Origin: Candidatus Micrarchaeota archaeon
GTDB taxonomy: Archaea; Micrarchaeota; Micrarchaeia; Anstonellales; Anstonellaceae
Direction of reading: 5' to 3'
DNA: 61,685 nucleotides
NCBI GenBank assembly: GCA_964650545.1
Contig: CAZYTZ010000002.1
Span: 1 to 61,685 of the forward strand
How positions within the stretch are numbered: the first letter of the stretch is position 1; each line of letters starts with the position of its first letter. Below, piece after piece: positions 1-61,685 of this stretch. The notes under the pieces are model-generated. The model had not been told where the DNA came from and searched no databases. It saw nothing but the letters and a program-made list of their open reading frames with translations. The position numbers were made by a program, and so were the translations under genes.

Positions 1-148
1 GCGCTCACAATCTCCTCTGACGGGACGATAATGGAAACTGCGTGCGGGGTTTAGCCCGCCTCTTTTTTCGCGCGCAGGAAAGGCGTAAAAAGCCGAGCTC
101 CAGCGCTTTCGCTGCGCAATAAAAAAATAAAAAAAAGAAGCAGCCGGC

Positions 149-2356
149 TTATTTTGCCAGCCACGCGCCATTGACAAACGGGTACGCCGGGTCGCGGAAC
201 GCCTTCAGGCGCGCCGAGCCGTCTGCCTGGCTGTAGTAGTCCAGATAGAACGCCCCGTCGCTTATCACCAGGTTGCCGTGAGCGGCGCTCCACTCCTTGT
301 CAGCCTTCAGGCGCGCTGCCAGAACGCCGCTTTCAAGGTAGTTCTTGCCCCCAAGCGTCACCATGGGCGCGATTTGCGCCTCGGTCAGGCCATCCATTGC
401 GGAAAGCACGTCGCTTATGTGGCTTGCTTTCACCAGGCTCAAAGAAGGCAGGTCCGAGCCCGACAAATCCCCATAGGAATACTTCTTCTGGCCAAAGACC
501 ACCGAGTCGTCCGCCGCGTAAATCTCAAAGGGCGCTATTCGCTGGAATGCGCGCGCGGCAACAAGCAGGTTGCTGCCGTCAATGTCCCTCGAGTCCAGGT
601 AGGTTTCCAGCGTGTTGCCGCTGACGCGGTAGCCCGCCACGGTGTCAAGCGCATCCTTGAACCAAAGGGACGAAACCTTCTGCTTCTCAGCATTGTTCAT
701 CCTGTCGTTCGTGCTGGCAAGGGTGTAAATCACGTCTGCCCAGCCTATTGCCTGGCCGTTGTGCCAGTTCGCCCCGATGTAATTTGAGAGGTCGTATGTC
801 ACCTTGGCCGTAGCAGTTGCATTGGCAGGCGCTGCCACCCACTTCTTCCCGTCCGCGCTCCAGACAAAGGTGTCTTGCGGAACCGGTTGGGAAGCAGGGA
901 ATCTCTCTATGGCAAAGCCCCATCTGTACGGCATTTCCTCAAGCGTTTGCGGGTTGGCAATCCACGCCGAGTCGTGTATTGTGTTTTGCAGGCCCATCAT
1001 GTATATGTTTTCTATCACGACCGGGTTCCACGAGTCTGCTTCATCGTGGAGGTACGGTGCGGCTGTGGCAAGCGAGCTTTTGCCCTGCACGCTTGCCAGC
1101 CTGGCAGTGTTGTACGAGCCTATCCCGATAAAGCGGTCGTCCACAATTCCCCGGACATCCTTTCCTGCGCCATAATTGCTGTCAAGCGCAACTAGCCAAA
1201 TCCCGACCGAATCGTTGATGTAGAGCCTTGCAAGCTCATCGTTCGTGCTGTCCCATTCAGCCTCCGTGGCTGCATTGCGCAGCGTTTCTTCAGCAGCGGT
1301 TATGCTCGGGTTGCTGTACTCCCACCACCCTTCCTGGTGGTCAGGCGAAAGGAACATTGCGGACTGGTATTTTGATGCGCCATAGAAGACAGCCCCTGAC
1401 ACGTCGGCATTCCACTCCATGCCAACCGGGTCTGTCGTATACTGCGGCATGTTGTTGTAATCGTCGAATTTGGGCATGCTCACTGCAAACCCGGCCGCCC
1501 TCAGGTCGTCTGCCACCATGTCGGTAAACATCTGCTTCGTGGCTGTCGAGCTCGTGCCGTTGTATGCTGGCATGACAAGCGTGATTGGCTTGCCATTGTA
1601 TGACCAGGCATTGTTCACCATTATGATGCCTTTCTCTGCCATTGCCTCGCCAAGCAGCGCCATTCCCTTTTCCTTGTCATATGCTATCCCAAAGGAATCA
1701 ACTGCGGAAGAGATTGAATCGTAGCTCGGGTGCCCTGGCCACGGAATTGAAAGCACGGGGAACGCCTCCCCGCCATACACTTCCTGCACTATTTTGTTCC
1801 TGTCAATCAGGTAGTTGAGCGCAAAGCGCGCCTTCTGGCCTGAGAACGGATTGATGCCTGACTTTGCAGGAGCCGGATTCAGGTAAATGCCCATGAATGT
1901 TGATGTTGCAGGGTAAAGCGCAATGGCAGTGCCCGGGTTTGATTTTATATTCTGCACGTCATCCGAAGCAAGCGGCGCGAGGTAATAGTCCAGCTTTCCG
2001 CTTTCAAGCGCGGCCTTTGCCTCGCTTTGCGGCACTATGCTAATCGTGATTCCATCAGATGCCGGGCCTGTTTTCACAGGGCATTCGCCGCGGAAATACG
2101 CCCATTCCTCGCACACCACTCCGCCTGGCAAAGTGCACATGCCAACTTCGCCTGCCTCCTCAGTGATTATGGAAAGCGTGCCCCCGTTATTTATGCAGTT
2201 CACAGATGCCGGGTTGGCAAGCTGCGAGTTGTTGCCGGCGATTTGCGTGTTATTGCCTGCGGGAGGGTTATTTTGCGCAGCGCACCCCAACAAGGACAGC
2301 GAAACCACAGCAAGAAGAAGAGCAGCGAACAGGAACATTTTACCCAAACTAAACAC
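149..2356 (-). CDS. Lipoprotein-type ABC transporter substrate-binding protein (family 5, peptide/nickel type) fused to an N-terminal DUF333-like Cys-rich module
   Basis: 735-aa ORF. The signal peptide ends in a lipobox-like LLGC. NPASVNCINNGGTL...GMCTLPGGVVCEEWAYFRGECP matches the DUF333 pattern. The rest has SBP family 5-like length and composition. Confidence 0.7.
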   Translation of the reverse strand: MFSLGKMFLFAALLLAVVSLSLLGCAAQNNPPAGNNTQIAGNNSQLANPASVNCINNGGTLSIITEEAGEVGMCTLPGGVVCEEWAYFRGECPVKTGPASDGITISIVPQSEAKAALESGKLDYYLAPLASDDVQNIKSNPGTAIALYPATSTFMGIYLNPAPAKSGINPFSGQKARFALNYLIDRNKIVQEVYGGEAFPVLSIPWPGHPSYDSISSAVDSFGIAYDKEKGMALLGEAMAEKGIIMVNNAWSYNGKPITLVMPAYNGTSSTATKQMFTDMVADDLRAAGFAVSMPKFDDYNNMPQYTTDPVGMEWNADVSGAVFYGASKYQSAMFLSPDHQEGWWEYSNPSITAAEETLRNAATEAEWDSTNDELARLYINDSVGIWLVALDSNYGAGKDVRGIVDDRFIGIGSYNTARLASVQGKSSLATAAPYLHDEADSWNPVVIENIYMMGLQNTIHDSAWIANPQTLEEMPYRWGFAIERFPASQPVPQDTFVWSADGKKWVAAPANATATAKVTYDLSNYIGANWHNGQAIGWADVIYTLASTNDRMNNAEKQKVSSLWFKDALDTVAGYRVSGNTLETYLDSRDIDGSNLLVAARAFQRIAPFEIYAADDSVVFGQKKYSYGDLSGSDLPSLSLVKASHISDVLSAMDGLTEAQIAPMVTLGGKNYLESGVLAARLKADKEWSAAHGNLVISDGAFYLDYYSQADGSARLKAFRDPAYPFVNGAWLAK

Positions 2357-2422
2357 CTCGCATGCACATCACTGGCAAGCTTTAAGAATACTGCCTCTTG
2401 CATTGGGATAATCTGCAAGCGC

Positions 2423-3604
2423 CTAGGTGCTGTTCTGCGCAGGAGCCAGCGTCACAACGTTGTCAAATGCCGGCATGCCCATGCTCATGGTTTTCGGCGT
2501 GCCAAATGCGCCGTCCCAAGAGGCGTTCTTTGCAATCTGCGCTACCCAGTCCGAATTCCCTTCCCACTCATAGGACTCGAAAGCGTATGGAAGCCCCTTG
2601 CCAAAGAGCGCATCCATGCTTGTTGCTACATGGAAATGCAAATGCGGTGCGTCCGAGTTGCCTGAGTTGCCAAGCAAGCCAAGCACGTCTCCGGTTTTCA
2701 CCTTGTCGCCGATTTTCACCCTCAGGCTGCCAGGTATCATGTGTGCGTAGAACGCATAGGTGCCATTGGCAATTTCCTGCATCACAAAATTCCCGCCTCC
2801 ATGCGTGACGGTAAATGGCGGCGAAGGGGTCCAAGGCACATTCTCAGGGATCTCGTCCTTGGTGTCCACGATTTCGCCGTCAGCAACAGCGTGTATTTCC
2901 TGCCCATAGCAGTAAAAGTCCTCGTTCGTTGCAGCATCAGTTTTGTATATCTTGCCGTTTTCGCCATATTTTATCCAGTCAATCGCATAGCGCTGCGAAA
3001 CGCCTGTGCTTCCCGCGCATGTGATTATCGCTTTTCGGTGGTGGTTGAAGTTGGACGGCGCCTCTGCAGCCAGCCAGCCGTTTCCGTAAAGCGGCGGCGA
3101 AATGACAATGGGTGCGGCGTAGTTAATCTCCGCCTTCGCCCCCTCAAGCGCTGGCTGCCCTTCAAAGTACAGTTTGTGCGAAATTGCAACAGGCCTGTCG
3201 CCATCCTTAAGCTCCACCCACATGTAAACAGCGTAATCATTCACGCCGTTTACCGGCGCGCGCAGCGACTCGTTCAGCTCCGCGCCCTCAATCGCCTTGA
3301 GCACGCGCGAGCCATCCAGCGCTTCCACCTTGTACAAGCCGTCTGCCGACCTGTTCGCAAGGTAAATCTCATAGAAAAGCACATTCTTTCCGCCAATCAC
3401 AGCATATTGCGGCGCATGAATGACGTACAAATTCCCGGTGGCCGCAGAAGCGGCGGCAGGCTCAGAGGGGGGAACAGCCTGCGCACCCACGGGCGGCGCA
3501 GGAACAGGCGGCACGCCAGGTGCCTTCGGCGACGCGCAGCCGAAAATCAGCATTCCAAAAACCAAACTGACAATCACTAATCCAAAAACGCGAGACATAC
3601 CCAA
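2423..3604 (-). CDS. M23 family metallopeptidase (lysostaphin/LytM-like), lipoprotein-type signal
   Basis: 393-aa ORF. The signal peptide has a lipobox-like IFGC. The C-terminal motif GDVLGLLGNSGNSDAPHLHFHV is the M23 HxH signature, with an upstream YAHM His. Confidence 0.8.
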   Translation of the reverse strand: MGMSRVFGLVIVSLVFGMLIFGCASPKAPGVPPVPAPPVGAQAVPPSEPAAASAATGNLYVIHAPQYAVIGGKNVLFYEIYLANRSADGLYKVEALDGSRVLKAIEGAELNESLRAPVNGVNDYAVYMWVELKDGDRPVAISHKLYFEGQPALEGAKAEINYAAPIVISPPLYGNGWLAAEAPSNFNHHRKAIITCAGSTGVSQRYAIDWIKYGENGKIYKTDAATNEDFYCYGQEIHAVADGEIVDTKDEIPENVPWTPSPPFTVTHGGGNFVMQEIANGTYAFYAHMIPGSLRVKIGDKVKTGDVLGLLGNSGNSDAPHLHFHVATSMDALFGKGLPYAFESYEWEGNSDWVAQIAKNASWDGAFGTPKTMSMGMPAFDNVVTLAPAQNST

Positions 3605-3663
3605 CCTCCAGGGGCAAATGCTCGCACAAGCTCTATAAATGATGCTGGCTGGCTTGCGCGCCC

Positions 3664-4344
3664 CTAATCCCTTGCAATCAGCTGCCCTTCCACCCTGAAC
3701 GCTTCCATTGCCGCATAATCCCCTGCTCCGTACAGGCGCATGAGCGCAGCCGTGGCAGCATTCCTCATTTCCGCCATCTGCCAGAATTCACCCGTCATGT
3801 GCCCTGGCTGGGGCGCCTTGTCCTTCTGCGACTCGTGCCTGAAAATCCCCTTCCTTTTTAGGAGCACCTGCTCAGGAGTGAGCGGCACCAGCACATCTGC
3901 CTTCGACGGATGGTATTCCGACCATGCGCCGCTGTAAAGCCAAAGCTGCGGCATCCTTTCAACATAAACTTCCAGCGCCTGCCTGATTGCTGACAGGCAC
4001 TGCCTGTGCGTGCCATTCGGATCGGTAAGGTCGCCTGCTGCAAACACAATGTCAGGCCTGAACTGCATCAGCTTCTCAAGCACAAGCCCCACGTCTGCTT
4101 CCCCCACCTCAAGTTTCCTTGCCGTGCCTGTCTGGTAAAATGGCATGTTCAAAAACGAGTATCCCCTCACGCCAACCAATTCGCAGCAGGAGATTGCCTC
4201 GATTTCCCTTATCATCCTCTTTATCGCAAGCACTTCAGGTGAGTCGGGCATGCCGAATCTTTCCTTTTCCTTCCTGTCCAAAAATTCGACTCCTCTGGAA
4301 AATACATTGCACAATTCGGAAGCATTGGCAGCGGGGACGGCCAA
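3664..4344 (-). pseudogene. Truncated LmbE/PIG-L-like deacetylase-fold fragment (resembles the C-terminal half of long NagB-II-type proteins)
   Basis: The motif PDIVFAAGDLTDPNGTHRQC lies in a 226-aa ORF that lacks the N-terminal half of the fold. Its annotated 5' end overlaps an opposite-strand NHL-repeat fragment, so the N-terminus is probably not genuine. Confidence 0.4.
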
Positions 4345-4449
4345 TTCTATAACCCGAACGGCATTGCAGCTGGCTCAAATGGGAATGTGTATGTTGCTGA
4401 CAGCGGCAACTTCCGCATCAAAATATTCAATTCTTCCGGAACTAGGCAG
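4243..4449 (+). pseudogene. NHL-repeat protein fragment (no start codon)
   Basis: My own translation of the open frame gives KFDSSGKYIAQFGSIGSGDGQFYNPNGIAAGSNGNVYVADSGNFRIKIFNSSGTRQ*. This is a textbook NHL repeat pattern, about 1.5 repeats only. The frame opens after a TGA at 4240-4242. Confidence 0.5.
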
Positions 4450-4698
4450 TGACGCGCGTCCAATTCCGGCCACAGCCAGGCAACTTCCACTAACTGCGGA
4501 AACTCCGTGGTGCTCTTCGGCCTTTGCATTCCCGGCTTTGGAAGCCGAGGGTGCTGAGAATGAGGCATCCAATCAGTGGCGGGCGCGAATATAGTGTTGG
4601 GCAGGGTCCGCTAGGCACTGGGAGCAACTATGGGCAGGGGTTGCTGCGAAAAGGGCATGTCAGAAACGGAAGGCAGATGTGCCTCTTTATTTTATAGT

Positions 4699-4890
4699 TC
4701 ACGCTTTCGCTTTCTTTTTGTATAAATAGGCTAATGCACTTGTCACCCAAGCAATTACCAATCCAATCCCAATTCCCCGAAGGTACATGCTGTCTGCAAG
4801 ATGCCCCGCTAAAAAGAATATCACACTTAGAACAAACTCAAATAATATGAGCGCCGTGCCCAGCCGTTTCAAAATGCTTTTTCTCTCCAT
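4699..4890 (-). CDS. Small two-TM membrane protein (hypothetical)
   Basis: Internal Met of the 135-aa ORF: MERKSILKRLGTALILFEFVLSVIFFLAG...VIAWVTSALAYLYKKKAKA. It has two hydrophobic helices and a basic tail. Confidence 0.3.
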   Translation of the reverse strand: MERKSILKRLGTALILFEFVLSVIFFLAGHLADSMYLRGIGIGLVIAWVTSALAYLYKKKAKA

Positions 4891-5062
4891 ATTTTTCACC
4901 TTTATTCCTCTCGTTTCATCAAGCATAAACCCGCTCAGCATATATGCCCCCAAAACTGTAAAAAGCCCCTGTTCTTCGTGGGTAAAAGAGACGCGGAAGG
5001 CAGCTCCTAGAAGAGTGTGTAGGAAAGGAGACGGGGGAGTTTGGGGTTTGACGAGGGATAAT

Positions 5063-5308
5063 ATGAAAATGGTTTTGTACGTGGACGATTCCGAATTGAG
5101 CGGCAAGGGATTTCCTTAAAAACGAGCAGTTGGTGTTCGAGGAAGTGAATGTGAAACGCTGGCAGGCGTTAGCCGGCTGCTGAAATGAACGTATCAGCAG
5201 GGCGTTCCAGCATGGGAGGTTATCCGTTCGCACGGTGTCGGGGTGCTGGCTGCTTTTGAGGAAGAATACTGGCGCGGGCAGCTGGACTTGATGCTGCCGC
5301 GCAAGTAA
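5063..5308 (+). pseudogene. Decayed glutaredoxin/NrdH-like gene (frameshifted, CxxC lost)
   Basis: Pieces in three frames read MKMVLYVDDSELSGKGF / FLKNEQLVFEEVNVKRW / VIRSHGVGVLAAFEEEYWRGQLDLMLPRK*. They follow the Grx pattern (K-x-V-x-Y ... F-E-E-V/I-D/N-V ... G-x-L-D-x-L-L). An SD-like GAGGG precedes the ATG. Confidence 0.4.
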
Positions 5309-5419
5309 AAACAATAGCCGCGGAAAGGGGAGGCACAAGCGCCAAGCCGGAAGCGACAAGCTCACAATCATTATCCATGATCCAAATCCCAACTCGGCAT
5401 GGTTGCCATTTGTAGGCGA

Positions 5420-5494
5420 GGCGCGTTCAGCATTGAGCGACGCATCGCTCAATGTCTGATGCATTTTGCTTGCGCAAAATGCACATGCCGCGCC
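5420..5494. repeat. Three-way-junction palindromic element, copy A
   Basis: An outer stem (ggcgcg 5420-5425 / cgcgcc 5489-5494) encloses two hairpins. One is cattgagcga-cgca-tcgctcaatg (5431-5454). The other is tgcattttgc-ttgc-gcaaaatgca (5460-5483). They are joined by a tctga linker. A homologous inverted copy lies at 61265-61334. Confidence 0.6.
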
Positions 5495-5551
5495 CCTCTC
5501 CCCGTTCCGCGGTCCCGAATGCCGAACAGTTTCCAATTCGGCAGGCGAGTA

Positions 5552-6034
5552 CTATTCTGCAACATCCGCCTTCCAATTCCAGGCAGAAAGGAAAGCGTCC
5601 ATCCTGACTTTTTTTGCTTCAAGATCGTTTATTGTCTTCAGAAGCTCGCGCTGGGGCACCTGGAATTCGTAGTTTGCGGTGTCATCATCGCGCATCCATC
5701 TATCTTTTTCCCTATACTCTTCCTTGAGCTTTTGCAGGCAGGCAAGTTCGCTTCTCATGTCAGCTACATGGTGGATAGCCTCGGCAATGCTCATCCTTCC
5801 TTCCGGTGCGTCAATGAAGCGCGTGTGATTGGCATTTTCAATCCTCATCTTGAGCTTCCTGATTTCCGCAATGAGCTTCGCAATCTCCGCATTCAAATTC
5901 TCAAACTTTTCCGCAGGCTTCTTTCCGCCCTGCCGAAACTTGAACGAATTCTCGCGAAGCTCCTGTAGCCTCACAAGCTCGGAGCGTTTTGCCTTCAGCT
6001 CCAAAAGCGCCTCTCCAAGATTCATTTCCACCAC
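5552..6034 (-). CDS. DIP1984-family (septicolysin-like) coiled-coil protein
   Basis: 160 aa. LGEALLELKAKRSELVRLQELR..., ENANHTRFI..., AEAIHHVADMRSEL... and the C-terminal WNWKADV follow the DIP1984 family layout. Confidence 0.55.
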   Translation of the reverse strand: MVEMNLGEALLELKAKRSELVRLQELRENSFKFRQGGKKPAEKFENLNAEIAKLIAEIRKLKMRIENANHTRFIDAPEGRMSIAEAIHHVADMRSELACLQKLKEEYREKDRWMRDDDTANYEFQVPQRELLKTINDLEAKKVRMDAFLSAWNWKADVAE

Positions 6035-6164
6035 CTCATGCAGGTGTTGGAATTTCCCTCCTTATAAACGCTCACAGACGGTACCATGCCGGTGCGATGA
6101 ACATAAACAGCGACAACTCGCACCGCTGGTGCGAGAAATACAAAATGCAGCAAGCCGCTGGTGT

Positions 6165-7667
6165 TCAAATGAAAAGCAGCAAAAGCGAAACAGGGATTGC
6201 GGGGTGCTTTCCGCCTATTTGGAGGTGGTTTTTGGTTGCAAGGATGCCTCTCGGGTGCTTTTGGATGTTGCGGAAGTCCTGCCCCTGTATGGTGTTCTGG
6301 TACTTCACTTCAACAGGCAGCAGCCCATCCGGCAAGCGCGCAAGAAAATCGATTGTCTCCCCCTTTGCATTGCGGGTGTAGAAAACAGAGCCCGCCTGGT
6401 CGAATAAATCGGATGGCGCAAGGTTGTAGCAGAGCCTGGAAAGATGGTCCCCTATGACCTGCTCGACGGCAAGCCCCTTGTTCTCGCTGGAGGAAAGCCA
6501 TTCCTGCGAGGATTTGAAGTAGTCCCCCGCAGGATTTTCAAGATAGGAACGGAAGGCGTGGAAAAAGAAGGGGTTTGGCAGCTGGATTTTCTTTTCAGAG
6601 CGGTGCTTTGGGCGGTTTTTGCTTTCGTCGTATGAATCATAGACATTGAGGATGAACAGCGTCTGGAGCGCCTCAGTATAGTCCATAACCGTAACAGAGG
6701 TCGGGATTCCGGATTCCTTTGCCAAGCGGGCCCAGCCAACCGGCCCGCCGCGGTGATTAAGCACCGATAGAAGGACCTTTTTGGCGGTGATTTCGCTCCT
6801 GTTCAGCCTGGCAAGGTCGCCAAAAAAGAGCTGGAGATAGTTCTCGTATACGTGCGAGTCTATCTTTTGCCTTGTCACATATTGGTTCAGGGCGCTCATT
6901 ACTCCGCCTGTGAGAAGGTATTCGTCAAATAATGCATCAGCTTCGCCTTTCAATGGCAAAAGGGGATCAAGCATTTTGTTCGCGTCAGTTGAAAAAAGGC
7001 TGTTAAACGCAATTTTCCTTTTGGCAGAGTCTGTTATGCCAAGCTCATCCAATCTTTGCTTGAGGCTCTCAGAGCGCAATGCCGCATATTCAGAGAACTT
7101 CATGGGCATGAGAATCTTGTGGCTTTGCCCACGGTATGTCTCGCCTTTCCTGCCGCCAAGCCTTTCAGGTGCGTGTTTGAGGTCCCAGCACGAAGAACCT
7201 GTGAAAATGAATGTTTTGTTCGTTAGGGAGCGCCGGTCAACCACTCCCTTGTATGCCACTTCCCATTCCTTTACCCTTGAAATTTCATCCAGAATGATTA
7301 GCTTGCGGTCAGTGCTTATCCGTTCGGACCAATCAAGGTAAGTGTCAATCATTGAGACAAGCTCGGCAGCAGAATTCACCATGTCGCAGGCATAGTAGAA
7401 GATATTCTCCGGTTTCCGTGCCTTAAGCTCGTCTCGAACCATCATCTTCATCAGAGTTGTCTTGCCAACCTGCCGCGGCCCCCGAACGCTGTAAAATGCA
7501 TCCGCTGAAAGGTCGATGTATTTGAGCAGGCGCGGCTTCCATTTGATGTAGGCCCTTTCAAGTTCAACTATCTTTGGATCCTGGCTTATGGCATTCTTAT
7601 CCGCCCACCAAGGATTCTGCTTTGCAAGAGTTTCGATGTTCATGTCCAAAACCTTTTGACATATCAT
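6165..7667 (-). CDS. AAA+ ATPase (AAA_14 plus DUF4143 architecture)
   Basis: 500 aa. It has an N-terminal NPWW motif, Walker A GPRQVGKTT, Walker B IILDEI, and a C-terminal DUF4143-like region. The start may be the internal ATG at 7643 (MNIETLAKQNPWW). Confidence 0.85.
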   Translation of the reverse strand: MICQKVLDMNIETLAKQNPWWADKNAISQDPKIVELERAYIKWKPRLLKYIDLSADAFYSVRGPRQVGKTTLMKMMVRDELKARKPENIFYYACDMVNSAAELVSMIDTYLDWSERISTDRKLIILDEISRVKEWEVAYKGVVDRRSLTNKTFIFTGSSCWDLKHAPERLGGRKGETYRGQSHKILMPMKFSEYAALRSESLKQRLDELGITDSAKRKIAFNSLFSTDANKMLDPLLPLKGEADALFDEYLLTGGVMSALNQYVTRQKIDSHVYENYLQLFFGDLARLNRSEITAKKVLLSVLNHRGGPVGWARLAKESGIPTSVTVMDYTEALQTLFILNVYDSYDESKNRPKHRSEKKIQLPNPFFFHAFRSYLENPAGDYFKSSQEWLSSSENKGLAVEQVIGDHLSRLCYNLAPSDLFDQAGSVFYTRNAKGETIDFLARLPDGLLPVEVKYQNTIQGQDFRNIQKHPRGILATKNHLQIGGKHPAIPVSLLLLFI

Positions 7668-7822
7668 GATATACTTAAACCATTCATTTTGACATAGTCT
7701 GATATATTAAAAACAGATAACTATATAAAGCTTAGTGTAGAATTTTGCATTGCCCTATTGTGCTTTAGCCCGCCCTCCGGCTCGTTTTCCTGCCGCTTTC
7801 TTCCTTCTCGCCCGCAGGCGCC

Positions 7823-9181
7823 TCATATCTCCATCTTCCTCTCTTTTTCAGGGATCATGACGTTTGCGTGGAAATTCCTGAAATCCCCGGCTTTCTGCGT
7901 ATGCATGGGAATCAGCACCTTTGGCTTGACAATTTTCACAATTTCCTCCAAATCCTGCCTGCTGGCGTGCCCTGAGCAGTGCACCTTGTGGAATTTCACT
8001 CCGAAGTGCCCCATCCAGTTGTCCAGCACCTTTTTTTGCTCCTTGTTCTCCTCACCCTCTAAGAAGTGCTCGGACTGCGAGTATATGTAATCCGCCTTCC
8101 TGGGCTGTATGTAGACCAGCTCCATGAGCTTGTAGAAGGTTATGTGCATGACGAACTTCTTCTGCACCCTTCCAATCTCCCTGTAGGTTATCTTCTTGCC
8201 CCAATACGCCCTTTCCCAGGGAGCATAGTCCATTGGGCCAAATTCGCAGCTTTTTGCCAGCCTGTAGTAGACAAGGATGTTCGGGTCCTTCCTGACATCC
8301 GGCAGGCCGCCTATCTTGTCCTTCAGGTTGTCCAGGATGTAGGCGAATTTGGTGTCCACCACTAGTTTTCTCCTGTTTTTGACGGCTGCGCGATAGAAGG
8401 ACATGAAACGGTCGACATTTGACATGGAAAAGTTGGCAAAAACAACGCCCTTTGACTTGCGGATGACCTCCTCTACCTTGGCCTCGACCTCCTCTTCCGT
8501 GTAATTGTGCTCCTCGTCGCCACCCATCCTGGTCCCCTCGCAAAGCATTGCATATGGCCTGGCTGCGGCAGCCTTTGCCAAAAACTCCTTAGTTATGGCG
8601 CTTTTCGGACCGTGCAGCCTCAGGTCGCCGGTGTAGACAAGCGCGCCCTTGCTGGTGCGCACAATAAAGCCATAGGCGCCCGGGATTGAGTGCTCCACGT
8701 GTATTGGCTGGATTTCCAGGTGCTTGACCTTTATCCTGTCCCCGGACTTGAAGAAGCGCAGGTTTTCATGCTCGCCTATGCCGCACAGGCTGGGGTAGAG
8801 CTTGGAGTATATCTCGATTATCCTGTGCGTGCCGTGCCCCATGTAGACAGGTATTGATTCGTCCAGGAAGGAAAGGTGGCCGGTGTGGTCCGAGTGCGAA
8901 TGGGAGACGAAGACCGCGTCCACGTTTGGCTTTTCGTGCTTCAGGTCGGTGAATTCCAGCATCGCCTTGCTGTAGAGCCCCTTCACGCGCGGCAGCATGC
9001 CGAACTCGAAATAGACCTCCAGCCCGTTTGCCGAGCGCGGCGAGAGGAACTCGTAGAAAAACTCGTCGCCAAAGTCAAAGCTCTCGCCGAAATCAAGGTA
9101 TATGCGCGCGCCCTTGTCTTCCAGCAGTATCTTGTTGCCGCCGATTTCGTTCGCGCCGCCGTAGAATGTTAAGGAGACCAT
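7823..9181 (-). CDS. rnj: Beta-CASP MBL-fold ribonuclease (archaeal RNase J / aCPSF2-like)
   Basis: MVSLTFYGGANEIGGNKILLEDKG..., HSHSDHTGH motif, roughly 450-aa beta-CASP length. I prefer the start at 9181 (MVSL), one nt after the upstream ORF's stop. The ORF track extends to 9208. Confidence 0.85.
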   Translation of the reverse strand: MVSLTFYGGANEIGGNKILLEDKGARIYLDFGESFDFGDEFFYEFLSPRSANGLEVYFEFGMLPRVKGLYSKAMLEFTDLKHEKPNVDAVFVSHSHSDHTGHLSFLDESIPVYMGHGTHRIIEIYSKLYPSLCGIGEHENLRFFKSGDRIKVKHLEIQPIHVEHSIPGAYGFIVRTSKGALVYTGDLRLHGPKSAITKEFLAKAAAARPYAMLCEGTRMGGDEEHNYTEEEVEAKVEEVIRKSKGVVFANFSMSNVDRFMSFYRAAVKNRRKLVVDTKFAYILDNLKDKIGGLPDVRKDPNILVYYRLAKSCEFGPMDYAPWERAYWGKKITYREIGRVQKKFVMHITFYKLMELVYIQPRKADYIYSQSEHFLEGEENKEQKKVLDNWMGHFGVKFHKVHCSGHASRQDLEEIVKIVKPKVLIPMHTQKAGDFRNFHANVMIPEKERKMEI

Positions 9182-9182
9182 A

Positions 9183-9722
9183 CTAATACCTCTCAAATAC
9201 TGGTTCAATCGCGAAAAACTTTATCTTTTTGTGCTGAAAAAGGTTCTTTTCCAATTTATTTGATAAAGAAATTTGGTGTTTTATTTTCTCTATTATTAAA
9301 GCTATATTAGGTATTTTGTTGAATGAAAAACAAAAATCGATGCCTTCATTATGTATGAAAAAACGTTCTGGTATTGGTCCAAACCCTCCAATAATCATGC
9401 CGTATCTAAGATATGGATAAACCTCTTTATGGCGCAATGCCTTATGGCTATAAGTTATTATGTCGTGAGTAGTTACGGAGCCGTGTTTGAGTTCTATGGC
9501 AACTTTGGGCGTCTGTTGTTTCGCCCTTTTTCTACTAATAAGTAGGTCCGTCTGGAATGCATAGTCCCCTCTTCGCGGCTCTTTTGGCTTCTGCTCTATC
9601 TCTAGGTCAGGATTTATCTCTAGCTTGTAATATAGGCTTTTTCTTTCTTCTATTACATATTCCGAACCAATTTTACCATCTAATTTTGACTTTAGAAGTT
9701 GACTGAAGCGTTTCTCTCTCAT
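9183..9722 (-). CDS. Hypothetical protein, possible PD-(D/E)xK nuclease fold, very AT-rich
   Basis: 179 aa. FQTDLLI...KVAIELKHG gives a D...ExK arrangement. Its ATG overlaps the HAD stop (ATGA). Its stop lies 1 nt before the RNase J ATG. One 60-nt line counted 22% GC, against 65% in a line of the adjacent HAD gene. Confidence 0.5.
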   Translation of the reverse strand: MREKRFSQLLKSKLDGKIGSEYVIEERKSLYYKLEINPDLEIEQKPKEPRRGDYAFQTDLLISRKRAKQQTPKVAIELKHGSVTTHDIITYSHKALRHKEVYPYLRYGMIIGGFGPIPERFFIHNEGIDFCFSFNKIPNIALIIEKIKHQISLSNKLEKNLFQHKKIKFFAIEPVFERY

Positions 9723-10402
9723 TCAATCACCAATCTTATCTTTTTGTATCTAATTTTTTCAACCACTTTCTCCAAATCCCCTGGCTTTTCCAGCACAAAA
9801 TCAGCCTTCTTCCCTTTTTTCCCGATAACATGCCCATACTTTGCCCAAGCCGCCTTCATCCCGGCTGCTTTTGCCCCTGCAATGTCGCGCTCCGGGTTGT
9901 CGCCCACGAACAAACACTCCGCTGGCTTCACGCGCAACCGATGGCACATGCGCAGGAAGGGCGCCTTGTCCGGCTTTTGCTTCCCAGTGTCGTGGAAGGT
10001 GCCCACTTCATTAAAGAAGCCTTCAAGCCCTGAGAGAATCAGCCTCTGCCACGCCTTGTTCCTCGGGGCGTCGGACAGCACGGCAAGCCTGTAGCGCCCC
10101 TTGAGCCTTGAAAGCAGTCTTTCCACCCCTGGATATGACCTCAAAACCTCAAACTTGCGTCTGTTGTAGCCTATTATGGCTGCCTGCTGCAGCCTTTCAG
10201 CCCTATTTCCCCTGTACCCTGCCCCATAAACCAGGTCTGCAAACGTCTTTTGGTACTCTATGCCCTTGCTGTCATATATCCTGAAAATGCGCTCCATTGT
10301 CTCCTTCTCGGACAGCTTCCATCCCCTCTCACGCATCATCCTTGCCGCCTCGCGCGCAGTCTCGCGCTTGAGCCCCAAGAAGTCAAGAAGGGTATTGTCC
10401 AT
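9719..10402 (-). CDS. HAD-superfamily hydrolase (subfamily IA, phosphatase-like)
   Basis: Motif I is MDNTLLDF (DxDxT-like), followed by LSDAPR and the C-terminal VGDNPERDIAGAKAAGM. Confidence 0.85.
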   Translation of the reverse strand: MDNTLLDFLGLKRETAREAARMMRERGWKLSEKETMERIFRIYDSKGIEYQKTFADLVYGAGYRGNRAERLQQAAIIGYNRRKFEVLRSYPGVERLLSRLKGRYRLAVLSDAPRNKAWQRLILSGLEGFFNEVGTFHDTGKQKPDKAPFLRMCHRLRVKPAECLFVGDNPERDIAGAKAAGMKAAWAKYGHVIGKKGKKADFVLEKPGDLEKVVEKIRYKKIRLVIE

Positions 10403-10488
10403 GTCGAAGATGATTGCTTTGAGCAGGGAATTACCTCTGAGAGAGTAAGGGTGGCAAGGGTGATAAAGGTTGCGGTAGAAACATTTCC

Positions 10489-10842
10489 ATGGATGAGAAA
10501 CGGATAGCTGAGCTTAAAGCCAAGATACAACAATTCCGTGATGACAGGGACTGGAAGCAGTTCCACAATCCCAAGGACCTCGCCATTTCGATAGCAATAG
10601 AGGCGGGAGAACTTCTTGAACAATTCCAGTGGAAAGACAAGGAAGGCGTTGAGGACAAGGTGAAGCAGGAAAAGCACAAGGTAGAAGACGAAATGGCAGA
10701 TATTTACATCTATCTTCTAGAGATGTCAGATGTGCTTGGAATAGACCTGATTGAGGCGGCGAACAGGAAAATGGCAAAAAATGCCGCAAAATACCCTGTG
10801 GAAAAGGCTAAAGGCAACAGCAAGAAATACACGGAGCTGTAG
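10489..10842 (+). CDS. MazG-like nucleotide pyrophosphohydrolase (all-alpha NTP-PPase)
   Basis: 117 aa. FRDDRDWKQFHNPKDLAISIAIEAGELLEQFQWK ... EDEMADIYIYLLEMSD is the typical MazG/DCTPP1-like EExxE...D helical core. Confidence 0.85.
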   Translation: MDEKRIAELKAKIQQFRDDRDWKQFHNPKDLAISIAIEAGELLEQFQWKDKEGVEDKVKQEKHKVEDEMADIYIYLLEMSDVLGIDLIEAANRKMAKNAAKYPVEKAKGNSKKYTEL

Positions 10843-10844
10843 GG

Positions 10845-12710
10845 ATGATTGTCTACGAATCGACAAAGCAGGGTTTTCTCACTGACGCGTCCAACTGCAT
10901 AGAGGATATTATCAGCTCCAATGTAAAGGAAAGGCTGAGAATAGATGTGAAGCCTGGAAGCTCGGAATATAACTCATGGAGGAATTCACTTGGGAATGCC
11001 ATGAACCATGTTATGAACACGGACAAAATACCTGATGGTGCCGGAGTTGCCATAGAATATTCGATCCCAAGGACAAAAAACAGGATTGATTTCATCATAA
11101 CTGGGCAAGATGAGCAAAATACCGAAAATGTTGTAATTATAGAGCTTAAGCAGTGGACGGACATACAGGCTACAGATAAGGACGCAATGGTCCTGACACG
11201 CTTTAGGCACGGAATGGGTGAACAGTTGCATCCATCATATCAGGCGTGGTCATATTCGACCTTGCTGAACGGATTCAATGCAACAGTGTATGAAGAAGGG
11301 ATAACCCTGCGGCCGTGTGCCTACTTGCACAACCACGTGGACAGGAATGCCATATACAATCCGCTTTATGCAGATTATCTTGAAAAAGCCCCGGCGTTCT
11401 GCAAAGGCGACAAGGAAAAGCTTCAGGATTTCATATCAAAATACATCAAGTACGGAAACAAAAAAAATACAATATACCGCATTGAAAACGGCGAAATAAG
11501 GCCTTCAAAACACCTTGCAGAAAGCCTCTATTCCATGCTCAAGGGCAAGGAGGAGTTTATTCTGATCGACGACCAGAAAATAGTGTATGAAAATGCCCTT
11601 TCCCTGGCAAAAAAGTCGAGCAAAACAAACAAGAACGTCCTGATTGTCGAGGGCGGCCCAGGCACAGGCAAATCCGTGGTCGCCATCAACCTGCTCGTTG
11701 CGATAACCAGGCTTGGGCTAAATACCCGGTATGTCACCAAAAATGCAGCCCCACGGGGTGTTTTTGAGGCAAAACTTACTGGAAAAATGACAAAAACCGA
11801 GATATCCAACCTATTTACAGGCTCAGGGTCCTATGTTGATGCCGCCGAGGACTATTTCGACGCTCTGATTGTGGATGAGGCCCACCGCCTTAATGCGAAG
11901 TCAGGTTTGTTCAGGAATCTGGGAGAAAACCAGATCAAGGAGATAATCCAGGCATCAAAGAGTTCCATATTTTTCATTGACGAAAACCAAAAAGTGACGT
12001 GGAGCGATATCGGGGAAAAGGAAGAAATAGAAAAGTGGGCCAAAAAGCTCGGCGCAAATGTCTGCAGCGCAAAGCTCGAATCCCAGTTCCGCTGCAATGG
12101 TTCTGATGGATTCTTGTCCTGGCTGGACAATTCACTCCAGATAAATGAGACGGCGAATACAACCCTAGAAGGCATTAAATACGATTTTAGGATTGTAGAT
12201 TCCCCAAATGCATTGAGGGAACTGATTTTTGAGAAGAATAAAGCGAACAACAAAGCACGGCTTGTGGCGGGTTATTGCTGGGACTGGGTCAGCAAGAAAA
12301 ACAAGGAGCTAAAAGACATTAATATTCCTGAACATAAATTTGAAATGACCTGGAACCTGGCAAGCGACGGCAATGTCTGGATTATTTCGCCCAACTCTGT
12401 TAACGAGGCAGGCTGTATCCACACCTGCCAGGGCCTTGAAGTGGATTACATCGGCGTTATCGTTGGTCCGGACCTGATTGCGCGAAACAACAAAATAATC
12501 ACTGTTCCGAACAAGAGGGCAAAGACCGACGCTTCACTCAATGGATATGTAAAAGCCATGGCAAAGGATCCGGCGGCTGCAAAGAAAAAGGCAGACCTGA
12601 TCATAAAGAATACCTATCGCACGCTTATGACGCGTGGAATGAAAGGTTGCTACGTCTATTTTGTCGATAAAGAAACGGAAAAATATTTCAAAGAAATGAT
12701 TGGGAAGTGA
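10845..12710 (+). CDS. DUF2075-family P-loop NTPase/helicase (Schlafen-helicase-like) with N-terminal nuclease-like module
   Basis: 621 aa. The N-terminal RIDFIITG...VVIIELKQW is D...ExK-like. Walker A is VEGGPGTGKSV and Walker B is LIVDEAHRL, followed by FFIDENQKV and the C-terminal TCQGLEVDYIGVIVGPDL. It starts 2 nt after the MazG stop. Confidence 0.85.
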   Translation: MIVYESTKQGFLTDASNCIEDIISSNVKERLRIDVKPGSSEYNSWRNSLGNAMNHVMNTDKIPDGAGVAIEYSIPRTKNRIDFIITGQDEQNTENVVIIELKQWTDIQATDKDAMVLTRFRHGMGEQLHPSYQAWSYSTLLNGFNATVYEEGITLRPCAYLHNHVDRNAIYNPLYADYLEKAPAFCKGDKEKLQDFISKYIKYGNKKNTIYRIENGEIRPSKHLAESLYSMLKGKEEFILIDDQKIVYENALSLAKKSSKTNKNVLIVEGGPGTGKSVVAINLLVAITRLGLNTRYVTKNAAPRGVFEAKLTGKMTKTEISNLFTGSGSYVDAAEDYFDALIVDEAHRLNAKSGLFRNLGENQIKEIIQASKSSIFFIDENQKVTWSDIGEKEEIEKWAKKLGANVCSAKLESQFRCNGSDGFLSWLDNSLQINETANTTLEGIKYDFRIVDSPNALRELIFEKNKANNKARLVAGYCWDWVSKKNKELKDINIPEHKFEMTWNLASDGNVWIISPNSVNEAGCIHTCQGLEVDYIGVIVGPDLIARNNKIITVPNKRAKTDASLNGYVKAMAKDPAAAKKKADLIIKNTYRTLMTRGMKGCYVYFVDKETEKYFKEMIGK

Positions 12711-12782
12711 GCAGGGTAGGATTCCCCTGGAAGTTACCACAATAGGCGACAACTTCATCACTGGCATCCTCCTTTAGAAGGC

Positions 12783-12792
12783 TTTTTATAGA
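12783..12792 (+). promoter_or_regulatory. TATA-box-like element upstream of the ImmA/DUF4411 pair
   Basis: tttttataga lies about 45-55 nt upstream of the candidate start codons (GTG 12836 / ATG 12848). Confidence 0.35.
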
Positions 12793-12835
12793 GAAGGTTC
12801 GAAGATTGTGATGCAATCTATAAAATTCATCTGAC

Positions 12836-14002
12836 GTGAGGTTGAAAATGACCCGCGAACCAGTCCTGTTGCCGGTTGAACCGTCTGTGATGCAATGGCT
12901 TAGAGAGAGCGCGGGCTGGACAACTAGTGAAGTAAGTGGCAAGCTCGGTTTGCAGGAAGAATCTTACCTGAGATTTGAGCGCGGAGAGAAAAAACCTACT
13001 CTGAGGCAGATAATGCTCCTTGCAAAGGCTTTCAAACGGCCCATGGCTGCTTTTTTGCTTTCTGTACCTCAGCAGGAATCTGCGCTGCCGCAGGATTTCA
13101 GAAAACTGCCAAAAGACAAACGCGAATTTGGCAGGAAAATGAGGCGCGTTTTCAGAAAGGCGCGCTGGCTTCAGGAAACATCTAATGAGCTGATGTCTAA
13201 CCTAAACATTAATCTTGACCCAGCAATCAAGCGTTACAGGCTTTCTGATAATCCATCACGCATAGCTGACGGAGAGAGAGAAGCATCTGCCATTGCCCTA
13301 GAAATGCAGATGAAATGGAAAAGTCCCTATGCGGCATTTGCAAGCTGGAGAGAATATGTTGAATCGAAGAATATCAGAGTTTTCCAGATAAGTATGCCTA
13401 TAGAAGAAGCTAGAGGATTTTCACTTACCGATGCCAAACCAAACGTCATAGTTGTCAATTCAGCAGACGATATAAATGCAAGGATATTTACCCTCTTCCA
13501 TGAATATGCGCACATACTTCTTGCCAAAACTAGTGTATGCATACCGGAATTTGGACAATCGGATGACTCTGGCGAAATAGCCATGGTTGAAAGGTGGTGC
13601 AATAAGTTTGCAGCAGACTTCCTGCTCCCACAGGTTGCACGTGAATATATTTGCAGGAACGCATCGAGTATAGACGTTGGCAAGCTATCCTCAAAGCTGA
13701 AAGTCAGCAAGTACGCCCTGATGATACGCATGGTAGAGTTTGGCGTTATTTCAGGTCAGCAATTGAACGAATTCCTAACAAAAGTGCCAAAAGCACCAAC
13801 TGGAAAAAAAGGCGGCTTTGGAAAGGGCATGACTCAGCTTGACAAAGCAAAGCAGGAAAAGGGCAATGGATATCTATCGCTGGTAATGGAAAACCTTGAC
13901 AGAGGTATGATTAACACAAAAGATGCACTGGATTACTTGTCAGTCAGAATGAAGTACCTGGAGAAGATAAAGAGCAAAGAAAAGGGTGCAAAAAATGCCT
14001 GA
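12836..14002 (+). CDS. XRE-type HTH plus ImmA/IrrE (DUF955) zinc metallopeptidase
   Basis: 388 aa. The N-terminal HTH is WTTSEVSGKLGLQEESYLRFERGEKKPTLRQIMLLAKAF. The HExxH motif is FHEYAHILL. Confidence 0.85.
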   Translation: MRLKMTREPVLLPVEPSVMQWLRESAGWTTSEVSGKLGLQEESYLRFERGEKKPTLRQIMLLAKAFKRPMAAFLLSVPQQESALPQDFRKLPKDKREFGRKMRRVFRKARWLQETSNELMSNLNINLDPAIKRYRLSDNPSRIADGEREASAIALEMQMKWKSPYAAFASWREYVESKNIRVFQISMPIEEARGFSLTDAKPNVIVVNSADDINARIFTLFHEYAHILLAKTSVCIPEFGQSDDSGEIAMVERWCNKFAADFLLPQVAREYICRNASSIDVGKLSSKLKVSKYALMIRMVEFGVISGQQLNEFLTKVPKAPTGKKGGFGKGMTQLDKAKQEKGNGYLSLVMENLDRGMINTKDALDYLSVRMKYLEKIKSKEKGAKNA

Positions 14003-14492
14003 CGAAACTATTTACATAGCAGACACCAGCGCACTCATTGAAATCCAGCAAAAATACCCTCATGACGTATTCGGTGGTTTGTGGAAAAACCTCTCAGGTC
14101 TTGCAAAAAATGGTAAAATGATTGCGCCAAGGCACGTATTTGACGAGATAAAGAGCTATGCATTGGAAGACTATTTGAAAACTTGGGCAACACAACATAA
14201 GAATATGTTCAAGGAGCCAACGCCTGCCCATTATCTGAAGGTAAAGGAGATACTGGCCTCTTTTCCTAATTTGATAAACACAAAAAGTGAGTTTGAGCAG
14301 GCAGATCCATACGTCGTTGCTATGGCGCTATGTGTTGAGAGACAGACAACGCTTGTTGGAAACATTCGTGTTGTTGTGACGGAAGAAAGCTTTACGAAAC
14401 CTCAAAGAATACCTGATGTTTGTAGAAATTACAGTATAACATGCATAAACACTATAGAGATGTTCAGGCAGGAAGGATGGAGATTTGAATAG
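13986..14492 (+). CDS. DUF4411-family (PIN-like) protein
   Basis: 168 aa. IYIADTSALIEIQQKYPHDVFGGLWKNL...MIAPRHVFDEIK is characteristic of DUF4411. It overlaps the ImmA gene end by 17 nt. Confidence 0.75.
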   Translation: MQKMPDETIYIADTSALIEIQQKYPHDVFGGLWKNLSGLAKNGKMIAPRHVFDEIKSYALEDYLKTWATQHKNMFKEPTPAHYLKVKEILASFPNLINTKSEFEQADPYVVAMALCVERQTTLVGNIRVVVTEESFTKPQRIPDVCRNYSITCINTIEMFRQEGWRFE

Positions 14493-14575
14493 AATTGTGC
14501 CGAACATCGGCACCCTACTCTACATGGCCTTTTAAGCACACTCTTGCGTCTTATTTGCGTTTGGAGGTCAAGCGA

Positions 14576-14818
14576 ATGGCAATATCATTTATCCAAGGCA
14601 ACCACCGCGAATGGGCAGCAAGCGTGATTGAGGATTGGCATGACGTTCAGGTTGGCTTGCTCAAAGGTAAGCTAAGGAAAGACGAGCGAGAAGGGATTAG
14701 AAGTGGCATAGAACGCACAGGTGAGCTTGTGGAGAAGCTACGTGACAAAAAAGAAATCCTCACACACGATGAATGGGATGATGCCTTGATGTATCTCTGG
14801 CAGGAGCGATGTGATTAA
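14576..14818 (+). CDS. Hypothetical small protein
   Basis: The internal ATG is preceded by GGAGGT with 7-nt spacing. 80 aa, charged and helical. No recognised motif. Confidence 0.45.
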   Translation: MAISFIQGNHREWAASVIEDWHDVQVGLLKGKLRKDEREGIRSGIERTGELVEKLRDKKEILTHDEWDDALMYLWQERCD

Positions 14819-14852
14819 TTCTACACTCGTGCTCGTTTAACGCTTCCCCCAC

Positions 14853-15215
14853 CTAATCCTTCCCTTTCGCCCTCAATCTCCTCATCCTCTCCCTATTGTA
14901 CTTCCGCTTAGCCTCAAGCTGCGCCGCAGACATGCTTTTGCCCGCTTTCCGCTTCTTCTTAGCCGTTTTCTTGCTGGAAGGCTTCCTTGCAGCAGCCTTG
15001 CGCGCAGCCGGGCCTGCCGCAGCCTTGGCAGCCGCCCTGGCATACGCTGCCAGCTTTTCCTCGGTTATCAGCTTTTCAGTGCCTGTAGCGCCCTCGCGCA
15101 CAAGCTTGTCAAGCTCATTTCGAAGGTTCAAGAGCTTGGTCCCTGAGTTGGAAACAGTAATGCCGGCAGATGAAATAAGCCCCACCCCGCGCAGCAAATC
15201 GCGAACCTTGCCCAT
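14853..15215 (-). CDS. Hypothetical basic Ala/Lys-rich protein
   Basis: 120 aa. The C-terminal two thirds are AAKAAAGPAARKAAARKPSSKKTAKKKRKAGK..., like a histone H1-type low-complexity basic tail. Confidence 0.5.
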   Translation of the reverse strand: MGKVRDLLRGVGLISSAGITVSNSGTKLLNLRNELDKLVREGATGTEKLITEEKLAAYARAAAKAAAGPAARKAAARKPSSKKTAKKKRKAGKSMSAAQLEAKRKYNRERMRRLRAKGKD

Positions 15216-15381
15216 GGAAAAACACCCCCGTTTTTTTCCAGAAGTCGCAAACCGGAGTTTGCGACTCCGATAGACGACACCTTAGACTAGTTATAGGCAA
15301 AGGAGGATAAAAAGGTTAGGGATACGACGGAGGAGGAAGGGAGATAAATGTTTTTGTGGAATTAATTGTGGGGGTGTAGAA

Positions 15382-15516
15382 ATGCCAAATGCAAATTGCC
15401 CAAAATGCGAAAATAATAGTTTTATAGATTGGCAATATGAGTCTGCAAGAGCAGGAACTGTGATTATGATAATTTGCTCTGCTTGTGGAGCGGTAGTGGG
15501 AACGGTAAAAAAATAA
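15382..15516 (+). CDS. Small zinc-ribbon protein (44 aa)
   Basis: My own translation gives MPNANCPKCENNSFIDWQYESARAGTVIMIICSACGAVVGTVKK*. It has two CxxC pairs. It is not in the ORF track because it is under 60 aa. Confidence 0.45.
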   Translation: MPNANCPKCENNSFIDWQYESARAGTVIMIICSACGAVVGTVKK

Positions 15517-15732
15517 TTATTTGATAGAAACCTTCTGAATTATTTTCAGGAATTCATCCCATTTGTCCACCGGAATACGCGTCCCGCTCTTACCATAACC
15601 AGTGAAACTTGTGCTCGTAATATATTCACGTATATCTATTCCTAGTTTTCCCCCATAATCACTTTTTTTTACAACGATATCTACGGTTTCTGATTTTTTC
15701 AGACGTCCAATTTCCTCTTCCATCACATTCAC
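15517..15732 (-). CDS. PC4/p15-like ssDNA-binding (transcriptional coactivator-like) protein
   Basis: 71 aa. ETVDIVVKKSDYGGKLGIDIREYITS...GYGKSGTRIPVDKWDEFLKIIQKV follows the PC4 (PF02229-type) pattern. Confidence 0.6.
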   Translation of the reverse strand: MNVMEEEIGRLKKSETVDIVVKKSDYGGKLGIDIREYITSTSFTGYGKSGTRIPVDKWDEFLKIIQKVSIK

Positions 15733-15805
15733 CCCCTAATTTACAAATTTACTCAGAAAGACGTAAAAGACTATGCCGCATATCATTACTTGGGAGGTGT
15801 ATTGA

Positions 15806-15988
15806 ATGACAATAGCCGCAGTGTTCCATTTTTTTGCGCGTAATCCACCATCACTGTTGATCGGAGGGGGAATTTTAGGTTGGCTTCTTTGTGGGCTATC
15901 AAATGTCCCAGTATTTTGCAATTACTGGGGCTGGTTGATTGCAAGTGGGTTCATATTGCAACTGATATGGTTATATTTTCAAAGATAG
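15806..15988 (+). CDS. Possible small membrane protein
   Basis: 60 aa with two hydrophobic segments. An alternative ORF lies on the opposite strand. Weak call. Confidence 0.3.
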   Translation: MTIAAVFHFFARNPPSLLIGGGILGWLLCGLSNVPVFCNYWGWLIASGFILQLIWLYFQR

Positions 15989-16129
15989 GCGATAATGATA
16001 TAAATTATTAGAAATACTAAAAGATATTAAGTTTATTATGATTTTGAACAAGAAATGGCACCCAAGCCGCCCTTTCCACACGAAGAAGGCGAAAGGAATA
16101 AATGGAGGGGCTTAAATAGATAGAAATGC

Positions 16130-17050
16130 GTGGGTAAAGTGACGAAGGAGGGAGATTTGATGACTTTATCTGGTAGTTCTCTGTTTTCAAAGGCTACAGA
16201 TGTTGATGTTGAGAATGATAAGAAAGTAGTTGAATTTGGTGAAAACAACAATAAGGTGATGCTCGCCTTTATAGCAAGTTATGCGCCTGCTCGTCTTTCA
16301 CCAGTTGAACGTGCAGACATGTCGATAGGTCTCTCAGAAGAATTTGGATTTGAAGAGGCTTTAGAAGAAATTAAAGATAAATGCAAGGGAAAAGCTGAGG
16401 CAATTTTAGTTGTTAACAGCCCCGGTGGATTAGTTGATAGCTCATATAAAATTGCAAAAACACTGAGAGCAACCTTTTCAAAGATAACTGTTTGTGTACC
16501 GCACGTAGCTGCAAGCGGAGGAACTTTAATCGCTCTCACTGGTGATGAAATTATTCTTGGCCCAATGAGTCAACTCAGTCCAATAGATGTCCAGATCGGC
16601 TATGGAAAAAGTGTTATTTCTACAAATTATCCTCTTGCAGCGTTAGGTCGATTAAATGATTTCTTTAAAGATAAGAGAGTTGAAGAGGCGCCATACCCCA
16701 TGAAAGCTATGGCTGACAAACTAGATCCCCTTATGTTAGAACTTGCTTCTGGCCTTACTTTTACTATGCAAGAATATGCAAAAAATATTTTAAAACAAAA
16801 TATGAAAGATAATACAAAAATCCAGAGTATTGTAGATAAACTAACACGAGGGTACCCTTGCCACGATTACTTGATAGATTATGAGGAAGCTAAATCAATA
16901 GGGCTACCCGCAATTAATAGCACTGAGAGAAAGGAGCTTTGGAATTTATCAAGACTCTGGTTGTCAAAATATGTACTCAGCATTAAAGACAAGCATATTA
17001 TAAGATTTTACGTTCCAAAAAAGTCTGCAGTTGAGGGGCGATCTAAATGA
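16130..17050 (+). CDS. SDH-family ClpP-fold serine protease (SppA/S49-related)
   Basis: 306 aa. ILVVNSPGGLVDSSYKIAKTLR...VCVPHVAASGGTLIALTGDEIILGPMSQLSPIDVQ matches the SDH_sah / ClpP-class protease core. AT-rich: single 60-nt lines counted 27-42% GC. Confidence 0.8.
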   Translation: MGKVTKEGDLMTLSGSSLFSKATDVDVENDKKVVEFGENNNKVMLAFIASYAPARLSPVERADMSIGLSEEFGFEEALEEIKDKCKGKAEAILVVNSPGGLVDSSYKIAKTLRATFSKITVCVPHVAASGGTLIALTGDEIILGPMSQLSPIDVQIGYGKSVISTNYPLAALGRLNDFFKDKRVEEAPYPMKAMADKLDPLMLELASGLTFTMQEYAKNILKQNMKDNTKIQSIVDKLTRGYPCHDYLIDYEEAKSIGLPAINSTERKELWNLSRLWLSKYVLSIKDKHIIRFYVPKKSAVEGRSK

Positions 17051-17554
17051 AATCAGAAACTACTGTTTTTGAATGTTTTCTTAAGCACACGGAGCACGCA
17101 TCAATTTCATATGAAATGTGGAGAAATTTATCTCCAAAGATGACATTGATATACTAGTTAACGAACACCCATTTCAATATAGGTTCAACAAACCTCTTCT
17201 TTTTTCCACCCCCTATTACAAAACATCTTTCCCGCTAAAATTTAATTCCCGTCTTCCAGCAGCTCTCCCTAATTTTAAGGGACACTGGAGTTTTTTCTCT
17301 CGTTTTTTCCCTCTGCTGTGCAACAGCACAGCAGTGTACCGCGCGATTTCACATCTCACGTTGGTATACCCAAGATACTCAAAACATAGCAAAAGCCATT
17401 CTTTTGGGCACTTTACGCGCGGAAGCCGGCTTCCGGCATCAAGAAAACCCGCTCAACACTGCTACAATGAACCATAGCGCGGGTTAGAGGAATTAAGGGG
17501 GTGCTTGGGTTTACTGATATGATTGCGCGCGCGAAGGCGCAGTACACTGTAGCG

Positions 17555-17914
17555 CTATTTTCTCTTTTTTCCGCGCGAGGCAGATTTTTGCGCGAAGAAA
17601 TGAACAAGAGTGCAGGCTAGAAGATAAGATAGCAACAATATTGGAACGGTGATTGCCCAGCTATTCAATTCAACAAAGTAATATTGAAAGCCGTATGTGA
17701 AGGTCCAATAAAACATGCCGCTCCACATGCCAAACAGGTTTGCTTCAGAAAGATTGACTGCCCCACATCGCATCGATGGCACGGGTGGGATGCAAGTTGT
17801 GCCATGGAAAAAGAAAAAGAACACGCCAACTGGCAAGATTAAAACAAAAATTATTGCAGCTGCTAAGGCTTTTTGCCAACTCAACTTAAGGAACCCTTTC
17901 CAGTCAAATGCCAT
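17555..17914 (-). CDS. Hypothetical membrane protein
   Basis: Internal Met start MAFDWKGFLKLSWQKALAAAIIFVLILPVGVFFFF.... It has several TM helices and a basic tail. It starts 4 nt after the upstream small ORF. Confidence 0.55.
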   Translation of the reverse strand: MAFDWKGFLKLSWQKALAAAIIFVLILPVGVFFFFFHGTTCIPPVPSMRCGAVNLSEANLFGMWSGMFYWTFTYGFQYYFVELNSWAITVPILLLSYLLACTLVHFFAQKSASRGKKRK

Positions 17915-17918
17915 GCCT

Positions 17919-18098
17919 TTACCTCTTTTTTCCGCGCTTTTTCTTGGAAACCGCTTTTCTTGCCGCAAAAGCGGATTCCCTTTTGGCATCCATGGCGCCC
18001 AATTCTGGCTCGATGCCTTCCTCGTCTATCAAATCCCGGTTCATGCCCACTTGATCATCATTAGATGTCAACGGTTTTTTTCTTGATTTTGTTGCCAT
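17919..18098 (-). CDS. Hypothetical small basic protein (59 aa)
   Basis: MATKSRKKPLTSNDDQ...AVSKKKRGKKR. The longer 107-aa track ORF upstream of this Met overlaps the frameshifted gene at 18107-18587. Confidence 0.4.
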   Translation of the reverse strand: MATKSRKKPLTSNDDQVGMNRDLIDEEGIEPELGAMDAKRESAFAARKAVSKKKRGKKR

Positions 18099-18106
18099 AA
18101 TATCAC

Positions 18107-18587
18107 CTATATCTTCGCGAAGAGCACCACGTAGTTCTTCCCGTACGCCTTTGCGCACGCGGGGCAGGTTGTGTAGCTGAAATAGAGCTTCTTGAGCGCG
18201 AAACCCTTGGTTTTCACGTGCGCGTGCATATCCTTGGACCATTTGCCTGATTGGCTGTAGTCACCCTCATTACACGCGCGTGAGGAATGTGCCGCTCAAG
18301 GTGGCCATGCGCGCGCCTGGCACCTTCCTGTTCAATGCGATGTAGATGTCCGCGCCCCAAAGCGAGTTGCTGTCATAGAGCATGATGCTTTCCTTGTTCT
18401 TTGCGCCGGCTTTGCCCATGAGCGCCATGTTCTTGGTCATTGCTTTGTCCATGCCAAGCGGGATGTAAAAAATGCAGCGCAGCGTATCTTTCAGGAAAAG
18501 CTTGTTCTTCCATTTGATTGTTTTGTTTTGCCAGGGCGCGGGGTTGAAGCGCGGGCAGCAGCCGGTAACGAATTGTTTCTTTGCCAT
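18107..18587 (-). pseudogene. Frameshifted gene for a conserved Cys-containing protein of unknown function
   Basis: Frame A reads MAKKQFVTGCCPRFNPAPWQNK...ATLSGTFLTRV*. It continues after a 1-nt shift near 18270-18280 as NEGDYSQSGKWSKDMHAHVKTKGFALKKLYFSYTTCPACAKAYGKNYVVLFAKI*. Together these make one roughly 160-175-aa protein of a family seen in anaerobes. Confidence 0.6.
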
Positions 18588-18862
18588 GGAAAAATCCCCC
18601 AGGATTTTTTCAGCAGTTGAACCGCAGTTCAACTCCAATGGCAGGAATTCGCCTTTTGGATTTATAATTTTATTAGCCCGGAGGCTAGCCTTCGGGTGTG
18701 AAATAGGCTGTTGGATGGGGGCTTACGCCGGAGGCTTGATAGAAGGATAAAAGATTGTTAGTTTTGCTAGCAGACTATTTCTTATGCGCTTTTTTCCTGC
18801 CAAAAAGGCGCGCGGGCGCAAAGTGCTTGTTGTTTTGCGCGCTTGATGGAAATGTGCATTGA

Positions 18863-19993
18863 ATGCGAGGTAGTGTTATACATTGTTATAAAAAGAGTTC
18901 GGATGATAATTTAGCACAGTTCAAGCGGTGGAATAACGAATCGGCAGCAAGGTGTGGTATGTACAAGGCTAATATTGCCCCCATTTCCCGGAAAAAAATC
19001 ATCAGTTCAAATGAAGTGCCTCTTTTTTTGAAGAAGCGCGACAGGATCTGGAACCGGAACGGCGGTTTCCCAAGGACCACTTGTGGCGTGAAGCGCGAGG
19101 ACAGGCTGCCGGTAATTCGCAAGGTTTTTGTCGAGCATGCACGCGAGATTTCGGAGCTCATGCACCCGAACATACGCCTGGTGGGCGGGTTTGACGGCTG
19201 GCCTGACACATCCGGGTGGGAAATGGGCAGGGGCGAGCTGCTTGCTCCGAGCAAGGAGCTGGTTTTTCCCAAGAAGGGCGCGGACGTGCCTCCGCAGGCT
19301 TCGTTTGACATGAGCACCTTGCTTTTCATTGACCCTAGCCGCGAGCTTTTCACCGAGCTTGCAAAGCTCCAGAAGGCAATGTGGGGCAAGAAGGATGGAG
19401 ACCTGAAAAGCGTGGTTGATTACTTCAACATACTCTGCCAGCGCACCGGCCCCACCCCGATTTTCATCTATTTCAGGGACAGCGGCGAGGTGGAGTCGGC
19501 GGTTTTCCCGATACAGGTGAAAACAGAGGATGTGACGACGTGGGACGGCACCACATTCAACGGGACTTGGAAGAACGACACAATTCTTGGAGACCTTCTT
19601 TCCTGCCCCATGATATGCTCATACATGACAATCCGCGGGACAAGCGGGCCCCTCATTGCTGAGGGCGTGCGCCCGTATGCCATGATTGAGATATTCCTGA
19701 AGTTCATAGATGACTGCATTGCGTACTCAAGGCCGTGCAACTACGGGCCTGAAAACCAACACATTCCCATACACGAGCATCTGGTGAATGACCCCAACTA
19801 TTCAAAATTCCACGCCAGGAACCTTGCAAGGATGGTGTGCATTGTTGAAGGCGGCTCGAGCGAATATGACAAAAAAGCCGGCAGATACGGGTTCATCGCG
19901 GGCTACCTTGAACGGGTGCTGCCTGACGAGAAATTCCTGGAGCTTCTCAAGGGCATTGTGGCCACCGTCAAGAAACACCTGAATGGGCAGTGA
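18863..19993 (+). CDS. Hypothetical protein (ORFan)
   Basis: 376-aa ORF with protein-like composition. No motif recognised. The true start may be an internal Met. Confidence 0.55.
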   Translation: MRGSVIHCYKKSSDDNLAQFKRWNNESAARCGMYKANIAPISRKKIISSNEVPLFLKKRDRIWNRNGGFPRTTCGVKREDRLPVIRKVFVEHAREISELMHPNIRLVGGFDGWPDTSGWEMGRGELLAPSKELVFPKKGADVPPQASFDMSTLLFIDPSRELFTELAKLQKAMWGKKDGDLKSVVDYFNILCQRTGPTPIFIYFRDSGEVESAVFPIQVKTEDVTTWDGTTFNGTWKNDTILGDLLSCPMICSYMTIRGTSGPLIAEGVRPYAMIEIFLKFIDDCIAYSRPCNYGPENQHIPIHEHLVNDPNYSKFHARNLARMVCIVEGGSSEYDKKAGRYGFIAGYLERVLPDEKFLELLKGIVATVKKHLNGQ

Positions 19994-20046
19994 GCTGCTT
20001 TTGCCTTGCCCTGCCTTTTTTAAACTGTTGCAAATAGAGTAAGTGC

Positions 20047-20394
20047 ATGAAACATCAGAATGGATGTCCTCTAAATGGCAGCAGGCAGAGGTGGGCGCCG
20101 AGGCTCATGATGGCAGCGGTTAAGCGCGCGTTCATGAAAATCCATATCCGAGATTTTGCAGGCGAACATAAGTTTGGCGATCCTTATTTTGGCCCTGCAA
20201 GAAGGGAGAACGGCATTGAAATCCGCGGGTGCATAGATGAATGGGCTGTTTACCTTAGCTGCAGCAACAGGGGCTGCCCAAGCAACAACGGCGGGTTTGG
20301 CGGCAGGTGCCTGGAAGAGCCGGCAAGCGGCGTGCCAAAAGAGCTTTTGAGGAGGGCAGAGAAGGAAATCAGGAAGATGAAGAAGGCGGAATAG
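20047..20394 (+). CDS. Hypothetical small Cys-containing protein
   Basis: 115-aa ORF. The likely start is the internal MKIHIRDF. No motif recognised. Confidence 0.4.
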   Translation: MKHQNGCPLNGSRQRWAPRLMMAAVKRAFMKIHIRDFAGEHKFGDPYFGPARRENGIEIRGCIDEWAVYLSCSNRGCPSNNGGFGGRCLEEPASGVPKELLRRAEKEIRKMKKAE

Positions 20395-21076
20395 GCTGCC
20401 CAACTGGCGTTATCCTTATCATCACCGCCTTTGACATGTCCACTTCGTTTGGCAAGTCAAGCTTTGCCTCGACGTACCATGAGGGGATGTAGGGCGTGAG
20501 CCTGAGCGCCACGCCCAGATACCTGTTATCTTTTAGCGGGTCGTTTGCGCCGATGTAGTTTTTCACTTCGCCAGGGATGCTGATTAAGAACGGAATTGTC
20601 TCGCCTTTCCTGAATGTGCGCGCGCCTGAAAGAAGGGTTTCTTTTTTGCAAACATATCTGTTGTGCTTGCCTTGCCTTTGCAGGCCGTAGAAAATGATTT
20701 TGAGCGAGCGCGCCTGCTTGCTCATGTTGCGGTTGATAGTCACTGTACCGTTTATCTGCTCGCCAAACACGTATGAGAGCTTTTCAAGCTTCACAAGCAT
20801 GTTGCGGCCAATCAGCAGCCTGATGAGGCAATAGCCAAGGATGGCAAACGTCACGAAAAAAACAACGCAGGGCATCACAATGCCCTCGAGGAGAATTGCG
20901 GGGCTGCCGGTTGCGGAGAACACCAGCGTTGTAACCCCGAAAAGGCCGGCGAAAATGAGAAAAGAGGCAACGGCAAAGGCAAGCATGGCAAGAACAATGA
21001 TTATCTGAAAGGGCTCTGAGACCTTTTCGATAAACTCCGGCAGCCGGGCAGCATCCTGCTCGTCCATGCCGCCCAT
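20369..21076 (-). CDS. Membrane-anchored arrestin-N/Spo0M-like beta-sandwich protein
   Basis: 235 aa. The N-terminal part has roughly 3 TM helices. It is followed by LEKLSYVFGEQINGTVTINRN...RSLKIIFYGLQR ... SWYVEAKLDLPNEVDMSKAVMIRI, the arrestin/Spo0M-type pattern. Confidence 0.6.
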   Translation of the reverse strand: MGGMDEQDAARLPEFIEKVSEPFQIIIVLAMLAFAVASFLIFAGLFGVTTLVFSATGSPAILLEGIVMPCVVFFVTFAILGYCLIRLLIGRNMLVKLEKLSYVFGEQINGTVTINRNMSKQARSLKIIFYGLQRQGKHNRYVCKKETLLSGARTFRKGETIPFLISIPGEVKNYIGANDPLKDNRYLGVALRLTPYIPSWYVEAKLDLPNEVDMSKAVMIRITPVGQPIPPSSSS

Positions 21077-21174
21077 AATCAGATGGAAGCAATAAAAAGG
21101 TGCAGACAGCTTTTTTAGCTATTGGAAATTGCGCATGCAATTTACAACACAATAAAAAGGGGATATTTGGCGGC

Positions 21175-21726
21175 TCACCTGCCTTGCGGCGGGTAGACCA
21201 GGTATTCCTCTGCCCAGATCTCCTTATTCACCATGCCTGTCCGCGCAAGGTAGCTTTCAAGCCCGGGCAGCACAATTTCCACCGAGTCTCTTTTTCCGGC
21301 AAGCAGGAAGCAATCATGGCCGGAAAAATAGTAGTATGCTTTCTTCACTATGCCGCGGTTATAGTTTATCCCGTTTGCCCTATCCACCCCGGTTGCAAGC
21401 GCAAGGGAGCTTAGGTGGGGAGTTTGGTTCTTGTCAAGCAAGATGAATAATGACCATGATATGCTGCCGTTTGCATCCAGGTAGTCTGCAATGAAGCGCC
21501 GCTCGCTGTCGCATTTGGTCACGAACAGGGGCTTTACGTCGTTGATGAGAAGCGCCTGGTAAAAGCATGCCATCCTGCAGTTGAATTCCTCCATTTTCCT
21601 GTCTTTTGCCAAATTCCTGAAGAAGGGGGACACGAAGATGGGGCCTATTTTCCTATTTTGGCAATGCTCTGCAATGTTGGCAAGCCTGTTCTTGTCAGGA
21701 GCGTGAGAAAGAAGCGGCATCCCCAT
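21175..21726 (-). CDS. Hypothetical protein
   Basis: 183-aa ORF between the two arrestin-like paralogs. No motif recognised. Confidence 0.55.
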   Translation of the reverse strand: MGMPLLSHAPDKNRLANIAEHCQNRKIGPIFVSPFFRNLAKDRKMEEFNCRMACFYQALLINDVKPLFVTKCDSERRFIADYLDANGSISWSLFILLDKNQTPHLSSLALATGVDRANGINYNRGIVKKAYYYFSGHDCFLLAGKRDSVEIVLPGLESYLARTGMVNKEIWAEEYLVYPPQGR

Positions 21727-21780
21727 GATGCTATTATGTGGGGAAGTGAATAAAAATATAGTCTAGGCAGGGGTTGCCGG

Positions 21781-22188
21781 CTAGCGCCGCATGTAAACCG
21801 AGATGCGCGAGTTGATGTCGGTTGCCAGGGGAATGTCCAGCTGCGCGTGCACATACCAGTTCTTGGGCTTGGGCACGAACATGTCGTGTATTGCACCAAA
21901 AGTGCCTTGCGCCTCAGGGGGCTTTGCAAGCTCAGGCATGGTGAGCGAAAAATCAAAAGCCTCGCCGTCCTTGTATTCGCGCTCCCCGCCCAGCTTCTGC
22001 TCCACACGGTAAACACGCTCATACTTGTTGCCGCGCTCGATTTCGCCATAGAATTCGATTGTGAGGCTGCGCGCCAAAACTGCCTTTGGAAGGCGGAGCA
22101 CTGCCTTGCCGTGAAGTGTCTCGCGCGGCTCATAAGTGGTGGGACCGAGCGTGATTTCTATTTTGCCTTCGTCTGCCCCGAAAACCAT
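21781..22188 (-). CDS. Soluble arrestin-N/Spo0M-like beta-sandwich protein (paralog of 20369-21076)
   Basis: KIEITLGPTTYEPRETLHGKAVLRLPKAVLARSLTIEFYGEIER ... NWYVHAQLDIPLATDINSRISVYM parallels the other paralog. The start at the internal MVFG avoids overlap with the GT2 gene. The track ORF extends to 22284. Confidence 0.6.
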   Translation of the reverse strand: MVFGADEGKIEITLGPTTYEPRETLHGKAVLRLPKAVLARSLTIEFYGEIERGNKYERVYRVEQKLGGEREYKDGEAFDFSLTMPELAKPPEAQGTFGAIHDMFVPKPKNWYVHAQLDIPLATDINSRISVYMRR

Positions 22189-22237
22189 GGGAACACCGTT
22201 GGTAAAACTCGGATGAAGCTTATAACGCTTGCGAGCA

Positions 22238-22948
22238 TCATGCCCTGCTTGCCGTGCGCGCCATTTTTTGGCGCCTTTGCGCAATTATGACTGCCGCCCT
22301 GGATATGTCCCTGTTCTCGCGCATGAAAACCTCCGGCCTTCTCAAGTGCTTTTGCATGATAATGGGCTCGTGCCTGCCCTCAGGCATGAAAACCACGGAG
22401 TTTTTTCCATATAGCTGCGGAATCCACCAATTCAGGGTAACCTCAAGCCCAAAGCCCATGCATGCTTTGGCAAAATCCTTGTCAAGCAGCAATCGCAGCG
22501 CAGTGCCAACCTGTATTGCGCGTGCGCCTGACAGTTTCTGCCCGGTGTCGTGCTCGCCCTGGGAGAGGTAGCCTTCGTTCACAGGGTGCACTGCCATTTT
22601 CACCGCAGGGTTTGCCTTGAGCTCGCCAATCATTGCCATTATTTGTTGAGGGGTTGCCTGCGTGATGTCAGCGTCCATCATTGCCAGTATAGTGGCGCGT
22701 TTTTTGAGGCAATGCGCAAGCGCAGTGAGAAAGCACTCGCCCTTGCCATGCCTGCGAAAAAAAGAGTTTTTCACTATTGCGCCGCTCTTGCGCGCCACTT
22801 CCACAGTGTGGTCTTCCGAGCGGTCGTTCAGCAGGATGAAATCGTCCACAATGCCCAACCGCTTGCATTCGAGCGCAACCTCAAGGGACTTGCCAATGAT
22901 GAATTCCTCGTTGAAGGCAGGGATTATGAGCAGGATTTTTTCTTTCAT
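22238..22948 (-). CDS. Family 2 glycosyltransferase (GT-A fold)
   Basis: KILLIIPAFNEEFIIGKSL..., ILLNDRSEDHT..., MDADITQ (DxD). Confidence 0.8.
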   Translation of the reverse strand: MKEKILLIIPAFNEEFIIGKSLEVALECKRLGIVDDFILLNDRSEDHTVEVARKSGAIVKNSFFRRHGKGECFLTALAHCLKKRATILAMMDADITQATPQQIMAMIGELKANPAVKMAVHPVNEGYLSQGEHDTGQKLSGARAIQVGTALRLLLDKDFAKACMGFGLEVTLNWWIPQLYGKNSVVFMPEGRHEPIIMQKHLRRPEVFMRENRDISRAAVIIAQRRQKMARTASRA

Positions 22949-22960
22949 GCTGCGCCCCGC

Positions 22961-23494
22961 TTAGCAAAGCACGCCGTTTATGCCGCTTGCGATTATGTCT
23001 GCCATGTATTTCGGTGTGCGGTCGGTTGTCACTCCGCCGCACACGTGCTTGCCCAGCTCCACGTTTATGATGGGGTAGGACGAGCCGAGAAGCGCGGTGA
23101 TTTCCGGGAACTGGTCTGCGCCCACTTGTTGCATAGGCCCGATGGAGCTGCCCGGCAGCGAGAATTCGTATTCGCCCTTTATAGTCGCAATAGCCGCCTC
23201 TTTAAACACCACCGCCACATTCCGTTCGCCCGTGTAAGTCACCTGAAGATTCAGGTGGTTGATTATGCGAAAGTTCAAGAACAGGTCCACTTGTTTGCCT
23301 TTTGCACGCTTGCGCAGCACGTCCATGAATTTTTCGCCGGAAATCTTGCTTTCATTCAGGAGAGACAGGAAGGAAAATATATTGACCCTGCTTTCTTTGC
23401 CTTCGAAGTTCTTTTCCAGCTGTTTGACCACTGCGGCTGCCCGCTCGCAGCCTGGCGCGCCGCTTACAATCACTATTTTTTGATTTGCAGGCAT
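22961..23494 (-). CDS. Hypothetical protein
   Basis: 177-aa ORF with good coding composition. No motif recognised. Confidence 0.55.
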   Translation of the reverse strand: MPANQKIVIVSGAPGCERAAAVVKQLEKNFEGKESRVNIFSFLSLLNESKISGEKFMDVLRKRAKGKQVDLFLNFRIINHLNLQVTYTGERNVAVVFKEAAIATIKGEYEFSLPGSSIGPMQQVGADQFPEITALLGSSYPIINVELGKHVCGGVTTDRTPKYMADIIASGINGVLC

Positions 23495-23568
23495 TATCCC
23501 ACCCCTTGGTTGCAGATTGTTCTTTTTTGTGGGTAGTGTTTAAAAAAGTTGGCAGTAAGGATACGTCT

Positions 23569-24177
23569 ATGGACGTAATCCTTGGAGCCGCGGACTGCCG
23601 CGGCTGCGGACAATGTTCGTCTTCGAGCATTGTCCTTGCTTCTGCATCTCCGAGAAGGAAAAGGCTGATGGAGCGCCTTGTGAGGAGGTTTTCCGTTGCA
23701 CCTGCGCGCATTAACGAAAGGATGAAGCGCGGGGAGGGCTTTGCGGCTGCGTGCGTAAGGCTTGCCGAGGCAAAAGCGCAGTCTGTTGCGAAAAAACGCC
23801 CGCGCGCAATTGTCATAGGCGCTGACACGATTGCTTATCTTGGCAAGATGAACTGCAGGAAGACGGACAATGCGCGCTCTGCACGCGCCATTTTGCTTGC
23901 GCTGGCCGGCAGGACGCACTATGTGATAACAGGCGTGGCAGTTGTTTTCCCTGATGGCAAATGCGTGAAATATCTTGTGCGCGCGGCAGTGAGGATGAAA
24001 AAAATCACTCCGCGCATGCTGGAATGGTACATGAAGACGGGAGAGTGGAAAGGGCGCGCGGGAAGCTACGACGTGTCTGGCAAGGGAAAGAAGCTTGTGG
24101 CAAGCGTGAAGGGCGAGCGCGAGACAGTGGTGGGGCTGCCGCTGAGAAAGCTGAAGCTAATCCTGAAAAGAAAATAA
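23569..24177 (+). CDS. maf: Maf-like nucleoside triphosphate pyrophosphatase
   Basis: IVLASASPRRKRLM, GADTIAYL and GRAGSYDVSG motifs. I prefer the internal ATG at 23569. Confidence 0.85.
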   Translation: MDVILGAADCRGCGQCSSSSIVLASASPRRKRLMERLVRRFSVAPARINERMKRGEGFAAACVRLAEAKAQSVAKKRPRAIVIGADTIAYLGKMNCRKTDNARSARAILLALAGRTHYVITGVAVVFPDGKCVKYLVRAAVRMKKITPRMLEWYMKTGEWKGRAGSYDVSGKGKKLVASVKGERETVVGLPLRKLKLILKRK

Positions 24178-24189
24178 AGGAAAAAATAA

Positions 24190-24891
24190 TCAGCGCATCT
24201 TGGCACTCACCAGCGCATAGCGCTGGTCCACGAAGACAAAGCCTGATTTTGCAATCGCTTCCACTCGCGCAAAGAGCGCGTTGAGCGCCACGTACGAGAT
24301 TGAGATGCCGCTGGCGAATAGGAAGCGCTCGAATGCCACTACTGGTATGAGCGCGAGCCAGAAGGCTGCAGTGGAAGGGAACGCATAGAGCCAAATCACG
24401 CTGCCAATCGAGTGCGCGGTGAATGTGCTGCCTAATGAGCGCAGGAACAGGTGCGAGGGCAGTGCGAGCGCGATTGCGGGTATGAGCCAGTAAAGCGAGT
24501 AAATCCATGCCTGTGCACCTATTGGGTGCGCTATGAAGGCCGCCATGCACACAAGGGAGACTGCTGCGCCTGCGAACTTGCCTCGTGCATACTTTGCGAA
24601 GTAAATGGCTGCGAAAAGCATCGGGGTGAAGCGAAGGATGTTTATGGGGTTCAGCTCCTTGCCAAGCCAGAAGAACGACACCACCTCTGCAAGCAGCACG
24701 GAAAGCGCGCCAACGCCAGCGCCCAGGAAGCCTCCGGCGACAGGCCCTATGAACTGGAACAGGGTGAATGATTGGTTTGCAGCCGCGCCAAGTATTGATG
24801 AGAAGTTTATGCTGTCAGCTGCCAATACAAGCAGCGAGAACAGCATCACGAATGCAAGACCTTTGGCTGAGAGAACGTTTCCTATTTTCAT
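24190..24891 (-). CDS. Polytopic membrane protein (possibly an ECF-S/vitamin-transporter-like component)
   Basis: 233 aa, roughly 6 hydrophobic helices. The family assignment is not secure. Confidence 0.65.
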   Translation of the reverse strand: MKIGNVLSAKGLAFVMLFSLLVLAADSINFSSILGAAANQSFTLFQFIGPVAGGFLGAGVGALSVLLAEVVSFFWLGKELNPINILRFTPMLFAAIYFAKYARGKFAGAAVSLVCMAAFIAHPIGAQAWIYSLYWLIPAIALALPSHLFLRSLGSTFTAHSIGSVIWLYAFPSTAAFWLALIPVVAFERFLFASGISISYVALNALFARVEAIAKSGFVFVDQRYALVSAKMR

Positions 24892-24965
24892 TATTCCACC
24901 CCAAGCTAAACTGTCAGAAGACGATTAGGCTATTGGAATAAATGGATTTAAAACGGTTTGCCAGG

Positions 24966-25772
24966 TCACTGCACGCTGTCCTTCACAATCTTGTGTGTGG
25001 CAGCCATAAGCTCAGTAAATCGCTTTGCCAGTTCGTCCAGCGGGAATTCCATTCTCTTAAGCACGAACGCGCAGGGATGCATGTTCTGCGGGCCGTCCAG
25101 CCTGACAATATAGATTGTGCTCTTGCTGTGAGCATATAGCTCGAACTTTTTCCCGCCATTGTCAGGGTTTTTTGCCGATTCGCTTGAATGAGCCTCGTAG
25201 GCGTATTTGGCCGCTTGCTGCAGGAACTCGGCAACATCCATGTTCCTAAGCAGCCTGTTCAATTCTAAAACGCTGCAGTTCCTGTCTGAAACAAACAAGC
25301 CAACCTCAGATGGAAGGTTCGCGGTGTATTTTGCCTTGGCAGGCAATTCCATCCGGAACGCTGGGAAATCTATTTTTATGAGCTCGTGATCAGGCATGAT
25401 TCTCAGGTTGGCGATTGCCACTAGGTTGCCGTGCCTCTCAAAGCGCACAGGCACCGGCGGGTTGCCAGGGATGACAAACTCCATCTGGAACCTTCCCGTG
25501 CCGCCGACATTTTCTATGGCATTTGCCAGCTTGGTGTAAACGATGAAGCGCGCGGTGTCCACCAGTTCATGCTTTCCAAAATTCCCGTTGCGGTCGGGTT
25601 TGAGATGGGGTCTGAGCACCCATCTTATTGTCTTGGCAGTCCCTGGATGCGACTTTTCTAGGAGGTCAAGCTTCTGGAAATCCTCCCTCCTCAGCGGGTG
25701 CTGGGCAAAGAATTCATTCAGCACAATTTTCACGCGCTGGCAATGGGGGTTGTTGATAGTTCTGACTTTCAT
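24966..25772 (-). CDS. Hypothetical protein (ORFan)
   Basis: 268-aa ORF. No motif recognised. Confidence 0.55.
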   Translation of the reverse strand: MKVRTINNPHCQRVKIVLNEFFAQHPLRREDFQKLDLLEKSHPGTAKTIRWVLRPHLKPDRNGNFGKHELVDTARFIVYTKLANAIENVGGTGRFQMEFVIPGNPPVPVRFERHGNLVAIANLRIMPDHELIKIDFPAFRMELPAKAKYTANLPSEVGLFVSDRNCSVLELNRLLRNMDVAEFLQQAAKYAYEAHSSESAKNPDNGGKKFELYAHSKSTIYIVRLDGPQNMHPCAFVLKRMEFPLDELAKRFTELMAATHKIVKDSVQ

Positions 25773-25855
25773 ACCTTCACATGTGTATTTGGTTGCAAAA
25801 GGTATATAAACATATATTTTATTGAAAGACCACCTAAAGAAAAAGCCAGGCCCTC

Positions 25856-28800
25856 TCAGCCAACCTGGTTCACGATTTTGACGAATCCTGGCTTGATTTT
25901 GTACAGCTCGCCTTTGTAAATCAGGTCGTCTATCATGCGGCGAATAGTCATTTCATCCGTGATTCCCTCGTCGGTTGCCTGCGCGACCAAACGCGCGACC
26001 TCTATTGCGCCAAGCTGCGCCTGTATGCGCGCTGCAATTGCCATTATGGCGGTTATCTTGTCCACCTGGCTCTTTGGCCTGCCAGTTGCAATGATGTCAA
26101 TGTCAAGCTTGCCAGTCTCCCTGTCGCGGCTCACCTTCTCAAGCACGTACTCGGTAAGCCTTATGGCACGCTCGGCGTCAGAATCATCCACCGTGTCTGA
26201 AAGCCTGAGTTTTGCAGATGCCTCTGACAGGCGGACAAGCCCCTCAATCTGCCTTGGCGTGATGGGCACTGCGCCATCCGCCTTGCCCTTTTTGCGCAGC
26301 TCAACATAGTAATCCTTTATTTTTTTCATTGCCGTGTCGGTGAGGCGCGGGCGGAAATGCTGGCGCGCATAGGAGATGTACTTGCGCATGAACGCCTTTG
26401 GGAGGACGTTCGGGTCCACTTCTGCCTTGTCGGCAGCTTCTGAGCCTGCTGCGTGCGTTTTCAGCATGAAATCCGCAAGCGCGGCGTCCTTCACTTCATC
26501 CATGACGTCGATAACCGGGAAGATGAGGTCAAAGCGGGACAGGATGGTGGGCGGGATGTCGAATTGCTTGCCTGGGAGCTGGTTGGGGTCGAATCTTCCG
26601 AACTTGGGGTTTGCAGCCGCAAGAATCGAGGTTTTTGCCCTGAATTGCGCGACAATGCCTGCCTTTGCCACCGAGACCGTATTATGCAGAAGGGCACACT
26701 CGGATATGAATGCCTTTGTCGGGCCGGCGCCAACATCGTAAACCCATTCCACCCCGTCATTTTTCACTGTTTCAACTGACTTTATCCTGCAGAAGCGAAT
26801 TTCGGAATTGAGCAATTTTTCCAGCCGCTCAAGTTCAGGTTCGCAAGCGAGGATGCGCGAGCAGCATTTCCCCAGCTTTTCCTTATAGCGCCCTTCCATC
26901 ACAGCATGCCTTTCCCAATAGCCGACAAGGGAGCGCTGCATTGCACCGCCTATGTCGGCTTGTGAAATTCCAAGCTTTTTCCTGTTGGCAGCAAGTTTCC
27001 TGATGCTTAGATGGCTTATTTGGAGGTGGAAATCCTTGATATTTTCCAGCCTCTGCCGCATCGCAGCAAGCGCTTTCGTGAACATCGGGCGGGAGAATGC
27101 GGGCTGGGACGGGCTTACAACACACCCAAACACGCGCGTGCCTGCAAGCTTCAGCTTGGCAGCAAAGGAAAGAAGCGTCTTGCCCTGCACCGGCACGGAC
27201 TCGGAATAGGAAAATCTGCGGCTGGCTTTGCCCTTTGCCTTTGCCCTGATGCAGCCCTCAAGTTTTTTCTGTTTTCTTTTCGATACAAAGCCGACTTTGG
27301 ACGAGAAGCGCAGCAAGTTGCCTTCACCCGTTGAGTAAAGCCTGAATACATTGCTATCCCTGATGATATGCGCTTCCACTCCGAAGCGCAGCAGCAGCGT
27401 TTGCACCTGCTCTGCAAGGCGCAGGTTCCCGCAGGCAAGGCTCAGCGTCCCGTTGTTGCTGATGCTCCCGTCACCTTCGAAGATGGCGCTGAGGAATTCC
27501 CGGGCGCATTCGTCATTGGCAGCCATAAGGTGCTCAGGCAAAGCCTTTTTGCTGCCCTTTTCCATCAGCAATGGGCCAATGCCCATGACGGTTTCCACTG
27601 CATCCATGGATGTGAGCCTTGCAGCCCCTACGCCTGTCCGCGAGTCAGTGGAAAGAGAGAAATGCGAGTGGAAGATTGGCTCTGCCGCGCCCAGATAGTC
27701 CTCGATTATGTCTTCGTCCTTGTTCCAGAAGTTTATTCCGTTCTTTTTTCCGCGGTTGAGCTCATAGCCGCCATCGCTTATGTGGTAGCCGAGAAACTTG
27801 AAAAGGTGCAGGTCTGCAGAGGTATTAGCTGGCGGGCAAATCGGGAGCCGTGAAGGAATGGTGGTAAAGTCGCGGCACTTAAGCTCGGATGCTGGCTTGG
27901 TGGAAATATCGCTTCCATCCAATGCCCAGAATGGATGTTCAGGGGTAACAATAAGGGTGCGCCCGTTCTGCAGCGTGACTTTTATGAAATGCCCCGGTGC
28001 CTTGTGCTTGCTGACTTGGGATATGTTGATTGGATATATTCTTTCAAAATCGCTTGTAAGCACATTGATGCCTTCCAATCCGCTGTCAAGCACGAGGCAG
28101 TCCTTGCCGATTTTCACCCTGCTGCGGTTTTGCGAAAGCAGCCCCTCCACAAACCCGCCCATCATCACTTCCCTGCCGTCCGCAAGCATCAGCTTTGTTG
28201 ATGGGTGGTAACTTTGGCTCTCCATTACCTCGTGCATTGCAGCCCGCTCGCCCTCGTCTATCTTGTCAAACTCGTCAACAGACGCAATGCCGCCTGATGC
28301 AATGACCAATGCGCCGGCTTTCAGAGTCCAGCCGCCGTCGCCCAAGTCGTCCTTCTCGGCAGACGCAGTCAATCCCACGCCAGTCACCGACTTGCCTGAC
28401 ACGAATATGCCTTTTGGCGCCAGGTCTTTCACATACTGCAGGAAACGGGTTTTGGCAGTGCCTGGGTCGCCGATAAGAAGGATGTGTATGTCGTTCCTGA
28501 TGGGCGCGCCGCCCGGGATGAACTTGTCCTTGGTGCCGCCGAAAAGCTGCAGCGTGAGCGCTTCTTTCACCTCGTTGTGGCCGTAGATTCCTTGCGCCAC
28601 CGAGGCATACATCTTGTCGTATATTTTAGGGTCGGTTGCAAGCTCGCGTATGCGCTCCTCGTCCTCTTTGGTAGTCTCTATTTCCTCAAAGTCCTTCTGC
28701 GTTTTTTTCGCATAGACAACGTCGATGTAGCGCGTGTATATCTGCGTGCCTTCGCCTGCGCCTGAGCGCGGCTTTGAGGGCGGGATGAGCCTCATCACGC

Positions 28801-29470
28801 CGGTTATCTCAATGGTGTCGCCGGGAGTCACCCTGTTCACCAAGTCGTCCTCCATCCAAAGCGTGATGGTGGCGGCAGGCGAGCCGCCTGTAAGCCTTTC
28901 AAGAAGCTCCTGCGCCTCGGCTTTTTGCACATCCACGAAGTATGAGTCTTCCTCCTCAAGCTTGAGCGCGCGGCGCTTGCATTCCGAGCACACCTGGGGC
29001 ACCACCGAGTGCTTGGTCGTGGGCACCTTGGTGGTGGCATCGCACATCTGGCACTTGTAGACAGCCACTTTTACCTTGTGCAATATGGGCCCCCGCTTGG
29101 TCACCACGCCCTTTACAGAGATGAGCTCGCGGATGTTTCTCGAGCCGATGTCCTGGATGAGAAGCCCCGCGTCGGGCAGGTTGAAAAAGCGCACGTGCGG
29201 CTCGAACGCCGCATCCTGGTGCGAGGTCTTGAAAGCGACTTCCTGCGATTGCACGAGTGCAAGCTCTGCCGCATTGATGAGCGTGTCTGGCTGCTTGACC
29301 AGCAGGTCTGCAAGCTCGCGGTCGTATTTCTCCAGGTCCTCATAGTCCACAACAAGGCTTTTTTGCACAGGGTACTCGGTAAGCAGCTGGTTTATTTTCT
29401 CGCGCAGCGCATCTGAATAGAAGGATTCAAACTTCTCCACGTAAGATGATATGTCTATATCTGATGGCAT
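25856..29470 (-). CDS. mcm: MCM replicative helicase, interrupted by one intein
   Basis: It has a Zn-finger (CQMCDATT...CSECK), Walker A (IGDPGTAKT), Walker B (VDEFDKI) and, after the intein, TVSVAKAGIV...SRFDLIF (arginine finger). The exteins sum to 693 aa. Confidence 0.95.
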   Translation of the reverse strand: MPSDIDISSYVEKFESFYSDALREKINQLLTEYPVQKSLVVDYEDLEKYDRELADLLVKQPDTLINAAELALVQSQEVAFKTSHQDAAFEPHVRFFNLPDAGLLIQDIGSRNIRELISVKGVVTKRGPILHKVKVAVYKCQMCDATTKVPTTKHSVVPQVCSECKRRALKLEEEDSYFVDVQKAEAQELLERLTGGSPAATITLWMEDDLVNRVTPGDTIEITGVMRLIPPSKPRSGAGEGTQIYTRYIDVVYAKKTQKDFEEIETTKEDEERIRELATDPKIYDKMYASVAQGIYGHNEVKEALTLQLFGGTKDKFIPGGAPIRNDIHILLIGDPGTAKTRFLQYVKDLAPKGIFVSGKSVTGVGLTASAEKDDLGDGGWTLKAGALVIASGGIASVDEFDKIDEGERAAMHEVMESQSYHPSTKLMLADGREVMMGGFVEGLLSQNRSRVKIGKDCLVLDSGLEGINVLTSDFERIYPINISQVSKHKAPGHFIKVTLQNGRTLIVTPEHPFWALDGSDISTKPASELKCRDFTTIPSRLPICPPANTSADLHLFKFLGYHISDGGYELNRGKKNGINFWNKDEDIIEDYLGAAEPIFHSHFSLSTDSRTGVGAARLTSMDAVETVMGIGPLLMEKGSKKALPEHLMAANDECAREFLSAIFEGDGSISNNGTLSLACGNLRLAEQVQTLLLRFGVEAHIIRDSNVFRLYSTGEGNLLRFSSKVGFVSKRKQKKLEGCIRAKAKGKASRRFSYSESVPVQGKTLLSFAAKLKLAGTRVFGCVVSPSQPAFSRPMFTKALAAMRQRLENIKDFHLQISHLSIRKLAANRKKLGISQADIGGAMQRSLVGYWERHAVMEGRYKEKLGKCCSRILACEPELERLEKLLNSEIRFCRIKSVETVKNDGVEWVYDVGAGPTKAFISECALLHNTVSVAKAGIVAQFRAKTSILAAANPKFGRFDPNQLPGKQFDIPPTILSRFDLIFPVIDVMDEVKDAALADFMLKTHAAGSEAADKAEVDPNVLPKAFMRKYISYARQHFRPRLTDTAMKKIKDYYVELRKKGKADGAVPITPRQIEGLVRLSEASAKLRLSDTVDDSDAERAIRLTEYVLEKVSRDRETGKLDIDIIATGRPKSQVDKITAIMAIAARIQAQLGAIEVARLVAQATDEGITDEMTIRRMIDDLIYKGELYKIKPGFVKIVNQVG
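26681..28213 (-). mobile_element. Intein (511 aa) with LAGLIDADG homing-endonuclease domain, inserted at the MCM 'MEQQ/TVSIAKAG' site
   Basis: The extein junction MESQ|S...ALLHN|TVSVAKAG restores the MCM consensus. The nucleophile is Ser1, the intein ends in HN, and the +1 residue is Thr. The LAGLIDADG motifs are FLGYHISDGGY and FLSAIFEGDGSI. An additional HTH-like segment reads KKLGISQADIGGAMQRSLVGYWER. Confidence 0.85.
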
Positions 29471-29561
29471 AGGCCCACACGCCTGCCCGAACCACTCGGG
29501 AGAGCCTTAGGACAGGAAATGATATAAATAGCTTTCCCAGCCGGCGTGCCGGTCATGCGGG

Positions 29562-30017
29562 CTATTGGGGGAAAGTGATGACTTTGGTGAAAAGCACCAC
29601 AGACTTCTGCGCGCGCGTCTCCTTTATTCCTGCAAAGCCATCCTCGACTATTATGTTCTCCCCTTGCGCCAATTCCGGCAAAACGCCGCAGGCACGGAGT
29701 ATCCATTCCGCATATTTGCCTGCAGCTAGCTTGACTTCCCTTTTGCTTGTCGACGCCAGCACAACGAAAGTGGTGTCGAGCATTGCTGCCCGTCCCTGCG
29801 TCACCTGGGACATCTCGTCCTCGCCTGGGTTGTGGACGAATCTGCGCGTGTCGCTTTTGCTCATGTTAAAGGAAATGAAGACTGAAGGTTCCTTCCACCC
29901 AGGAAAGCACCCTGCTGAAGCCGAGAAGAGCCTGTTTTGCAAAAGCTCAAGCCCGCCGCATGGAATCCCGAGCTTGGATGAGTTGCGCGCAATGTGCTCG
30001 AGATAGGTCTTCATCAT
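29562..30017 (-). CDS. Hypothetical protein
   Basis: Start at the internal MMKTYLEH. About 151 aa. No motif recognised. Confidence 0.45.
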   Translation of the reverse strand: MMKTYLEHIARNSSKLGIPCGGLELLQNRLFSASAGCFPGWKEPSVFISFNMSKSDTRRFVHNPGEDEMSQVTQGRAAMLDTTFVVLASTSKREVKLAAGKYAEWILRACGVLPELAQGENIIVEDGFAGIKETRAQKSVVLFTKVITFPQ

Positions 30018-30119
30018 GGCGACGCATCTTTCCTTGCTGGCAGGCTGCAGCGTTTGAAGTCGCATGCTGCCTTTCCTGATTGCAAGTGCTTAAAAACCTT
30101 CAATATAGAATTTACCACA

Positions 30120-31274
30120 ATGAAAAAACTCCATCTCACCCTCCTCGCTGCAGGCATGCTGCTTTTGCCGCTTGCAGAGGGAACAAAAGCAATGCCAAGC
30201 GCGCGCAGATGGCAGCCAGCGGCAGTTTCCAAGTTTTTCCAGCCCTCAGCATCAGCACCGGCTTTGGCGCACCTGAAAGGCGCGATGAAAAATTTCAGCG
30301 GAAATTTTTCAGAAGTGGAAATTCATAGAATTTCCACTGCGACCGGGAAGGAAAGGCAGAGGATGCAGGAATTTCTCATGAAAGACGCAGTTGTGGCATC
30401 AGTGCCGGGAATTGAGGCACTCATGCAAACCTTGCCAGGCCAGTGCATATTGTTCGACCTTTGCAGAATCTCAGGGGAGCGCGGGGCAAGCGACCTTACA
30501 GTGCTTGCTGTTGCAAGAAGGGCATTTGGCAAGTACGCAAAACTGCAGTCGTGCTTCCTGGATGCCTATGCCGCGCTGGCAGGCAACGGGGAGCTTTTGC
30601 CGGAGGAAAAGCTTGCAAATGCCGCAGTGGCATTCAGGATTGCAATGAACGACGGGAAAATCAAGTACGATGAAAACGTGAGGAACCTTGCAAGGGCGCT
30701 CTCTGGCGGCGTGGCAGGCTGCTCGCACTCGGGGATATTGCTGGCAGGCTTTTGCAAGGGAGTGGGGCTTGACATTGCGTTTGGCTATGGCTATTACTCC
30801 ACTGCGCCGGAAGCGCCGGGTCATGTCATTGTCGCGCTGCTCAACGGCAGCGGCATTTCGCACATCCTTGAGCCCACCACCTACCTGTTTGGCGAAATTG
30901 AATTCACCAACTTCAGGGTTGCAGATATGATAGGCATGGCAAGGGTGACTCTTTGGTCGAAAAGGAGCGAGCTTGTGGATAGGTACCGCGGGCTGGAAAG
31001 CCAAATGCTCAAAAAAGGCCCGGAGGGCATTGAGGAGAAGCTTGAGGCTTTCAAGAGGGAAATCGAGGCGATTGACGCAATGGATGCCATGCTGCAAAAC
31101 CCGAAAGACATTGTAAACATGGAAAAGGGAGTGTTCTCCTGGCCCATGTGGAGGGGGATAAACGTCGGCATATATGAAGGCTGGAAGTTCGAGTTCCTGC
31201 ATTATTCAGAATTCCCAGCGCTTTATTCAGGCGAGCCTTATTCGTGTTTTGGGGCGTTTGCATTTGGAAATTAA
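30120..31274 (+). CDS. Secreted transglutaminase-like cysteine protease superfamily protein
   Basis: Signal peptide MKKLHLTLLAAGMLLLPLAEGTKA. The core GCSHSGILLAGFCKGVGLDIAFGYGY...GHVIVALL...ILEPT fits the Cys-His-Asp/Glu transglutaminase-core spacing. Confidence 0.65.
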   Translation: MKKLHLTLLAAGMLLLPLAEGTKAMPSARRWQPAAVSKFFQPSASAPALAHLKGAMKNFSGNFSEVEIHRISTATGKERQRMQEFLMKDAVVASVPGIEALMQTLPGQCILFDLCRISGERGASDLTVLAVARRAFGKYAKLQSCFLDAYAALAGNGELLPEEKLANAAVAFRIAMNDGKIKYDENVRNLARALSGGVAGCSHSGILLAGFCKGVGLDIAFGYGYYSTAPEAPGHVIVALLNGSGISHILEPTTYLFGEIEFTNFRVADMIGMARVTLWSKRSELVDRYRGLESQMLKKGPEGIEEKLEAFKREIEAIDAMDAMLQNPKDIVNMEKGVFSWPMWRGINVGIYEGWKFEFLHYSEFPALYSGEPYSCFGAFAFGN

Positions 31275-31322
31275 ATGTGGTAAAGAGTATGTTTAAATAG
31301 GTTTCTAATCAGGAAAAAGGCT

Positions 31323-32738
31323 ATGCCAATAATAAAGCATGACTTGAGCAGGAGCAGGCGCGTGCACCAGTTTAACCCGACGAACGGCATCAATAAAGGC
31401 AGGACAGGCTATGGAGCGCTTTTCAGCGGGAAGGGGATTGTGGGGCTTGAGCCTGAGAAGTATGAAAATAAGAGGAAATGGCTGAAGGGAACACAGGCTA
31501 GCCTCAGGAAATTTTTTGGGCTTATGGACAAGGATCCCGAGCCGCTTGTGGAGGGTGGGCCTGCCGCTGAAAATGGCAAGCAAGGCAATGGAGCTTCGAA
31601 AACCCCGAAAAAGTGGAACACCGCCGGGGACTTGTTGGCAGGCACCTTCTTAAGGGAAACAAGGCAGGGCGTCAAGAACGCCACGCCATACCGGGAAGAT
31701 GTGAAAAAGGGCAGGATACCCAAGCTTGGCCTGTTCAGGAACGTCAAGAGACTGTGCGTGGCGACTATAGGGAAGCTTCATTACAACACATACGGCAAGG
31801 TGACCGCGTGGCAGCATGTCGAGATGCGCAATGGCACTGGAATGGGAGCTACGAAGATAGACGATGATGCCACGCTCAGGGAAAACCAGGGGAAAGCCCT
31901 GTTTGTGGCAAAAAAGGGCGTGGATTCAAAGTGGGCCATGAAGCACATTGGCAACAACATCATTTATGTTTCAGTGATTTATGCAGGGAGAAAAGAGCTT
32001 GCAGTGAAAAACTGGTATGGGAACGTGGTGAAAACCAGATTCCTGGAGAGGCTTGCGCAGGAACTGAACGCGCTTAAGGGGCTGGAAATGAGGAACGTAA
32101 AGCCGCTTGACAAGCTTGACAACTCCTGGCTTGCGCTCAAGGGGGAAGCTGTCCCCGAAATCCCGTCCATAGGCTGCAATGGGGAAGCGGGGTTCCTTGA
32201 AAAATTTGGCATCACCGTGGTGTTTGAAAAATTCCGCTCGACAGGCAAACGCTTGCTTGCAGACACGTATGTCGAAATAGTGTGCTCCATAAAGGAAAGC
32301 GACCTTGTCAAGCACGCGAAGGGCGAGGGAAAGACTCCGCAGGCATTCTTGGGCAAGTGCATAAACGCAGCCCACAGGAAAGCGGGCTTGGCGGTTGACG
32401 GCTCGCTGTTCCCGAACAAGTACGAGCTTGTGCTTTTCAACGCCGAGCCTAAGGCTGAAAGGAAGTCGGCTGAGCCTGCGGAAAAAGAGCCTGAGAAAGC
32501 GGCGGAAAATCAGGAAACGCCTGCTGAGAAGCAGCCTGTGCCAGCTGAAAGCAAGCCGGCTGCAACGGTGGAAAAGCAGGAAGCACCTGAGGCTGAAAAG
32601 CAGGAAGCTCCCAAAGAGGAAACGCCAGAACCGGCCGCTACAAGGAATATGACTGAGGCGTTATTTGGCAAAGGCATAAGCTTCCGCGACATGGAACCTT
32701 ACCGCCCGGAAACGAAAAAGCCCCCTTCTGCAGCCTGA
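31323..32738 (+). CDS. Hypothetical protein with Pro/Glu/Lys-rich C-terminal tail
   Basis: 471 aa. The tail is AEPAEKEPEKAAENQETPAEKQPVPAESKPAATVEKQEAPEAEKQEAPKEETPEP. Confidence 0.55.
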   Translation: MPIIKHDLSRSRRVHQFNPTNGINKGRTGYGALFSGKGIVGLEPEKYENKRKWLKGTQASLRKFFGLMDKDPEPLVEGGPAAENGKQGNGASKTPKKWNTAGDLLAGTFLRETRQGVKNATPYREDVKKGRIPKLGLFRNVKRLCVATIGKLHYNTYGKVTAWQHVEMRNGTGMGATKIDDDATLRENQGKALFVAKKGVDSKWAMKHIGNNIIYVSVIYAGRKELAVKNWYGNVVKTRFLERLAQELNALKGLEMRNVKPLDKLDNSWLALKGEAVPEIPSIGCNGEAGFLEKFGITVVFEKFRSTGKRLLADTYVEIVCSIKESDLVKHAKGEGKTPQAFLGKCINAAHRKAGLAVDGSLFPNKYELVLFNAEPKAERKSAEPAEKEPEKAAENQETPAEKQPVPAESKPAATVEKQEAPEAEKQEAPKEETPEPAATRNMTEALFGKGISFRDMEPYRPETKKPPSAA

Positions 32739-32866
32739 CGCCGGGGCGGCGATATAGCGGTCTCGCAAGCTGGCCCGACTGCTATCCCGCAAACCCGCAT
32801 ATTCCGCCGGTTTGCGATAGTGTTTTATTCACGCCTATTTCTAACCATACTTCGAGGTAGGTTCAT

Positions 32867-34867
32867 CTGGAAAAATTCTACATTACAACCGCAATCCCCT
32901 ATGTGAATGCTGCGCCGCACCTAGGGCATGTGCTGGAGTTCATCCAGACTGATGCCATTGCGCGCTACCAAAGGCTGCGCGGCAGGGATGTAGCGCTGGT
33001 GACAGGCGCGGACGAGAACAGCCTGAAAAACGTCCAGGCTGCGGAAAAGCTCGGGATAACCGTGGAGGAGCTTTGCAACAGGAATTCCACCCTGTTCAGG
33101 GAAATCGCGCGCAAAGTTGGGCTGACCTACACAAGCTTTCAGAGGACGTCGGACAAGGTGAAGCACTGGCCAGGAGTGCAGGGGCTTTGGGAGCTTTGCA
33201 GCAAGAAGGGGGATGTTTACAAGAAAAAGTACCGCGGGCTTTACTGCGTGGGCTGCGAGGCTTTCTACGAGCCTGACGAGCTTCCTGGCGGGGAATGCCC
33301 TGAGCACAAGAGCAAGCCTGAGGAAGTGGAGGAGGAGAACTATTTTTTCAGGCTGTCAAAGTACCAGCAAGAGCTTGAAAGGCTGATTGAAACAGATGAA
33401 CTCAAAATAGTCCCTGAAACGCGCAAGAATGAAGTGCTTAGCTTTGTGCGCGGCGGGCTGAAGGACTTTTCCATCTCGCGCTCTGTTGCTCGGGCAAAGG
33501 GCTGGGGCGTGCCTGTTCCAGGGAACCCTGAGCAGATAGAGTATGTTTGGTTTGATGCGCTTGGCACTTACATTACCGGCATTGGCTATGGCACTGATGA
33601 AAAAACGTTCGAGAAATACTGGCCGGCAGACGCGCACGTGATAGGCAAGGGAATATTGCGCTTCCACGCAGTCTACTGGCCTGCAATGCTCCTGTCCGCA
33701 GGCCTGCCGCTCCCAAAAATGGTTTTCGTCCACGGCTACATCACGGTGGAAGGGCAGAAGATGTCAAAGTCATTGGGGAATATCGTTGACCCGAATGTGC
33801 TCATTGAAAAATACGGCATTGACCCGCTGAGATACTGCCTTCTTTCCGCAGTGCCCACTTTTGAGGATGGGGACTTTTCAGAAAAAACGCTGGTGGAAAC
33901 AAACAACAACGAATTGCTTGCCAATATCGGAAATCTCGTGAACAGGACATTGGTTTTCGCTTCTCGCGAGTTTGAGGGCAAGGTGCCTGATTCTGCGCCT
34001 GATGATGAGGGCAAGGCATTCATTGAAGGGCAGAATGAAAAGTTTGCAGAGATTGCCGCGCTTCTTGACAATGTGCAGCTGAAAGACGCGCTGCATTTGG
34101 CAATGCACTGCGGCAAGGAGGCAAACGCATACTTCCAGAAAAGCGAGCCTTGGAAAAGCGCAAAGGAGAACAGGGAAAAGTGCGCATCGTCCATTTACGT
34201 GCTTCTGCACCAGGTAAAAGACCTGGCAATCGCGCTTGAGCCGTTCATCCCCAATGCCAGCGCAGCAATTTTCAAGCAGCTGGACGTGCCACCGAAGAAG
34301 TGGGATGACATTGGCAAGCTGTCGCTGCCTGCGGGGCACAAGCTTGGCAAGCCCGAGATTCTTTTCAAAAAAATTGAGAAGGAAAAGCCAGGTGAGAAGA
34401 AGCAGGAAGTTGCGCTTGACTTGGAAGTGGGCAAGATAACGGCCGTCAAAAGACACCCAAATGCAGAGAAGCTTTACATTGAAACCGTTCAGATGGGCGA
34501 TGGCGAAAGGCAAATCGTGTCCGGCGTGGTGCCTTACTACAAGGAGGAAGAGCTGCTTGGCAGGCTTGTTGTAATCGTGAAGAACCTCAAGCCCGCAGTG
34601 CTGCGCGGCATTGAATCGCAAGGCATGCTGCTTGCCGCGGAAAAAGATGGCAAGCTGGAAGTGCTTTCGCCCGTGGGGGCAAAGCCTGGCGACAAGGCAA
34701 CTCCGGAAGGCGAGGCTGCAAAAGAGGCAGGGGAAATAACGATTGACCAGTTCCTCACCGTGAAGTTTGAGGTGAAAGATCATTTCGCGCTTCTTGACGG
34801 GAAAAAGCTGCTTGTGAATGGCGCGCCTTTGAAGACGGAAAAGCTTGCCGAGGGCAAAGTCAGGTAA
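32867..34867 (+). CDS. metG: Methionyl-tRNA synthetase with C-terminal EMAP/Trbp111-like tRNA-binding domain
   Basis: (KFYITTAIPYV)NAAPHLGH (HIGH), KMSKS, and the C-terminal VGKITAVKRHPNAEKLYIETVQMG. The conserved N-terminal strand lies upstream of the first canonical start (GTG 32903). The 5' end is placed at an in-frame CTG, 8 nt after GAGGT. Confidence 0.9.
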   Translation: MEKFYITTAIPYVNAAPHLGHVLEFIQTDAIARYQRLRGRDVALVTGADENSLKNVQAAEKLGITVEELCNRNSTLFREIARKVGLTYTSFQRTSDKVKHWPGVQGLWELCSKKGDVYKKKYRGLYCVGCEAFYEPDELPGGECPEHKSKPEEVEEENYFFRLSKYQQELERLIETDELKIVPETRKNEVLSFVRGGLKDFSISRSVARAKGWGVPVPGNPEQIEYVWFDALGTYITGIGYGTDEKTFEKYWPADAHVIGKGILRFHAVYWPAMLLSAGLPLPKMVFVHGYITVEGQKMSKSLGNIVDPNVLIEKYGIDPLRYCLLSAVPTFEDGDFSEKTLVETNNNELLANIGNLVNRTLVFASREFEGKVPDSAPDDEGKAFIEGQNEKFAEIAALLDNVQLKDALHLAMHCGKEANAYFQKSEPWKSAKENREKCASSIYVLLHQVKDLAIALEPFIPNASAAIFKQLDVPPKKWDDIGKLSLPAGHKLGKPEILFKKIEKEKPGEKKQEVALDLEVGKITAVKRHPNAEKLYIETVQMGDGERQIVSGVVPYYKEEELLGRLVVIVKNLKPAVLRGIESQGMLLAAEKDGKLEVLSPVGAKPGDKATPEGEAAKEAGEITIDQFLTVKFEVKDHFALLDGKKLLVNGAPLKTEKLAEGKVR

Positions 34868-34932
34868 GCACGTTTTTCCACCTCTGCATACATTTTTAAA
34901 CAGTTCTAGGCAGGAAAAACAACGGTGCAAGA

Positions 34933-35931
34933 ATGGCAGGCATGGCAGTTATTCGCAACCAAGAAAAACATGGCGGGTATGGGCCAAGGCGCAAATTTAG
35001 GGACATCCAACTGAACCTAGCTGGAAAATTGCCGGGAAAGGAAATATGCGAAATTGCAAAAAATGCTTTTGGTTCTGATGTTATAAGGAACACGGCCAGG
35101 TGGCCTGATTTTAAGGGTGACAAAAGCGGCATATTCGAAAAATGGAGCGCTGATGAGAAGGCTTTCCTTGGAGGGAAGTTTGAGATTGAGCCTGCGAAGC
35201 TTAAGGCTGCCCTTCTGGAAATCCTGATGGCAATAGGCAGCGCAGAAAAAATTGAGAAAGCGAATAAGGAAATTGCCCGGCCGGCAATTCAGCTTTGGGG
35301 CAGGGATTCCTTGCTGATTGATGCCAAAGTTGCAATAGAAAATCAAAGCTTGGCTGCGGCCATTGAAAACATAAAGGCAAGCGCATATAATGCAGGCATT
35401 GTTTGTGACATTTCGGCGATGCCGGTGTCAATTTTTGGTGCGTCCCTTGGATGCTCCACCATGCTTGTGCACCTGGAGTTCCTGAATGCGGACGCGCCAG
35501 ATATTAATGGCGATTGGATTGGGGCGCTGGCGAACAGAACCGAGATAAGCATCAACAGCGCTGCCTATGCCCTTTGCAGTGAAAGAAAGCCTGACTTGAA
35601 CCGCGTGCAGATGAGGCAGCTTGGATGGATGTTGATTTATGCAAGGAGCCATATGGGTGTGGGCAAGGTAGAGTTTGGCAGCCAAATGTTTGAGGGGAGC
35701 CGTCTTGTCCTGAAAGCATATTGCAGCGAGCCGGAAAATTATATGAACGACCGCGGATTGCCTGATAAGGTGAAATTGAGAAAACTTCAGGAAAAAGCAG
35801 AATTGACGGGCTGTGCCATAAGGCCAAGGGACAAAACAAGCGAACAGGATTTCTGGTTTGACCTCCTGATTCCATGTAAGAGCCAGTGGCTGCTCTCGGA
35901 GCCTGGCACGCCCGGACAGGCAGATTTATAA
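34933..35931 (+). CDS. Hypothetical protein (ORFan)
   Basis: 332-aa ORF. No motif recognised. Confidence 0.5.
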   Translation: MAGMAVIRNQEKHGGYGPRRKFRDIQLNLAGKLPGKEICEIAKNAFGSDVIRNTARWPDFKGDKSGIFEKWSADEKAFLGGKFEIEPAKLKAALLEILMAIGSAEKIEKANKEIARPAIQLWGRDSLLIDAKVAIENQSLAAAIENIKASAYNAGIVCDISAMPVSIFGASLGCSTMLVHLEFLNADAPDINGDWIGALANRTEISINSAAYALCSERKPDLNRVQMRQLGWMLIYARSHMGVGKVEFGSQMFEGSRLVLKAYCSEPENYMNDRGLPDKVKLRKLQEKAELTGCAIRPRDKTSEQDFWFDLLIPCKSQWLLSEPGTPGQADL

Positions 35932-35955
35932 ACACCTAATTACATAATTGGCAAC

Positions 35956-36567
35956 ATGATTAAAAAGAGGATAGCCCCGCAAATAAAGAATGGGGAAGGT
36001 GCCTTTGCAAGGCCCCCGGAACACATGAAGCATACTGCAAAGCAGTTGTGCAGTGACTCCCAAGTTGCAGATGCTGCAACTGTGAAGGGAGCGAAAGCTG
36101 CGGCAATGTTCAACAGGTTTGCTTTTGCGCCGCTTTACAAGAGCAATATTTCGCCAGTTATCATGGATATCAGGGAAGAACTCAGGCGCGGAAGTGAAGG
36201 CAGCCAGGAAAGATTCAGGGAACTTAAGAAAAAATTGGCTGCTGCCCCCGCGCTCCTGCAAAGAGACGTGGAAACAATACGCGCCGTGCATGGCAACGAG
36301 CCTGTTTTTGGCCAGATGGCGCATTTTGCGAGCAGCTCGCTTAGCACCCTGCTGACCTATCTTCCCAAATTCAAGCCGGATGAAAAAAGCGAAGAAATGG
36401 CACAAATCAGGCAGGGGATTGTGGGCGGTTGCAACCTTTTGGACGGATTGTTCGCATTCTATGCCGCAATATCGCCCAAAAACAGCGGGCTTGCAAATTT
36501 GCTGAAGGATTATGCCGAGCCTGAGAAAGCAGTTGCCAAGTACAGGGAGATTGCCCCTGCTGGCTGA
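35956..36567 (+). CDS. Hypothetical protein (ORFan)
   Basis: 203-aa ORF. No motif recognised. Confidence 0.5.
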   Translation: MIKKRIAPQIKNGEGAFARPPEHMKHTAKQLCSDSQVADAATVKGAKAAAMFNRFAFAPLYKSNISPVIMDIREELRRGSEGSQERFRELKKKLAAAPALLQRDVETIRAVHGNEPVFGQMAHFASSSLSTLLTYLPKFKPDEKSEEMAQIRQGIVGGCNLLDGLFAFYAAISPKNSGLANLLKDYAEPEKAVAKYREIAPAG

Positions 36568-36611
36568 AGGCTTTTTATTCTTCCTCTCCATAGCCATGGC
36601 AAGGTGGGAAA

Positions 36612-37046
36612 TTGGAGGGTAGAAGGGTATTTTTCGCTGCAATCGTCTATGCAGCCATTGCACAGCTGGTCCTTACGACAGGCACCCTGTTCACGATTGG
36701 CTACCTTTCCGACCCTGCATTCTTCCTGTTCTGGAACAACATGATGTCGCAGGGCGCGGGCCCTGCGGGCGCTGAATTCTATTTCATCGGGATGGCGATC
36801 GCCTTTGCAGTTGGCGTCATTTTCGCAGCCGCCTACGAGCTTGTGAAAAACAACTTCAAGTCAAGGAACAAGCCGGTGAGCGGCGCCAAGTTCGGGCTTT
36901 TCCTGTTCTTTGTCAGCAGCGTCCCGGCATTCCTCATAGCCTTCATGTTCTTCACATTGCCGCTTGGGCTGCTCCTGACGTGGCTGCTGGAAGGGCTGCT
37001 GATAAACGTGGCATTCGGGCTGGCAGTGGAGAGGATATTCAGGTGA
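36612..37046 (+). CDS. Hypothetical membrane protein
   Basis: 144 aa with four hydrophobic helices. Confidence 0.6.
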   Translation: MEGRRVFFAAIVYAAIAQLVLTTGTLFTIGYLSDPAFFLFWNNMMSQGAGPAGAEFYFIGMAIAFAVGVIFAAAYELVKNNFKSRNKPVSGAKFGLFLFFVSSVPAFLIAFMFFTLPLGLLLTWLLEGLLINVAFGLAVERIFR

Positions 37047-37050
37047 TTCC

Positions 37051-37752
37051 ATGGCATCATGCCTGTTCGGCGAGCACACATCATCAGACATTGCGAAGAT
37101 TGCAAAGCGCAGGAAAAAGCCTGTGGTGATACTGCCCATGGGCGCGCTGGAGGCGCACGGGGAGCATCTGCCGCTCTGGACTGACACCATAACTCCCTTC
37201 AAGCTTGCTCAGAAGGTGGCGAAAAGGACTGGCGCGCTGGTGCTGCCGCCCATCCCGTACGGATTCTGCTACACGCTTCGCCCCTGGAAGGGCACGGTGT
37301 CGCTCAAATCTCAGACGTTTGCCGCAGTGGTGCGCGACATCACGCGCGAGCTTGTGAGGAACGGGTTTGACAGGCTGCTTTTCATGAACGGGCACGGCGC
37401 TGATGGCACGATTGCAGGCCATGTGCTCAAAGAGCTTGCGGACGAATTGAAGTTCACGGCGTGCGTTGTTTCATGGTGGAACATAGAGGGCGTTGGCGGC
37501 GGCGGGCATGGCGACGAGGGCGAGGCCTCGCTTGTCATGTCGCTTACCGGCTGGAAAAAGCGCAAAAGCAGGCAAGCCCCATCGCACAACTACTTTGGCA
37601 GGGTGATACCCATGCCGAAAGACCAGTTCACGAAGTACGGGTATGCAGGAAAGGTGGGCGGAGAGAGCGTTGCGCGCGGCAGGAAGATGGAAAAAGTTAT
37701 CGTAAGCAAAATGGTGAAGCTTGTGAAAGCAAACCTATTGCTAAAGGAGTGA
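37051..37752 (+). CDS. Creatininase-fold amidohydrolase (ArfB/MftE-like)
   Basis: VILPMGALEAHGEHLPLWTD... and GHGADG follow the creatininase family pattern. Confidence 0.8.
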   Translation: MASCLFGEHTSSDIAKIAKRRKKPVVILPMGALEAHGEHLPLWTDTITPFKLAQKVAKRTGALVLPPIPYGFCYTLRPWKGTVSLKSQTFAAVVRDITRELVRNGFDRLLFMNGHGADGTIAGHVLKELADELKFTACVVSWWNIEGVGGGGHGDEGEASLVMSLTGWKKRKSRQAPSHNYFGRVIPMPKDQFTKYGYAGKVGGESVARGRKMEKVIVSKMVKLVKANLLLKE

Positions 37753-37756
37753 TTTT

Positions 37757-38092
37757 ATGATGCCTGGAATGGACCCCAAGGGAATGGCGAAGATGATGGC
37801 GCAAATGGGCATAAAGACTGATGAGATTGACGCCTCCAAGGTGGTCATCGAGCTGAAAGAAGGCGGCAGGCTGGTGGTTTTCGAGCCGCAGGTCGTGCAA
37901 ATCGACATGAAGGGGCAGAAGTCCTTCCAAATATCCGGCAAGGTGCATGAGGAGCAGGAAGCTGGCGAGGATGACATCAAGATGGTGATGGAAGCCGCAG
38001 GCTGCGGACGCGAAGAGGCGCAAAACGCGCTGCGCGAGACATCTGGAGATATCGCTGAGGCGATAATTCGCCTAAAAGGCGAAGAGGAATAG
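37757..38092 (+). CDS. nac: Nascent polypeptide-associated complex protein (NAC domain plus UBA)
   Basis: MAKMMAQMGIKTDEIDASKVVIELKEGGRLVVFEPQVVQIDMKGQKSFQISG plus the C-terminal UBA DIKMVMEAAGCGREEAQNALRETSGDIAEAIIRLK. Confidence 0.9.
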   Translation: MMPGMDPKGMAKMMAQMGIKTDEIDASKVVIELKEGGRLVVFEPQVVQIDMKGQKSFQISGKVHEEQEAGEDDIKMVMEAAGCGREEAQNALRETSGDIAEAIIRLKGEEE

Positions 38093-38101
38093 CGCCTTTT
38101 A

Positions 38102-38238
38102 GACGATGGCATCGCGGAAGCAATTATCAGGCTGAAAGGAGATGAAGGATAGCTGAGGCGACCTTCAACCGCGCAGCGGTTGGGGGGACAGGGGTCGCAG
38201 ACACCTGGATCATCAAGCTGAAAGGCGACGACGAGTAG
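38102..38238 (+). repeat. Two degenerate tandem 'echo' copies of the nac 3' end
   Basis: 38102-38152 (in frame with nac, after its TAG) encodes DDGIAEAIIRLKGDEG-TAG. 38146-38238 (a different frame) encodes RIAEA...DTWIIKLKGDDE-TAG. Copy 2 differs from the native end only at synonymous positions across IAEAIIRLKG. Confidence 0.7.
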
Positions 38239-38490
38239 CAAGGGACGAAATGCGCAGTTTCCGCCGGGAATTTATTGCGAATAGCGCAAGCGTGTCCCAA
38301 ATGAAACATTCCTTTTTTATATGCCTAGCAGCAGAGTAAACTTGATTTTGATGAATTTGGATGCTAAGCGCAATATTGGCAGTTTCTATGCGCTTAGCTC
38401 TGATTTTGCCATCCTTGGCTGATGGCTTGGCTCTTTCGGCTTGGCGGGTCGGAAAGCCTCCTGAAAAATATGCTCTAGCGCGGGCGCTTT

Positions 38491-39252
38491 TTGCCTGCGC
38501 CGTGGCTGGAAAAAATGAAAGCCAAAAACAGGTGCTATGCCATGCAAAAAACAATTCCGCGCGTCGTGCTTCGAAGCCCGCCAAGGGAAAAATGGTCTGT
38601 CCAAGTGTTCCCGAACGGGCATGGGCTGCCAAAAGTGTCAGGGATACCCATAACCATCGCCACCGACGCGCATTTGCCTATCATATCAAAAGGCAAGCCA
38701 GAGGCCGAAGGAAGGGCAGAAATGCAAATGGGGAAGGCCTGGGTTGCATATGATGTGCTCCTTCGCTATATCCGCGAGAACAGGCACCACAAGCTGGGCA
38801 AGGAACACGTTGCGGCATTGGCTGCCCTTACGGGGCTCGTGAGAAAATATGCCGTGAGAAAGTCGATTGATGCCCCCCGGCGAACCACGCTTGATGCTGC
38901 GCTGATGCAGATAAAAGGCGTTATAAATGGCCACGGAGATGCTAAGGTGGCGGTATACAGCATTGACTTGAGCGAAAAGCAGCACGATTACATGCTCAGC
39001 AAAGGGCTGCTGATAATTGCCAGGGTGCTGACATTCTACTTGAAGCCTGATGAAGGCAAGGTAAGGGCGGTGCTTACCAGGAGCACGGATGGCAGCGAAA
39101 CTCAGCTGTCGGTAAAGGGCGAGAAGGTGCTTTCGCTTCCGGATGAAATCAGCTATGCGGTTGCAGCCGGGCTTGGCATCGCGGGCGCCGAACTTGTTTC
39201 CAACGGCACATATTACCTGCTAAGAATTCCTCATGGCGAATCTTCGGCGTAA
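38491..39252 (+). CDS. Hypothetical protein (ORFan)
   Basis: 253-aa ORF. The start is uncertain (internal MQKTIP or MQMGKAW are possible). No motif recognised. Confidence 0.5.
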   Translation: MPAPWLEKMKAKNRCYAMQKTIPRVVLRSPPREKWSVQVFPNGHGLPKVSGIPITIATDAHLPIISKGKPEAEGRAEMQMGKAWVAYDVLLRYIRENRHHKLGKEHVAALAALTGLVRKYAVRKSIDAPRRTTLDAALMQIKGVINGHGDAKVAVYSIDLSEKQHDYMLSKGLLIIARVLTFYLKPDEGKVRAVLTRSTDGSETQLSVKGEKVLSLPDEISYAVAAGLGIAGAELVSNGTYYLLRIPHGESSA

Positions 39253-39420
39253 GCCCCACGCTTATATAAACTTTCACTGGAAATTCAGCCAGCTTCGCAA
39301 GAAGCGTGGGAGGTGAGGTGGAGCCCTCGGGTGTACCATCTCCCTCTATTTTCAACCCTCAATTCATTTGCTAGACGGCACCATCCGGCTTTATATCTTT
39401 CTTTGCACCCAGGGAATTCC

Positions 39421-41022
39421 ATGCCATCTCCGTCAGAAATAGCCAAATCCGCGCCTCAAACGCCAGGCGTTTACATCTTCAAGTCAGCTACAGGCACACC
39501 CATTTACATTGGCAAGGCAAAAAACATCAGAAGCCGCGTGGCATCCTATTTTGCGCGTGAAATGCTTGACAGGACAAGGCAGATGGTCGCCTCCGCGCAC
39601 TCACTGGAGTTTGTGGTGACTGACAATGAAGCTGAAGCGTTGCTTTTGGAAAGCAACCTCATCAAGCAGCACTACCCCAAATACAACATTGAGCTGAAGG
39701 ACAATGAAAAATTCACCTACATACTGATTAGTGACGAGGAATACCCTCGCATGCTGCTTGTGAGGAAAAACAGGACTGGAAAGGTGAATGCGCGCGGCAA
39801 GCTCTACGGCCCATTCCTTTCAGGCTCTGCATACGTGCTTGTTGCCTCCACGCTTCGCAAGATTTTCAAGCTAAGGACTTGCCGCCTCGGGCAGAAGCGC
39901 CCGTGCCTGCAGTATCATCTGGGCTTTTGCACAGGAGTGTGCGCTGGCTTGGTGACGCAAGAGCAGTATATGCAGCAGGTGAAGAAGCTGCAGGATGCGT
40001 TGTCTGGCGGCAAAAAGCTGGAAGCAGTTATGGAAGGAATGGAGCGCGAAATGAAGGAGGCTGCTAAGAAAAAGCAGTTTGAGCGCGCGCTGGAGCTGAG
40101 AAACTCTTTGCACTCGCTCTCCTCGCTTCTTGAAAGGCAGAAGTTTGAGCGCGAGGGAGAGGGGAATGAAGACTTTGTCGCGCTTCTTTCACATGAAGGG
40201 AAAACATACGTACAACTCTTCAAGCAGATTGGCGGCGTGATACGCGACAGGAAGAAATACGAGTTCGACACGTCGCTCTCTGATGATGCACTCGGCGAGT
40301 TCCTGCCGCGCTTTTACGAGGCAGGCGGCATTCCGCGCAGAATCTACTTGGAGAAAGAGCCCGAGTCAAAAGATGCGCTAGAGAAGTATTTGGCTGAACA
40401 GAGAGGAGGCGCTGTTTCCATTTTTGTGCCTGAGAGAGGGGACAAAAAAGGGCTGCTGGAGCTGCTGCGCAAGAACATCATGCTTGAAATATCAGGCACT
40501 GCAGACCCTGCGCTTGTGGAGCTTCAGCATGAGCTGTCGCTTTCCGCAATCCCGCGCGTGATTGAGTGCTTTGACGTTTCAAACCTATTCGGCACTTCTG
40601 TTGTCGGAAGCATGGTGCAGTTTGTCAATGCCAAGCCTTCCAAAAGCAATTACAGGCGCTTCAAAATCAGGTCAGTGGAGGGCCAGGATGACTTTGCCTC
40701 CATGCGCGAAATAGTTTTCCGCCGCTACTACAGGCTGAAGCTTGAGCAAAGCAAGCTGCCAGACCTCATTGTGATAGACGGCGGGCCAGGGCAATTGTCA
40801 GCCGCGCTTTCCGCGCTTTCAGAGCTGCAGCTTGAGGTGCCAATTGTCTCGCTTGCAAAGGAGTTTGAGGAAATATACTCGCCTGAGCGCGCGCTCCCCA
40901 TCCGCCTGCCGCATTCGTCAGCCGCGCTCAAAGTTCTGCAATACGCGCGCGACGAGGCGCACAGGTTCGGAATAAGCTATCATAGGCTGCTTAGGAAAAA
41001 GAGAATGAAAGAAAAAAATTAA
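39421..41022 (+). CDS. uvrC: Excinuclease ABC subunit C
   Basis: GIY-YIG N-terminus PGVYIFKSATGTPIYIGKAKNIRSRVASYF, a UVR domain, and the C-terminal endonuclease plus HhH region. I prefer the internal ATG at 39421. Confidence 0.95.
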   Translation: MPSPSEIAKSAPQTPGVYIFKSATGTPIYIGKAKNIRSRVASYFAREMLDRTRQMVASAHSLEFVVTDNEAEALLLESNLIKQHYPKYNIELKDNEKFTYILISDEEYPRMLLVRKNRTGKVNARGKLYGPFLSGSAYVLVASTLRKIFKLRTCRLGQKRPCLQYHLGFCTGVCAGLVTQEQYMQQVKKLQDALSGGKKLEAVMEGMEREMKEAAKKKQFERALELRNSLHSLSSLLERQKFEREGEGNEDFVALLSHEGKTYVQLFKQIGGVIRDRKKYEFDTSLSDDALGEFLPRFYEAGGIPRRIYLEKEPESKDALEKYLAEQRGGAVSIFVPERGDKKGLLELLRKNIMLEISGTADPALVELQHELSLSAIPRVIECFDVSNLFGTSVVGSMVQFVNAKPSKSNYRRFKIRSVEGQDDFASMREIVFRRYYRLKLEQSKLPDLIVIDGGPGQLSAALSALSELQLEVPIVSLAKEFEEIYSPERALPIRLPHSSAALKVLQYARDEAHRFGISYHRLLRKKRMKEKN

Positions 41023-41454
41023 GGAGCAGGGGAGTCGAGCTTTTCCATCTGCCTTACCCTTTTCCTGTTGAGGAAATTAAACGTTGGAATGAATATCAGC
41101 CTGTCTGCCACCTGCTGTACAGTGACTGCAAGGAAATTCGACGCACCCAGCCAGACTGCAAACGCTGTCGCACCCCAGCTGCCAGCCCAGGCAGATTGCG
41201 GCAGTGCCGGTAACATAGGCTGCGAGGCCTGCCACCCACGTGGTTGCCTGCATGCGGTCCATGCCTGCCTTCTCTGCAACGTATGCAGCGCCGTACGCGC
41301 ACGTGGTTGCAGTGACAGTGCCGACAAGATAGGATGCGTTGAGCTTCACCCAGTCCTTCTTTTGCCTGAAAAAAGCGGACACTTTATTTTGGCGCCCGGG
41401 CTGCGCTGGTGCCATTCCGCTGGTTCTTTGCCCTTCTTGCTTTTGCATTGCCAC
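41019..41454 (-). pseudogene. Small three-TM membrane protein, apparently split by a frameshift
   Basis: ORF 41077-41454 ends in non-membrane-like sequence after ...AAICLGWQLG. ORF 41019-41327, in another frame, continues plausibly as ATAFAVWLGASNFLAVTVQQVADRLIFIPTF.... The switch point lies at a GGGG run (ctgggg). Confidence 0.4.
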
Positions 41455-41514
41455 ACCAGTACATGCTGTGGTAATAGTATAAAATAAGTGTTTATAAGTA
41501 TATCCTTGACTAGC

Positions 41515-44340
41515 TCAAAGCACCTTCTTGAGATATTCGCCCGTGTAGCTGTCCTTGGTACGCGCGATGTCCTCGGGCGTGCCTTGCGCGACGATTTCGC
41601 CGCCTTCGTCGCCCCCCTCAGGGCCAAGGTCAATAACCCAGTCCGCGGTTTTTATCACGTCCAAATTGTGCTCAATCACGATGATGGTGTTGCCGCGGTC
41701 AGCAAGCCGCTGCAGAACCGCAAGGAGCTTGGAGACGTCTGCGAAATGGAGCCCTGTGGTGGGCTCGTCAAGTATGTAGAGCATTGAGCCATTGTCGCGG
41801 CGCGCAAGCTCTGCCGCAAGCTTTATCCTCTGCGCCTCGCCGCCTGAAAGCGTGGTGGCAGGCTGGCCAAGCGCGATGTAGCCGAGCCCAACATCCACCA
41901 TGGTCTCAAGCTTCTTTTTCACCGCCGGGATGTTCTGGAAGAACTGCAGCGCCGCCTCCACGCTCATGGAAAGCACGTCGTGTATGTTCTTGCCCTTGAA
42001 CTTTATCTGAAGAGTCTCGCTGTCATAGCGCTTGCCATTGCACTCCTCGCATGTGACATAAACATCCGCAAGGAAAGCCATCTCAATCCTTTTCACCCCG
42101 TCGCCCTCGCATGCCTGGCAGCGCCCCTTCTGGACGTTGAATGAAAATTGCCCTGGCGCATAGCCGCGCGCGCGGGACTCCGGCACGCCTGCGAACAATT
42201 CGCGTATTGGCGTGAATGCGCCAATGTAGGTGGCAGGGTTGGAGCGCGGCGTCCTGCCGATTGGCGATTGATCAACGCAGATTACATCTGTAAGCGCGCC
42301 TGCGCCGTCTATCCTGTCAAACTTGCCAGGCTCTTGCTTGGACTGGTGGAAGTATTTCATGAGCGCAAGGTAGAGAGTCTCGTTTATCAATGTGGATTTG
42401 CCTGAGCCTGACACTCCGGTGACGCACATAAAGCAGCCAATGGGGAATTTCACGTCGATTTTTTTCAGGTTGTTTTCCCGCGCACCTTTCAGCGTGAACC
42501 AGCGCGATGGCTGGCGGCGTATTTGGGGGACAGGTATTTTGAGCTCGCGGCGCAAGTAGGCGCCTGTGAGCGAGTCGCGCGTTTTTTCCACCTCTTCAGG
42601 CGTGCCGATTGCCATTATCCTGCCGCCATGCACGCCTGCGCCAGGTCCCAGGTCAATCATGAAGTCTGAGCTCCTCATTGTTTCCTCATCGTGCTCCACA
42701 ACCACCATGGTGTTGCCCAAGTCGCGCAGTGTTTTCAATGTGGAAATGAGCTTGTTGTTGTCGCGCTGATGCAAGCCAATTGATGGTTCGTCCAATACAT
42801 ACAGCACGCCCATCAGATTCGCGCCAATCTGCGTGGCAAGCCTTATCCTCTGCGCCTCGCCGCCAGATAACGTGCCAGTTACGCGCGAAAGCGACAGGTA
42901 GCCCACGCCAACATTCAGCAAAAAGTCCAGCCGTGACTGGATTTCACGGAGAACGGGGCGTGCAATCGTCTCTTCCGTTTTGGTAAGCTTTAAGGAACTG
43001 AAAAAGCCGTAAGCAGACTCAATGGACAGGTCGGTGACTGTTATGATGTCCTTCCCGTTCACTTTCACGGCAAGCACTTCCGGCTTCAGCCTCTTGCCCT
43101 TGCAGGACGGGCAGGGAAGCTCACGCATGTACTTTTCCATATCCATGCGCCTGCCCTCTGACTTTGTCTGCTTGTAAAGCCTGTCCAGGTTGTTTATCAC
43201 GCCTTCGAACTTTGTCCAGCCCTGATAGGACGAGTCGCCGCTGCGAGACTGCAGCTTGTACTGCAGCTTCTCGTCGCAGCCATTGAGCACTGCATCGCGC
43301 GCCTCCTTTGAAAGCGCATTGAATTGCGTGTCAAGCGAGAAATCGAACTTCTTGCCAAGCGCTTCAAGCAAGTGGGAGTAATAGCCGCCCATCACGCTGT
43401 TTCTCCATGGAAGAATTGCGCCTTCGCGCAGCGTCTTTTGCTTGTCAGGCACCACGAGGTCAACATCAAAAATTATCTTTACGCCCATTCCTTTGCACTC
43501 CTCGCACGCACCATAAGGGGAGTTGAAGGAGAACATGCGCGGCTGCAGCTCGCCTGTGGAAATGCCGCAGTCAGGGCAGGAGTTTATCTGGGAGAAAAGC
43601 AGCTCGCGTCCGCGCTCAATGGCAACGATTACCAGCCCGTCGCCGCTTTCGCGTATTCCCGTCTTCAGCGCTTCTAGCAGCCTCTGCCTGCCCTGGTTGG
43701 TGGCTGTGAACCTGTCCACCACCACCTCTATTGTGTGGCGCTTGTTCTTGTCAAGCTTTGGGATGCGGCTATCAAGCTCCATCACACTGCCATTCACGCG
43801 CACCCTCGAGAAACCTTTTTGCCTGAATTCGTCGAAGAGCTTTTCGTATGTGCCTTTTTTTCCGCGTATGACAGGCGATATCACCTGCACGTTCTTCCCC
43901 TCTGCGCTGGCAGAGGAGAGCACTGCATTGGCAATCTGCTCTGTTGTCTGCGATGTGATGGGCTTGCCGCACTGCGGGCAGTGAGGCGTGCCGATGCGCG
44001 CGTAAAGAAGCCTCAGGTAGTCAAATATTTCAGTTGTGGTGCCCACGGTGGAGCGCGGGTTCCTCGTGGTTGTCTTCTGCTCGATGGAAATGGCAGGCGA
44101 AAGCCCCTCAATGGAGTCCACGTCGGGCTTGTTCATAACGCCCAGGAATTGGCGCGCGTAGGCTGAGAGCGACTCCACGTAGCGGCGCTGCCCCTCGGCG
44201 TAAAGGGTGTCAAACGCAAGCGTGCTTTTGCCTGAGCCGGAAAGGCCAGTAATGACAGTAAGCGAATTCCTTGGAATCTCCAGCGTGAGGTTTTTGAGGT
44301 TGTGCTCCCTGGCGCCTTTTATGATGATTTTGTCCTGCAT
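41515..44340 (-). CDS. uvrA: Excinuclease ABC subunit A
   Basis: 941 aa with two ABC ATPase modules (GLSGSGKST and GVSGSGKST; LSGGEAQR twice) and Zn-finger Cys clusters. Confidence 0.97.
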   Translation of the reverse strand: MQDKIIIKGAREHNLKNLTLEIPRNSLTVITGLSGSGKSTLAFDTLYAEGQRRYVESLSAYARQFLGVMNKPDVDSIEGLSPAISIEQKTTTRNPRSTVGTTTEIFDYLRLLYARIGTPHCPQCGKPITSQTTEQIANAVLSSASAEGKNVQVISPVIRGKKGTYEKLFDEFRQKGFSRVRVNGSVMELDSRIPKLDKNKRHTIEVVVDRFTATNQGRQRLLEALKTGIRESGDGLVIVAIERGRELLFSQINSCPDCGISTGELQPRMFSFNSPYGACEECKGMGVKIIFDVDLVVPDKQKTLREGAILPWRNSVMGGYYSHLLEALGKKFDFSLDTQFNALSKEARDAVLNGCDEKLQYKLQSRSGDSSYQGWTKFEGVINNLDRLYKQTKSEGRRMDMEKYMRELPCPSCKGKRLKPEVLAVKVNGKDIITVTDLSIESAYGFFSSLKLTKTEETIARPVLREIQSRLDFLLNVGVGYLSLSRVTGTLSGGEAQRIRLATQIGANLMGVLYVLDEPSIGLHQRDNNKLISTLKTLRDLGNTMVVVEHDEETMRSSDFMIDLGPGAGVHGGRIMAIGTPEEVEKTRDSLTGAYLRRELKIPVPQIRRQPSRWFTLKGARENNLKKIDVKFPIGCFMCVTGVSGSGKSTLINETLYLALMKYFHQSKQEPGKFDRIDGAGALTDVICVDQSPIGRTPRSNPATYIGAFTPIRELFAGVPESRARGYAPGQFSFNVQKGRCQACEGDGVKRIEMAFLADVYVTCEECNGKRYDSETLQIKFKGKNIHDVLSMSVEAALQFFQNIPAVKKKLETMVDVGLGYIALGQPATTLSGGEAQRIKLAAELARRDNGSMLYILDEPTTGLHFADVSKLLAVLQRLADRGNTIIVIEHNLDVIKTADWVIDLGPEGGDEGGEIVAQGTPEDIARTKDSYTGEYLKKVL

Positions 44341-44475
44341 TTTTGCCTACCTTTGCCTTGTTGTAGCCCTGATGGGCTACTTTGCGTCAAGATGCTTGCG
44401 CATCTTGCCTTTGTTTTGGCAAAAGAAGCTTTATATGCTAAGCTACACCAGAATGCCAGTGGGTTTGGTGGAAAA

Positions 44476-45459
44476 ATGCAGGATAGTGCGCATAACTTAC
44501 CCAAGGTTTCCGTGATAATTGTCAACTGGAATGGTAAGCATTTCCTGGCGCCATGCCTTAACTCATTGAAAAAGCAAACTTTCAAGGATTTTAAAGCAAT
44601 ACTTGTGGATAATGCTTCAACGGATGGCTCGGTTGGACTAATCCGGAAAAAGTTCCCATTTGTAAAAGTTATCCAAAATGCAAAGGGCATAGGCTTTCCA
44701 GAGGCTTGCAATATAGGGATAGCTGCATCGCGCGGAAAATACGTCGTTTTGCTCAATAATGACACCGTGGCAGATGAAAAATGGCTGAAAACGCTTGTTT
44801 CTTATGCTGACCGAAGCAGCCCGTCGGTGGCTAGTTTTGCCTCTAGGCTGATGTTCCTGAAAAAGCCAGGCTTTGTCAATTCTACTGGGCTGGTAATTGC
44901 CAAAAACGGAATGGCACGCGACCGCAATTTTGGGGAGAGGGTTTGCAAGGCATCATCTTACCCCCAGGATATATTTGGGCCAAGCGCCAATGCCGCTTTG
45001 TATCGCAGGTCAACACTCGAAAAAGTCAAGGAAGGGGAAAACCAGTACATGCGCGGCGACTATTTCATTTATTACGAGGATGTTGACTTGGCCTTCAAGC
45101 TGCGTTGGGCTGGTTTTGGCTCAGAATATGTGCACGATGCCGTGGTGTTCCATCACTATACAGGGTCAACCGGCAAAACGCCCGGATTTTCTGCCTGGAA
45201 GGCACACACCAACCGCCAACGCACCATATTGAGGAATTTTACGCTCAAGATGATTTTGCAAAATCTGCACAAAATTATTTTTGCAGACGTTAAGGAAATG
45301 GCGTATGTTTTCCTGAAATGCTCGCCACTCGCGCCTTTTGAATCCAAATTCATCATACTTACCGAATTTCTCAAATGCAGAAAATGGCATAACGAAATGC
45401 GGAAACGGTTCCAAACCGATGAAAAAGCAGTAAGCAGATATTTGCAGGATTCGCTTTAA
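44476..45459 (+). CDS. Family 2 glycosyltransferase
   Basis: VSVIIVNWNGKHFLAPCLNSL, VDNASTDGS, LLNNDT. I prefer the internal ATG at 44476 because the longer ORF overlaps the uvrA start. Confidence 0.85.
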   Translation: MQDSAHNLPKVSVIIVNWNGKHFLAPCLNSLKKQTFKDFKAILVDNASTDGSVGLIRKKFPFVKVIQNAKGIGFPEACNIGIAASRGKYVVLLNNDTVADEKWLKTLVSYADRSSPSVASFASRLMFLKKPGFVNSTGLVIAKNGMARDRNFGERVCKASSYPQDIFGPSANAALYRRSTLEKVKEGENQYMRGDYFIYYEDVDLAFKLRWAGFGSEYVHDAVVFHHYTGSTGKTPGFSAWKAHTNRQRTILRNFTLKMILQNLHKIIFADVKEMAYVFLKCSPLAPFESKFIILTEFLKCRKWHNEMRKRFQTDEKAVSRYLQDSL

Positions 45460-45469
45460 CTGGCAGCAG

Positions 45470-46615
45470 GTGCAGTTTATGGATATTGTGCTGATGGACC
45501 CGTCTTTGAGTTACAAGGGCGGCGCCCAGCGCGTGATGCTGGATGTGGCAAAGAAATTCAATCCGATAATATACACCACAGAATATGACAAGAAGATTGG
45601 CTTTCCGGAATTTTCGGAATTTGACATACGCATCATAAAGCCCATTGCGCCACTCCCGTTTTTTCAAGCACTTAGCAACTACGATAGGCGCGTAATGATT
45701 TCCATAATGTCTGCCTGGCCTTTCATATCGTATAAAATAAGGGATGACTATGACATAATCAATGCCAACGTCGTCCCATCTGAATGGATAAGGGCACGCA
45801 ATGAGCGCGTCTGCTGGTGCTGCTATAGCCCAATTCGATCTGCTTTCGACAAGGCTCTTTACCAGAAAACATATGTCAATGACGCCACCTGGTTCACAGA
45901 ATTTTGCCTGGAAAATTATCTCCAGATAGAAAAAAGGATAGTCCCGAATATTGAGAGAATATATACGATCTCGCCAGTTGTGAAAGAGAGGATTTCAAGA
46001 TTCCTGAAAAGGGATGATGTCGAAATCGTTTACCCTGGCGTGGAGCCCAAGAACTATTCACTAACCGAATATAAGAAATATTTCCTGTACCCTTCTCGCA
46101 TAGTGCCTGAAAAAAGGATGGAGATGGCAATCAGGGCTTTCAAACTGTTCAAAAAGAGGGGCTGGAAGCTCATAATCGCAGGCTTTCTTTCCGATTCTGC
46201 GCGCGACAACGCATATTTTCATTTCTTGAAGAAAGAGGCCCATGGCACAGGCATAGAATTTGTCATCAGCCCGGATGACAAAAAGATGCATGGGCTTTAC
46301 TCAAACTGCTACGCTACGCTCTTTTGTGCAATTGATGAGGATTGGGGGCTGATACCACTTGAATCCATGGCATCGTTCAAGCCCTGCATATCGGTGAATG
46401 AAGGCGGCCCGATTTATTCGATTTTGGACTCAAAGACAGGTTTTCTTGTCAATAATGCCAAGGAAATGGCAGAGAGAATGCAATATCTGGCTAACAATCC
46501 AGATGTCAATGAGCATATGGGCAAGATGGGGCGAAAAAGAGTATTGGAAAATTTCACTGTGAAGAAATACCTTGATGGTGTGGAAAAAGAATTCAAAGCA
46601 ACGGCAAAGATGTAG
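45470..46615 (+). CDS. Family 4 (GT-B, group 1) glycosyltransferase
   Basis: The C-terminal half has EDWGLIPLESMASFKPCISVNEGGP, the E-x7-E type GT1 motif context. Confidence 0.85.
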   Translation: MQFMDIVLMDPSLSYKGGAQRVMLDVAKKFNPIIYTTEYDKKIGFPEFSEFDIRIIKPIAPLPFFQALSNYDRRVMISIMSAWPFISYKIRDDYDIINANVVPSEWIRARNERVCWCCYSPIRSAFDKALYQKTYVNDATWFTEFCLENYLQIEKRIVPNIERIYTISPVVKERISRFLKRDDVEIVYPGVEPKNYSLTEYKKYFLYPSRIVPEKRMEMAIRAFKLFKKRGWKLIIAGFLSDSARDNAYFHFLKKEAHGTGIEFVISPDDKKMHGLYSNCYATLFCAIDEDWGLIPLESMASFKPCISVNEGGPIYSILDSKTGFLVNNAKEMAERMQYLANNPDVNEHMGKMGRKRVLENFTVKKYLDGVEKEFKATAKM

Positions 46616-48610
46616 CTACTTCTTTTTCTTGGCGCGCGTTTTCTTTGGTTTTGCTTTCTTTGCACTATCCAATTTGCCGGAAAGCTCTGCCAATTGGTCG
46701 CGAAGCTCTATTGCGCGCTCAAAGTCAAGCGCCTCTGCGGCGCGCTGCATTTCGGCTTCCAGGTTGATGGCAAGCGCGCGAAGCTCAGAGTCGCCCATGG
46801 CGCGCTGCTTTGCGTCCTCCTCGTCATCTGCGCCCGGAGCGAGCTGCGAGGAGAGAACGGACTTGTAGATTGTTTTTGGCGTGATGTTGTGCTTGCGGTT
46901 GAACTCTTCCTGAACTGCGCGGCGGCGCGAAGTCTCTGCAACTGCGCGCTTGATGGCGTCGGTCTCCTTGTCGCAGTAGAGTATGGCAACGCTGGCTGCG
47001 TTGCGCGCGGCTCTCCCCATGGTCTGTATGAGGGAGGTTTCATTGCGCAGGAAGCCCTGCTTGTCAGCGTCAAGTATTGCCACAAGCGATACTTCCGGGA
47101 TGTCAAGCCCTTCGCGAAGAAGGTTGATGCCCACAAGGCAGTCGAATTCGCCCAAGCGGAGCTTTCTGATGATTTCAGTGCGCTGTATTGTTTCGATTTC
47201 CGAGTGCAGGTAGCGCACTTTCACGCCCTTTTGCGTAAGGTAGTCGGTCAAGTCCTCTGCCATCCTCTTGGTGAGCGTGGTGACAAGCGTACGCTCCTTC
47301 TTTGCTGCACGCGCCTGTATTTCGCGCATCAGGTCCTCTATCTGCCCCTCTGTCTTGCGTATGGAAACCTGGGGGTCCAGCAGGCCAGTGGGACGAACAA
47401 GCTGCTCCACAATTTGCGCGGAAGTGTTGCGCTCGTACTCTGATGGCGTTGCTGAAACGAAAATCACGTTTTTCATGTGAGTTTCAAATTCCTCGAACTT
47501 GAGGGGGCGGTTGTCGTACGCGCAGGGAAGCCTGAAGCCGTAGTCTATCAGGTTTTTCTTGCGCGTGCGGTCGCCATGGTACATCCCATGCAGCTGGGGA
47601 AGCGTTACGTGCGACTCGTCAATCACAACTAGCGCGTCATCAGGCAGGAAGTCCATGAGCGTGTAGGGTGGCTTGCCAGGCTTCCTGCCGTCAAAGTGGC
47701 GCGAGTAGTTCTCAATGCCCTTGCAGTAGCCCAGCTCTTCAATTAGCTCCAAATCGTAGTTGGTGCGCTGTTTGAGGCGGTAGGCTTCCATCTGCGGCAG
47801 GTCGGGAAGGCGCGCCTCAAGTTCGGAGCGAATCCCGCGCAGCGCGCGCTCCTTGGCGCTTTTCGGCACAATGTAGTGCTTGGCAGGAAAGATGCGAACC
47901 TCTGGAAGCTCTTCAAGCTTGGCGCAGCTTATGGGCTCGCAGATAAGGATTTTGCCTATTTTGTCGCCGTCAAGCACCAAGCGGATGATTTCCTGCTGGT
48001 AGCCAGGCACAATGTCGATTGTGTCGCCCTTTGCGCGGAAGATGCCGGGCTTCAAGTCGATTTCATTTCTTTCGTACTGTATGGCAATGAGCGAGGAGAG
48101 AAGAGTTGAGCGGTCCACCGGCTCGCCCTTCCTTATGTCCACAGACATTTCCAGCCATTCCTTTGGCGAGCCTAAGCCATAGATGCAGGAAACAGTGGAA
48201 ACTATGATTGCGGGGCCGGGGGAGAGAAGGTAGGCGGTTGACTGGAGCCGCAATCGCTCGATTTTCTCGTTTATCTGCGCGTCTTTCTCAATGTAGGTGT
48301 CTGTCTGCGGGATGTAGCTCTCAGGCTGGTAGTAGTCGTAGTACGAAACAAAGTAGCCCACCTTGTTTTTAGGGAAGAATTGGCGGAACTCTGAGTAAAG
48401 CTGCGCTGCAAGCGTCTTGTTGTGGGAGATTACTAGTGCGGTTCGGCCTGTACGCGCCACCAAATTCGCAATGGTGAATGTTTTGCCGCTTCCCGTCACG
48501 CCAAGCAATGTTTGCTTGCCGCCTTTCTTCACCCCTTTAGCCAGCGCGTCCACTGCCTGCGGCTGGTCGCCGGAAAGCGAAAATGGCGCGGCTAGCTTGT
48601 AATTGTCCAT
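46616..48610 (-). CDS. uvrB: Excinuclease ABC subunit B
   Basis: GDQPQAV, GVTGSGKTFT, DESH, helicase motifs, and the C-terminal UVR domain (AAEALDFERAIELRDQL). Confidence 0.97.
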   Translation of the reverse strand: MDNYKLAAPFSLSGDQPQAVDALAKGVKKGGKQTLLGVTGSGKTFTIANLVARTGRTALVISHNKTLAAQLYSEFRQFFPKNKVGYFVSYYDYYQPESYIPQTDTYIEKDAQINEKIERLRLQSTAYLLSPGPAIIVSTVSCIYGLGSPKEWLEMSVDIRKGEPVDRSTLLSSLIAIQYERNEIDLKPGIFRAKGDTIDIVPGYQQEIIRLVLDGDKIGKILICEPISCAKLEELPEVRIFPAKHYIVPKSAKERALRGIRSELEARLPDLPQMEAYRLKQRTNYDLELIEELGYCKGIENYSRHFDGRKPGKPPYTLMDFLPDDALVVIDESHVTLPQLHGMYHGDRTRKKNLIDYGFRLPCAYDNRPLKFEEFETHMKNVIFVSATPSEYERNTSAQIVEQLVRPTGLLDPQVSIRKTEGQIEDLMREIQARAAKKERTLVTTLTKRMAEDLTDYLTQKGVKVRYLHSEIETIQRTEIIRKLRLGEFDCLVGINLLREGLDIPEVSLVAILDADKQGFLRNETSLIQTMGRAARNAASVAILYCDKETDAIKRAVAETSRRRAVQEEFNRKHNITPKTIYKSVLSSQLAPGADDEEDAKQRAMGDSELRALAINLEAEMQRAAEALDFERAIELRDQLAELSGKLDSAKKAKPKKTRAKKKK

Positions 48611-48815
48611 CCAAGAACCACTTAGATATCCTCTATTCTGTGCAGGCGTGCCTTCCCTGCCTTGACTTTGCGGTATTCTGCTTCGGCATCCCTGAACATG
48701 AGTTCCTCTATAATTTCTTCCTTTTTGCTAAGTTTTTTCATAACGCCCATAATGACGTTGCTCCCTTGTTTTTATAATGGTATTCTCCCTAATTCGGTGC
48801 GGAGAGGATGATAAT

Positions 48816-49943
48816 ATGGCAGATGAAAATTTTCCTCAGAAAAATTTTCAGAAATTCAGCGCGCCGCTGAATTCAGAAGGCAAAATGCACATGCTTACGC
48901 CTGGTCCTGTGGAGCTTGCCGATCCAATCAGGCTTGCCCAGAGCCAGCCAATGATATACCACAGGGGACCGGAAATAAAGGAGCTGATTAAGGGGATTGT
49001 AACTGCGATGAAAAAAGACTTCAACGCGGACCACGTGTTTTTGGTGACCGGCTCTGGCAGCGCTGGGCTGGAAATGGGATGGGCGTGCCTCACAAAGCCT
49101 ACTGACAAGGCGCTTGTCCTTACCAATGGCACGTTTGGCGACAAATTGGCTGCGTGCGCGAAAATCTACTGCAAGGAAGTGCAGGTGGAAACGCAGCCGC
49201 TTGGCAAGGGATGGTCGCTTGAGAGGGCAAAGGAGCTTATAGACAAGTCAGGCGCGCAGATTTTCAGCATGGTTTACAACGAGACGAGCACGGGCGTGCT
49301 GAACAATGCAAAGGAGATTTGCAATTACGCGAAAAGCAAGGGAATGGTGACCATTCTTGATGCTGTTTCTGCGTGGGCGTCAGCGCCTTTGGACATCAAG
49401 GCATTTGGCGTGGATTTCACGGCCACAGGCTCGCAAAAGGCGATTGGCGCTGCGCCTGGCATGGCAATAGTTGCCTGCACGGATGAGGCATTGAAAAGGG
49501 CGGAAGAAATACCTGCTCGCTCCTTCTACCTTGACATGAAGAAGTTCAAGAAGAACATGGACACCTTCCAGACGCCCACCACGCCAGCCGTGTCTGTGCT
49601 TTACTCAATGAAAGCGGCAATTGACTACATCAACGAGCGCGGCGGATTTGATGCGCACAGGGAAAAGCATGTAAAAGCGGCGGAGAAGGCAAGGAAGTTT
49701 GTGGAGAGCATTGGCTACCAGGTGTTTGCAGAGCCTGGCTTTTACTCGCCGTCCATCACGGGCTTTGTGATGGAGGATGCGGACGGCTTTAGGAAAAAGT
49801 TGCGCGAGAATCACAATTTGGTGACTGCGCGCGACTTTGGCGAGCTGAAGGGAAAATTCTTCAGGATTTGCCATTTGGGCAATTTCGACGATGCGCATCT
49901 TGACTATGCGTTTGATGCAATAAGGAAGGAACTGGGAAAGTGA
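48816..49943 (+). CDS. Class V aminotransferase (AGXT / archaeal phosphoserine aminotransferase-like)
   Basis: LTPGPVEL N-terminus and ...ATGSQKAIGAAPG (PLP-Lys context). The ATG at 48816 lies 8 nt after GGAGAGG. The track ORF starts at 48777. Confidence 0.85.
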   Translation: MADENFPQKNFQKFSAPLNSEGKMHMLTPGPVELADPIRLAQSQPMIYHRGPEIKELIKGIVTAMKKDFNADHVFLVTGSGSAGLEMGWACLTKPTDKALVLTNGTFGDKLAACAKIYCKEVQVETQPLGKGWSLERAKELIDKSGAQIFSMVYNETSTGVLNNAKEICNYAKSKGMVTILDAVSAWASAPLDIKAFGVDFTATGSQKAIGAAPGMAIVACTDEALKRAEEIPARSFYLDMKKFKKNMDTFQTPTTPAVSVLYSMKAAIDYINERGGFDAHREKHVKAAEKARKFVESIGYQVFAEPGFYSPSITGFVMEDADGFRKKLRENHNLVTARDFGELKGKFFRICHLGNFDDAHLDYAFDAIRKELGK

Positions 49944-50035
49944 GATGCAGGAAGGGCTGAAGAAGAGGATATCATGAAAATCCAGAAGAGTTGCGCTCTT
50001 CTGTCTTTTCACTCGCAAATGAAGAATGGAGGTAG

Positions 50036-50917
50036 TTGCTCGTGAAAATTGTGATTGCAGACAGGATGGAGCCTGAAGTGGTGGCGGAAATATCAAAGCT
50101 TGGCGAAACGGCTGTGACGCCCGCCGACCTGAAGGCTGCGCTTGCAGATGCTGATGCGCTTATTGTTCGCAGTGCAACAAAAGTGACTGAGGAGCTGCTT
50201 GCTTCGGCGCCCAAGCTCAAGCTTGTGGCGCGCGCAGGAGTCGGCATTGACAACATTGACCAGGAGGCGTGCAAAAAACGCGGAATAAAAGTGGTGAACA
50301 CGCCTGCAGCTTCCACCAACTCGGTTGCAGAGCTTGCGCTTGGCATGATGTTTGCGGTTTGCCGCAAGCTTCCAAAGGCTGATGCCAGCATGAAAGGGAA
50401 GCAGTGGCTGAAAAAAGAGCTTACAGGCACTGAGCTTATGGGCAAGGTGCTGGGGATTGTGGGCATGGGAAGGATTGGCTCATCGCTTGCTGCAAAGGCG
50501 TCTGCGCTGGGCATGGAAATTGTTTATTTTGACCCGCGCAGCAGCGAAGGCGTTGGCAAAAGCGTGCCGCTTGACGAGCTGTTCGCAAAGTCGGACTATA
50601 TTTCTCTTCATGTGCCGCTTACGCCAGATACAACAGGCATTATAGGCAATGAAAATATTGCAAAGATGAAGAAGAACGCAGTAGTTGTGAATACTGCGCG
50701 CGGCGGCCTTGTTGATGAGGAGGCGCTATACAGTGCGCTGAAGGAAGGAAGAATTGGAGGCGCTGCGCTGGATGTTTACCCGTCAGAGCCATACAGCGGC
50801 AAGCTGTGCGGGCTTGAGAACGTGATGCTCACTCCGCACATTGCAGGAAGCACAAAAGAGGCGCAGGCAAGAATCGGGCAGGAACTGGTCGCGAAGCTTC
50901 GCGAGGAGTTGGGTTGA
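50036..50917 (+). CDS. serA: D-3-phosphoglycerate dehydrogenase-like 2-hydroxyacid dehydrogenase (short form, no ACT domain)
   Basis: GIVGMGRIGSSLA (NAD fold), NTARGGLVDE and TPHIAGST. The start is TTG 50036 or, better spaced from GGAGGT, GTG 50042. Confidence 0.8.
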   Translation: MLVKIVIADRMEPEVVAEISKLGETAVTPADLKAALADADALIVRSATKVTEELLASAPKLKLVARAGVGIDNIDQEACKKRGIKVVNTPAASTNSVAELALGMMFAVCRKLPKADASMKGKQWLKKELTGTELMGKVLGIVGMGRIGSSLAAKASALGMEIVYFDPRSSEGVGKSVPLDELFAKSDYISLHVPLTPDTTGIIGNENIAKMKKNAVVVNTARGGLVDEEALYSALKEGRIGGAALDVYPSEPYSGKLCGLENVMLTPHIAGSTKEAQARIGQELVAKLREELG

Positions 50918-52174
50918 ATGCTGTCACTTAAGCTTATCCGCGAGGACCCGTCAATTCTGGAGGATTCGCTCAGGAAGCGCGGAGCAGACACTGCGCCTGC
51001 TGCCGAGCTTATGGCGCTTGACAAGAAATGGCGCGTTTTGAAAAACGAGGCTGACAACCTGAAAGCCGAGAGGAATGCGGCGTCGTCAAAGATTGCCGAG
51101 GCTAAAAAGAAAGGCGAGAGTGTGGACAAAATACTTGCAACTACGAAAAAGCTCGCAACGGACATTTCCGCTGCGGATGAAAAGGCAAATGCGCTTGAGG
51201 CGCAGATGAATGGAATATTGATGACGGTTGCAAACATCCCTGACAAGAGCGTGCCGGTTGGCAAGGATGAGGCGAGCAACCCTGAAGTGAGAAAGTGGGG
51301 CACCCCTAAAAAGACAAGCAAGGACTCCAAGCCACACTACGAGGTGTCTGAAAAGCTCATTGACTTTGAGCGCGGCTCAAAAATATCTGGCCATAGGTTT
51401 GTTTTCCTGAAAGGGCTTGCGGCTCGCTTGGAGCGCTCGCTCATAAACTTCATGCTTGACCTTCAGGCAATGAACGGCTACACTGAGCTCTTGCCCCCAT
51501 TCATGGTGACCACGAAAACAATGACCGGCACCGGGCAGCTGCCGAAATTCGCCGAGGAGCTTTATAAGTGCGAGAACGAGGATCTGTGGCTGATTCCGAC
51601 TGCAGAAGTGCCTGTCACCAACCTTTTTTCAGGTGAAATATTGAAAGAAGAGCAGCTCCCCATGTCGTTCTGCGCCTATTCCGCGTGCTTCAGGCGCGAG
51701 GCAGGCTCGTACCAAAAAGACATCAAGGGAATAATGCGCCAGCATCAGTTCAACAAGGTGGAGCTGGTGAAATTCACCACGCCGGAAGAGTCGTACAGCG
51801 AGCTTGAGAAGCTCACGAAAGATGCTGAGTCAGTGCTGAAGAAGCTTGAGCTGCCTTACAGGGTAATTGAGCTTTGCACGGGTGATTTGGGATTTGCGTC
51901 CGCAAAGACGTATGACTTGGAAGTGTGGCTGCCATCGCAGGACAAGTACCGCGAGATTTCATCCTGCTCGAATTGCACTGATTTCCAGTCAAGGCGCGCG
52001 AACATCCGCTTCCGCAGGGGCGGCAAGATGGAATACGTTCACACGCTCAACGGCAGCGGCATTGCCGTTGGCAGGACAATGATTGCCATAATGGAGAATT
52101 TCCAGGATGAGAACGGCTTTGACGTGCCAAAGGCCTTGCGCGACTACATGCGCTGCGACAGAGTTGACTTCTAG
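50918..52174 (+). CDS. serS: Seryl-tRNA synthetase
   Basis: An N-terminal coiled-coil arm, then class II motifs (FRREAGS..., GSGIAVGRT). It starts directly after the serA stop. Confidence 0.95.
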   Translation: MLSLKLIREDPSILEDSLRKRGADTAPAAELMALDKKWRVLKNEADNLKAERNAASSKIAEAKKKGESVDKILATTKKLATDISAADEKANALEAQMNGILMTVANIPDKSVPVGKDEASNPEVRKWGTPKKTSKDSKPHYEVSEKLIDFERGSKISGHRFVFLKGLAARLERSLINFMLDLQAMNGYTELLPPFMVTTKTMTGTGQLPKFAEELYKCENEDLWLIPTAEVPVTNLFSGEILKEEQLPMSFCAYSACFRREAGSYQKDIKGIMRQHQFNKVELVKFTTPEESYSELEKLTKDAESVLKKLELPYRVIELCTGDLGFASAKTYDLEVWLPSQDKYREISSCSNCTDFQSRRANIRFRRGGKMEYVHTLNGSGIAVGRTMIAIMENFQDENGFDVPKALRDYMRCDRVDF

Positions 52175-53313
52175 CCCTCTGCAACCTCTTTTTCGATCCG
52201 TTCTTTTACTTCGGCAAGGAATTTGCTGTTTCCCTCAAGGAGCATCTCAAAGACGTGCTCGGGGTCGCCAAGCGTGAAATTCGCTTCCTTCAGCTTCTTG
52301 CGCAATATTTCCATGCCCTGCTGGCGTGCCGAGAGCTTTTTCTCGCGCGAAAGCTTGATTTGCGCGATTCTCTCTTTCAGGCTCTCGGAGTTCATGCTGT
52401 TGTCAATGAAAACATTGTCGCCAAGCGCAGGAAGGGAAAGGTCTGCCGTGCCAAAGCCCGGCGCAAGCGTGCCTTTCACCACTATTTTTACCAGTGAATC
52501 AGGCGCGCCGGCAAGAAGGCGGCGCGCTTCTGCCTCCACTTTTGCGCGTATTTCATCAGGCTTTGCCGCCTCGAATGTGAGGATGCTGTGGAAGAGCTGG
52601 CGCGAGGCAATTGGCTTGAATTCGGCCTTGCGCGCAACAGTGTCGTAGAGCAGCCAGCCGCGCTTTCCAGCCTCGTCCTCGCGAAGTTGCGTCACCACTG
52701 TGCTTCCGGGGTTTATCACCTTGCCTGAAAGCGTTGGCTTGTGAATGTGGCCGCATAAATAGAGGTCATAGCCTGCGGGAAGGTCGTCAAACGTAATGAA
52801 AATGTCATTTCCGGAGATGTCAAACTCCTGGAAGGACTGGTGGACAACGAAAATGTTGAATGCGCCATGTTGGGGCTTGCAGGTGATCTGCGAAAGCGCA
52901 TCCTTGGCATAGTCCTCAGGCACGCTTCCCATGCCTGAAATTGCGACTTTTTCGCCCTTGTGCTCATGCAGCACCGTTGTGTTGTGGAAAAGGGTGAGAA
53001 GGCCCGAGTGGGCGAGAAGCTCTGTTGGGTGCACAAATCCCTTGGCGCGCCTGTCGTGGTTGCCGTGGATTGCGTAAATTGGAACCCCTTCCATGCCGCG
53101 CGAGCGGAAAATGGCAAGCGCCTCGCGCAATATGCCCGTCACCTCTGAAAGAGTTTCCATGCGGGGAAGCGAGACGTCGAAGTTGTCCCCGCCCAAAATG
53201 AGCAGGTCTGCCTCGCGCGCGGCTGACAGGATGGCCTCTTTCCCCTGCTTGTAGGCGTCTTGCTCAAAGCGGCGGTAGCCAAAATGCGTATCTGTCACAA
53301 ATGCAACGCGCAT
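52171..53313 (-). CDS. mre11: Mre11/SbcD-type metallophosphoesterase nuclease
   Basis: FVTDTHFG, GGDNFD, IHGNHD and CGHIH motifs. Confidence 0.8.
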   Translation of the reverse strand: MRVAFVTDTHFGYRRFEQDAYKQGKEAILSAAREADLLILGGDNFDVSLPRMETLSEVTGILREALAIFRSRGMEGVPIYAIHGNHDRRAKGFVHPTELLAHSGLLTLFHNTTVLHEHKGEKVAISGMGSVPEDYAKDALSQITCKPQHGAFNIFVVHQSFQEFDISGNDIFITFDDLPAGYDLYLCGHIHKPTLSGKVINPGSTVVTQLREDEAGKRGWLLYDTVARKAEFKPIASRQLFHSILTFEAAKPDEIRAKVEAEARRLLAGAPDSLVKIVVKGTLAPGFGTADLSLPALGDNVFIDNSMNSESLKERIAQIKLSREKKLSARQQGMEILRKKLKEANFTLGDPEHVFEMLLEGNSKFLAEVKERIEKEVAEG

Positions 53314-53465
53314 AAGTGGAATTTGGGCATGAAAGCTTTATAAAAAGAGAAATCCATAGGGGCATTATGATTGACAGGCTGATATTTTCGGGCGTGATGA
53401 TCATCGCCGTGATTGTCGTCGTCTATCTTCTCTCGCGCTAGTTCAATCCCTCGAGGTTGGCAAAA

Positions 53466-53512
53466 AGTTTATAAACTCTTCTATTTATAACGAGGTCACA
53501 ACTTTTTAAAAT
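53466..53512 (+). promoter_or_regulatory. AT-rich promoter region with several TATA-like boxes upstream of tfb
   Basis: tttataaa (53468-53475), tttataa (53484-53490) and ttttaaaa (53504-53511). GAGGTG lies 5 nt before the ATG at 53552. Confidence 0.4.
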
Positions 53513-53551
53513 GTAACTATCTGCGATACTAGTGGGATTAGAGGTGGGAGA

Positions 53552-54460
53552 ATGGCTATTGAAAAATGCCCCGAATGCAGCAGCGCAAGGCTTACGCGCG
53601 ACTATGAAAAGGGCGAGATTGTGTGCTCGAACTGCGGCTTGATAATTGCCGAGAACCTCGAGGACCCTCGCCCTGAGTGGCGTGCGTTTGACGCAGAGCA
53701 GCGCGAGAAGCGCGCACGCGGCGGAGCGCCCATCAAGTACATGCGCCCAAACAAGGGGCTTGTCACCGAGATTGACCAGTACAACCGCGACATCCGCGGG
53801 GCTAAAATTTCCCCCAAGAAGCAGGCGCAGCTCTACAGAATGAGGAAGTGGCACAAGAGGGCATCCATTGCCTCGTCAATGGAGAGGAACCTTGCCATTG
53901 CGCTTTCCGAGCTTGACAGGATTGCGTCCTATCTGGGCTTGCCGGACTCCATACGCGAGTCTGCAGCGCTCCTTTACAGGAAGTGCATCAAGGCTGAGCT
54001 CATCCGCGGAAGGCTGATTGAGTCGGTTGTGTCAGCGGTGATTTACGCGACCTGCAGGATGCAGGGAATACCGAGGACACTGGACGAGATTTCGCGCGTT
54101 TCAGGCATTGAGAAGAAGGAAATCGGCAGGGCATACCGCTTTGTGAGGCGCGAGCTTGACATCGACGTGCCGCTCACCGACCCAGCGCACTATGTGCCCA
54201 AGTTCACGGCAGCCCTCAAGCTGTCTGGGCATGTGCAGGAGAGGGCGATTTCACTTCTGAAGAAGGCGATTGCCAAGGGGCTTATCTCTGGGCGCGGGCC
54301 AACAGGCGTTGCCGCAGCAGCCGTCTACATCGCATCTGCAATGTACGGCGAAAGGCGCACGCAGAAGGAAGTGGCTGATGTCGCAGGCGTGACGGAAGTG
54401 ACAATCAGGAACCGCTACCGCGAGCTCAAAAAAGAACTCAATCTGAAAGTGACACTGTGA
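53552..54460 (+). CDS. tfb: Transcription initiation factor IIB (TFB)
   Basis: An N-terminal Zn-ribbon (CPECSS...CSNCG), a B-reader/linker, and two cyclin-fold repeats. Confidence 0.95.
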   Translation: MAIEKCPECSSARLTRDYEKGEIVCSNCGLIIAENLEDPRPEWRAFDAEQREKRARGGAPIKYMRPNKGLVTEIDQYNRDIRGAKISPKKQAQLYRMRKWHKRASIASSMERNLAIALSELDRIASYLGLPDSIRESAALLYRKCIKAELIRGRLIESVVSAVIYATCRMQGIPRTLDEISRVSGIEKKEIGRAYRFVRRELDIDVPLTDPAHYVPKFTAALKLSGHVQERAISLLKKAIAKGLISGRGPTGVAAAAVYIASAMYGERRTQKEVADVAGVTEVTIRNRYRELKKELNLKVTL

Positions 54461-54492
54461 GTTCTTTTTCTCGCCAACTGCTGCGGCAGTTG

Positions 54493-54531
54493 ACGATCAA
54501 GAAGGAGCTCAACCTGAAGGTAACTTTGTAA
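54493..54531 (+). repeat. 'Echo' copy of the tfb 3' end
   Basis: It encodes TIKKELNLKVTL-TAA, against the native ELKKELNLKVTL-TGA (54422-54460). Across KKELNLKVTL, 8 codons differ and all differences are synonymous. It is in a different frame from tfb. Confidence 0.7.
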
Positions 54532-54541
54532 GGGAGTTGCC

Positions 54542-54560
54542 TTTTTATTTATTTTTTATT
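54542..54560. terminator. T-rich tract between convergent genes (archaeal-type terminator candidate)
   Basis: tttttatttattttttatt lies between the tfb echo and the end of the 442-aa minus-strand gene. Confidence 0.4.
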
Positions 54561-54580
54561 CCCTTAGCGGAAAGCAGGCG

Positions 54581-55909
54581 TCAGAGGATGCCGTATTGCC
54601 TTGCGATTGCATCTGCCCGCTCCCCGATGTTTTTCAAAAGCTCAAGTTCATGGGGCGTGATGCCTAGGATCATCCGCTTGTAGCCAGCAAGCTCCGCACT
54701 CTCTTTTTCTGCCACCATGCCAAGGTTGCTGATGATCTTGTCTATTCTGCCAATTATCCTGGTTTTTTTGCTCTCGAAATCCTCAGCCCCGCTTTCCTGC
54801 TGTTTCGCGCCGTTCGCAATTTTCCCGCGCGGCTTGTTCTCGTTCAATTCCGCGTATGCTTCGGCAACGCGGTCATTGAACCAGTCAGATGCCATCCGGT
54901 TCCTGCCCGGAAGGCTGTCCTTGAGGTTCCTCAGCGTCTCGAATGTGATGTATTTTGCGTTTTCGGGCGCAAGGACTTCGGCAAGCGCCTTCTCCACGTC
55001 GAATTTGGCATTCCTCGCAGCCATCCTCTTTTCCAGCTTGTCAAGGTCAGAGTTTATGTTGGCAAAGTTCACGCCTTCTTGTGCATCTGATCTCATGTCC
55101 CTCAAGGCATTCTCTTCTTCAATGGTCAGCTTGCCGCAATTGAAGAGTGCCTTGCACCTGCCAAGGATGGACGTGCGCTCCATAGCCCGCCCTCCCCTTT
55201 TTGCGGCTTCCTGCTTCATTTCTGCAACATATTGCACTGCCGCTATACTAGTGAGACTTAGCGCAACAGGAATCATCTTCTTATACAATATCAGCTTGTC
55301 TTTTTCATCCCCAGTCAAGAGGTCGCTGCCCAAAAGCGCATCTATGTCTGCCAAAATCTTATCCTCAGAATTCGGCGGGCCAGCCTCTCTGCTGCCGCGC
55401 GCTGGCTCGGCTTTTGGCTCCTGGAAGAAAGAACTTGCTATCCGCTCGCCCCTCATCGCCTGCCTGACGAGCCCCTGCAGGCGCAGCCATTCCTGCGGCT
55501 GCTTCTCGACTTTCTTGCCCTTTGCCTTCGCTTCGGCGAATTCACCTGCAAGGCTGCGCAGGAAATTCGAGCCATCATAGCCGGCGTTCCGGCAGAGCTT
55601 CTTGAGCTGCACGGGGTCGCACACCATGCTTTTGACGAACTGCATTGCTTTTTCGCTGTCAAAGGACGTGCTGTTTGAGGAGGAATCAGAGAAAGCAGGC
55701 TGGAGAAGCATCCTGCGCAGAGCTGCCCGTATCTGGAAGATTTCGTCGTCTGAAAGCCGGGTATTTTGCAGCTTCCAGCTTATGTCCTTGACGTCGTCAT
55801 TCGGCGCGCCTCTGCGCGCCCTTTCCGCAAACAGCTGCTGTATGAGTGTTTTGGAATCCTTTAGCACATCCATTGTCCTGTTGTGCTTTGATTTGAAGCC
55901 CCTGCTCAT
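54581..55909 (-). CDS. Hypothetical alpha-helical protein (ORFan)
   Basis: 442-aa ORF. No motif recognised. Confidence 0.55.
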   Translation of the reverse strand: MSRGFKSKHNRTMDVLKDSKTLIQQLFAERARRGAPNDDVKDISWKLQNTRLSDDEIFQIRAALRRMLLQPAFSDSSSNSTSFDSEKAMQFVKSMVCDPVQLKKLCRNAGYDGSNFLRSLAGEFAEAKAKGKKVEKQPQEWLRLQGLVRQAMRGERIASSFFQEPKAEPARGSREAGPPNSEDKILADIDALLGSDLLTGDEKDKLILYKKMIPVALSLTSIAAVQYVAEMKQEAAKRGGRAMERTSILGRCKALFNCGKLTIEEENALRDMRSDAQEGVNFANINSDLDKLEKRMAARNAKFDVEKALAEVLAPENAKYITFETLRNLKDSLPGRNRMASDWFNDRVAEAYAELNENKPRGKIANGAKQQESGAEDFESKKTRIIGRIDKIISNLGMVAEKESAELAGYKRMILGITPHELELLKNIGERADAIARQYGIL

Positions 55910-55982
55910 AACACCACAATCTCATTTCCTGCCACGAACGATTTAAAAGGCATTCGCTGGGGGAAAAAAGAAGCCGCTAACT

Positions 55983-56291
55983 TTACTGCAAACCCTCTTT
56001 CAGGTCGTCCCGGGAGAATTTGCTGCTCTTTTGCTGGCCGGTTTCGTTGCCTATCTTCTTGTCGATTCGTTCCACCGTGTTCTCAAGCCGGTGGAGCTGT
56101 TCGCCAGACGCGGTTTTAACCTGCTGGTCGCGGATTATCACGAGGTGATCCTGTATTTCGCTAAACTTTTTTGCAAGATATGGTGTGTTCTTTATCTTGG
56201 TAATGAGTTTGGACGCCCGTGTTCCAAGTGCTTTGCGCCTTGCATCCTCATTCCCTTGCCTTGCATGCGTGTCCTTATGGTTCCTTAGCAT
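55983..56291 (-). CDS. Hypothetical small charged protein
   Basis: 102-aa ORF. No motif recognised. Confidence 0.45.
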   Translation of the reverse strand: MLRNHKDTHARQGNEDARRKALGTRASKLITKIKNTPYLAKKFSEIQDHLVIIRDQQVKTASGEQLHRLENTVERIDKKIGNETGQQKSSKFSRDDLKEGLQ

Positions 56292-56336
56292 CTCCGCACC
56301 TCTTGTGGCAGATTCTAGTGCGAAGGGTTTAAATCG

Positions 56337-57257
56337 CTACTTTTTCTTCCCTTCCAAGTAGAGATACGCGGAATAGGCTGCGGAAACAGCCTCGCCAACG
56401 CCCACTATTGCCTGCTTGAAGCGCGTGTCGGTAACGTCGCCTGCTGAGAAAAAGCCCGGCACGGAAGTTTCCGAGTTGCGCGAAATTTTCACATGCCCCT
56501 TTGCGTCCAGCTCCACGCCGGCTTCCTTTGCGAGTTGCGAGAGGGGCAGGTGGCCGATTGCCACGAAAACTGCATCAAGCGCAAGCTTGTCGCTTCCCTG
56601 GTGCGGCTTGTCAAGCTTGACGCCCACCACTTTCTTCTCCCCGTATATCTCCAGCACGTTGGCATTGTAGATTATCTCTATTTTAGAGTTGGCAGTTACG
56701 CGCCCCATGGTTATGGGCTCTGCGCGCAATTTGTCGCCCCTGTAAATCATGTATACTTTTGCCGCTAAGTTGGCAAGCAAAAGCGCGTCTTTTGCAGCGG
56801 AGTCCGCGCCACCTATCACCGCAACCGTCTTTCCCTTGTAGAATGCTCCGTCGCAAAGAGCGCAGTAGTGCACGCCCTTGCTGGCAAACTCAGCCTCGCC
56901 CTTCACGCCCAGCTTGCGCCATTCAGTGCCTGCTGCGTAAATGACTGCTTTTGACGAGTATGCGCCTGCGTCGGAAACAATTTCAAAGCCGCCGTCGGGA
57001 TTGCGCGAGATTTTCTTCACTTTCTCGTCCTTTATTTCCACGCCGGCCTGCGCGCGCGCATGGTCCTCGAGCTTTTGCGCAAGCTCCATGCCGCCGATTG
57101 ATATGAAGCCGGGATAATTCTCAACAATGTCTGTAAGCGTTATCGTGCCGCCGCGCATTTCGCCCAGCACCAGCACTGACATGCCCAGCCTGCCTGCGTA
57201 CATTGCCCCTGCCAGGCCTGAGCACCCCGAGCCGATTATCGCTACGTCATATGCCAT
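56337..57257 (-). CDS. trxB: Thioredoxin-disulfide reductase
   Basis: YDVAIIGSGCSGLAGA (FAD), redox-active CALC, TVAVIGGADSA (NADPH) and GDVTD. I prefer the internal ATG at 57257 (MAYDV). Confidence 0.9.
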   Translation of the reverse strand: MAYDVAIIGSGCSGLAGAMYAGRLGMSVLVLGEMRGGTITLTDIVENYPGFISIGGMELAQKLEDHARAQAGVEIKDEKVKKISRNPDGGFEIVSDAGAYSSKAVIYAAGTEWRKLGVKGEAEFASKGVHYCALCDGAFYKGKTVAVIGGADSAAKDALLLANLAAKVYMIYRGDKLRAEPITMGRVTANSKIEIIYNANVLEIYGEKKVVGVKLDKPHQGSDKLALDAVFVAIGHLPLSQLAKEAGVELDAKGHVKISRNSETSVPGFFSAGDVTDTRFKQAIVGVGEAVSAAYSAYLYLEGKKK

Positions 57258-57319
57258 AAAACCACTGAGATAAGAAGGCGCCGCACTCTTTTTTAATGGT
57301 ATTTGCACCATCAAGGGGT

Positions 57320-57772
57320 ATGAAATGCCCGTATTGCTTCCATGGCAAGACTGATGTGGTGGACAGCAGGGACACCGACGAGTCCCGCGTGCGCCGCAGG
57401 CGCGAGTGCGCCAAATGCAGGCGCAGGTTCACAACCTATGAGGAAGTGGACAAGGAAGGCATCTTTGTCATAAAAAAGGACGGCAGGCGCGAGAAGTTCG
57501 ACAGGCACAAGCTGCTGTCCGGCCTGGAAAAATCATGCGAAAAGCGCCCGGTTTCGCGCGAGCAGATAGAGGAAATGGCAGGCTGGGTGGAAGGCAAGTT
57601 GAGGAAAAGCGGGAAAAAGGAAATTGAGACAAACGCAATCGGAGAGCTTGTGATGGAAAGGCTGAGGAAAGTGGACGACGTTGCCTACATACGCTTTGCG
57701 TCCGTGTACCGCTCTTTCACCGACATTGACTCGTTTGAGGACGCGCTTAGGAAGCTGAAGAGAAAGAAATAG
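57320..57772 (+). CDS. nrdR: NrdR-type transcriptional repressor (Zn-ribbon plus ATP-cone)
   Basis: MKCPYCFHGKTDVVDSRDTDES..RRRRECAKCRRRFTTYE followed by an ATP-cone. Confidence 0.9.
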   Translation: MKCPYCFHGKTDVVDSRDTDESRVRRRRECAKCRRRFTTYEEVDKEGIFVIKKDGRREKFDRHKLLSGLEKSCEKRPVSREQIEEMAGWVEGKLRKSGKKEIETNAIGELVMERLRKVDDVAYIRFASVYRSFTDIDSFEDALRKLKRKK

Positions 57773-57773
57773 G

Positions 57774-58685
57774 ATGGAAATTTGGGGGAACGGCAAGATG
57801 AAAACTTACCTTCAAGTCGCGCTGTTTTTCGCGCTCACGCAGCTCCTTGGCATTTACGCCGGCGCATCGCTCATCACCGCGGCAATGACCAACCCGGACA
57901 TACAGGAGCTGTCAGTTGCGCCCATGCCTGATGCCAATGACCCTGTAAACGCGCTTTTCTTCCTGGCATACATCCTGTTTGGCGCAGTGATGGTGATATT
58001 GGTCGCGCGCCACTACAAGGGAATGATAATGTTCCAGCTCCTGGAAGTGATGGTGGTTTTCACAGCCTCGTCCGTTGTTTTCTTCTCAATTGCGCTTTCG
58101 CTTGGCACTGGCTTTGCCGAGGCGCTTGCGCTTGGCGGAGCATTTGGCATTGCGCTTGCTGCCGCCAAATTCGTGTGGCAAGGCGTGAAGAACACGGCTG
58201 CGATAATTTCCTCTGCAGGCGTAGCCGCCATCTTTGGCTTTTCGCTTGGCTTCCTGCCAGCCGTGCTTTTCACCATCCTTCTCTCGATTTATGACTACAT
58301 TGCGGTCTTCAAGACAAAGCACATGGTGGAGATGGCGCGCGAGCTTTCCACGCGCCAGCTTTCCTTTGCAGTAACTGCGAAGAACGTGCCTGCAAGGAAG
58401 GAGAAGGAGACTGCAGAGCATTATGTTGACCGCGCAAACAGGGAGGGCGAGAGGCTGGACCTTGGCACTGGCGACTTGGCAGTGCCGGGGATGCTTTCCG
58501 TTTCCGCCTACACGCTAGGCCCGAATGGCATGATTTACGCGCTTGCGGTTGCAGCTGGCTCCACAATCGCGCTTTACGCGCTTCTGAGGTTTGTGTCTGA
58601 AAAAAGGGTGTTCCTGCCCGCGCTCCCGCCTATCTGTTTAGGCGGAATGCTTGCGCTGCTGCTTGTGAAGCTGATTGGTTTCTGA
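57774..58685 (+). CDS. Presenilin/signal-peptide-peptidase homolog (A22 aspartyl intramembrane protease)
   Basis: Polytopic protein with catalytic YD (LSIYDYIAVF), GxGD (LGTGDLAVPG) and PAL (LPALPPI) motifs. Confidence 0.85.
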   Translation: MEIWGNGKMKTYLQVALFFALTQLLGIYAGASLITAAMTNPDIQELSVAPMPDANDPVNALFFLAYILFGAVMVILVARHYKGMIMFQLLEVMVVFTASSVVFFSIALSLGTGFAEALALGGAFGIALAAAKFVWQGVKNTAAIISSAGVAAIFGFSLGFLPAVLFTILLSIYDYIAVFKTKHMVEMARELSTRQLSFAVTAKNVPARKEKETAEHYVDRANREGERLDLGTGDLAVPGMLSVSAYTLGPNGMIYALAVAAGSTIALYALLRFVSEKRVFLPALPPICLGGMLALLLVKLIGF

Positions 58686-58725
58686 AAAAAGCATCTTTAT
58701 AAGCAGCCTTTGATATACTCGTTCT

Positions 58726-59130
58726 ATGGGCAATAGTTTCACCTACCCGTCTGTGGAGAAGGTTGAGGAATACAACCTGCTGGCTCTTGCGCTGATTAAG
58801 GTGAAAAAGGCAGACTCCCACAAAGTCCTCTCAAGCCATAAGATTCAAATTGCAATAAAGGAATCCGCGGCTGCCGAAGGGGACGTCTATGCAAAGGCAG
58901 CCGTCCTTATCCGTGCCCTGGCCCGCGCCCACGCATTTGCAAGCGGCAACCGCAGGACCGCATTCATAACAGCAAAGTCGTTCGTGCTTTCGAATAAAGG
59001 GCAGTTCAGGATTGCCGACGACCCGCACTACGCGAAAGTGATGCGGGGGATACGCGAAGATTATTATACTTTGGATGAAATAAGGGAATGGATACAACAT
59101 GGTAAAATCAGGGAATTCAAGCGCATCTAG
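58726..59130 (+). CDS. doc: Doc/Fic-family protein
   Basis: The Fic/Doc motif HAFASGNRRTAF is close to the Doc-type HxFxxGNKR. An SAAAEG (S-x3-E-G) lies N-terminal of it. Confidence 0.8.
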   Translation: MGNSFTYPSVEKVEEYNLLALALIKVKKADSHKVLSSHKIQIAIKESAAAEGDVYAKAAVLIRALARAHAFASGNRRTAFITAKSFVLSNKGQFRIADDPHYAKVMRGIREDYYTLDEIREWIQHGKIREFKRI

Positions 59131-59239
59131 GCTCAGGATAGTTTCCGAGGAAATAGGCAGCTTCGGCAAGCTGATTGATGGGCACAGGAAACTGCTGGCG
59201 GCAATCGGTGAACTTTAAGCCGCGCTTCTGCTCGTAAAA

Positions 59240-59512
59240 TTAGCCGGGTTTTGACTTGCTGCTTGGCTTTTTTGCCTTTCTATTCTTCAGCTCTTCCGTC
59301 TCTTTTTTTGCCGCGTCCTTGATTTCCTGCACGAGCGCGTCGATTTGCGCGTCGTCCATGCCGTGCGCGGCTGCGCCTTCCTCAATCGTTTCGTAAGCCG
59401 CGAGCTGGCAGCCTATGCAGTGGAAGCCGTGCCCGAGGAGCACCGAGGCTGCGGAAATGTGGTTGATGATAAGCTCGCCAATGGGCGTTTTGCGGCTGAT
59501 TTCAAGCGCCAT
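59240..59512 (-). CDS. DUF1858 / hybrid-cluster-protein-associated redox disulfide domain protein
   Basis: TPIGELIINHISAASVLLGHGFHCIGCQLAAYETIEEGAAAHGMD. The start is at the internal MALEIS. Confidence 0.7.
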   Translation of the reverse strand: MALEISRKTPIGELIINHISAASVLLGHGFHCIGCQLAAYETIEEGAAAHGMDDAQIDALVQEIKDAAKKETEELKNRKAKKPSSKSKPG

Positions 59513-59582
59513 GGCGACAATGTTGCGCCAATGCCCTTTAAAGCTTTCCGACCAAATCTCTGTCACTACGAGGTTTAGTTTG

Positions 59583-59987
59583 ATGGATGACTACGAAAAA
59601 ATGCTGGACAGGGCACGCGCGGCGCTGCCAGAAAAGACACTTGCGTTCGAGCGGTTCGAAACACCGGTGATAGACTCGTTTTTGCAGGGCAGCAAGACAA
59701 TCGTGAGGAATTTCGAGGTAATACTGCAGAAGGTGCGCAGGCCGCCCGAGATTCTGGCGAAGTACTTCTCAAAGGAGATGGCAGTGCCCACCTCTATCCA
59801 GAGCGGCAGGCTGGTGCTCAACGGGAAATTCTACTCCAGGAACCTGCAGGACAAGCTGCAGGCGTTCGTGGACGCAGCAGTGGTGTGCAAGGAGTGCAAG
59901 AGGCCTGACACCAAGATAGTGGAAAAGGACGGGATAAAGACGCTTGTGTGCGAGGCGTGCGGAGCGCGCGCGCCCGTAAGGATTTAA
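59583..59987 (+). CDS. eif2b: Translation initiation factor aIF-2 beta subunit
   Basis: MDDYEKMLDRARAALPE..., with the C-terminal Zn-ribbon CKECKRPDT...CEACG. Confidence 0.9.
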   Translation: MDDYEKMLDRARAALPEKTLAFERFETPVIDSFLQGSKTIVRNFEVILQKVRRPPEILAKYFSKEMAVPTSIQSGRLVLNGKFYSRNLQDKLQAFVDAAVVCKECKRPDTKIVEKDGIKTLVCEACGARAPVRI

Positions 59988-59996
59988 GGTGCTATT

Positions 59997-60302
59997 ATGG
60001 CAAGGAAACCACAACCACCGCCGCAGATAGGATGGGTCAGGCTCCCCAAGCCAGAGGAAGGCGAAATAATGGGAGTAGTGATGGGCAATGTTGGCGGCGG
60101 AAGGCTTACTGTGGACTGCAAGGATGGCAAGGAAAGGTTGTGCAGGATACCTGGGAAAATAAGGCGCTTCATCTGGGTGCGCGACGGCGACTATGTGATA
60201 ATCAAGCCCTGGGACATCGGCGGGGACAAGAAAGCGGACATTGTCTGGCGCTACAACAAGTACCAGGCGGAATTCCTGAGGCAGAAGGGAATAATCAATT
60301 AA
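59997..60302 (+). CDS. eif1a: Translation initiation factor aIF-1A
   Basis: S1-like OB fold: GEIMGVVMGNVGGGRLTVDCKDGKERLCRIPGKIRRFIWVRDGDYVII. Confidence 0.92.
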   Translation: MARKPQPPPQIGWVRLPKPEEGEIMGVVMGNVGGGRLTVDCKDGKERLCRIPGKIRRFIWVRDGDYVIIKPWDIGGDKKADIVWRYNKYQAEFLRQKGIIN

Positions 60303-60444
60303 GCTTTTCCCCTGCGCGCTTTTCTATTTCTTTGAATACTCCCACATAGCCATCAAAGTTTCTGTTCTTGAAGGCATCGAATACTAGCTTGATGGCAAGG
60401 CCTGCCAGCATCATCTTAAAAACCGAGCCGCCCGAACTTTCACC

Positions 60445-61227
60445 ATGGCACGCCGCCTTTCGAAAAAGAAGCGCCCGAAGCGCGAAGTGAAGATGGACAA
60501 GCGCGAGGACCCGCTGGAAGAGCAGGTGTTTGACCGCGAAACGCGCTTCGCTCTCACCAAGCTTCGCCAGTCGGGCCACTTTGACTCAATGGAATACCCG
60601 ATTGCCAAGGGAAAGGAGGCAATAGTGTTCCTTGCCACCACGCACGAGGGAGGCAAGGTGGCGGTGAAGATATACAGGATAGACACTTCCAACTTTGTCC
60701 ACATGCATGACTACCTTGACGGCGACCCCCGCTTTGCAGGCACCTCCCGCAAGAGGTATGAGACAATACTTGCATGGGCGCGCAAGGAGTACAGCAACCT
60801 CACGCACTTTTACAAGGTGCGCGTTCCTGTTCCCAAGCCGCTTGGCTTCCTGAGGAACATCGTGGTCATGGAATTTTTCGGGGAGGGCAACATTGCCTTT
60901 TCGCAGATTTCAGACGTAGGAAGCGAGCAGCCGCAGAAGGATTACGATTTCATAATTGAGCAGGTGAAGCGCATGTACCAGGCGGGCTTTGTGCATGCCG
61001 ACTTGTCGGAGTACAATATTCTGGTGACTGATGATGGCCTGAAAATACTGGACTGCGCGCAGTCGGTGCTGCTCGCGCACCCGCACGCAGAGGATTTCCT
61101 GAGGAGGGACGTGGAGAACATCGTGCGCTACTTCAGGAAGCAGGGCGCGAAGGAGGCGGACGCCGAGGCTGCGCTTGCATGGATAAAGGACGGCAAGCCG
61201 ATACTTCACGGGCTCGAAGCTGTCTGA
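60445..61227 (+). CDS. rio1: RIO-type serine/threonine protein kinase (Rio1-like)
   Basis: It has an N-terminal RIO helix region, GKEAIVF, VKIYR and HADLSEYNILV. The eIF1A-Rio neighbourhood is a known conserved archaeal arrangement. Confidence 0.9.
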   Translation: MARRLSKKKRPKREVKMDKREDPLEEQVFDRETRFALTKLRQSGHFDSMEYPIAKGKEAIVFLATTHEGGKVAVKIYRIDTSNFVHMHDYLDGDPRFAGTSRKRYETILAWARKEYSNLTHFYKVRVPVPKPLGFLRNIVVMEFFGEGNIAFSQISDVGSEQPQKDYDFIIEQVKRMYQAGFVHADLSEYNILVTDDGLKILDCAQSVLLAHPHAEDFLRRDVENIVRYFRKQGAKEADAEAALAWIKDGKPILHGLEAV

Positions 61228-61264
61228 ACTTCTTAAATCCAAGAAACAGTAAGCCCCCGACGAT

Positions 61265-61334
61265 GGACAGCGATGTGCATTTTGCAAAGCAAAATGCATC
61301 AGACATCGAGCGAAGCTCGATGCTGAAGCTGTCC
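61265..61334. repeat. Three-way-junction palindromic element, copy B (inverted relative to copy A)
   Basis: An outer stem (ggacagc / gctgtcc) encloses tgcattttgc-aaa-gcaaaatgca (61276-61298) and catcgagc-gaa-gctcgatg (61304-61322). The reverse complement aligns with 5420-5494, with compensatory stem changes. Confidence 0.6.
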
Positions 61335-61379
61335 AGATTTTGACCCGCAGGTCAAAACGGGGGCTCGAACCGCAGTGAG

Positions 61380-61451
61380 AGCCCCCGACGAGATTTGAAC
61401 TCGTGACATCCAGTTTACGAAACTGGCGCTCTACCGCTGAGCTACAGGGGC
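61380..61451 (-). tRNA. tRNA-Thr (anticodon CGU)
   Basis: Hand-folded cloverleaf: acceptor GCCCCTG/CGGGGGC (one G-U pair), D-arm GCTC-AGCGGTA-GAGC, anticodon arm CCAGT-TTCGTAA-ACTGG, variable loop ATGTC, T-arm ACGAG-TTCAAAT-CTCGT, discriminator T. 72 nt, no encoded CCA. Confidence 0.9.
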
Positions 61452-61456
61452 ACCAT

Positions 61457-61527
61457 CAAATCCGGAGGATTTGGTGGGCAGTTGAGCGAAAGCTCAACTC
61501 CAATCGTCAAATCGCGCGAGCGATTTG
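61457..61527. other. Three consecutive perfect hairpins immediately 5' of tRNA-Thr
   Basis: caaatcc-gga-ggatttg (61457-61473), agttgagc-gaaa-gctcaact (61480-61499) and caaatcgc-gcga-gcgatttg (61508-61527). Their stems resemble the hairpin types in the 5420 and 61265 elements. Confidence 0.5.
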
Positions 61528-61685
61528 GCGAGAATAATAAAACGCCGACGAGGAGATTTGTCCGACCCCATTCCACTTTTTCCGTGGACGCTTTTTCGAG
61601 CGTACCCACCTGGAGCGAGAAAAAGGGTCCTTGAACTCCTAAGCCCCGAAGGGCACTAGATTTCCTGTTGGCAAATCCCGCACGG

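Follow-up and report, generated by a model that had tools for sequence, protein, structure and literature searches.

Micrarchaeota, a group of uncultivated DPANN archaea, have reduced genomes, and hardly anything is known, as far as we are aware, about the mobile DNA they carry. In the 61,685-nt stretch of Micrarchaeota DNA analysed here (hereafter the window), a preliminary description had pointed to two segments of about 70 nt that resemble each other and differ by compensatory changes in their stems. They were read as a conserved three-way-junction RNA or DNA cruciform, and a miniature palindromic mobile element was named as the last alternative. This locus raises the question of what the repeated unit is, and whether its pairing reflects an RNA, a site recognised by a protein or a piece of DNA that moves. 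The comparisons reported below show that a family of such repeats exists, that its structure is conserved and that its insertions are polymorphic, with exact ends between a T and a C (T^C, where the caret marks the insertion point).

Window copies and their host hairpins

The two segments do align as described, positions 5420-5494 of the forward strand with positions 61334-61265 of the reverse strand, and long exact strings are common to both (TTCAGCAT, ATGTCTGATGCATTTTGC and GCAAAATGCACAT). Their folding as three-way junctions was also borne out, as DNA or RNA and on either strand (z = -5.4 to -9.1), both strands folding equally well. Copy A, as delimited by its sequence, spans 5427..5486 (+) and is matched by a covariance model of the family (R1) at 5426-5487 with 71.8 bits. 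Its core is made of T-CAGCAT, a hairpin X (TGAGCGA/TCGCTCA, loop CGCA), ATGTCTGA, a hairpin Y (TGCATTTTGC/GCAAAATGCA) and CAT. Copy B, delimited in the same way, lies at 61273..61326 (-), with a model match at 61272-61327 (78.7 bits), and has the same core except for a stem X reading CGAGC/GCTCG.

At copy A, the outer stem of the preliminary description is formed by ggcgcg (5420..5425, +) and cgcgcc (5489..5494, +), which the empty orthologous sites identify as the two arms of a host hairpin carrying the copy in its loop. The site was compared in four metagenome contigs on which the neighbouring DUF6847 protein is 92-94% identical. One of these relatives, L206, is filled identically and the three others are empty, presenting a plain hairpin that reads GGCGAGGCGC-ACTTC-GCGCCCCTCTCC (GGCGC-ACTTC-GCGCC) in L207 and L208 and GGGGCGCA-TCAC-TGCGCCCC in L209.

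Copy B is hosted by a conserved structured module (61251..61378, -) located 3' of a tRNA-Thr(CGU) gene (61379..61451, -), which lies 53 nt upstream of the copy in the same orientation. In the window, this module is composed of GCCCCCG, hairpin 2 (ttttgacc/ggtcaaaa), tctg, hairpin 3 and ccaTCGTCGGGGGCtt, the latter being a repeat of the 3' end of the tRNA. The same flank is conserved in L190, L191, L196, L203 and L205, all without the element, in the order CGTCGGGGGC, linker, GCCCCCG, hairpin 2 (ttttgNNN/NNNcaaaa), tctg, hairpin 3 and ccaTCGTCGGGGGCtt. Orthologous hairpins 3 exhibit a stem of 6-8 bp of variable sequence and a loop of 3-4 nt (ttc, ttcg, ttcc, tgt or tgtt). According to these orthologous flanks, the outer stem around copy B is made of the arms of hairpin 3, ggacagc (61328..61334, -) and gctgtcc (61265..61271, -), with the copy in a TT^C loop. 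The window thus reads ggacagc-TT[element]C-gctgtcc, and removal of the element restores ggacagcTTCgctgtcc.

Judged from these alignments, the outer stem is host sequence and no part of the element at both window sites. The preliminary description had taken it as covarying, its sequence completely different with pairing kept; since the empty orthologous sites are plain hairpins, these are rather two unrelated host hairpins. Throughout the family, an adjacent outer stem of at least 5 bp was found in only 11 of 86 copies (13%), compared to 2.7% when flanks were re-paired at random, an enrichment of about five-fold that is far from universal. The reading as a conserved three-way-junction RNA or cruciform with a covarying outer stem is therefore not supported, this stem being absent in 87% of the copies.

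The two copies first noticed both exist, but they are not the only ones in the window. A third, divergent copy is found at 48822..48878 (-) (29.9 bits, E = 4e-7), where compensatory changes keep both hairpins, even at basal pairs that are conserved elsewhere. It forms a 54-nt in-frame insertion after codon 3 of a class-V aminotransferase gene (ATG at 48816; Pfam Aminotran_5). The 15-mer gcaaaatgcacatgc at 48880, which has the third copy just upstream of it on the other strand, was considered as a partial copy and rejected, as it is conserved coding sequence (K-M-H-M-L) present in the L046 orthologue. A possible fourth copy, of the same A/U-rich subfamily as the third, lies at 30284..30343 (-), with a weak model match (13.4 bits). 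Its two hairpins stand in tandem, its junction reads UCUGA and its tail CAUC, and its 60 nt are in frame within the ORF 29994..31274.

Several features of the surroundings deserve mention in their own right. The region bordering copy A is variable and of defence/TA type: window positions 4345-5310 harbor no intact gene but only a C-terminal fragment ending at 5308 (...EEYWRGQLDLMLPRK*), and L207 (1500-3144) and L208 encode an AbiEii toxin (Pfam E = 4e-27) and a 190-aa ORF beyond the common fragment. The tRNA-Thr(CGU) 3' module, of about 80 nt, combines GCCCCCG, two hairpins and a repeat of the tRNA 3' end (TCGTCGGGGGCTT), and the 3' strand of the tRNA acceptor can pair with its GCCCCCG. It was seen in the window and in L190, L191, L196, L198, L203 and L205, single in most genomes and in two to three tandem units in L196 and L198. 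This module could be a tRNA-like mini-structure, the scar of an att site or another small tRNA-targeting element. Upstream of the tRNA-Thr gene, the window (61452-61605, -) contains a series of further short hairpins: aaatcgc/gcgattt, gttgagc/gctcaac, ccaaatcc/ggatttg and, lastly, acgct-cgaaaa-agcgt. In L064 and L084, where this last hairpin is situated upstream of other genes, its loop is occupied by a copy of the element.

Structure and distribution of the 53-nt unit

The repeat unit consists of the two inner hairpins only and measures about 53 nt. It reads 5'-(T)CAGCAT-[stem X]-ATGTCTGA-TGC[stem Y]GCA-CAT-3', and the consensus of the alignment (A1) is N-T-CAGCAT-[at least 5 variable bp, loop]-ATG-T-CTGA-TGC-[7 variable bp, loop]-GCA-CAT-C. 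Two hairpins of 10 bp had been proposed, which holds for Y; its basal UGC/GCA is conserved, and the hairpin stacks directly on X. Hairpin X has in reality 12 bp and one bulged U (T in the DNA), UCAGCAUnnnnn facing nnnnnAUG(U)CUGA; its basal 7 bp (UCAGCAU/AUG(U)CUGA) are conserved and the upper pairs, at least five, are free. The junction nucleotides and the bulged U are conserved across copies. Where stem X is short, the inserted unit is 53 nt +/-1. The distance between the ends of the element and the feet of the hairpins is 0-1 nt on one side and 3 nt on the other.

Copies were collected in three ways. A scan with hairpin Y over one genome per species returned about 40 true copies, and a second one with the strict pattern CAGCAT..ATGTCTGATGC..GCACAT, both stems being free, returned 87, all from Micrarchaeota/Micrarchaeia. 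These include copies from 'archaeon DeMMO2_7', LFW-242_1 and Burarchaeum, according to the taxonomy of the class Micrarchaeia in the kingdom Nanobdellati. The covariance model R1, free of the bias of the strict pattern, was then run over 95 loci (647 kb) and brought together about 110 copies, spread over about 20 Micrarchaeota assemblies, so that the search for further copies proposed beforehand turned out positive, with pairing kept. No true copy was found outside the phylum: nine matches in other taxa (eight bacterial and one in Archaeoglobi) are chance matches without hairpins, and the viral contigs searched contained no copies. Numbers per assembly, to be taken as lower bounds, lie between 2 in CAYMOY01, whose contigs measure 0.42 and 0.52 Mb, and about 40 in DeMMO2_7. 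No description of the element was found in the literature.

The family as a whole refutes the possibility that the palindromes of the window are due to chance, or to a local duplication of no wider meaning. Nothing beyond the a priori frequency of short palindromes speaks for it, against the conserved junction sequence of these roughly 110 copies, model scores above 70 bits, and the exact 18-mer ATGTCTGATGCATTTTGC, which occurs in copies A and B only (two matches with up to 3 mismatches for 0.14 expected) and whose count of two was reached in none of 100 shuffles.

Compensatory changes in the inner stems, one of the first observations made on the two window copies, extend to the whole family. 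Among the strict-pattern copies, 99.0% of the cells are paired and 13 of the 22 pairs present changes on both sides; none of 500 shuffles matched this and no slid register comes near. In the copies collected with the model, 98.5% of the cells are paired and double changes affect 20 of the 22 pairs, 'conserved' basal pairs included. The subfamily xGAGCGACGCATCGCTCx' provides a good example, its closing pair being U-A, C-G, A-U or G-C depending on the copy. The inner hairpins are thus structurally constrained, as indicated by their pairing and by double changes that reach basal and closing pairs.

Such covariation in both hairpins, together with the conserved junction nucleotides and bulged U, speaks for a structured non-coding RNA of two hairpins or a three-way junction, with a cellular function and selection on RNA structure. 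In variants of this hypothesis, tRNase Z or the splicing endonuclease would free the RNA from the 3' trailer or the intron of a tRNA, or the RNA would act as a protein-binding or ribozyme motif. The tRNA neighborhood first noticed at copy B is indeed a real tendency of the family, as 11 copies start a few nucleotides (1-6 where counted) past the 3' end or discriminator base of a tRNA, all oriented as the tRNA and several of them orthologues. This constant sense orientation speaks for a strand-specific process of some kind. An RNA role could explain it, as well as the retention of some copies at orthologous sites across genomes, and one copy is located within a tRNA-Cys intron. However, the tendency fits a target preference at least as well, for instance for the T-rich trailer of a gene whose high transcription leaves the non-template strand exposed, where insertion might be favored.

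The remaining evidence weighs against an RNA function, which we consider unlikely. Orientation with respect to flanking protein genes is random (same/opposite 14, opposite/same 14, opposite/opposite 11 and same/same 7, by crude ORF calls), copies in co-directional intergenic regions are antisense in 11 cases vs sense in 7, and no promoter-like flank is common to the copies. Some copies are in frame in coding sequence or between a TATA box and a start codon, their presence differs between close relatives, and their number varies from 2 to about 40 per assembly, while the outer stem that a three-way junction needs is mostly missing. Wobble pairs, with 11 G.U vs 7 A.C in about 1,900 cells (about 0.6%), are far below what is usual for structured RNAs and nearly strand-symmetric, despite a slight forward-strand excess of G.U that persists at reliable positions alone (7 vs 3). 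Loop triplets of hairpin X include both TTC and GAA, and likewise both TTT and AAA.

No known RNA family accounts for the element either, as was first stated and now upheld: Rfam 15 at gathering score finds tRNA only, and no family matches around both copies at E up to 10, the best non-tRNA match being a microRNA model with 16.7 bits for a gathering score of 100. A type III hammerhead was considered because CUGAUGC stands between two hairpins, but the core CUGAUGA ... GAAA with its UH is not present. The element reads CUGAUGC ... GCACAU with CUG paired in stem X, and Rfam hammerhead models gave no match at E up to 10. By inspection, the 'guides' of a C/D-box or H/ACA sRNA would be perfect hairpins and no C/D boxes are in register, which led to the rejection of these classes and of a K-turn. 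Similarly, no archaeal bulge-helix-bulge (two 3-nt bulges on either side of a 4-bp helix) allowing an intron-like excision can be drawn by hand at the ends, with or without the outer stems, the central 4-bp helix being impossible.

Insertion sites and their empty counterparts

The case for mobility rests on presence or absence between genomes that are about 80-94% identical. Filled and empty sites could be paired at seven places, and the insertion is exactly at T^C in most of them. One of them is a clean indel of the core between L179, which is syntenic with window positions 53-59.5 kb, and the empty window site ccaaaT^Ctctg (59557..59558, +). L179 reads ctttccgaccaaa[TCAGCAT...GCACAT]tcttcccactacgagg for ctttccgaccaaatctctgtcactacgagg in the window, between a TATA-like box and the start codon of aIF2-beta. 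L046, syntenic with window positions 47.9-54.5 kb at about 80% identity, is informative in both directions. At the position of the empty window site 50017..50018 (+) it harbors a composite of about 110 nt in total, made of a copy, a 12-bp outer stem and one extra hairpin, and the empty window sequence gca^aat is an exception to T^C. Conversely, the third window copy is absent from its L046 orthologue.

Among other loci, L167 carries a copy inside the intron of a tRNA-Cys(GCA), the orthologous intron of L182 being empty (GAGGGTTT^CACCCCC), and in both a further copy abuts the 3' end of tRNA-Cys. A different repeated module, CCCCCTGAGGGGTT^CACCCC, holds a copy at the marked position in no fewer than six loci and lacks it in no fewer than three, and in L015 one copy is nested in another, at AT^GTCTGA. 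The places where copies are met thus include the intron of a tRNA gene, a promoter, the N-terminal part of a coding sequence and the element itself.

Among 71 non-redundant copies, the base preceding CAGCAT (-1) is T in 71, T occupies position -2 in 61% and nothing is conserved further upstream; the base following GCACAT (+1) is C in 61% and G in 24%. Terminal inverted repeats (TIRs) are not present, as the 5' CAGCAT and the 3' GCACAT are not reverse complements, each hairpin being palindromic internally. No target-site duplication (TSD) was observed in the filled/empty pairs, with at most a 1-nt ambiguity of T. The element is not a classical MITE, because it has neither TIR nor TSD.

Alternatively, each hairpin might be an inverted-repeat core site in double-stranded DNA to which a tyrosine recombinase or some other dimeric protein binds. 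The copies would then mark the borders of cassettes, as dif-like sites do for gene modules or attC sites in integrons. With arms of 10-12 bp around a spacer of 3-8 bp, the hairpins resemble the core sites of recombinases in geometry, the variable region next to copy A contains an AbiEii toxin gene in relatives, and in L172 an inverted pair of copies brackets a two-gene ParE-toxin cassette between the genes of ribosomal protein S7 and EF-2. This last case is however the only cassette-like one seen, most copies being solitary and bounding nothing, and clean 53-nt insertions represent the gain of the site itself without any cassette. The R boxes (RYYYAAC/GTTRRRY) that form the attC signature are absent. 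Moreover, spacer-proximal positions of the arms vary freely yet stay complementary, which a folded single strand explains and a dimeric protein reading the sequence does not. Such a recombination site is very unlikely.

A few observations on these loci may be added. At L172 1798-2538, the bracketed cassette comprises the ParE-family toxin (Pfam E = 1e-7) and a small upstream ORF, and the whole resembles a composite or module-like structure. Micrarchaeota genes for tRNA-Cys and tRNA-Asp (L167 1737-1946, -; L182 1575-1733, -; L148 4697-4828, +) have long introns of 58-165 nt in the anticodon loop, made of hairpin modules, and are detected by ARAGORN only when introns are allowed; L167 also presents a partial tRNA-Cys duplicate followed by its own copy of the element. 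A second repeated hairpin module, CCCCCTGAGGGGTTCACCCC, occurs in L029, L015, L065 and L078 and in the flanks of L066, L100, L132, L157, L169 and L175, and further modules recur in these genomes (such as cccatcgggcccgttt, attgtaattcgc..gcgaattacaat and aaaatccaaaaaaggatttttt). Their intergenic DNA gives the impression of a patchwork of hairpin modules and recalls the BIMEs of bacteria.

Candidate mechanism and related systems

The explanation best supported is the miniature palindromic mobile element. We are probably dealing with a non-autonomous mobile DNA of about 53 nt, specific to Micrarchaeota and depending on hairpins of single-stranded DNA. Its hairpins would be the structure recognised by a trans-acting enzyme working on single-stranded DNA, and insertion takes place between T and C, or sometimes T and G or T. 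Preferred targets would be DNA that is likely single-stranded or extruded, such as the loop of a hairpin already in place or the bases that directly follow a tRNA gene. Propagation would be limited to copies with intact hairpins, and the apparent 'covariation' would follow from this; hairpin-templated correction of palindromes or quasi-palindromes during replication may add to the perfect pairing. The most likely enzyme would be an HUH/Y1 transposase of the IS200/IS605-RAYT type.

A TnpA profile, built from IS608, Sulfolobus and ISDra2 sequences confirmed in PDB, was searched against the six-frame ORFs of 1.53 Mb, of which about 0.65 Mb come from the surroundings of copies, at the 95 Micrarchaeota loci. 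The profile picked up a positive control from bacteria and had a sole match in Micrarchaeota, a decayed ORF of 63 aa in L077 (5662-5853, +) with a Pfam Y1_Tnp E-value of 1.8e-4 (22 bits, just under the cutoff of 23). This ORF presents the HLxWxxKYR motif, ends with PDDVPD* where the HUH motif is expected, and continues in frame to about 5960, decayed by in-frame stops but with the LKG motif retained. An element copy (L077 5563-5619) lies 43 nt upstream of the fragment in the same orientation, with no copy downstream. This adjacency is a lead, not a proof, as its chance expectation is roughly one in fifteen given the choice of loci. In the 1.53 Mb, no intact transposase turned up near copies, nor did any autonomous parent bounded by X at one end and Y at the other, and a search for relatives of the L077 fragment returned the fragment itself only. 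Clustering of 566 neighboring ORFs revealed no recurrent enzyme, only pilin-like, HhH-GPD and TPR proteins and Cys-rich ones without Pfam match. The latter family, of about 540 aa with internally repeated halves rich in C-x-x-C, is the commonest protein family in the 8-kb neighborhoods of the element, 16 nt to 4 kb from copies (L110 1502-3112, L127 1491-3176, L176 1240-4447 and seven others).

Overall, the element is closest to a REP or to a miniature element of the IS200/IS605 type, although, compared feature by feature, it falls outside each of the families considered here. Both IS200/IS605 and REP/RAYT-type elements are handled as single-stranded DNA by Y1 HUH transposases. Like REPs and BIMEs, the element is a multicopy extragenic palindrome of tens of nucleotides, with a conserved hairpin foot and compensatory variation above it, a mismatch or bulge in a stem, neither TIR nor TSD, mosaics with other hairpin modules, and a Y1 HUH enzyme presumed to recognise the hairpins in single-stranded form. 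Other insertion elements are known to target the loops of REPs as well. It differs from REPs and REPINs in being a fixed tandem of two different hairpins rather than a single hairpin or an inverted doublet, and its consensus (TCAGCAT...ATGTCTGA + TGC...GCA + CAT) is devoid of a GTAG-type 5' tetranucleotide. Unlike REPs, it resides in an archaeal (DPANN) host, no RAYT gene flanked by copies was found in the DNA searched, and it inserts into other hairpins and even coding sequence.

With IS200/IS605 elements and PATEs, it shares the lack of TIR and TSD, subterminal hairpins on one strand, an extrahelical T as in the ends of IS608, a strand-specific insertion beside a short target with precise ends, and the decayed Y1_Tnp beside one copy. 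On the contrary, PATEs measure several hundred nt compared to 53 nt, and the cleavage sites of IS608 are situated about 19 and about 10 nt from the hairpin feet, compared to 0-1 and 3 nt for the ends of the element. The target appears to be only T^C rather than a defined tetra- or pentanucleotide, and the 1.53 Mb contained no parent IS (TnpA Y1 and/or TnpB) with common ends and X and Y at opposite ends.

Rickettsia palindromic elements (RPEs) and Correia, ERIC and RUP elements are likewise small palindromic repeats with no known mobiliser in reduced genomes. RPE-type sites, in intergenic DNA, RNA genes and in frame in protein genes, are matched by the third window copy and the copy in the tRNA intron. 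However, RPEs are bacterial and 100-150 nt long, Correia, ERIC and RUP possess TIRs and/or TSDs, and none of them is related to the element in sequence. DPANN archaea have been reported to carry integrons, and an attC site is also a folded single-stranded hairpin, conserved at its base, variable at its top and with extrahelical bases. It is nevertheless a single hairpin, whereas the element has two, without R/L boxes (GTTRRRY; read from alignment A1), and the copies do not form arrays of cassettes with one copy each and a common orientation.

The element is thus a new, phylum-specific insertion element of 53 nt and two hairpins that nests in host hairpins, of a kind that is already known. It is conceivable, if rather doubtful, that the double hairpin is the minimal substrate of an undescribed DPANN system of single-stranded DNA transposition targeting hairpin loops, whose enzyme would be unlike a recognisable IS200/RAYT one or would come from the host archaeon or a virus; or else that this mobile DNA is also processed from tRNA trailers or introns into a functional small RNA. 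If an enzyme is found, it could represent a compact hairpin-guided DNA insertion system.

With its 53 nt, exact ends and taste for hairpin loops and tRNA flanks, the element would rank among the smallest mobile units known in archaea. It provides a simple marker of strain-level variation in Micrarchaeota MAGs, as well as a warning for annotation, since what looks like a covarying structured RNA in these genomes can be a selfish DNA hairpin inside a host hairpin. Finally, it reshapes promoters, tRNA introns and the N-termini of proteins.

Follow-up and report, generated by a model that had tools for sequence, protein, structure and literature searches.

The DNA analysed here is a 61,685-nt window of contig CAZYTZ010000002.1 (assembly GCA_964650545.1), which belongs to Candidatus Micrarchaeota archaeon, a member of the DPANN archaea. 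By "the window" we mean this whole stretch, and all positions are counted from its first letter. Relatives used for comparison are referred to by our own handles (L008, P0002 and so on). The window carries two genes, nac and tfb, whose 3′ ends are followed at a short distance by additional copies of the same gene end, which we name echoes. The features of the nac locus are as follows.

37757–38092, + strand: nac, the live copy, 111 aa; an open reading frame with Pfam NAC and UBA_HYPK domains
38048–38092, + strand: T1, the present nac end, DIAEAIIRLKGEEE followed by TAG; apparently the latest arrival
38093–38106, + strand: inverted copy of the live nac end, CGCCTTTTAGACGA (repeat I1, 13/14 complementary)
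38102–38152, + strand: echo 2 (T2), DDGIAEAIIRLKGDEG followed by TAG; from its alignment to L008, probably a displaced older nac end
38149–38207, + strand: putative old 3′ flank brought along with echo 2 (a remnant plus two hairpins)
38209–38238, + strand: T3b, the second half of echo 3, IIKLKGDDE followed by TAG; from its alignment to L106, probably the oldest displaced nac end
38239–38322, + strand: putative ancestral nac 3′ flank, collinear with the sequence right after the live nac stop in L106
38542–39252, + strand: gene occupying the variable nac–uvrC slot, no Pfam match

The nac product has 186 homologues, many of which are named as Micrarchaeota or Anstonellaceae NAC. The gene terminates with GDIAEAIIRLKGEEE and a TAG codon at position 38092, and the DNA of T1 with the preceding codon reads GGA GAT ATC GCT GAG GCG ATA ATT CGC CTA AAA GGC GAA GAG GAA TAG. 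In an earlier, sequence-only reading of this DNA the end of the gene had been placed at the same stop, which is correct, but the start given for the terminal segment was 3 nt off, the D codon starting at 38048 and the G codon at 38045. Echo 2 begins 9 bases past the nac stop and is in the same frame as nac. Within the segment IAEAIIRLKG, 8 of the 10 codons differ between T1 and echo 2 and all of these differences are synonymous; they are exactly the eight codon pairs that the sequence-only reading had listed. Echo 3 (38146–38238) lies in another frame and consists of RIAEA, 15 unrelated amino acids and WIIKLKGDDE-TAG. Decay grows with the distance from nac: T1 and echo 2 are intact, and echo 3 is split by 48 nt. 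The flank of echo 2 contains a remnant resembling the first half of the nac end (38149–38161, direct repeat D7) and two short GC-rich hairpins (38166–38182 and 38189–38207). The nac echoes were recovered in a direct-repeat search as repeats of 71–77% identity; Tandem Repeats Finder did not report them.

That the same phenomenon occurs at tfb had also been claimed, and this was borne out by our analysis. The features of this second locus are listed below.

53552–54460, + strand: tfb, 302 aa, with Pfam TFIIB and Zn_Ribbon_TF domains
54458–54474, + strand: inverted copy of the live tfb end, TGAGTTCTTTTT (from the fold, z = −4.4)
54475–54492, + strand: hairpin CAACTGC-TGCG-GCAGTTG, of the same type as in the nac echo region (from a pattern search)
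54499–54531, + strand: tfb echo, KKELNLKVTL followed by TAA; probably a displaced end, 31 of its 33 nt being those of the L119 live end

The live tfb end, KKELNLKVTL followed by TGA, occupies positions 54428–54460 and reads AAA AAA GAA CTC AAT CTG AAA GTG ACA CTG TGA. The echo reads AAG AAG GAG CTC AAC CTG AAG GTA ACT TTG TAA and lies in frame +2. Thus, 9 of the 11 codons differ, the stop included, and all of them synonymously. Eight contigs encode the identical TFB protein, and one of them, from a co-occurring strain (L119), is free of the echo. The live tfb end of L119 is the echo sequence of the window (31/33 nt), and the 3′ flank of tfb in L119 is collinear with the flank that follows the echo in the window. 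Window and L119 are 100% identical across 153 nt upstream of the gene and codons 1–233 of tfb. Past codon 233, 26 of the 70 codons differ, all of them synonymously, and the DNA and the genes further downstream are unrelated. To judge from this alignment, the switch after codon 233 is a recombination breakpoint within tfb, and two diverged tfb alleles for one protein evidently circulate in one population. The comparison is made without an outgroup and the direction of transfer is ambiguous, so that for codons 234–290 either the window or L119 may be the recombinant. The ending LNLKVTL is limited to this small clade; the other sampled TFB homologues end in LGLKVAL, LGLKINL or LGLKVNL.

The statistical standing of these observations was assessed by simulation and by a scan of the window. 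In none of 200,000 simulations did the same nine random base changes keep the peptide of the nac T1/echo 2 pair, and the outcome was likewise 0/200,000 for the tfb pair and for echo 2 of the window compared with the echo of L088. The changed bases number 9, 9 and 8 in the three pairs tested, and none of them is non-synonymous. This strongly indicates that the copies were shaped by selection on the peptide and not by recent slippage or neutral decay, as had been argued in the sequence-only reading. In the scan, the last 20 residues of each of 211 ORFs were compared with the 400-nt region downstream of that ORF. Only nac (score 52) and tfb (score 50) were above the 99th percentile of the control, which was 38, and the two genes singled out in the sequence-only reading are thus the only ones that stand out.

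Six contigs, each from a different sample, carry the region from 37991 to 38560 with 100% identity; they stem from three assembly sources (MEGAHIT contigs at ENA, JGI assemblies and Logan contigs). The tfb region, from 60 nt before to 200 nt past the stop, is identical in five further contigs. It had been considered that the echoes might be a misassembly, in which co-occurring strain variants are collapsed or concatenated at the gene end, and variants of the tfb end, of the L119 type and of the window type, do co-occur in one metagenome set. However, the same sequence was obtained in six (nac) and five (tfb) independent assemblies, from different samples, and the echoes are therefore not a misassembly. 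Homologous echo structures are moreover present in unrelated studies and species (L088, L089, L012 and L053), and we give the artefact practically no credence.

Comparison with relatives bears on the origin of each copy. In L008, the live nac end and its flank align without interruption to echo 2 and the next 30 nt (score 67, shuffle maximum 24); in L106, they do so to echo 3b and its 84-nt flank (score 79, shuffle maximum 28). Each echo therefore sits in the live-end context of some relative, with newer material inserted upstream of it. Live nac alleles that end in ...KGDEG (IAEAIIRLKGDEG), the same peptide as that of echo 2, exist, and a homologous copy of echo 3b is present in L012 (WIIRLNGEES followed by a stop). 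As far as sequence can tell, collinearity with the live ends and flanks of relatives shows that the echoes are former live ends. It agrees with the proposal that the copies are displaced 3′ ends of diverged alleles, which for tfb is matched by the echo being the live end in L119. The orthologous echo in L088 differs from that of the window only synonymously across IAEAIIRLKGDEG and the stop (8 of 14 codons, including TAG versus TAA). Each echo would therefore have been a live end under selection up to its displacement, and would have evolved in this way until recently.

T1 itself is identical to the corresponding end of L088 at 33 of 33 nt, and the identity includes the first 10 nt past the stop, whereas the bodies of the two nac genes are only 80% identical. 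Third-codon positions match at 11 of 11 sites in the tail versus 52 of 93 in the body (P = 0.0017). For L089 the match to T1 is 30/33 and the identity of the nac bodies is 75%. What the window and L088 have in common here amounts to only about 60 nt, and the sequence diverges immediately on either side. These alignments show that the live nac end is common to more than one species. No donor nac end matching T1 was found outside the three echo-bearing genomes. The look-up among close relatives for a T1 donor or a strain lacking T1 covered seven NAC relatives and P0001, which is the window's own, with P0003 and P0010 left out of the DNA comparison; the close NAC relatives P0002, P0004, P0006, P0011 and P0021 have no echo, and the best match of their ends to T1 or echo 2 was 23/30.

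Echoes of nac are present in L088, L089, L012, L010, L014 and L053, decayed echoes were seen in L087, L012 and L010, and L007, L104, L106, L109, L121 and L122 have none. The right-hand junction is nearly constant, lying just before GAT ATC GC in six species, and the spacer between T1 and echo 2 measures 12–40 nt in all nac cases.

Both genes border variable slots. The gene that follows nac (38542–39252) had been described as an ORFan, which does not hold in the strict sense: it has a homologue in L088 (65% identity) and weak ones in two other relatives, L106 (32%) and L087 (28%), with no match in L008 or L009. The slot is missing in L014, L089 and L090, where uvrC starts 170–290 nt past nac; in the clade of the window, uvrC starts 1.05–1.35 kb past nac. 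The DNA downstream of tfb likewise differs between strains. In broad terms, the suggestion that the echo marks a junction between core and accessory DNA is thus upheld, the gene in the nac–uvrC slot being fast-changing or absent and the DNA past tfb being variable between strains. Echoes of gene ends were also observed at other genes of the relatives, in two cases with cargo in between. In L009, a 590-nt insert, which codes for an antitoxin-like protein and a ParE-type toxin, separates the uvrA end from a 51-nt echo of that end; the repeats have 21 identical nt. In L025, the end of the methionyl-tRNA synthetase gene is followed by a single gene for a CitMHS-family transporter and a 45-nt echo (43/45; about 41 identical nt). 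In L012, the creatininase-family gene that precedes nac has a 17-codon echo of its end immediately behind it. The repeats are 33–51 nt long and all end exactly at the stop codon.

Another property of both loci is the inverted copy of the gene end that lies directly past the stop. At nac it pairs with positions 38068–38081 (TCGCCTAAAAGGCG / CGCCTTTTAGACGA), which leaves the stop codon in the loop. At tfb, TGAGTTCTTTTT pairs with positions 54429–54440 (AAAAAGAACTCA / TGAGTTCTTTTT), and CTCGC pairs with GCGAG at 54420–54424. It is the live end, not the echo, to which the inverted copy corresponds, and an inverted copy past the stop is also present in L053. When 130 ORFs were searched for inverted repeats of this kind, tfb had the strongest and nac the second strongest. 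Among 65 distinct nac loci, an inverted repeat of at least 8 bp was found in 5 of the 7 that bear an echo versus 3 of the 58 that do not, although the echo-bearing cases are not independent because the window, L088 and L089 have one common unit. The inverted copy could represent a terminator hairpin that came with the incoming allele, a trace left by template switching or one component of a recombination site. The two 3′ regions fold far better than shuffled sequence (z = −3.8 and −4.4), as repeats produce strong folding automatically.

We consider it probable that the nac and tfb echoes are displaced gene ends, that is, scars of recombination with diverged relatives beside variable slots. According to this explanation, a piece of foreign DNA would join that carries the last 10–15 codons of the same gene, the stop and a short 3′ flank of its own. 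One of its sides would join by homology and the other illegitimately, just upstream of the resident end; because one junction is homologous and the other illegitimate, the resident end would survive downstream. The gene would remain intact, now ending in the codons of the newcomer, and the resident end would be shifted downstream, where it would be untranslated and would slowly decay. Repeated events would stack the ends with the newest nearest the gene, the order at nac being T1, echo 2 and echo 3. The differences between the copies would be confined to synonymous sites because, as long as the two alleles served as live ends, purifying selection preserved the same peptide in each. The enzymology, with host homologous recombination and an illegitimate second junction, and the direction of each transfer are what we infer from the arrangement of the copies. 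Several points speak against displacement, among them the lack of a T1 donor noted above. The shared stretch of about 60 nt looks short for an ordinary homologous exchange and more like a discrete unit. One junction site in six species is unexpected for random illegitimate joins, unless an old event has been reshuffled. Repeats of 33–51 nt that end at the stop have the length of archaeal integrase attachment sites. In addition, the inverted copy found at nac, tfb and in L053 is not predicted by the displacement model.

Some of the same points would fit if the repeats were attL/attR duplications that arose when small mobile elements integrated site-specifically at the 3′ ends of protein genes. 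Such an element would bring its own copy of the gene end, so that the gene stays intact, and repeated integration with loss of the interior would give stacked remnants. Not only do the repeats end exactly at the stop, but their length is comparable to that of crenarchaeal attachment sites, which are 29–69 bp with a median of 45 (PMC6563490). The toxin-antitoxin genes of L009 and the transporter gene of L025 could be compact cargo between such repeats, a unit of about 60 nt is common to the window and L088, the same junction is used in several species, and in a circular form the inverted arms would lie around the proposed crossover region, like recombinase binding sites. However, in about 25 close genomes no integrase was found beside any repeat examined, the neighbouring genes having no Pfam match or encoding a transporter or a toxin-antitoxin pair. 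In the relatives, T1 and echo 2 are separated by the short spacer and never by a full element, and the longest identical run of T1 and echo 2, about 5–6 nt by eye, would seem too short for a crossover core. The divergence at tfb takes in the 180 nt of gene body that precede the repeat, which fits an exchange of alleles, and an exact-pattern scan of IMG/VR viral contigs for T1 found nothing. Taken together, these data make integration the leading alternative, though an unlikely one. We are more sceptical about the idea that the newest ends are discrete, self-spreading mini-cassettes of about 60–80 nt with no gene of their own, which we rate as distinctly improbable. Such a cassette may be made up of the synonymously different last 11–15 codons, the stop and an inverted end copy hairpinned over the stop, and may insert precisely before the resident end of conserved genes, moving between species. 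It would explain the stretch shared by the window and L088, which would then be the unit, the identical junction in six species, and the fact that the top two inverted repeats among the 130 ORFs are at the echo genes.

A function of the echoes in place, either as an alternative C-terminus translated by read-through, frameshift or splicing, or as an RNA switch in the 3′-UTR, is very improbable. In the RNA switch version, a segment complementary to the gene end would pair with the live end or with an echo, and CGCCUUUUAG is indeed able to base-pair with the Leu-Lys-Gly codons in T1 and in echo 3; inspection shows the same for echo 2. The retention of the nac frame and of a stop of its own by echo 2 in the window and L088, the synonymous-only difference between these two echoes and the good folding of the 3′ regions are all in line with such a function. 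Against it, the frame varies: it is 0 in the window, L088 and L087 but +1 in L089, L012, L010 and L014, it is +2 for tfb, and a stop intervenes in L053. TAG is a normal stop that ends 9 of the 43 long ORFs in the window, and the read-through of TAG put forward in the sequence-only reading is disfavoured by both observations. Many close relatives are free of echoes, and those of L087, L012 and L010 have decayed. Collinearity with the live ends of relatives accounts for the synonymous-only pattern without any current function, and the folding is an automatic outcome of the repeats. That slippage or template switching produced a local tandem duplication whose copies then diverged in place appears more improbable still. 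The tandem arrangement is what such a duplication would produce, and inverted and direct copies side by side resemble products of fold-back template switching. Yet decay in place would have gathered non-synonymous changes, which are absent from all three pairs simulated; T1 is like the T1 of a different species rather than like its own echo; and each echo has a distinct flank that matches the flank of a relative. As the sole explanation, local duplication is contradicted by these results.

Displacement of 3′ ends, like the remnants of integration sites, is a phenomenon of a known kind, and it is the setting that is unusual here, namely housekeeping genes of DPANN archaea with peptide-identical ends. 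We found no paper on echoes of housekeeping gene ends in these archaea. Displaced 3′ ends in the loci for Rhs, CDI and type VI secretion effectors and their immunity proteins are attributed to homology-facilitated illegitimate recombination (PMC5361080). As in those arrays, a conserved 5′ body is kept, the incoming 3′ end has its own stop, the older end is retained downstream, the ends form a stack with the newest nearest the gene, and alleles are exchanged across strains and species. Unlike those arrays, the targets are housekeeping genes of DPANN archaea (nac and tfb, and in relatives the genes for uvrA, methionyl-tRNA synthetase and the creatininase-family protein). The displaced piece comprises 10–16 codons for the same peptide, which implies no functional diversification, there is no immunity gene, and the new end comes together with an inverted copy of the live end. 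Integrated elements of archaea target the 3′-distal parts of protein genes, bring a new stop and re-use sites in tandem (PMC6563490). Their attachment-site duplications, including those in tRNA genes, resemble the present case in their direct repeats of about 45 nt at the gene end, the restored gene and the new stop (PMC6563490). Stacked remnants, a boundary between core and variable DNA and the small cargo in L009 and L025 are further likenesses. In contrast to these duplications, the repeats in the window have no integrase or element body between them, most third-codon positions differ so that no identical crossover core is visible, and the tract of divergence at tfb extends deep into the gene. 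A second copy of a gene 3′ end just downstream is also a feature of diversity-generating retroelements, which are common in DPANN archaea. The differences here, however, go beyond adenines and involve all four bases (T/G, G/A, C/A, CGC/AGG), all of them are synonymous, whereas those elements change the protein, and there is no adjacent reverse transcriptase.

If the echoes are displaced ends, such short pseudo-ends would preserve a trace of recombination among diverged lineages in uncultivated DPANN archaea with reduced genomes, in which exchange is hard to observe directly. They would mark the exact edges of variable slots, and the order of the stack would give the sequence of past allele replacements. 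For annotation, they call for caution, as it does not follow that a copy near a gene end is translated when the two differ at synonymous sites only. Should the inverted copy belong to the mechanism, a specific means of joining DNA at the ends of genes, not described until now, would be indicated.

Some other candidates were considered for the structures in the echo regions. Because echo 3 is interrupted in frame, splicing was examined, and the fold consists of plain hairpins with no bulge-helix-bulge motif. At the gathering threshold, Rfam reported a single tRNA in the whole window and nothing else. With E ≤ 1, the region 38000–39500 gave two chance-level matches, including a C/D-box model over echo 2 with 16 bits versus a threshold of 40. 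The match to integron attC sites, with the core motifs RYYYAAC and GTTRRRY, is imperfect, and to our knowledge integron cassettes do not duplicate the end of the upstream gene. As for the hairpin shared by the two loci, a mobile element was not supported: among 103 loci, CAACYGC...GCRGTTG occurs at only one unrelated site (L078) besides the window. Within the window this hairpin is present twice, once in each echo region, where 0.04 occurrences are expected. In L012 the stems of the hairpins in the nac region appear by eye to have changed with compensation, and in L113 a similar hairpin lies, again by eye, in a series of some five short GC-rich hairpins past the tfb gene.

The tfb gene of the window was compared with that of L119, a co-occurring strain that carries no echo (a short downstream copy of a gene's own last codons, ending at a stop codon) and encodes an identical TFB protein. 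The two alleles, compared over window positions 53399-54460, displayed 100% identity until tfb codon 233. Past this codon 26 of the 70 codons were different, and without exception these differences were synonymous. They were denser in the last 13 codons (9 of 13) than in codons 234-281 (17 of 48), a distribution hinting that this part of tfb is a mosaic of two tracts.

Gene-end echoes were also present in relatives, in two of them with genes enclosed between the gene end and its echo:

L009 1470-2170, reverse strand: uvrA end, 590-nt insert and 51-nt echo
L025 4950-6350, reverse strand: methionyl-tRNA synthetase gene end, transporter gene and 45-nt echo
L012 770-880: end of a creatininase-family gene, located upstream of nac, and its 17-codon in-frame echo
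L053 2290-2400 (L055 identical): nac live end, inverted copy and echo

On L009 the uvrA end (...ARSKGSYTGEYLKKVL followed by the stop codon) is followed by the insert, then by the echo of the uvrA end and finally by a T run. The insert codes for a ParE-family toxin and an antitoxin-like protein, the latter with a weak, sub-threshold match to VapB. On L025 a single gene of 1.28 kb encoding a CitMHS/ArsB-family transporter separates the synthetase gene end from its echo, and these two sequences are identical at 43 of 45 positions. The echo on L012 (VVGKMARLVKANLLLKE plus stop), which is located directly 3' of the creatininase-family gene, is a copy of the end of that gene, and it contains the Asn variant of the live allele present in the window. 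The nac gene of L053, a distant Micrarchaeota homologue (~51% identical), displays the same composite arrangement as the window: a 9-bp inverted copy of the live end (GAAGCAATC / GATTGCTTC) spans the stop codon and is followed by the echo GIAEAIVKLSE plus stop. The dominant signal in the echo scans, on both strands, came from a long tandem peptide-repeat region of L037 (~2500-3050 and its reverse-strand equivalent) with RRPLHG-like units; this region has no relation to gene-end echoes.

Other features of the flanking regions are:

window 54581-55909, reverse strand: variable-slot gene beside tfb, 442 aa
window 38542-39252, forward strand: variable-slot gene beside nac, 236 aa
L113 2107-2260, L012 1290-1400 and window 38166-38207: series of short, GC-rich hairpins, identified by eye
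window 39283-39352: conserved non-coding block upstream of uvrC, two hairpins identified by eye

No Pfam domain was detected in either slot gene, and the 442-aa gene is missing beside tfb in L112, L113 and L119. The GC-rich hairpins occur in runs 3' of tfb and nac in several Micrarchaeota, with stems of 7-8 bp and loops of 3-5 nt, CAACYGC...GCRGTTG being a recurring type. Such hairpins may represent terminators or else miniature mobile elements.

The block upstream of uvrC contains a GCAA-loop and a UUCG-loop hairpin (GCTTCGCAAGAAGC then GGGAGGTGAGGTGGAGCCCTCGGGTGTACCATCTCCC), and a TATA-like box is located 5' of it at ~39262. No match to this block was found in Rfam. It is kept in L008, L014, L015, L088, L089 and L090, among which the reading frame varies, and it resembles a structured RNA of small size.

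Follow-up and report, generated by a model that had tools for sequence, protein, structure and literature searches.

In fungal mitochondria, gene hybrids have been described at atp6 of Allomyces macrogynus and at atp6, atp9, cox2 and nad3 of Glomus: nucleotide identity with sister species reaches 91-98% for the native C*-terminus and 64-81% for the inserted copy, while the protein stays about the same, and the arrangement has been interpreted as horizontal transfer (PMC3630166). Archaeal elements insert in the 3'-distal parts of protein genes and bring a new stop codon with them; the att sites of crenarchaeal elements measure 29-69 bp (PMC6563490). In Rhs/CDI orphan tips and in the effector-immunity arrays of the V. 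cholerae T6SS, 3' modules are displaced sequentially by homology-facilitated illegitimate recombination (PMC5361080). Finally, snap-back synthesis is reported to leave templated filler where ends are joined through microhomology (PMC5728401, PMC2943611; for the bacterial G2L4 reverse transcriptase, bioRxiv 10.1101/2022.03.14.484287).

Here, the DNA analysed is a metagenome-assembled sequence of a Candidatus Micrarchaeota archaeon (contig CAZYTZ010000002.1, 61,685 nt, hereafter the window). Its gene for transcription factor B, tfb, for which 80 Micrarchaeota orthologues were compared (tfb-bearing genomes number about 350 in the search), adjoins an mre11-like gene (52171-53313) and is followed by a second, untranslated copy of its own end, the echo. 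Together, the comparative data suggest that this end was probably displaced by recombination with diverged DNA, and on the best reading of the sequences the echo would mark recurrent DNA exchange, not a new function. The relevant features of the locus are as follows.

53552-54460, plus strand: tfb, transcription factor B, 302 aa, the gene with the duplicated end (open reading frame; Pfam Zn_Ribbon_TF and TFIIB)
54420-54474, plus strand: hairpin 1, a 12/12 inverted repeat plus a 5-bp extension (fold -19.4 kcal/mol, z -3.6)
54426-54496, plus strand: X, the inserted unit of ~71 nt, made up of A and the spacer (alignment with sister species; copy spacing)
54428-54460, plus strand: A, the tfb end in use, KKELNLKVTL and TGA, re-coded and probably foreign
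54471-54496, plus strand: hairpin 2, TCGCCAACTGC-tgcg-GCAGTTGACGA, 10/11 bp, ending at the echo junction
54497-54531, plus strand: E, the echo, displaced native tfb end, (I)KKELNLKVTL and TAA, untranslated (matches sister tfb ends)
54516-54560, plus strand: native tfb terminator, hairpin GAAGGTAACTTT/GGAGTTGCCTTT followed by a T-rich tract (terminator scan, fold, homology)
54581-56291, minus strand: variable island adjoining the echo, orf442 (54581-55909) and orf102 (55983-56291)

The 3' end of tfb (54422-54460) reads GAGCTCAAAAAAGAACTCAATCTGAAAGTGACACTGTGA, translated ELKKELNLKVTL and stop; the echo (54493-54531) reads ACGATCAAGAAGGAGCTCAACCTGAAGGTAACTTTGTAA, translated TIKKELNLKVTL and stop, and the two agree at 27 of 39 positions. 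Over the KKELNLKVTL stretch, 8 of the 10 sense codons and the stop codon (TGA versus TAA) differ with no amino-acid change; counted with the stop codon (54428-54460 against 54499-54531), 9 of 33 bases differ, all of them synonymously. Relative to tfb, the echo lies in the +2 frame. The existence of the echo, its purely synonymous divergence and its different frame are thus as the preliminary description had them, both sequences and both peptides included. The longest identical run between A and E is 5 nt, the starts of the two copies are 71 nt apart, and the spacer between the stop codon of A and the echo (about 35-38 nt) contains no ORF. The borders of X are ambiguous within TCAA, which is found at both 54426-54429 and 54497-54500.

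Chance similarity, which had been named as one way in which the echo might dissolve, is not supported: the echo match scores 47, against a null maximum of 29 for C-termini compared with unrelated downstream regions. Across 861 kb of related DNA, no upstream control match exceeds 32, and stop-terminated downstream echo matches far exceed upstream controls. When nine random substitutions were applied, the peptide remained unchanged in 0 of 200,000 trials (P<5e-6). Three further matches (L033, L017 and L065) were rejected as tandem paralogues or out-of-frame repeats. A different kind of artefact would arise if an assembler had joined strain variants of the tfb end; the window is metagenome-assembled and related strains do co-occur, L085 coming from the same sample series. 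We regard this as almost certainly wrong. Five distinct contigs, taken from ENA, JGI and Logan and produced from different samples with different assemblers, agree throughout the 200 nt around the tfb echo (the source samples are the ERZ272489xx series, JGI 3300028168 and 3300028191, and SRR84372xx), 6-7 contigs agree at each of the echo loci of nac and spp described below, the copies are set apart by a unique 35-nt spacer with its own structure, and the layout also appears in the unrelated assemblies L009, L003 and L007.

Comparison with relatives indicates which of the two copies is native. The echo matches the real tfb ends of sister species at 31/33 (L085), 30/33 (L003) and 29/33 (L002 and L004 each) positions and is thus of native type; the best match to the tfb end in use among 80 species is 27/33 (L012). 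The body of tfb is 88-89% identical in nucleotides to sister species. The echo and the DNA downstream of it align with the real tfb end and terminator of L004 (73 nt, 86%, E 1e-11), and the alignment places the extra ~71-nt block in the window and in L009 only, with no such block in tfb of L001-L004 or L085. Because echo and terminator are colinear with a sister tfb end and A has no close match, the echo is the displaced native end. The reverse reading, in which the current end is native and the echo, terminator and island are foreign, is disfavoured: at tfb the echo, not the current end, has sister-level identity, and the nac and spp echoes are contiguous with conserved core downstream DNA.

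Window-private differences in tfb number four in nt 879-908 and none in nt 775-878. Between the window and L001 or L002, 11% of tfb nucleotides differ and no amino acids, and the TFB protein is 99-100% identical between species whose tfb DNA differs by 11-12%, so that any two alleles differ only synonymously; judged from these alignments, the purely synonymous divergence of the echo needs no special process. Between the window and L085, tfb nt 1-701 are the same throughout (100% identity), whereas nt 702-908 contain 27 differences and L085 has no echo, a pattern that indicates recombination within tfb unless contig L085 is a chimera.

The region between the copies is structured. A 7-bp hairpin reported earlier at 54474-54491 is present, its position being 54475-54492. 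In reverse complement, the core of hairpin 2, CTGCTGCGGCA, recurs within tfb at 54310-54320 (11 nt, P about 0.02), and the hairpin-2 motif has two occurrences in 61 kb, both at echoes. Hairpin 1, overlooked in the preliminary description, is stronger than the 7-bp hairpin. Its 5' arm, GCGAG plus AAAAAGAACTCA, lies inside the tfb coding sequence; its 3' arm, TGAGTTCTTTTT plus CTCGC, takes in the stop codon and a T5 run (54465-54469). Pairing joins 54429-54440 with 54458-54469 (12/12) and GCGAG at 54420-54424 with CTCGC at 54470-54474, making this the strongest stop-spanning stem among 60 gene ends. L009 has an equivalent stem with two compensatory pair changes, and the predicted folds of the tfb end region form a three-way junction. 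Stop-spanning hairpins as the usual terminator style of the genome were considered and rejected, only tfb and nac among the 60 gene ends having one.

The T-rich tract after the echo had been taken as the sole terminator candidate. As hairpin 1 holds a T5 run, that tract is not the only T-rich candidate, and the run, just past the tfb stop, could already terminate archaeal RNA polymerase, in which case the echo would fall outside the tfb transcript in which the preliminary description placed it. The native terminator further downstream, in whose hairpin loop the echo stop codon sits, is homologous to the DNA past the real stop codon in L001-L004 ('gttgcctt...tttt').

Beyond the terminator lies the island of orf442 and orf102. 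Neither belongs to a Pfam or PHROG family, orf442 has 8 relatives in 1.8e9 representative proteins, and both are absent from 15 syntenic relatives. Variability of the block 54461-56330, raised as a possibility in the preliminary description, is borne out by a tfb-trxB gap that ranges from 0 to 4.4 kb and contains different genes in 15 relatives. The two ORFans, described there as convergent, are so with respect to tfb; both lie on the minus strand.

An echo scan identified further cases, spp in the window and prx and tfb in other Micrarchaeota, which together with nac bring the displaced-end architecture to seven instances at the tfb, nac, spp and peroxiredoxin genes. Those of the window outside tfb are the following.

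38044-38238, plus strand: nac with two stacked echoes; current end ...GDIAEAIIRLKGEEE and stop (to 38092)
38068-81 with 38093-106: nac hairpin, paired segments
38102-38152: nac echo 1, DDGIAEAIIRLKGDEG and stop, equal to the real C-terminus of sister NACs
38166-38182: second nac hairpin
38203-38238: nac echo 2, TWIIKLKGDDE and stop, colinear together with its downstream DNA with the actual end of nac in L117
58653-59254, plus strand: spp (membrane signal-peptide peptidase), echo with cargo; current end ALLLVKLIGF and stop (58653-58685)
58726-59130 and 59099-59218: spp cargo, comprising a promoter, a Doc/Fic toxin gene (first range) and orf39 (second range)
59219-59254: spp echo, AALLLVKLAGF and stop

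At nac, the current end is followed by echo 1 and then by echo 2, the last joined to native downstream sequence, and the gaps of 17 and 53 nt contain no ORF. At both nac and spp, the echo runs directly into conserved core downstream DNA. Direct repeats of 33-47 nt flank the Doc cassette of spp, which is also present in L003 and leaves an empty site in L002, L004, L005, L010 and L014; the two spp copies of L003 are 32/33 identical, and the Doc proteins are 67% identical. In the peroxiredoxin gene (prx) of L007, 11 of 15 codons differ, all synonymously, across a 44-nt gap without an ORF. The distant lineage L009 shares with the window the tfb junction cg|ATCAAGAAGGA and the spacer ends TTTCTCGCCARCT ... 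CGATCAAGAAGGA; an 85-nt gap without an ORF lies between its copies, its echo frame is offset by +1, and its echo carries a Q, as does its own TFB. The spacers hold inverted or direct copies of nearby gene sequence, each built from its own gene, and contain hairpins with 3-4-nt loops. The likeness of the tfb echo to the nac echoes, and the recurrence of the process, thus stand as first proposed; its restriction to informational genes does not, given spp and peroxiredoxin.

No integrase, transposase or endonuclease gene lies within 5 kb of the tfb echo, or in or near any of the seven instances. Likewise, no endonuclease ORF (LAGLIDADG, GIY-YIG or HNH) separates any pair of copies, the spp gap holding Doc and orf39 only; the neighbourhood contains no reverse transcriptase domain; and orf442, orf102, Doc and orf39 have no recombinase domain. 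Searches for a source were similarly negative: neither 80 tfb nor ~12 distinct nac loci, the latter search taking in all NACs ending 'EEE', includes a donor with the re-coded end and spacer as its native arrangement. Viral contigs searched with the TFB C-terminus gave distant TFB homologues only, viral contigs searched with the spacer and junction patterns gave chance matches or nothing, and one unrelated protein was the whole yield of a single scan of metagenomes for the echo junction.

The best reading of these observations is the first option offered in the preliminary description, a recombination scar from a diverged allele or element-borne end. The echo would then be the former end of tfb, with its last 11 codons, its stop and its terminator, and a segment of other ancestry, ~71 nt in length, would have recombined in just 5' of those codons. 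This segment would bring synonymously diverged last codons with a stop codon of their own; the same codons again in inverted orientation, creating the stop-spanning hairpin with its T5 run; and the second hairpin. Translation of tfb would end in the new copy, leaving the old copy untranslated ~38 nt further on with its own terminator. The gene-side join would be homologous, as tfb is extremely conserved, whereas the distal join, just 3' of the hairpin, would be non-homologous or microhomologous (TCAA), now or originally. As an anchor tfb is plausible, being 88% identical in nucleotides between species and having a breakpoint within it in L085, which could itself be an assembly chimera; the TCAA at both borders is a putative microhomology. 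The insertion allele may then move among lineages by ordinary homologous recombination, with tfb as the left arm and the last codons and terminator as the right. Each transfer would deliver the donor's re-coded codons and leave the recipient's own codons behind as the echo, so that each echo would resemble the native allele of its own lineage. The hairpin filler may stem from snap-back synthesis or a template switch, and the echo is probably without function; because the same layout recurs at three other genes, it reads as a mark of recurrent DNA exchange.

Several observations fit displacement by recombination less well. The 80 tfb and ~12 nac loci surveyed include no donor lineage. Two lineages share an identical junction while their echoes are lineage-typical, which is awkward for a random illegitimate event and calls for a single origin followed by spread with the right crossover in only ~70 nt of homology. 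Perfect stop-spanning stems are specific to echo-bearing genes, and the compensatory changes between the window and L009 hint, at the level of sequence, at selection or a dedicated mechanism. The near-identity of the two spp copies of L003 (32/33), given how old the Doc cargo is, calls for gene conversion or re-insertion.

A rival explanation is a site-specific gene-end cassette of homing or attachment type, which we hold to be unlikely. The echo would be the far half of a split target (attR-like), the ~70-120-nt hairpin inserts and the spp Doc cassette would be miniature or decayed mobile elements, and an enzyme acting in trans, or derived from lost cargo, would set the insert at one defined site; since the cassette would carry the re-coded last codons of its target, insertion would not kill the gene. 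The window and L009 have one insertion point and one junction in common while each has a lineage-typical echo, their spacers share their ends, and hairpins are specific to echo genes. The hairpin mini-inserts and the shared junction could point to a small homing-type cassette. At spp, cargo within 33-47-nt direct repeats is found in two species and absent in five, with the L003 repeats 32/33 identical, and the repeats at large (33-48 nt) fall inside the 29-69 bp range of crenarchaeal att sites (PMC6563490). Moreover, with A re-coded and E lacking the left half, neither keeps an intact native site, as would be expected for immunity to a homing endonuclease and as has a mitochondrial precedent. 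Against this stand the lack of an integrase, endonuclease or transposase in or near the seven instances; the lack of a visible crossover core, 5 nt being the longest A/E run at tfb; the hairpin motif occurring only twice in 61 kb; no copies in the viral contigs or the metagenome scan; and a count of just two lineages for each site. The repeat differs from gene to gene, which no one site-specific enzyme would explain. An IS200/IS605-type or MITE-like hairpin element was rejected on the same scarcity of the motif and because the spacers are built from their own gene, and an IS200/IS605-like insertion 3' of TCAA fits neither in hairpin geometry nor in copy number. Palindromic restriction-type sites (GAGCTC at tfb, GATATC at nac echo 1) occur at 2 of 5 junctions, not beyond chance. 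A more elaborate proposal, rather doubtful at present, is that Micrarchaeota harbour a family of miniature gene-end-replacing cassettes, 70-120-nt hairpins, some with cargo (the Doc toxin), that would carry the re-coded last 11-16 codons of a highly conserved gene and home to exactly that position elsewhere. Their stop-spanning hairpin would be kept by compensatory change as a recognition structure or built-in terminator, and the driving activity would be a nuclease or recombinase supplied in trans, or else the recombination system of the host.

In-place tandem duplication by slippage or template switching, with later synonymous change of the translated copy and a static echo, would account for the tandem-like layout, the TCAA on both flanks, the inverted copies of local sequence in the spacer (as from template switching) and the near-identity of the L003 spp copies (32/33, as soon after duplication). 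It is nonetheless improbable. An untranslated copy should decay faster and mostly non-synonymously, yet the echo retains 29-31/33 identity with sisters and an intact frame and peptide, and the divergent copy is the translated one; A and E differ (8/10 codons) by more than the window and a sister (about one codon in three); and the spacer is not repeated past the echo. Still less credible is an echo functional in place, whether as an alternative C-terminus to which frameshift, bypass or splicing would lead, or as an RNA switch in which pairing of the echo with the anti-arm (A') controls termination or mRNA stability. The -1 frame is open from within the tfb end through the echo, A' can pair with either the current end or the echo and does pair with the echo in the minimum-free-energy fold of L009, the folds are more stable than those of shuffled sequences (z -4.7 and -3.4), and a coding-like pattern is kept across lineages. 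The echo peptide, however, is identical, so nothing would be gained from an alternative C-terminus, and there is no plausible start codon or splice motif; the functional C-terminus suggested in the preliminary description is therefore set aside. Programmed frameshift or bypass fails on the same lack of a distinct product and on a frame relation that is not conserved (+2 in the window, +1 in L009). RNA pairing would preserve about 12 nt, not 11 codons and a stop, and Rfam gives nothing above chance at the tfb and nac echoes, a weak C/D-box-like match on nac echo 1 (16 bits) being explained by its L-K and D-E codons. A bulge-helix-bulge intron is marked by two 3-nt bulges around a 4-bp helix at the junctions, and its excision restores the frame. 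Here the predicted folds give the three-way junction instead, and the AAAG after the 5' junction cannot pair with the GAAG before the 3' exon helix, so no such motif can remove the 71 nt. A diversity-generating retroelement would confine differences to the adenines of one copy and have a reverse transcriptase nearby; only 5 of the 9 differences coincide with an adenine in A and 2 with an adenine in E, and the neighbourhood lacks a reverse transcriptase.

The DPANN archaea, Micrarchaeota among them, are tiny, depend on hosts and have not been cultivated, and to our knowledge their routes of DNA exchange are largely unknown. Read as displaced ends, the echoes would be datable physical scars of one lineage's DNA spliced into the essential genes of another, and they offer a simple signature for measuring exchange across genomes, namely a gene-end peptide repeated downstream with synonymous divergence. 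They also suggest caution in annotation, as short pseudo-ends and odd hairpins past conserved genes may be products of recombination and neither new genes nor riboswitches. Should the hairpin inserts be site-specific, a selfish strategy of bringing one's own gene end, documented mainly in fungal mitochondria, would reach archaeal chromosomes; if the cassette family is real, it would parallel, on chromosomes and with no endonuclease, the C-terminus swaps made by mobile ORFs in mitochondria.

The known systems each share part of this architecture. As in templated filler, the spacers consist of inverted or direct nearby copies, form hairpins with 3-4-nt loops and have a putative 4-nt microhomology at the junction; filler alone does not explain the differing ancestry of the coding copies. 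We know of no demonstration of this repair route in archaea of this group. The displacement of Rhs and T6SS modules resembles the present case as read here, in which the conserved 5' part would serve as the homologous anchor, the gene would end in the incoming piece, and former ends would be pushed downstream in order of age. There, the displaced parts are different toxins or immunity proteins and the phenotype changes, whereas here the swap is silent and leaves the protein as it was, and what is displaced amounts to 11-16 codons.

In common with archaeal attL/attR pairs, gene-end direct repeats flank inserted DNA (a 35-nt spacer at tfb, the Doc cassette at spp), the new end and stop would come from the element, the repeat length falls within the known range, arrays form on re-use of a site (compare the two nac echoes) and relatives have empty sites. 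Unlike those pairs, there is no integrase, the 'element' measures only tens of nucleotides, and no identical core exists at tfb, nac or prx, one being present only at spp in L003 (32/33). The fungal mitochondrial hybrids differ from the present loci in that a LAGLIDADG or GIY-YIG endonuclease ORF between the copies drives mobility; here, hairpins spanning 17-85 nt or the gene for a Doc toxin lie between the copies and no endonuclease is encoded, the setting is an archaeal chromosome and not an organelle, and the duplicated pieces are much shorter (33-48 nt). As in the hybrids, several genes are affected in one genome, and the same insertion site is used in independent lineages (two only, the window and L009). 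A foreign C-terminal piece stands in frame with the native one left downstream, and the native piece remains near its sisters in nucleotides while the inserted piece is far from them, the protein being about identical.

At the 3' end of tfb, the transcription factor B gene, lies an echo, a second, untranslated copy of the gene's last codons and stop codon downstream of the end in use. The elements involved are the following.

53552-54460: tfb; end GAG CTC AAA AAA GAA CTC AAT CTG AAA GTG ACA CTG TGA
54429-54440 (coding) / 54458-54469: hairpin 1; AAAAAGAACTCA pairs perfectly with TGAGTTCTTTTT, the stop codon lying within the second arm
54493-54531: tfb echo region; ACG ATC AAG AAG GAG CTC AAC CTG AAG GTA ACT TTG TAA

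Over KKELNLKVTL and the stop codon, the two copies differ by nine bases, distributed over eight sense codons and the stop codon, and by no amino acid; the echo is in the +2 frame relative to tfb. The preliminary description of an out-of-frame echo with purely synonymous divergence and an exchanged stop codon is real and was well read. The ten-residue match scores 47, far outside a null in which C-termini were tested on unrelated downstream regions (maximum 29). In 200,000 trials of nine random substitutions, the peptide never remained intact. An assembly artefact is ruled out by the 200 nt around the echo, which are identical in five distinct contigs (ENA, JGI and Logan assemblies).

Related loci indicate which copy is native. 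L001-L004 and L085, a contig from the same sample series as the window, have a single tfb end, followed directly by 'gttgcctt...ttttt'; the extra block is found in the window and in L009. The echo and the next 40 nt align to the real tfb end and terminator of L004 (73 nt, 86% identity, E 1e-11). Against real tfb ends the echo matches at 31/33 (L085), 30/33 (L003), 29/33 (L002) and 29/33 (L004), as expected of a native allele, tfb genes of the clade being 88-89% identical. The end in use finds a best match of 27/33 among 80 species, and substitutions private to the window's tfb number 0 in nt 775-878 and 4 in nt 879-908. The simplest description is an insertion of ~71 nt bounded by TCAA (54426-29 and 54497-500). 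Along with re-coded last codons, this insert would bring a stop codon and 35 nt of hairpins, and the original codons, stop codon and terminator would be displaced downstream. Most likely, the echo is a relic of the native tfb end and has no function.

TFB is extremely constrained: L001 and L002 share the window's protein at 100% identity, and the genes differ at 11% of positions. Any two tfb alleles therefore differ only synonymously. The synonymous signature says that both copies derive from working genes of different lineages, and that the untranslated copy has either been idle too briefly to decay or is renewed at times.

The stem of hairpin 1 is lengthened by GCGAG/CTCGC and encloses a T5 run directly 3' of the tfb stop codon. 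The T-rich tract after the echo, previously taken as the only terminator-like one, is therefore not the sole candidate. In L009, hairpin 1 differs from the window's at two base pairs, each changed on both sides (A-T vs G-C). The last codons of the echo form the 5' arm of a further hairpin, with the 3' arm and a T-run beyond the echo's stop codon. The 7-bp hairpin reported between the copies is also present, at the corrected position 54475-54492.

On tfb and neighbouring genes, the window is assigned to the Micrarchaeota (DPANN archaea). These genes lie in the order serS, mre11-like phosphoesterase, tfb, trxB, nrdR and signal-peptide peptidase (spp). TFB is 78-100% identical to the window's in 80 related loci, species-level genome bins nearly all labelled Micrarchaeota or Micrarchaeia, and the exact protein occurs on 8 further contigs. 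As anticipated for the block beside tfb, the tfb-trxB interval is a variable island of 0-4.4 kb whose contents differ between the window and its relatives L001-L015.

Content of the tfb-trxB gap
L014, L015: 0 nt
L002-L004, L007: 461-aa permease
L001: 754-aa ORF
Window, 54581-56291: orf442 and orf102

Depending on the relative, this hypervariable gap carries a permease, a coiled-coil ORF or ORFans. orf442 belongs to neither a Pfam nor a PHROG family and has only 8 relatives among 1.8e9 representative proteins; its family is tiny and fast-evolving, with one weak relative at the same position in the related locus L025. In L085 (154-1062, compared with window 53552-54460), tfb nt 1-701 are 100% identical to the window's; beyond, 27/207 positions differ, the echo is absent and another gene lies downstream. 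The switch at nt 701 points to recombination inside tfb, or may mark a chimera of a short metagenomic contig.

Echoes recur at other genes. The window and 861 kb of related loci were scanned for downstream peptide matches to gene C-termini followed by a stop codon, yielding 8 matches scoring 33 or more; the upstream control gave none above 32. The match in L033 was rejected as a paralogue artefact, leaving 7 instances.

1: tfb, window
2: tfb, L009 (Lake Pavin genome, TFB identity 96%)
3: nac echo 1, 38102-38152
4: nac echo 2, 38203-38238
5: spp, window 58653-59254; current end 58653-58685, echo 59219-59254
6: spp, L003; the window's cassette is present, the two gene-end copies flanking it 32/33 identical
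7: peroxiredoxin gene (prx), L007, about 12090-12240 (+ coordinates), minus strand

Echo formation is real and recurrent, as had been proposed; its suggested restriction to informational genes does not hold, since spp and the peroxiredoxin gene are also affected. The window's three echo loci are identical in 5-7 independent contigs. At tfb, the L009 echo shares the window's junction, cg|ATCAAGAAGGA, and its spacer opens alike (TTTCTCGCCARCT); the L009 insert holds two additional hairpins, and its echo carries Q, as does L009's own TFB. The spp echo lies 533 nt beyond the current end, separated from it by a promoter, a Doc/Fic-like toxin gene (58726-59130) and a 39-codon ORF; five relatives (L002, L004, L005, L010, L014) have an empty site. 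In L007, the peroxiredoxin end GAKTLKPGTDLVGKI recurs 44 nt downstream, with the same 15 residues and stop codon and 11/15 codons differing, all synonymously.

The window's nac locus (38044-38238) carries stacked echoes, DDGIAEAIIRLKGDEG and TWIIKLKGDDE, each closed by a stop codon, with a stop-spanning hairpin (38068-81/38093-106) and a CAACCGC-gca-GCGGTTG hairpin (38166-82). Echo 1 codes for the C-terminus that sister NACs actually have (…RLKGDEG), and echo 2, together with the DNA after it, is colinear with L117's real nac end and what lies downstream of it there; the ends therefore form a stack with the youngest in front. In the sister species L090, a cut-down echo (gat acc gcc gaa gca atc ctc = DTAEAIL; 3337-3360) directly follows the nac stop codon, a remnant that suggests an older, partly deleted displacement. 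The C/D-box sRNA model sR47 weakly matches 38102-38158 (16.4 bits, E 0.35, far under the gathering score), probably as a by-product of CTGA and GATGA strings from L-K and D-E codons. Further 3', a conserved non-coding block (38296-38490) combines a promoter-like box (gtcccaaatgaaacat..ttttttatat) with ~150 nt downstream of it that are kept in L090, L098, L117 and L127 (…ccttggctga…ggcttggcgggtcggaaagcctcctga…tagcgcgggcgcttttt). It matches no Rfam family and may be an undescribed small RNA gene.

The small inserts share an anatomy. Directly after the new stop codon stands an inverted copy of codons in the re-coded segment (tfb in both lineages, nac and prx; stems of 12+5 bp, 9+5 bp, 13/14 and 11/11), always on an A-rich lysine stretch, so that the copy contains a T-run. 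As a rule, another perfect hairpin (loop of 3-4 nt) comes next, and the spacer ends 3-7 nt past a hairpin foot. The 44-nt prx spacer is laid out as at tfb, with the inverted copy of the first re-coded codons and a cgca-loop hairpin. Terminators here do not normally take the form of stop-spanning stems: of 60 gene ends in the window, tfb ranks first and nac second, the others resembling internal controls. The core of hairpin 2, the next hairpin before the tfb echo, is the reverse complement of 54310-54320 (11 nt, P about 0.02), a site also matched by the inner hairpin of L009, and nac spacer 2 holds one direct and one inverted 9-mer from nac. The spacer looks like templated repair filler (snap-back or template-switch); alternatively, it may be a terminator structure kept by selection.

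Short hairpins are also common elsewhere in the window, with about 38 distinct perfect ones vs about 11 in shuffles, often in tandem, their loops including cgca, tgcg and ttgc. Three flank tRNA-Thr (61379-61451) on each side, and a ~65-nt double-hairpin element occurs as inverted copies 56 kb apart (5427-5490, +; 61270-61333, -; 84% identical).

Taken together, the best-supported account is displacement of gene ends by recombination with diverged DNA, the scar envisaged in the preliminary description. The conserved gene would provide the homologous side of the join, the other side being joined without homology or by 4 nt, beside a hairpin, and former gene ends would stay downstream. The insert would then be flanked on both sides by conserved sequence (the gene; the last codons and terminator), so that it could spread across lineages by ordinary homologous recombination. 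Each transfer would import the donor's re-coded codons and leave the recipient's own as the echo, which would explain the lineage-typical echoes, shared junction and patchy distribution.

Displacement leaves two features partly unexplained, the particular hairpin architecture and the near-identical L003 repeats. A site-specific cassette of the homing or attachment type, mobilised in trans, is a less likely rival; no integrase, transposase, endonuclease or reverse transcriptase gene occurs in the roughly 5 kb around any echo. It seems rather unlikely that the hairpin inserts represent a novel type of miniature mobile cassette replacing gene ends. In-place duplication, splicing, a retroelement, an artefact and the proposed functional second C-terminus are each contradicted by specific tests.

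As a marker of recombination between lineages of an uncultivated archaeal group, echoes are clean and recurrent. No description of the pattern in Micrarchaeota turned up in the searched literature, which does not prove its absence. Its signature is essentially that of fungal mitochondria, where atp6, atp9, cox2 or nad3 acquire a foreign C-terminus from mobile endonuclease ORFs and the native C*-terminus stays behind downstream; nucleotide identity to the sister species is 91-98% for the native stretch and only 64-81% for the inserted one, with proteins that are nearly the same (PMC3630166). The pattern also resembles the attL/attR repeats of archaeal elements that have integrated 3'-distally in protein genes, some of them providing a new stop codon (PMC6563490), and the sequential displacement of Rhs/T6SS modules by homology-facilitated illegitimate recombination (PMC5361080). 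In contrast to all three systems, the echo inserts carry no enzyme gene, are tiny, consist of hairpins only and appear to be self-templated; they have a phenotypically silent outcome and sit in a DPANN chromosome.
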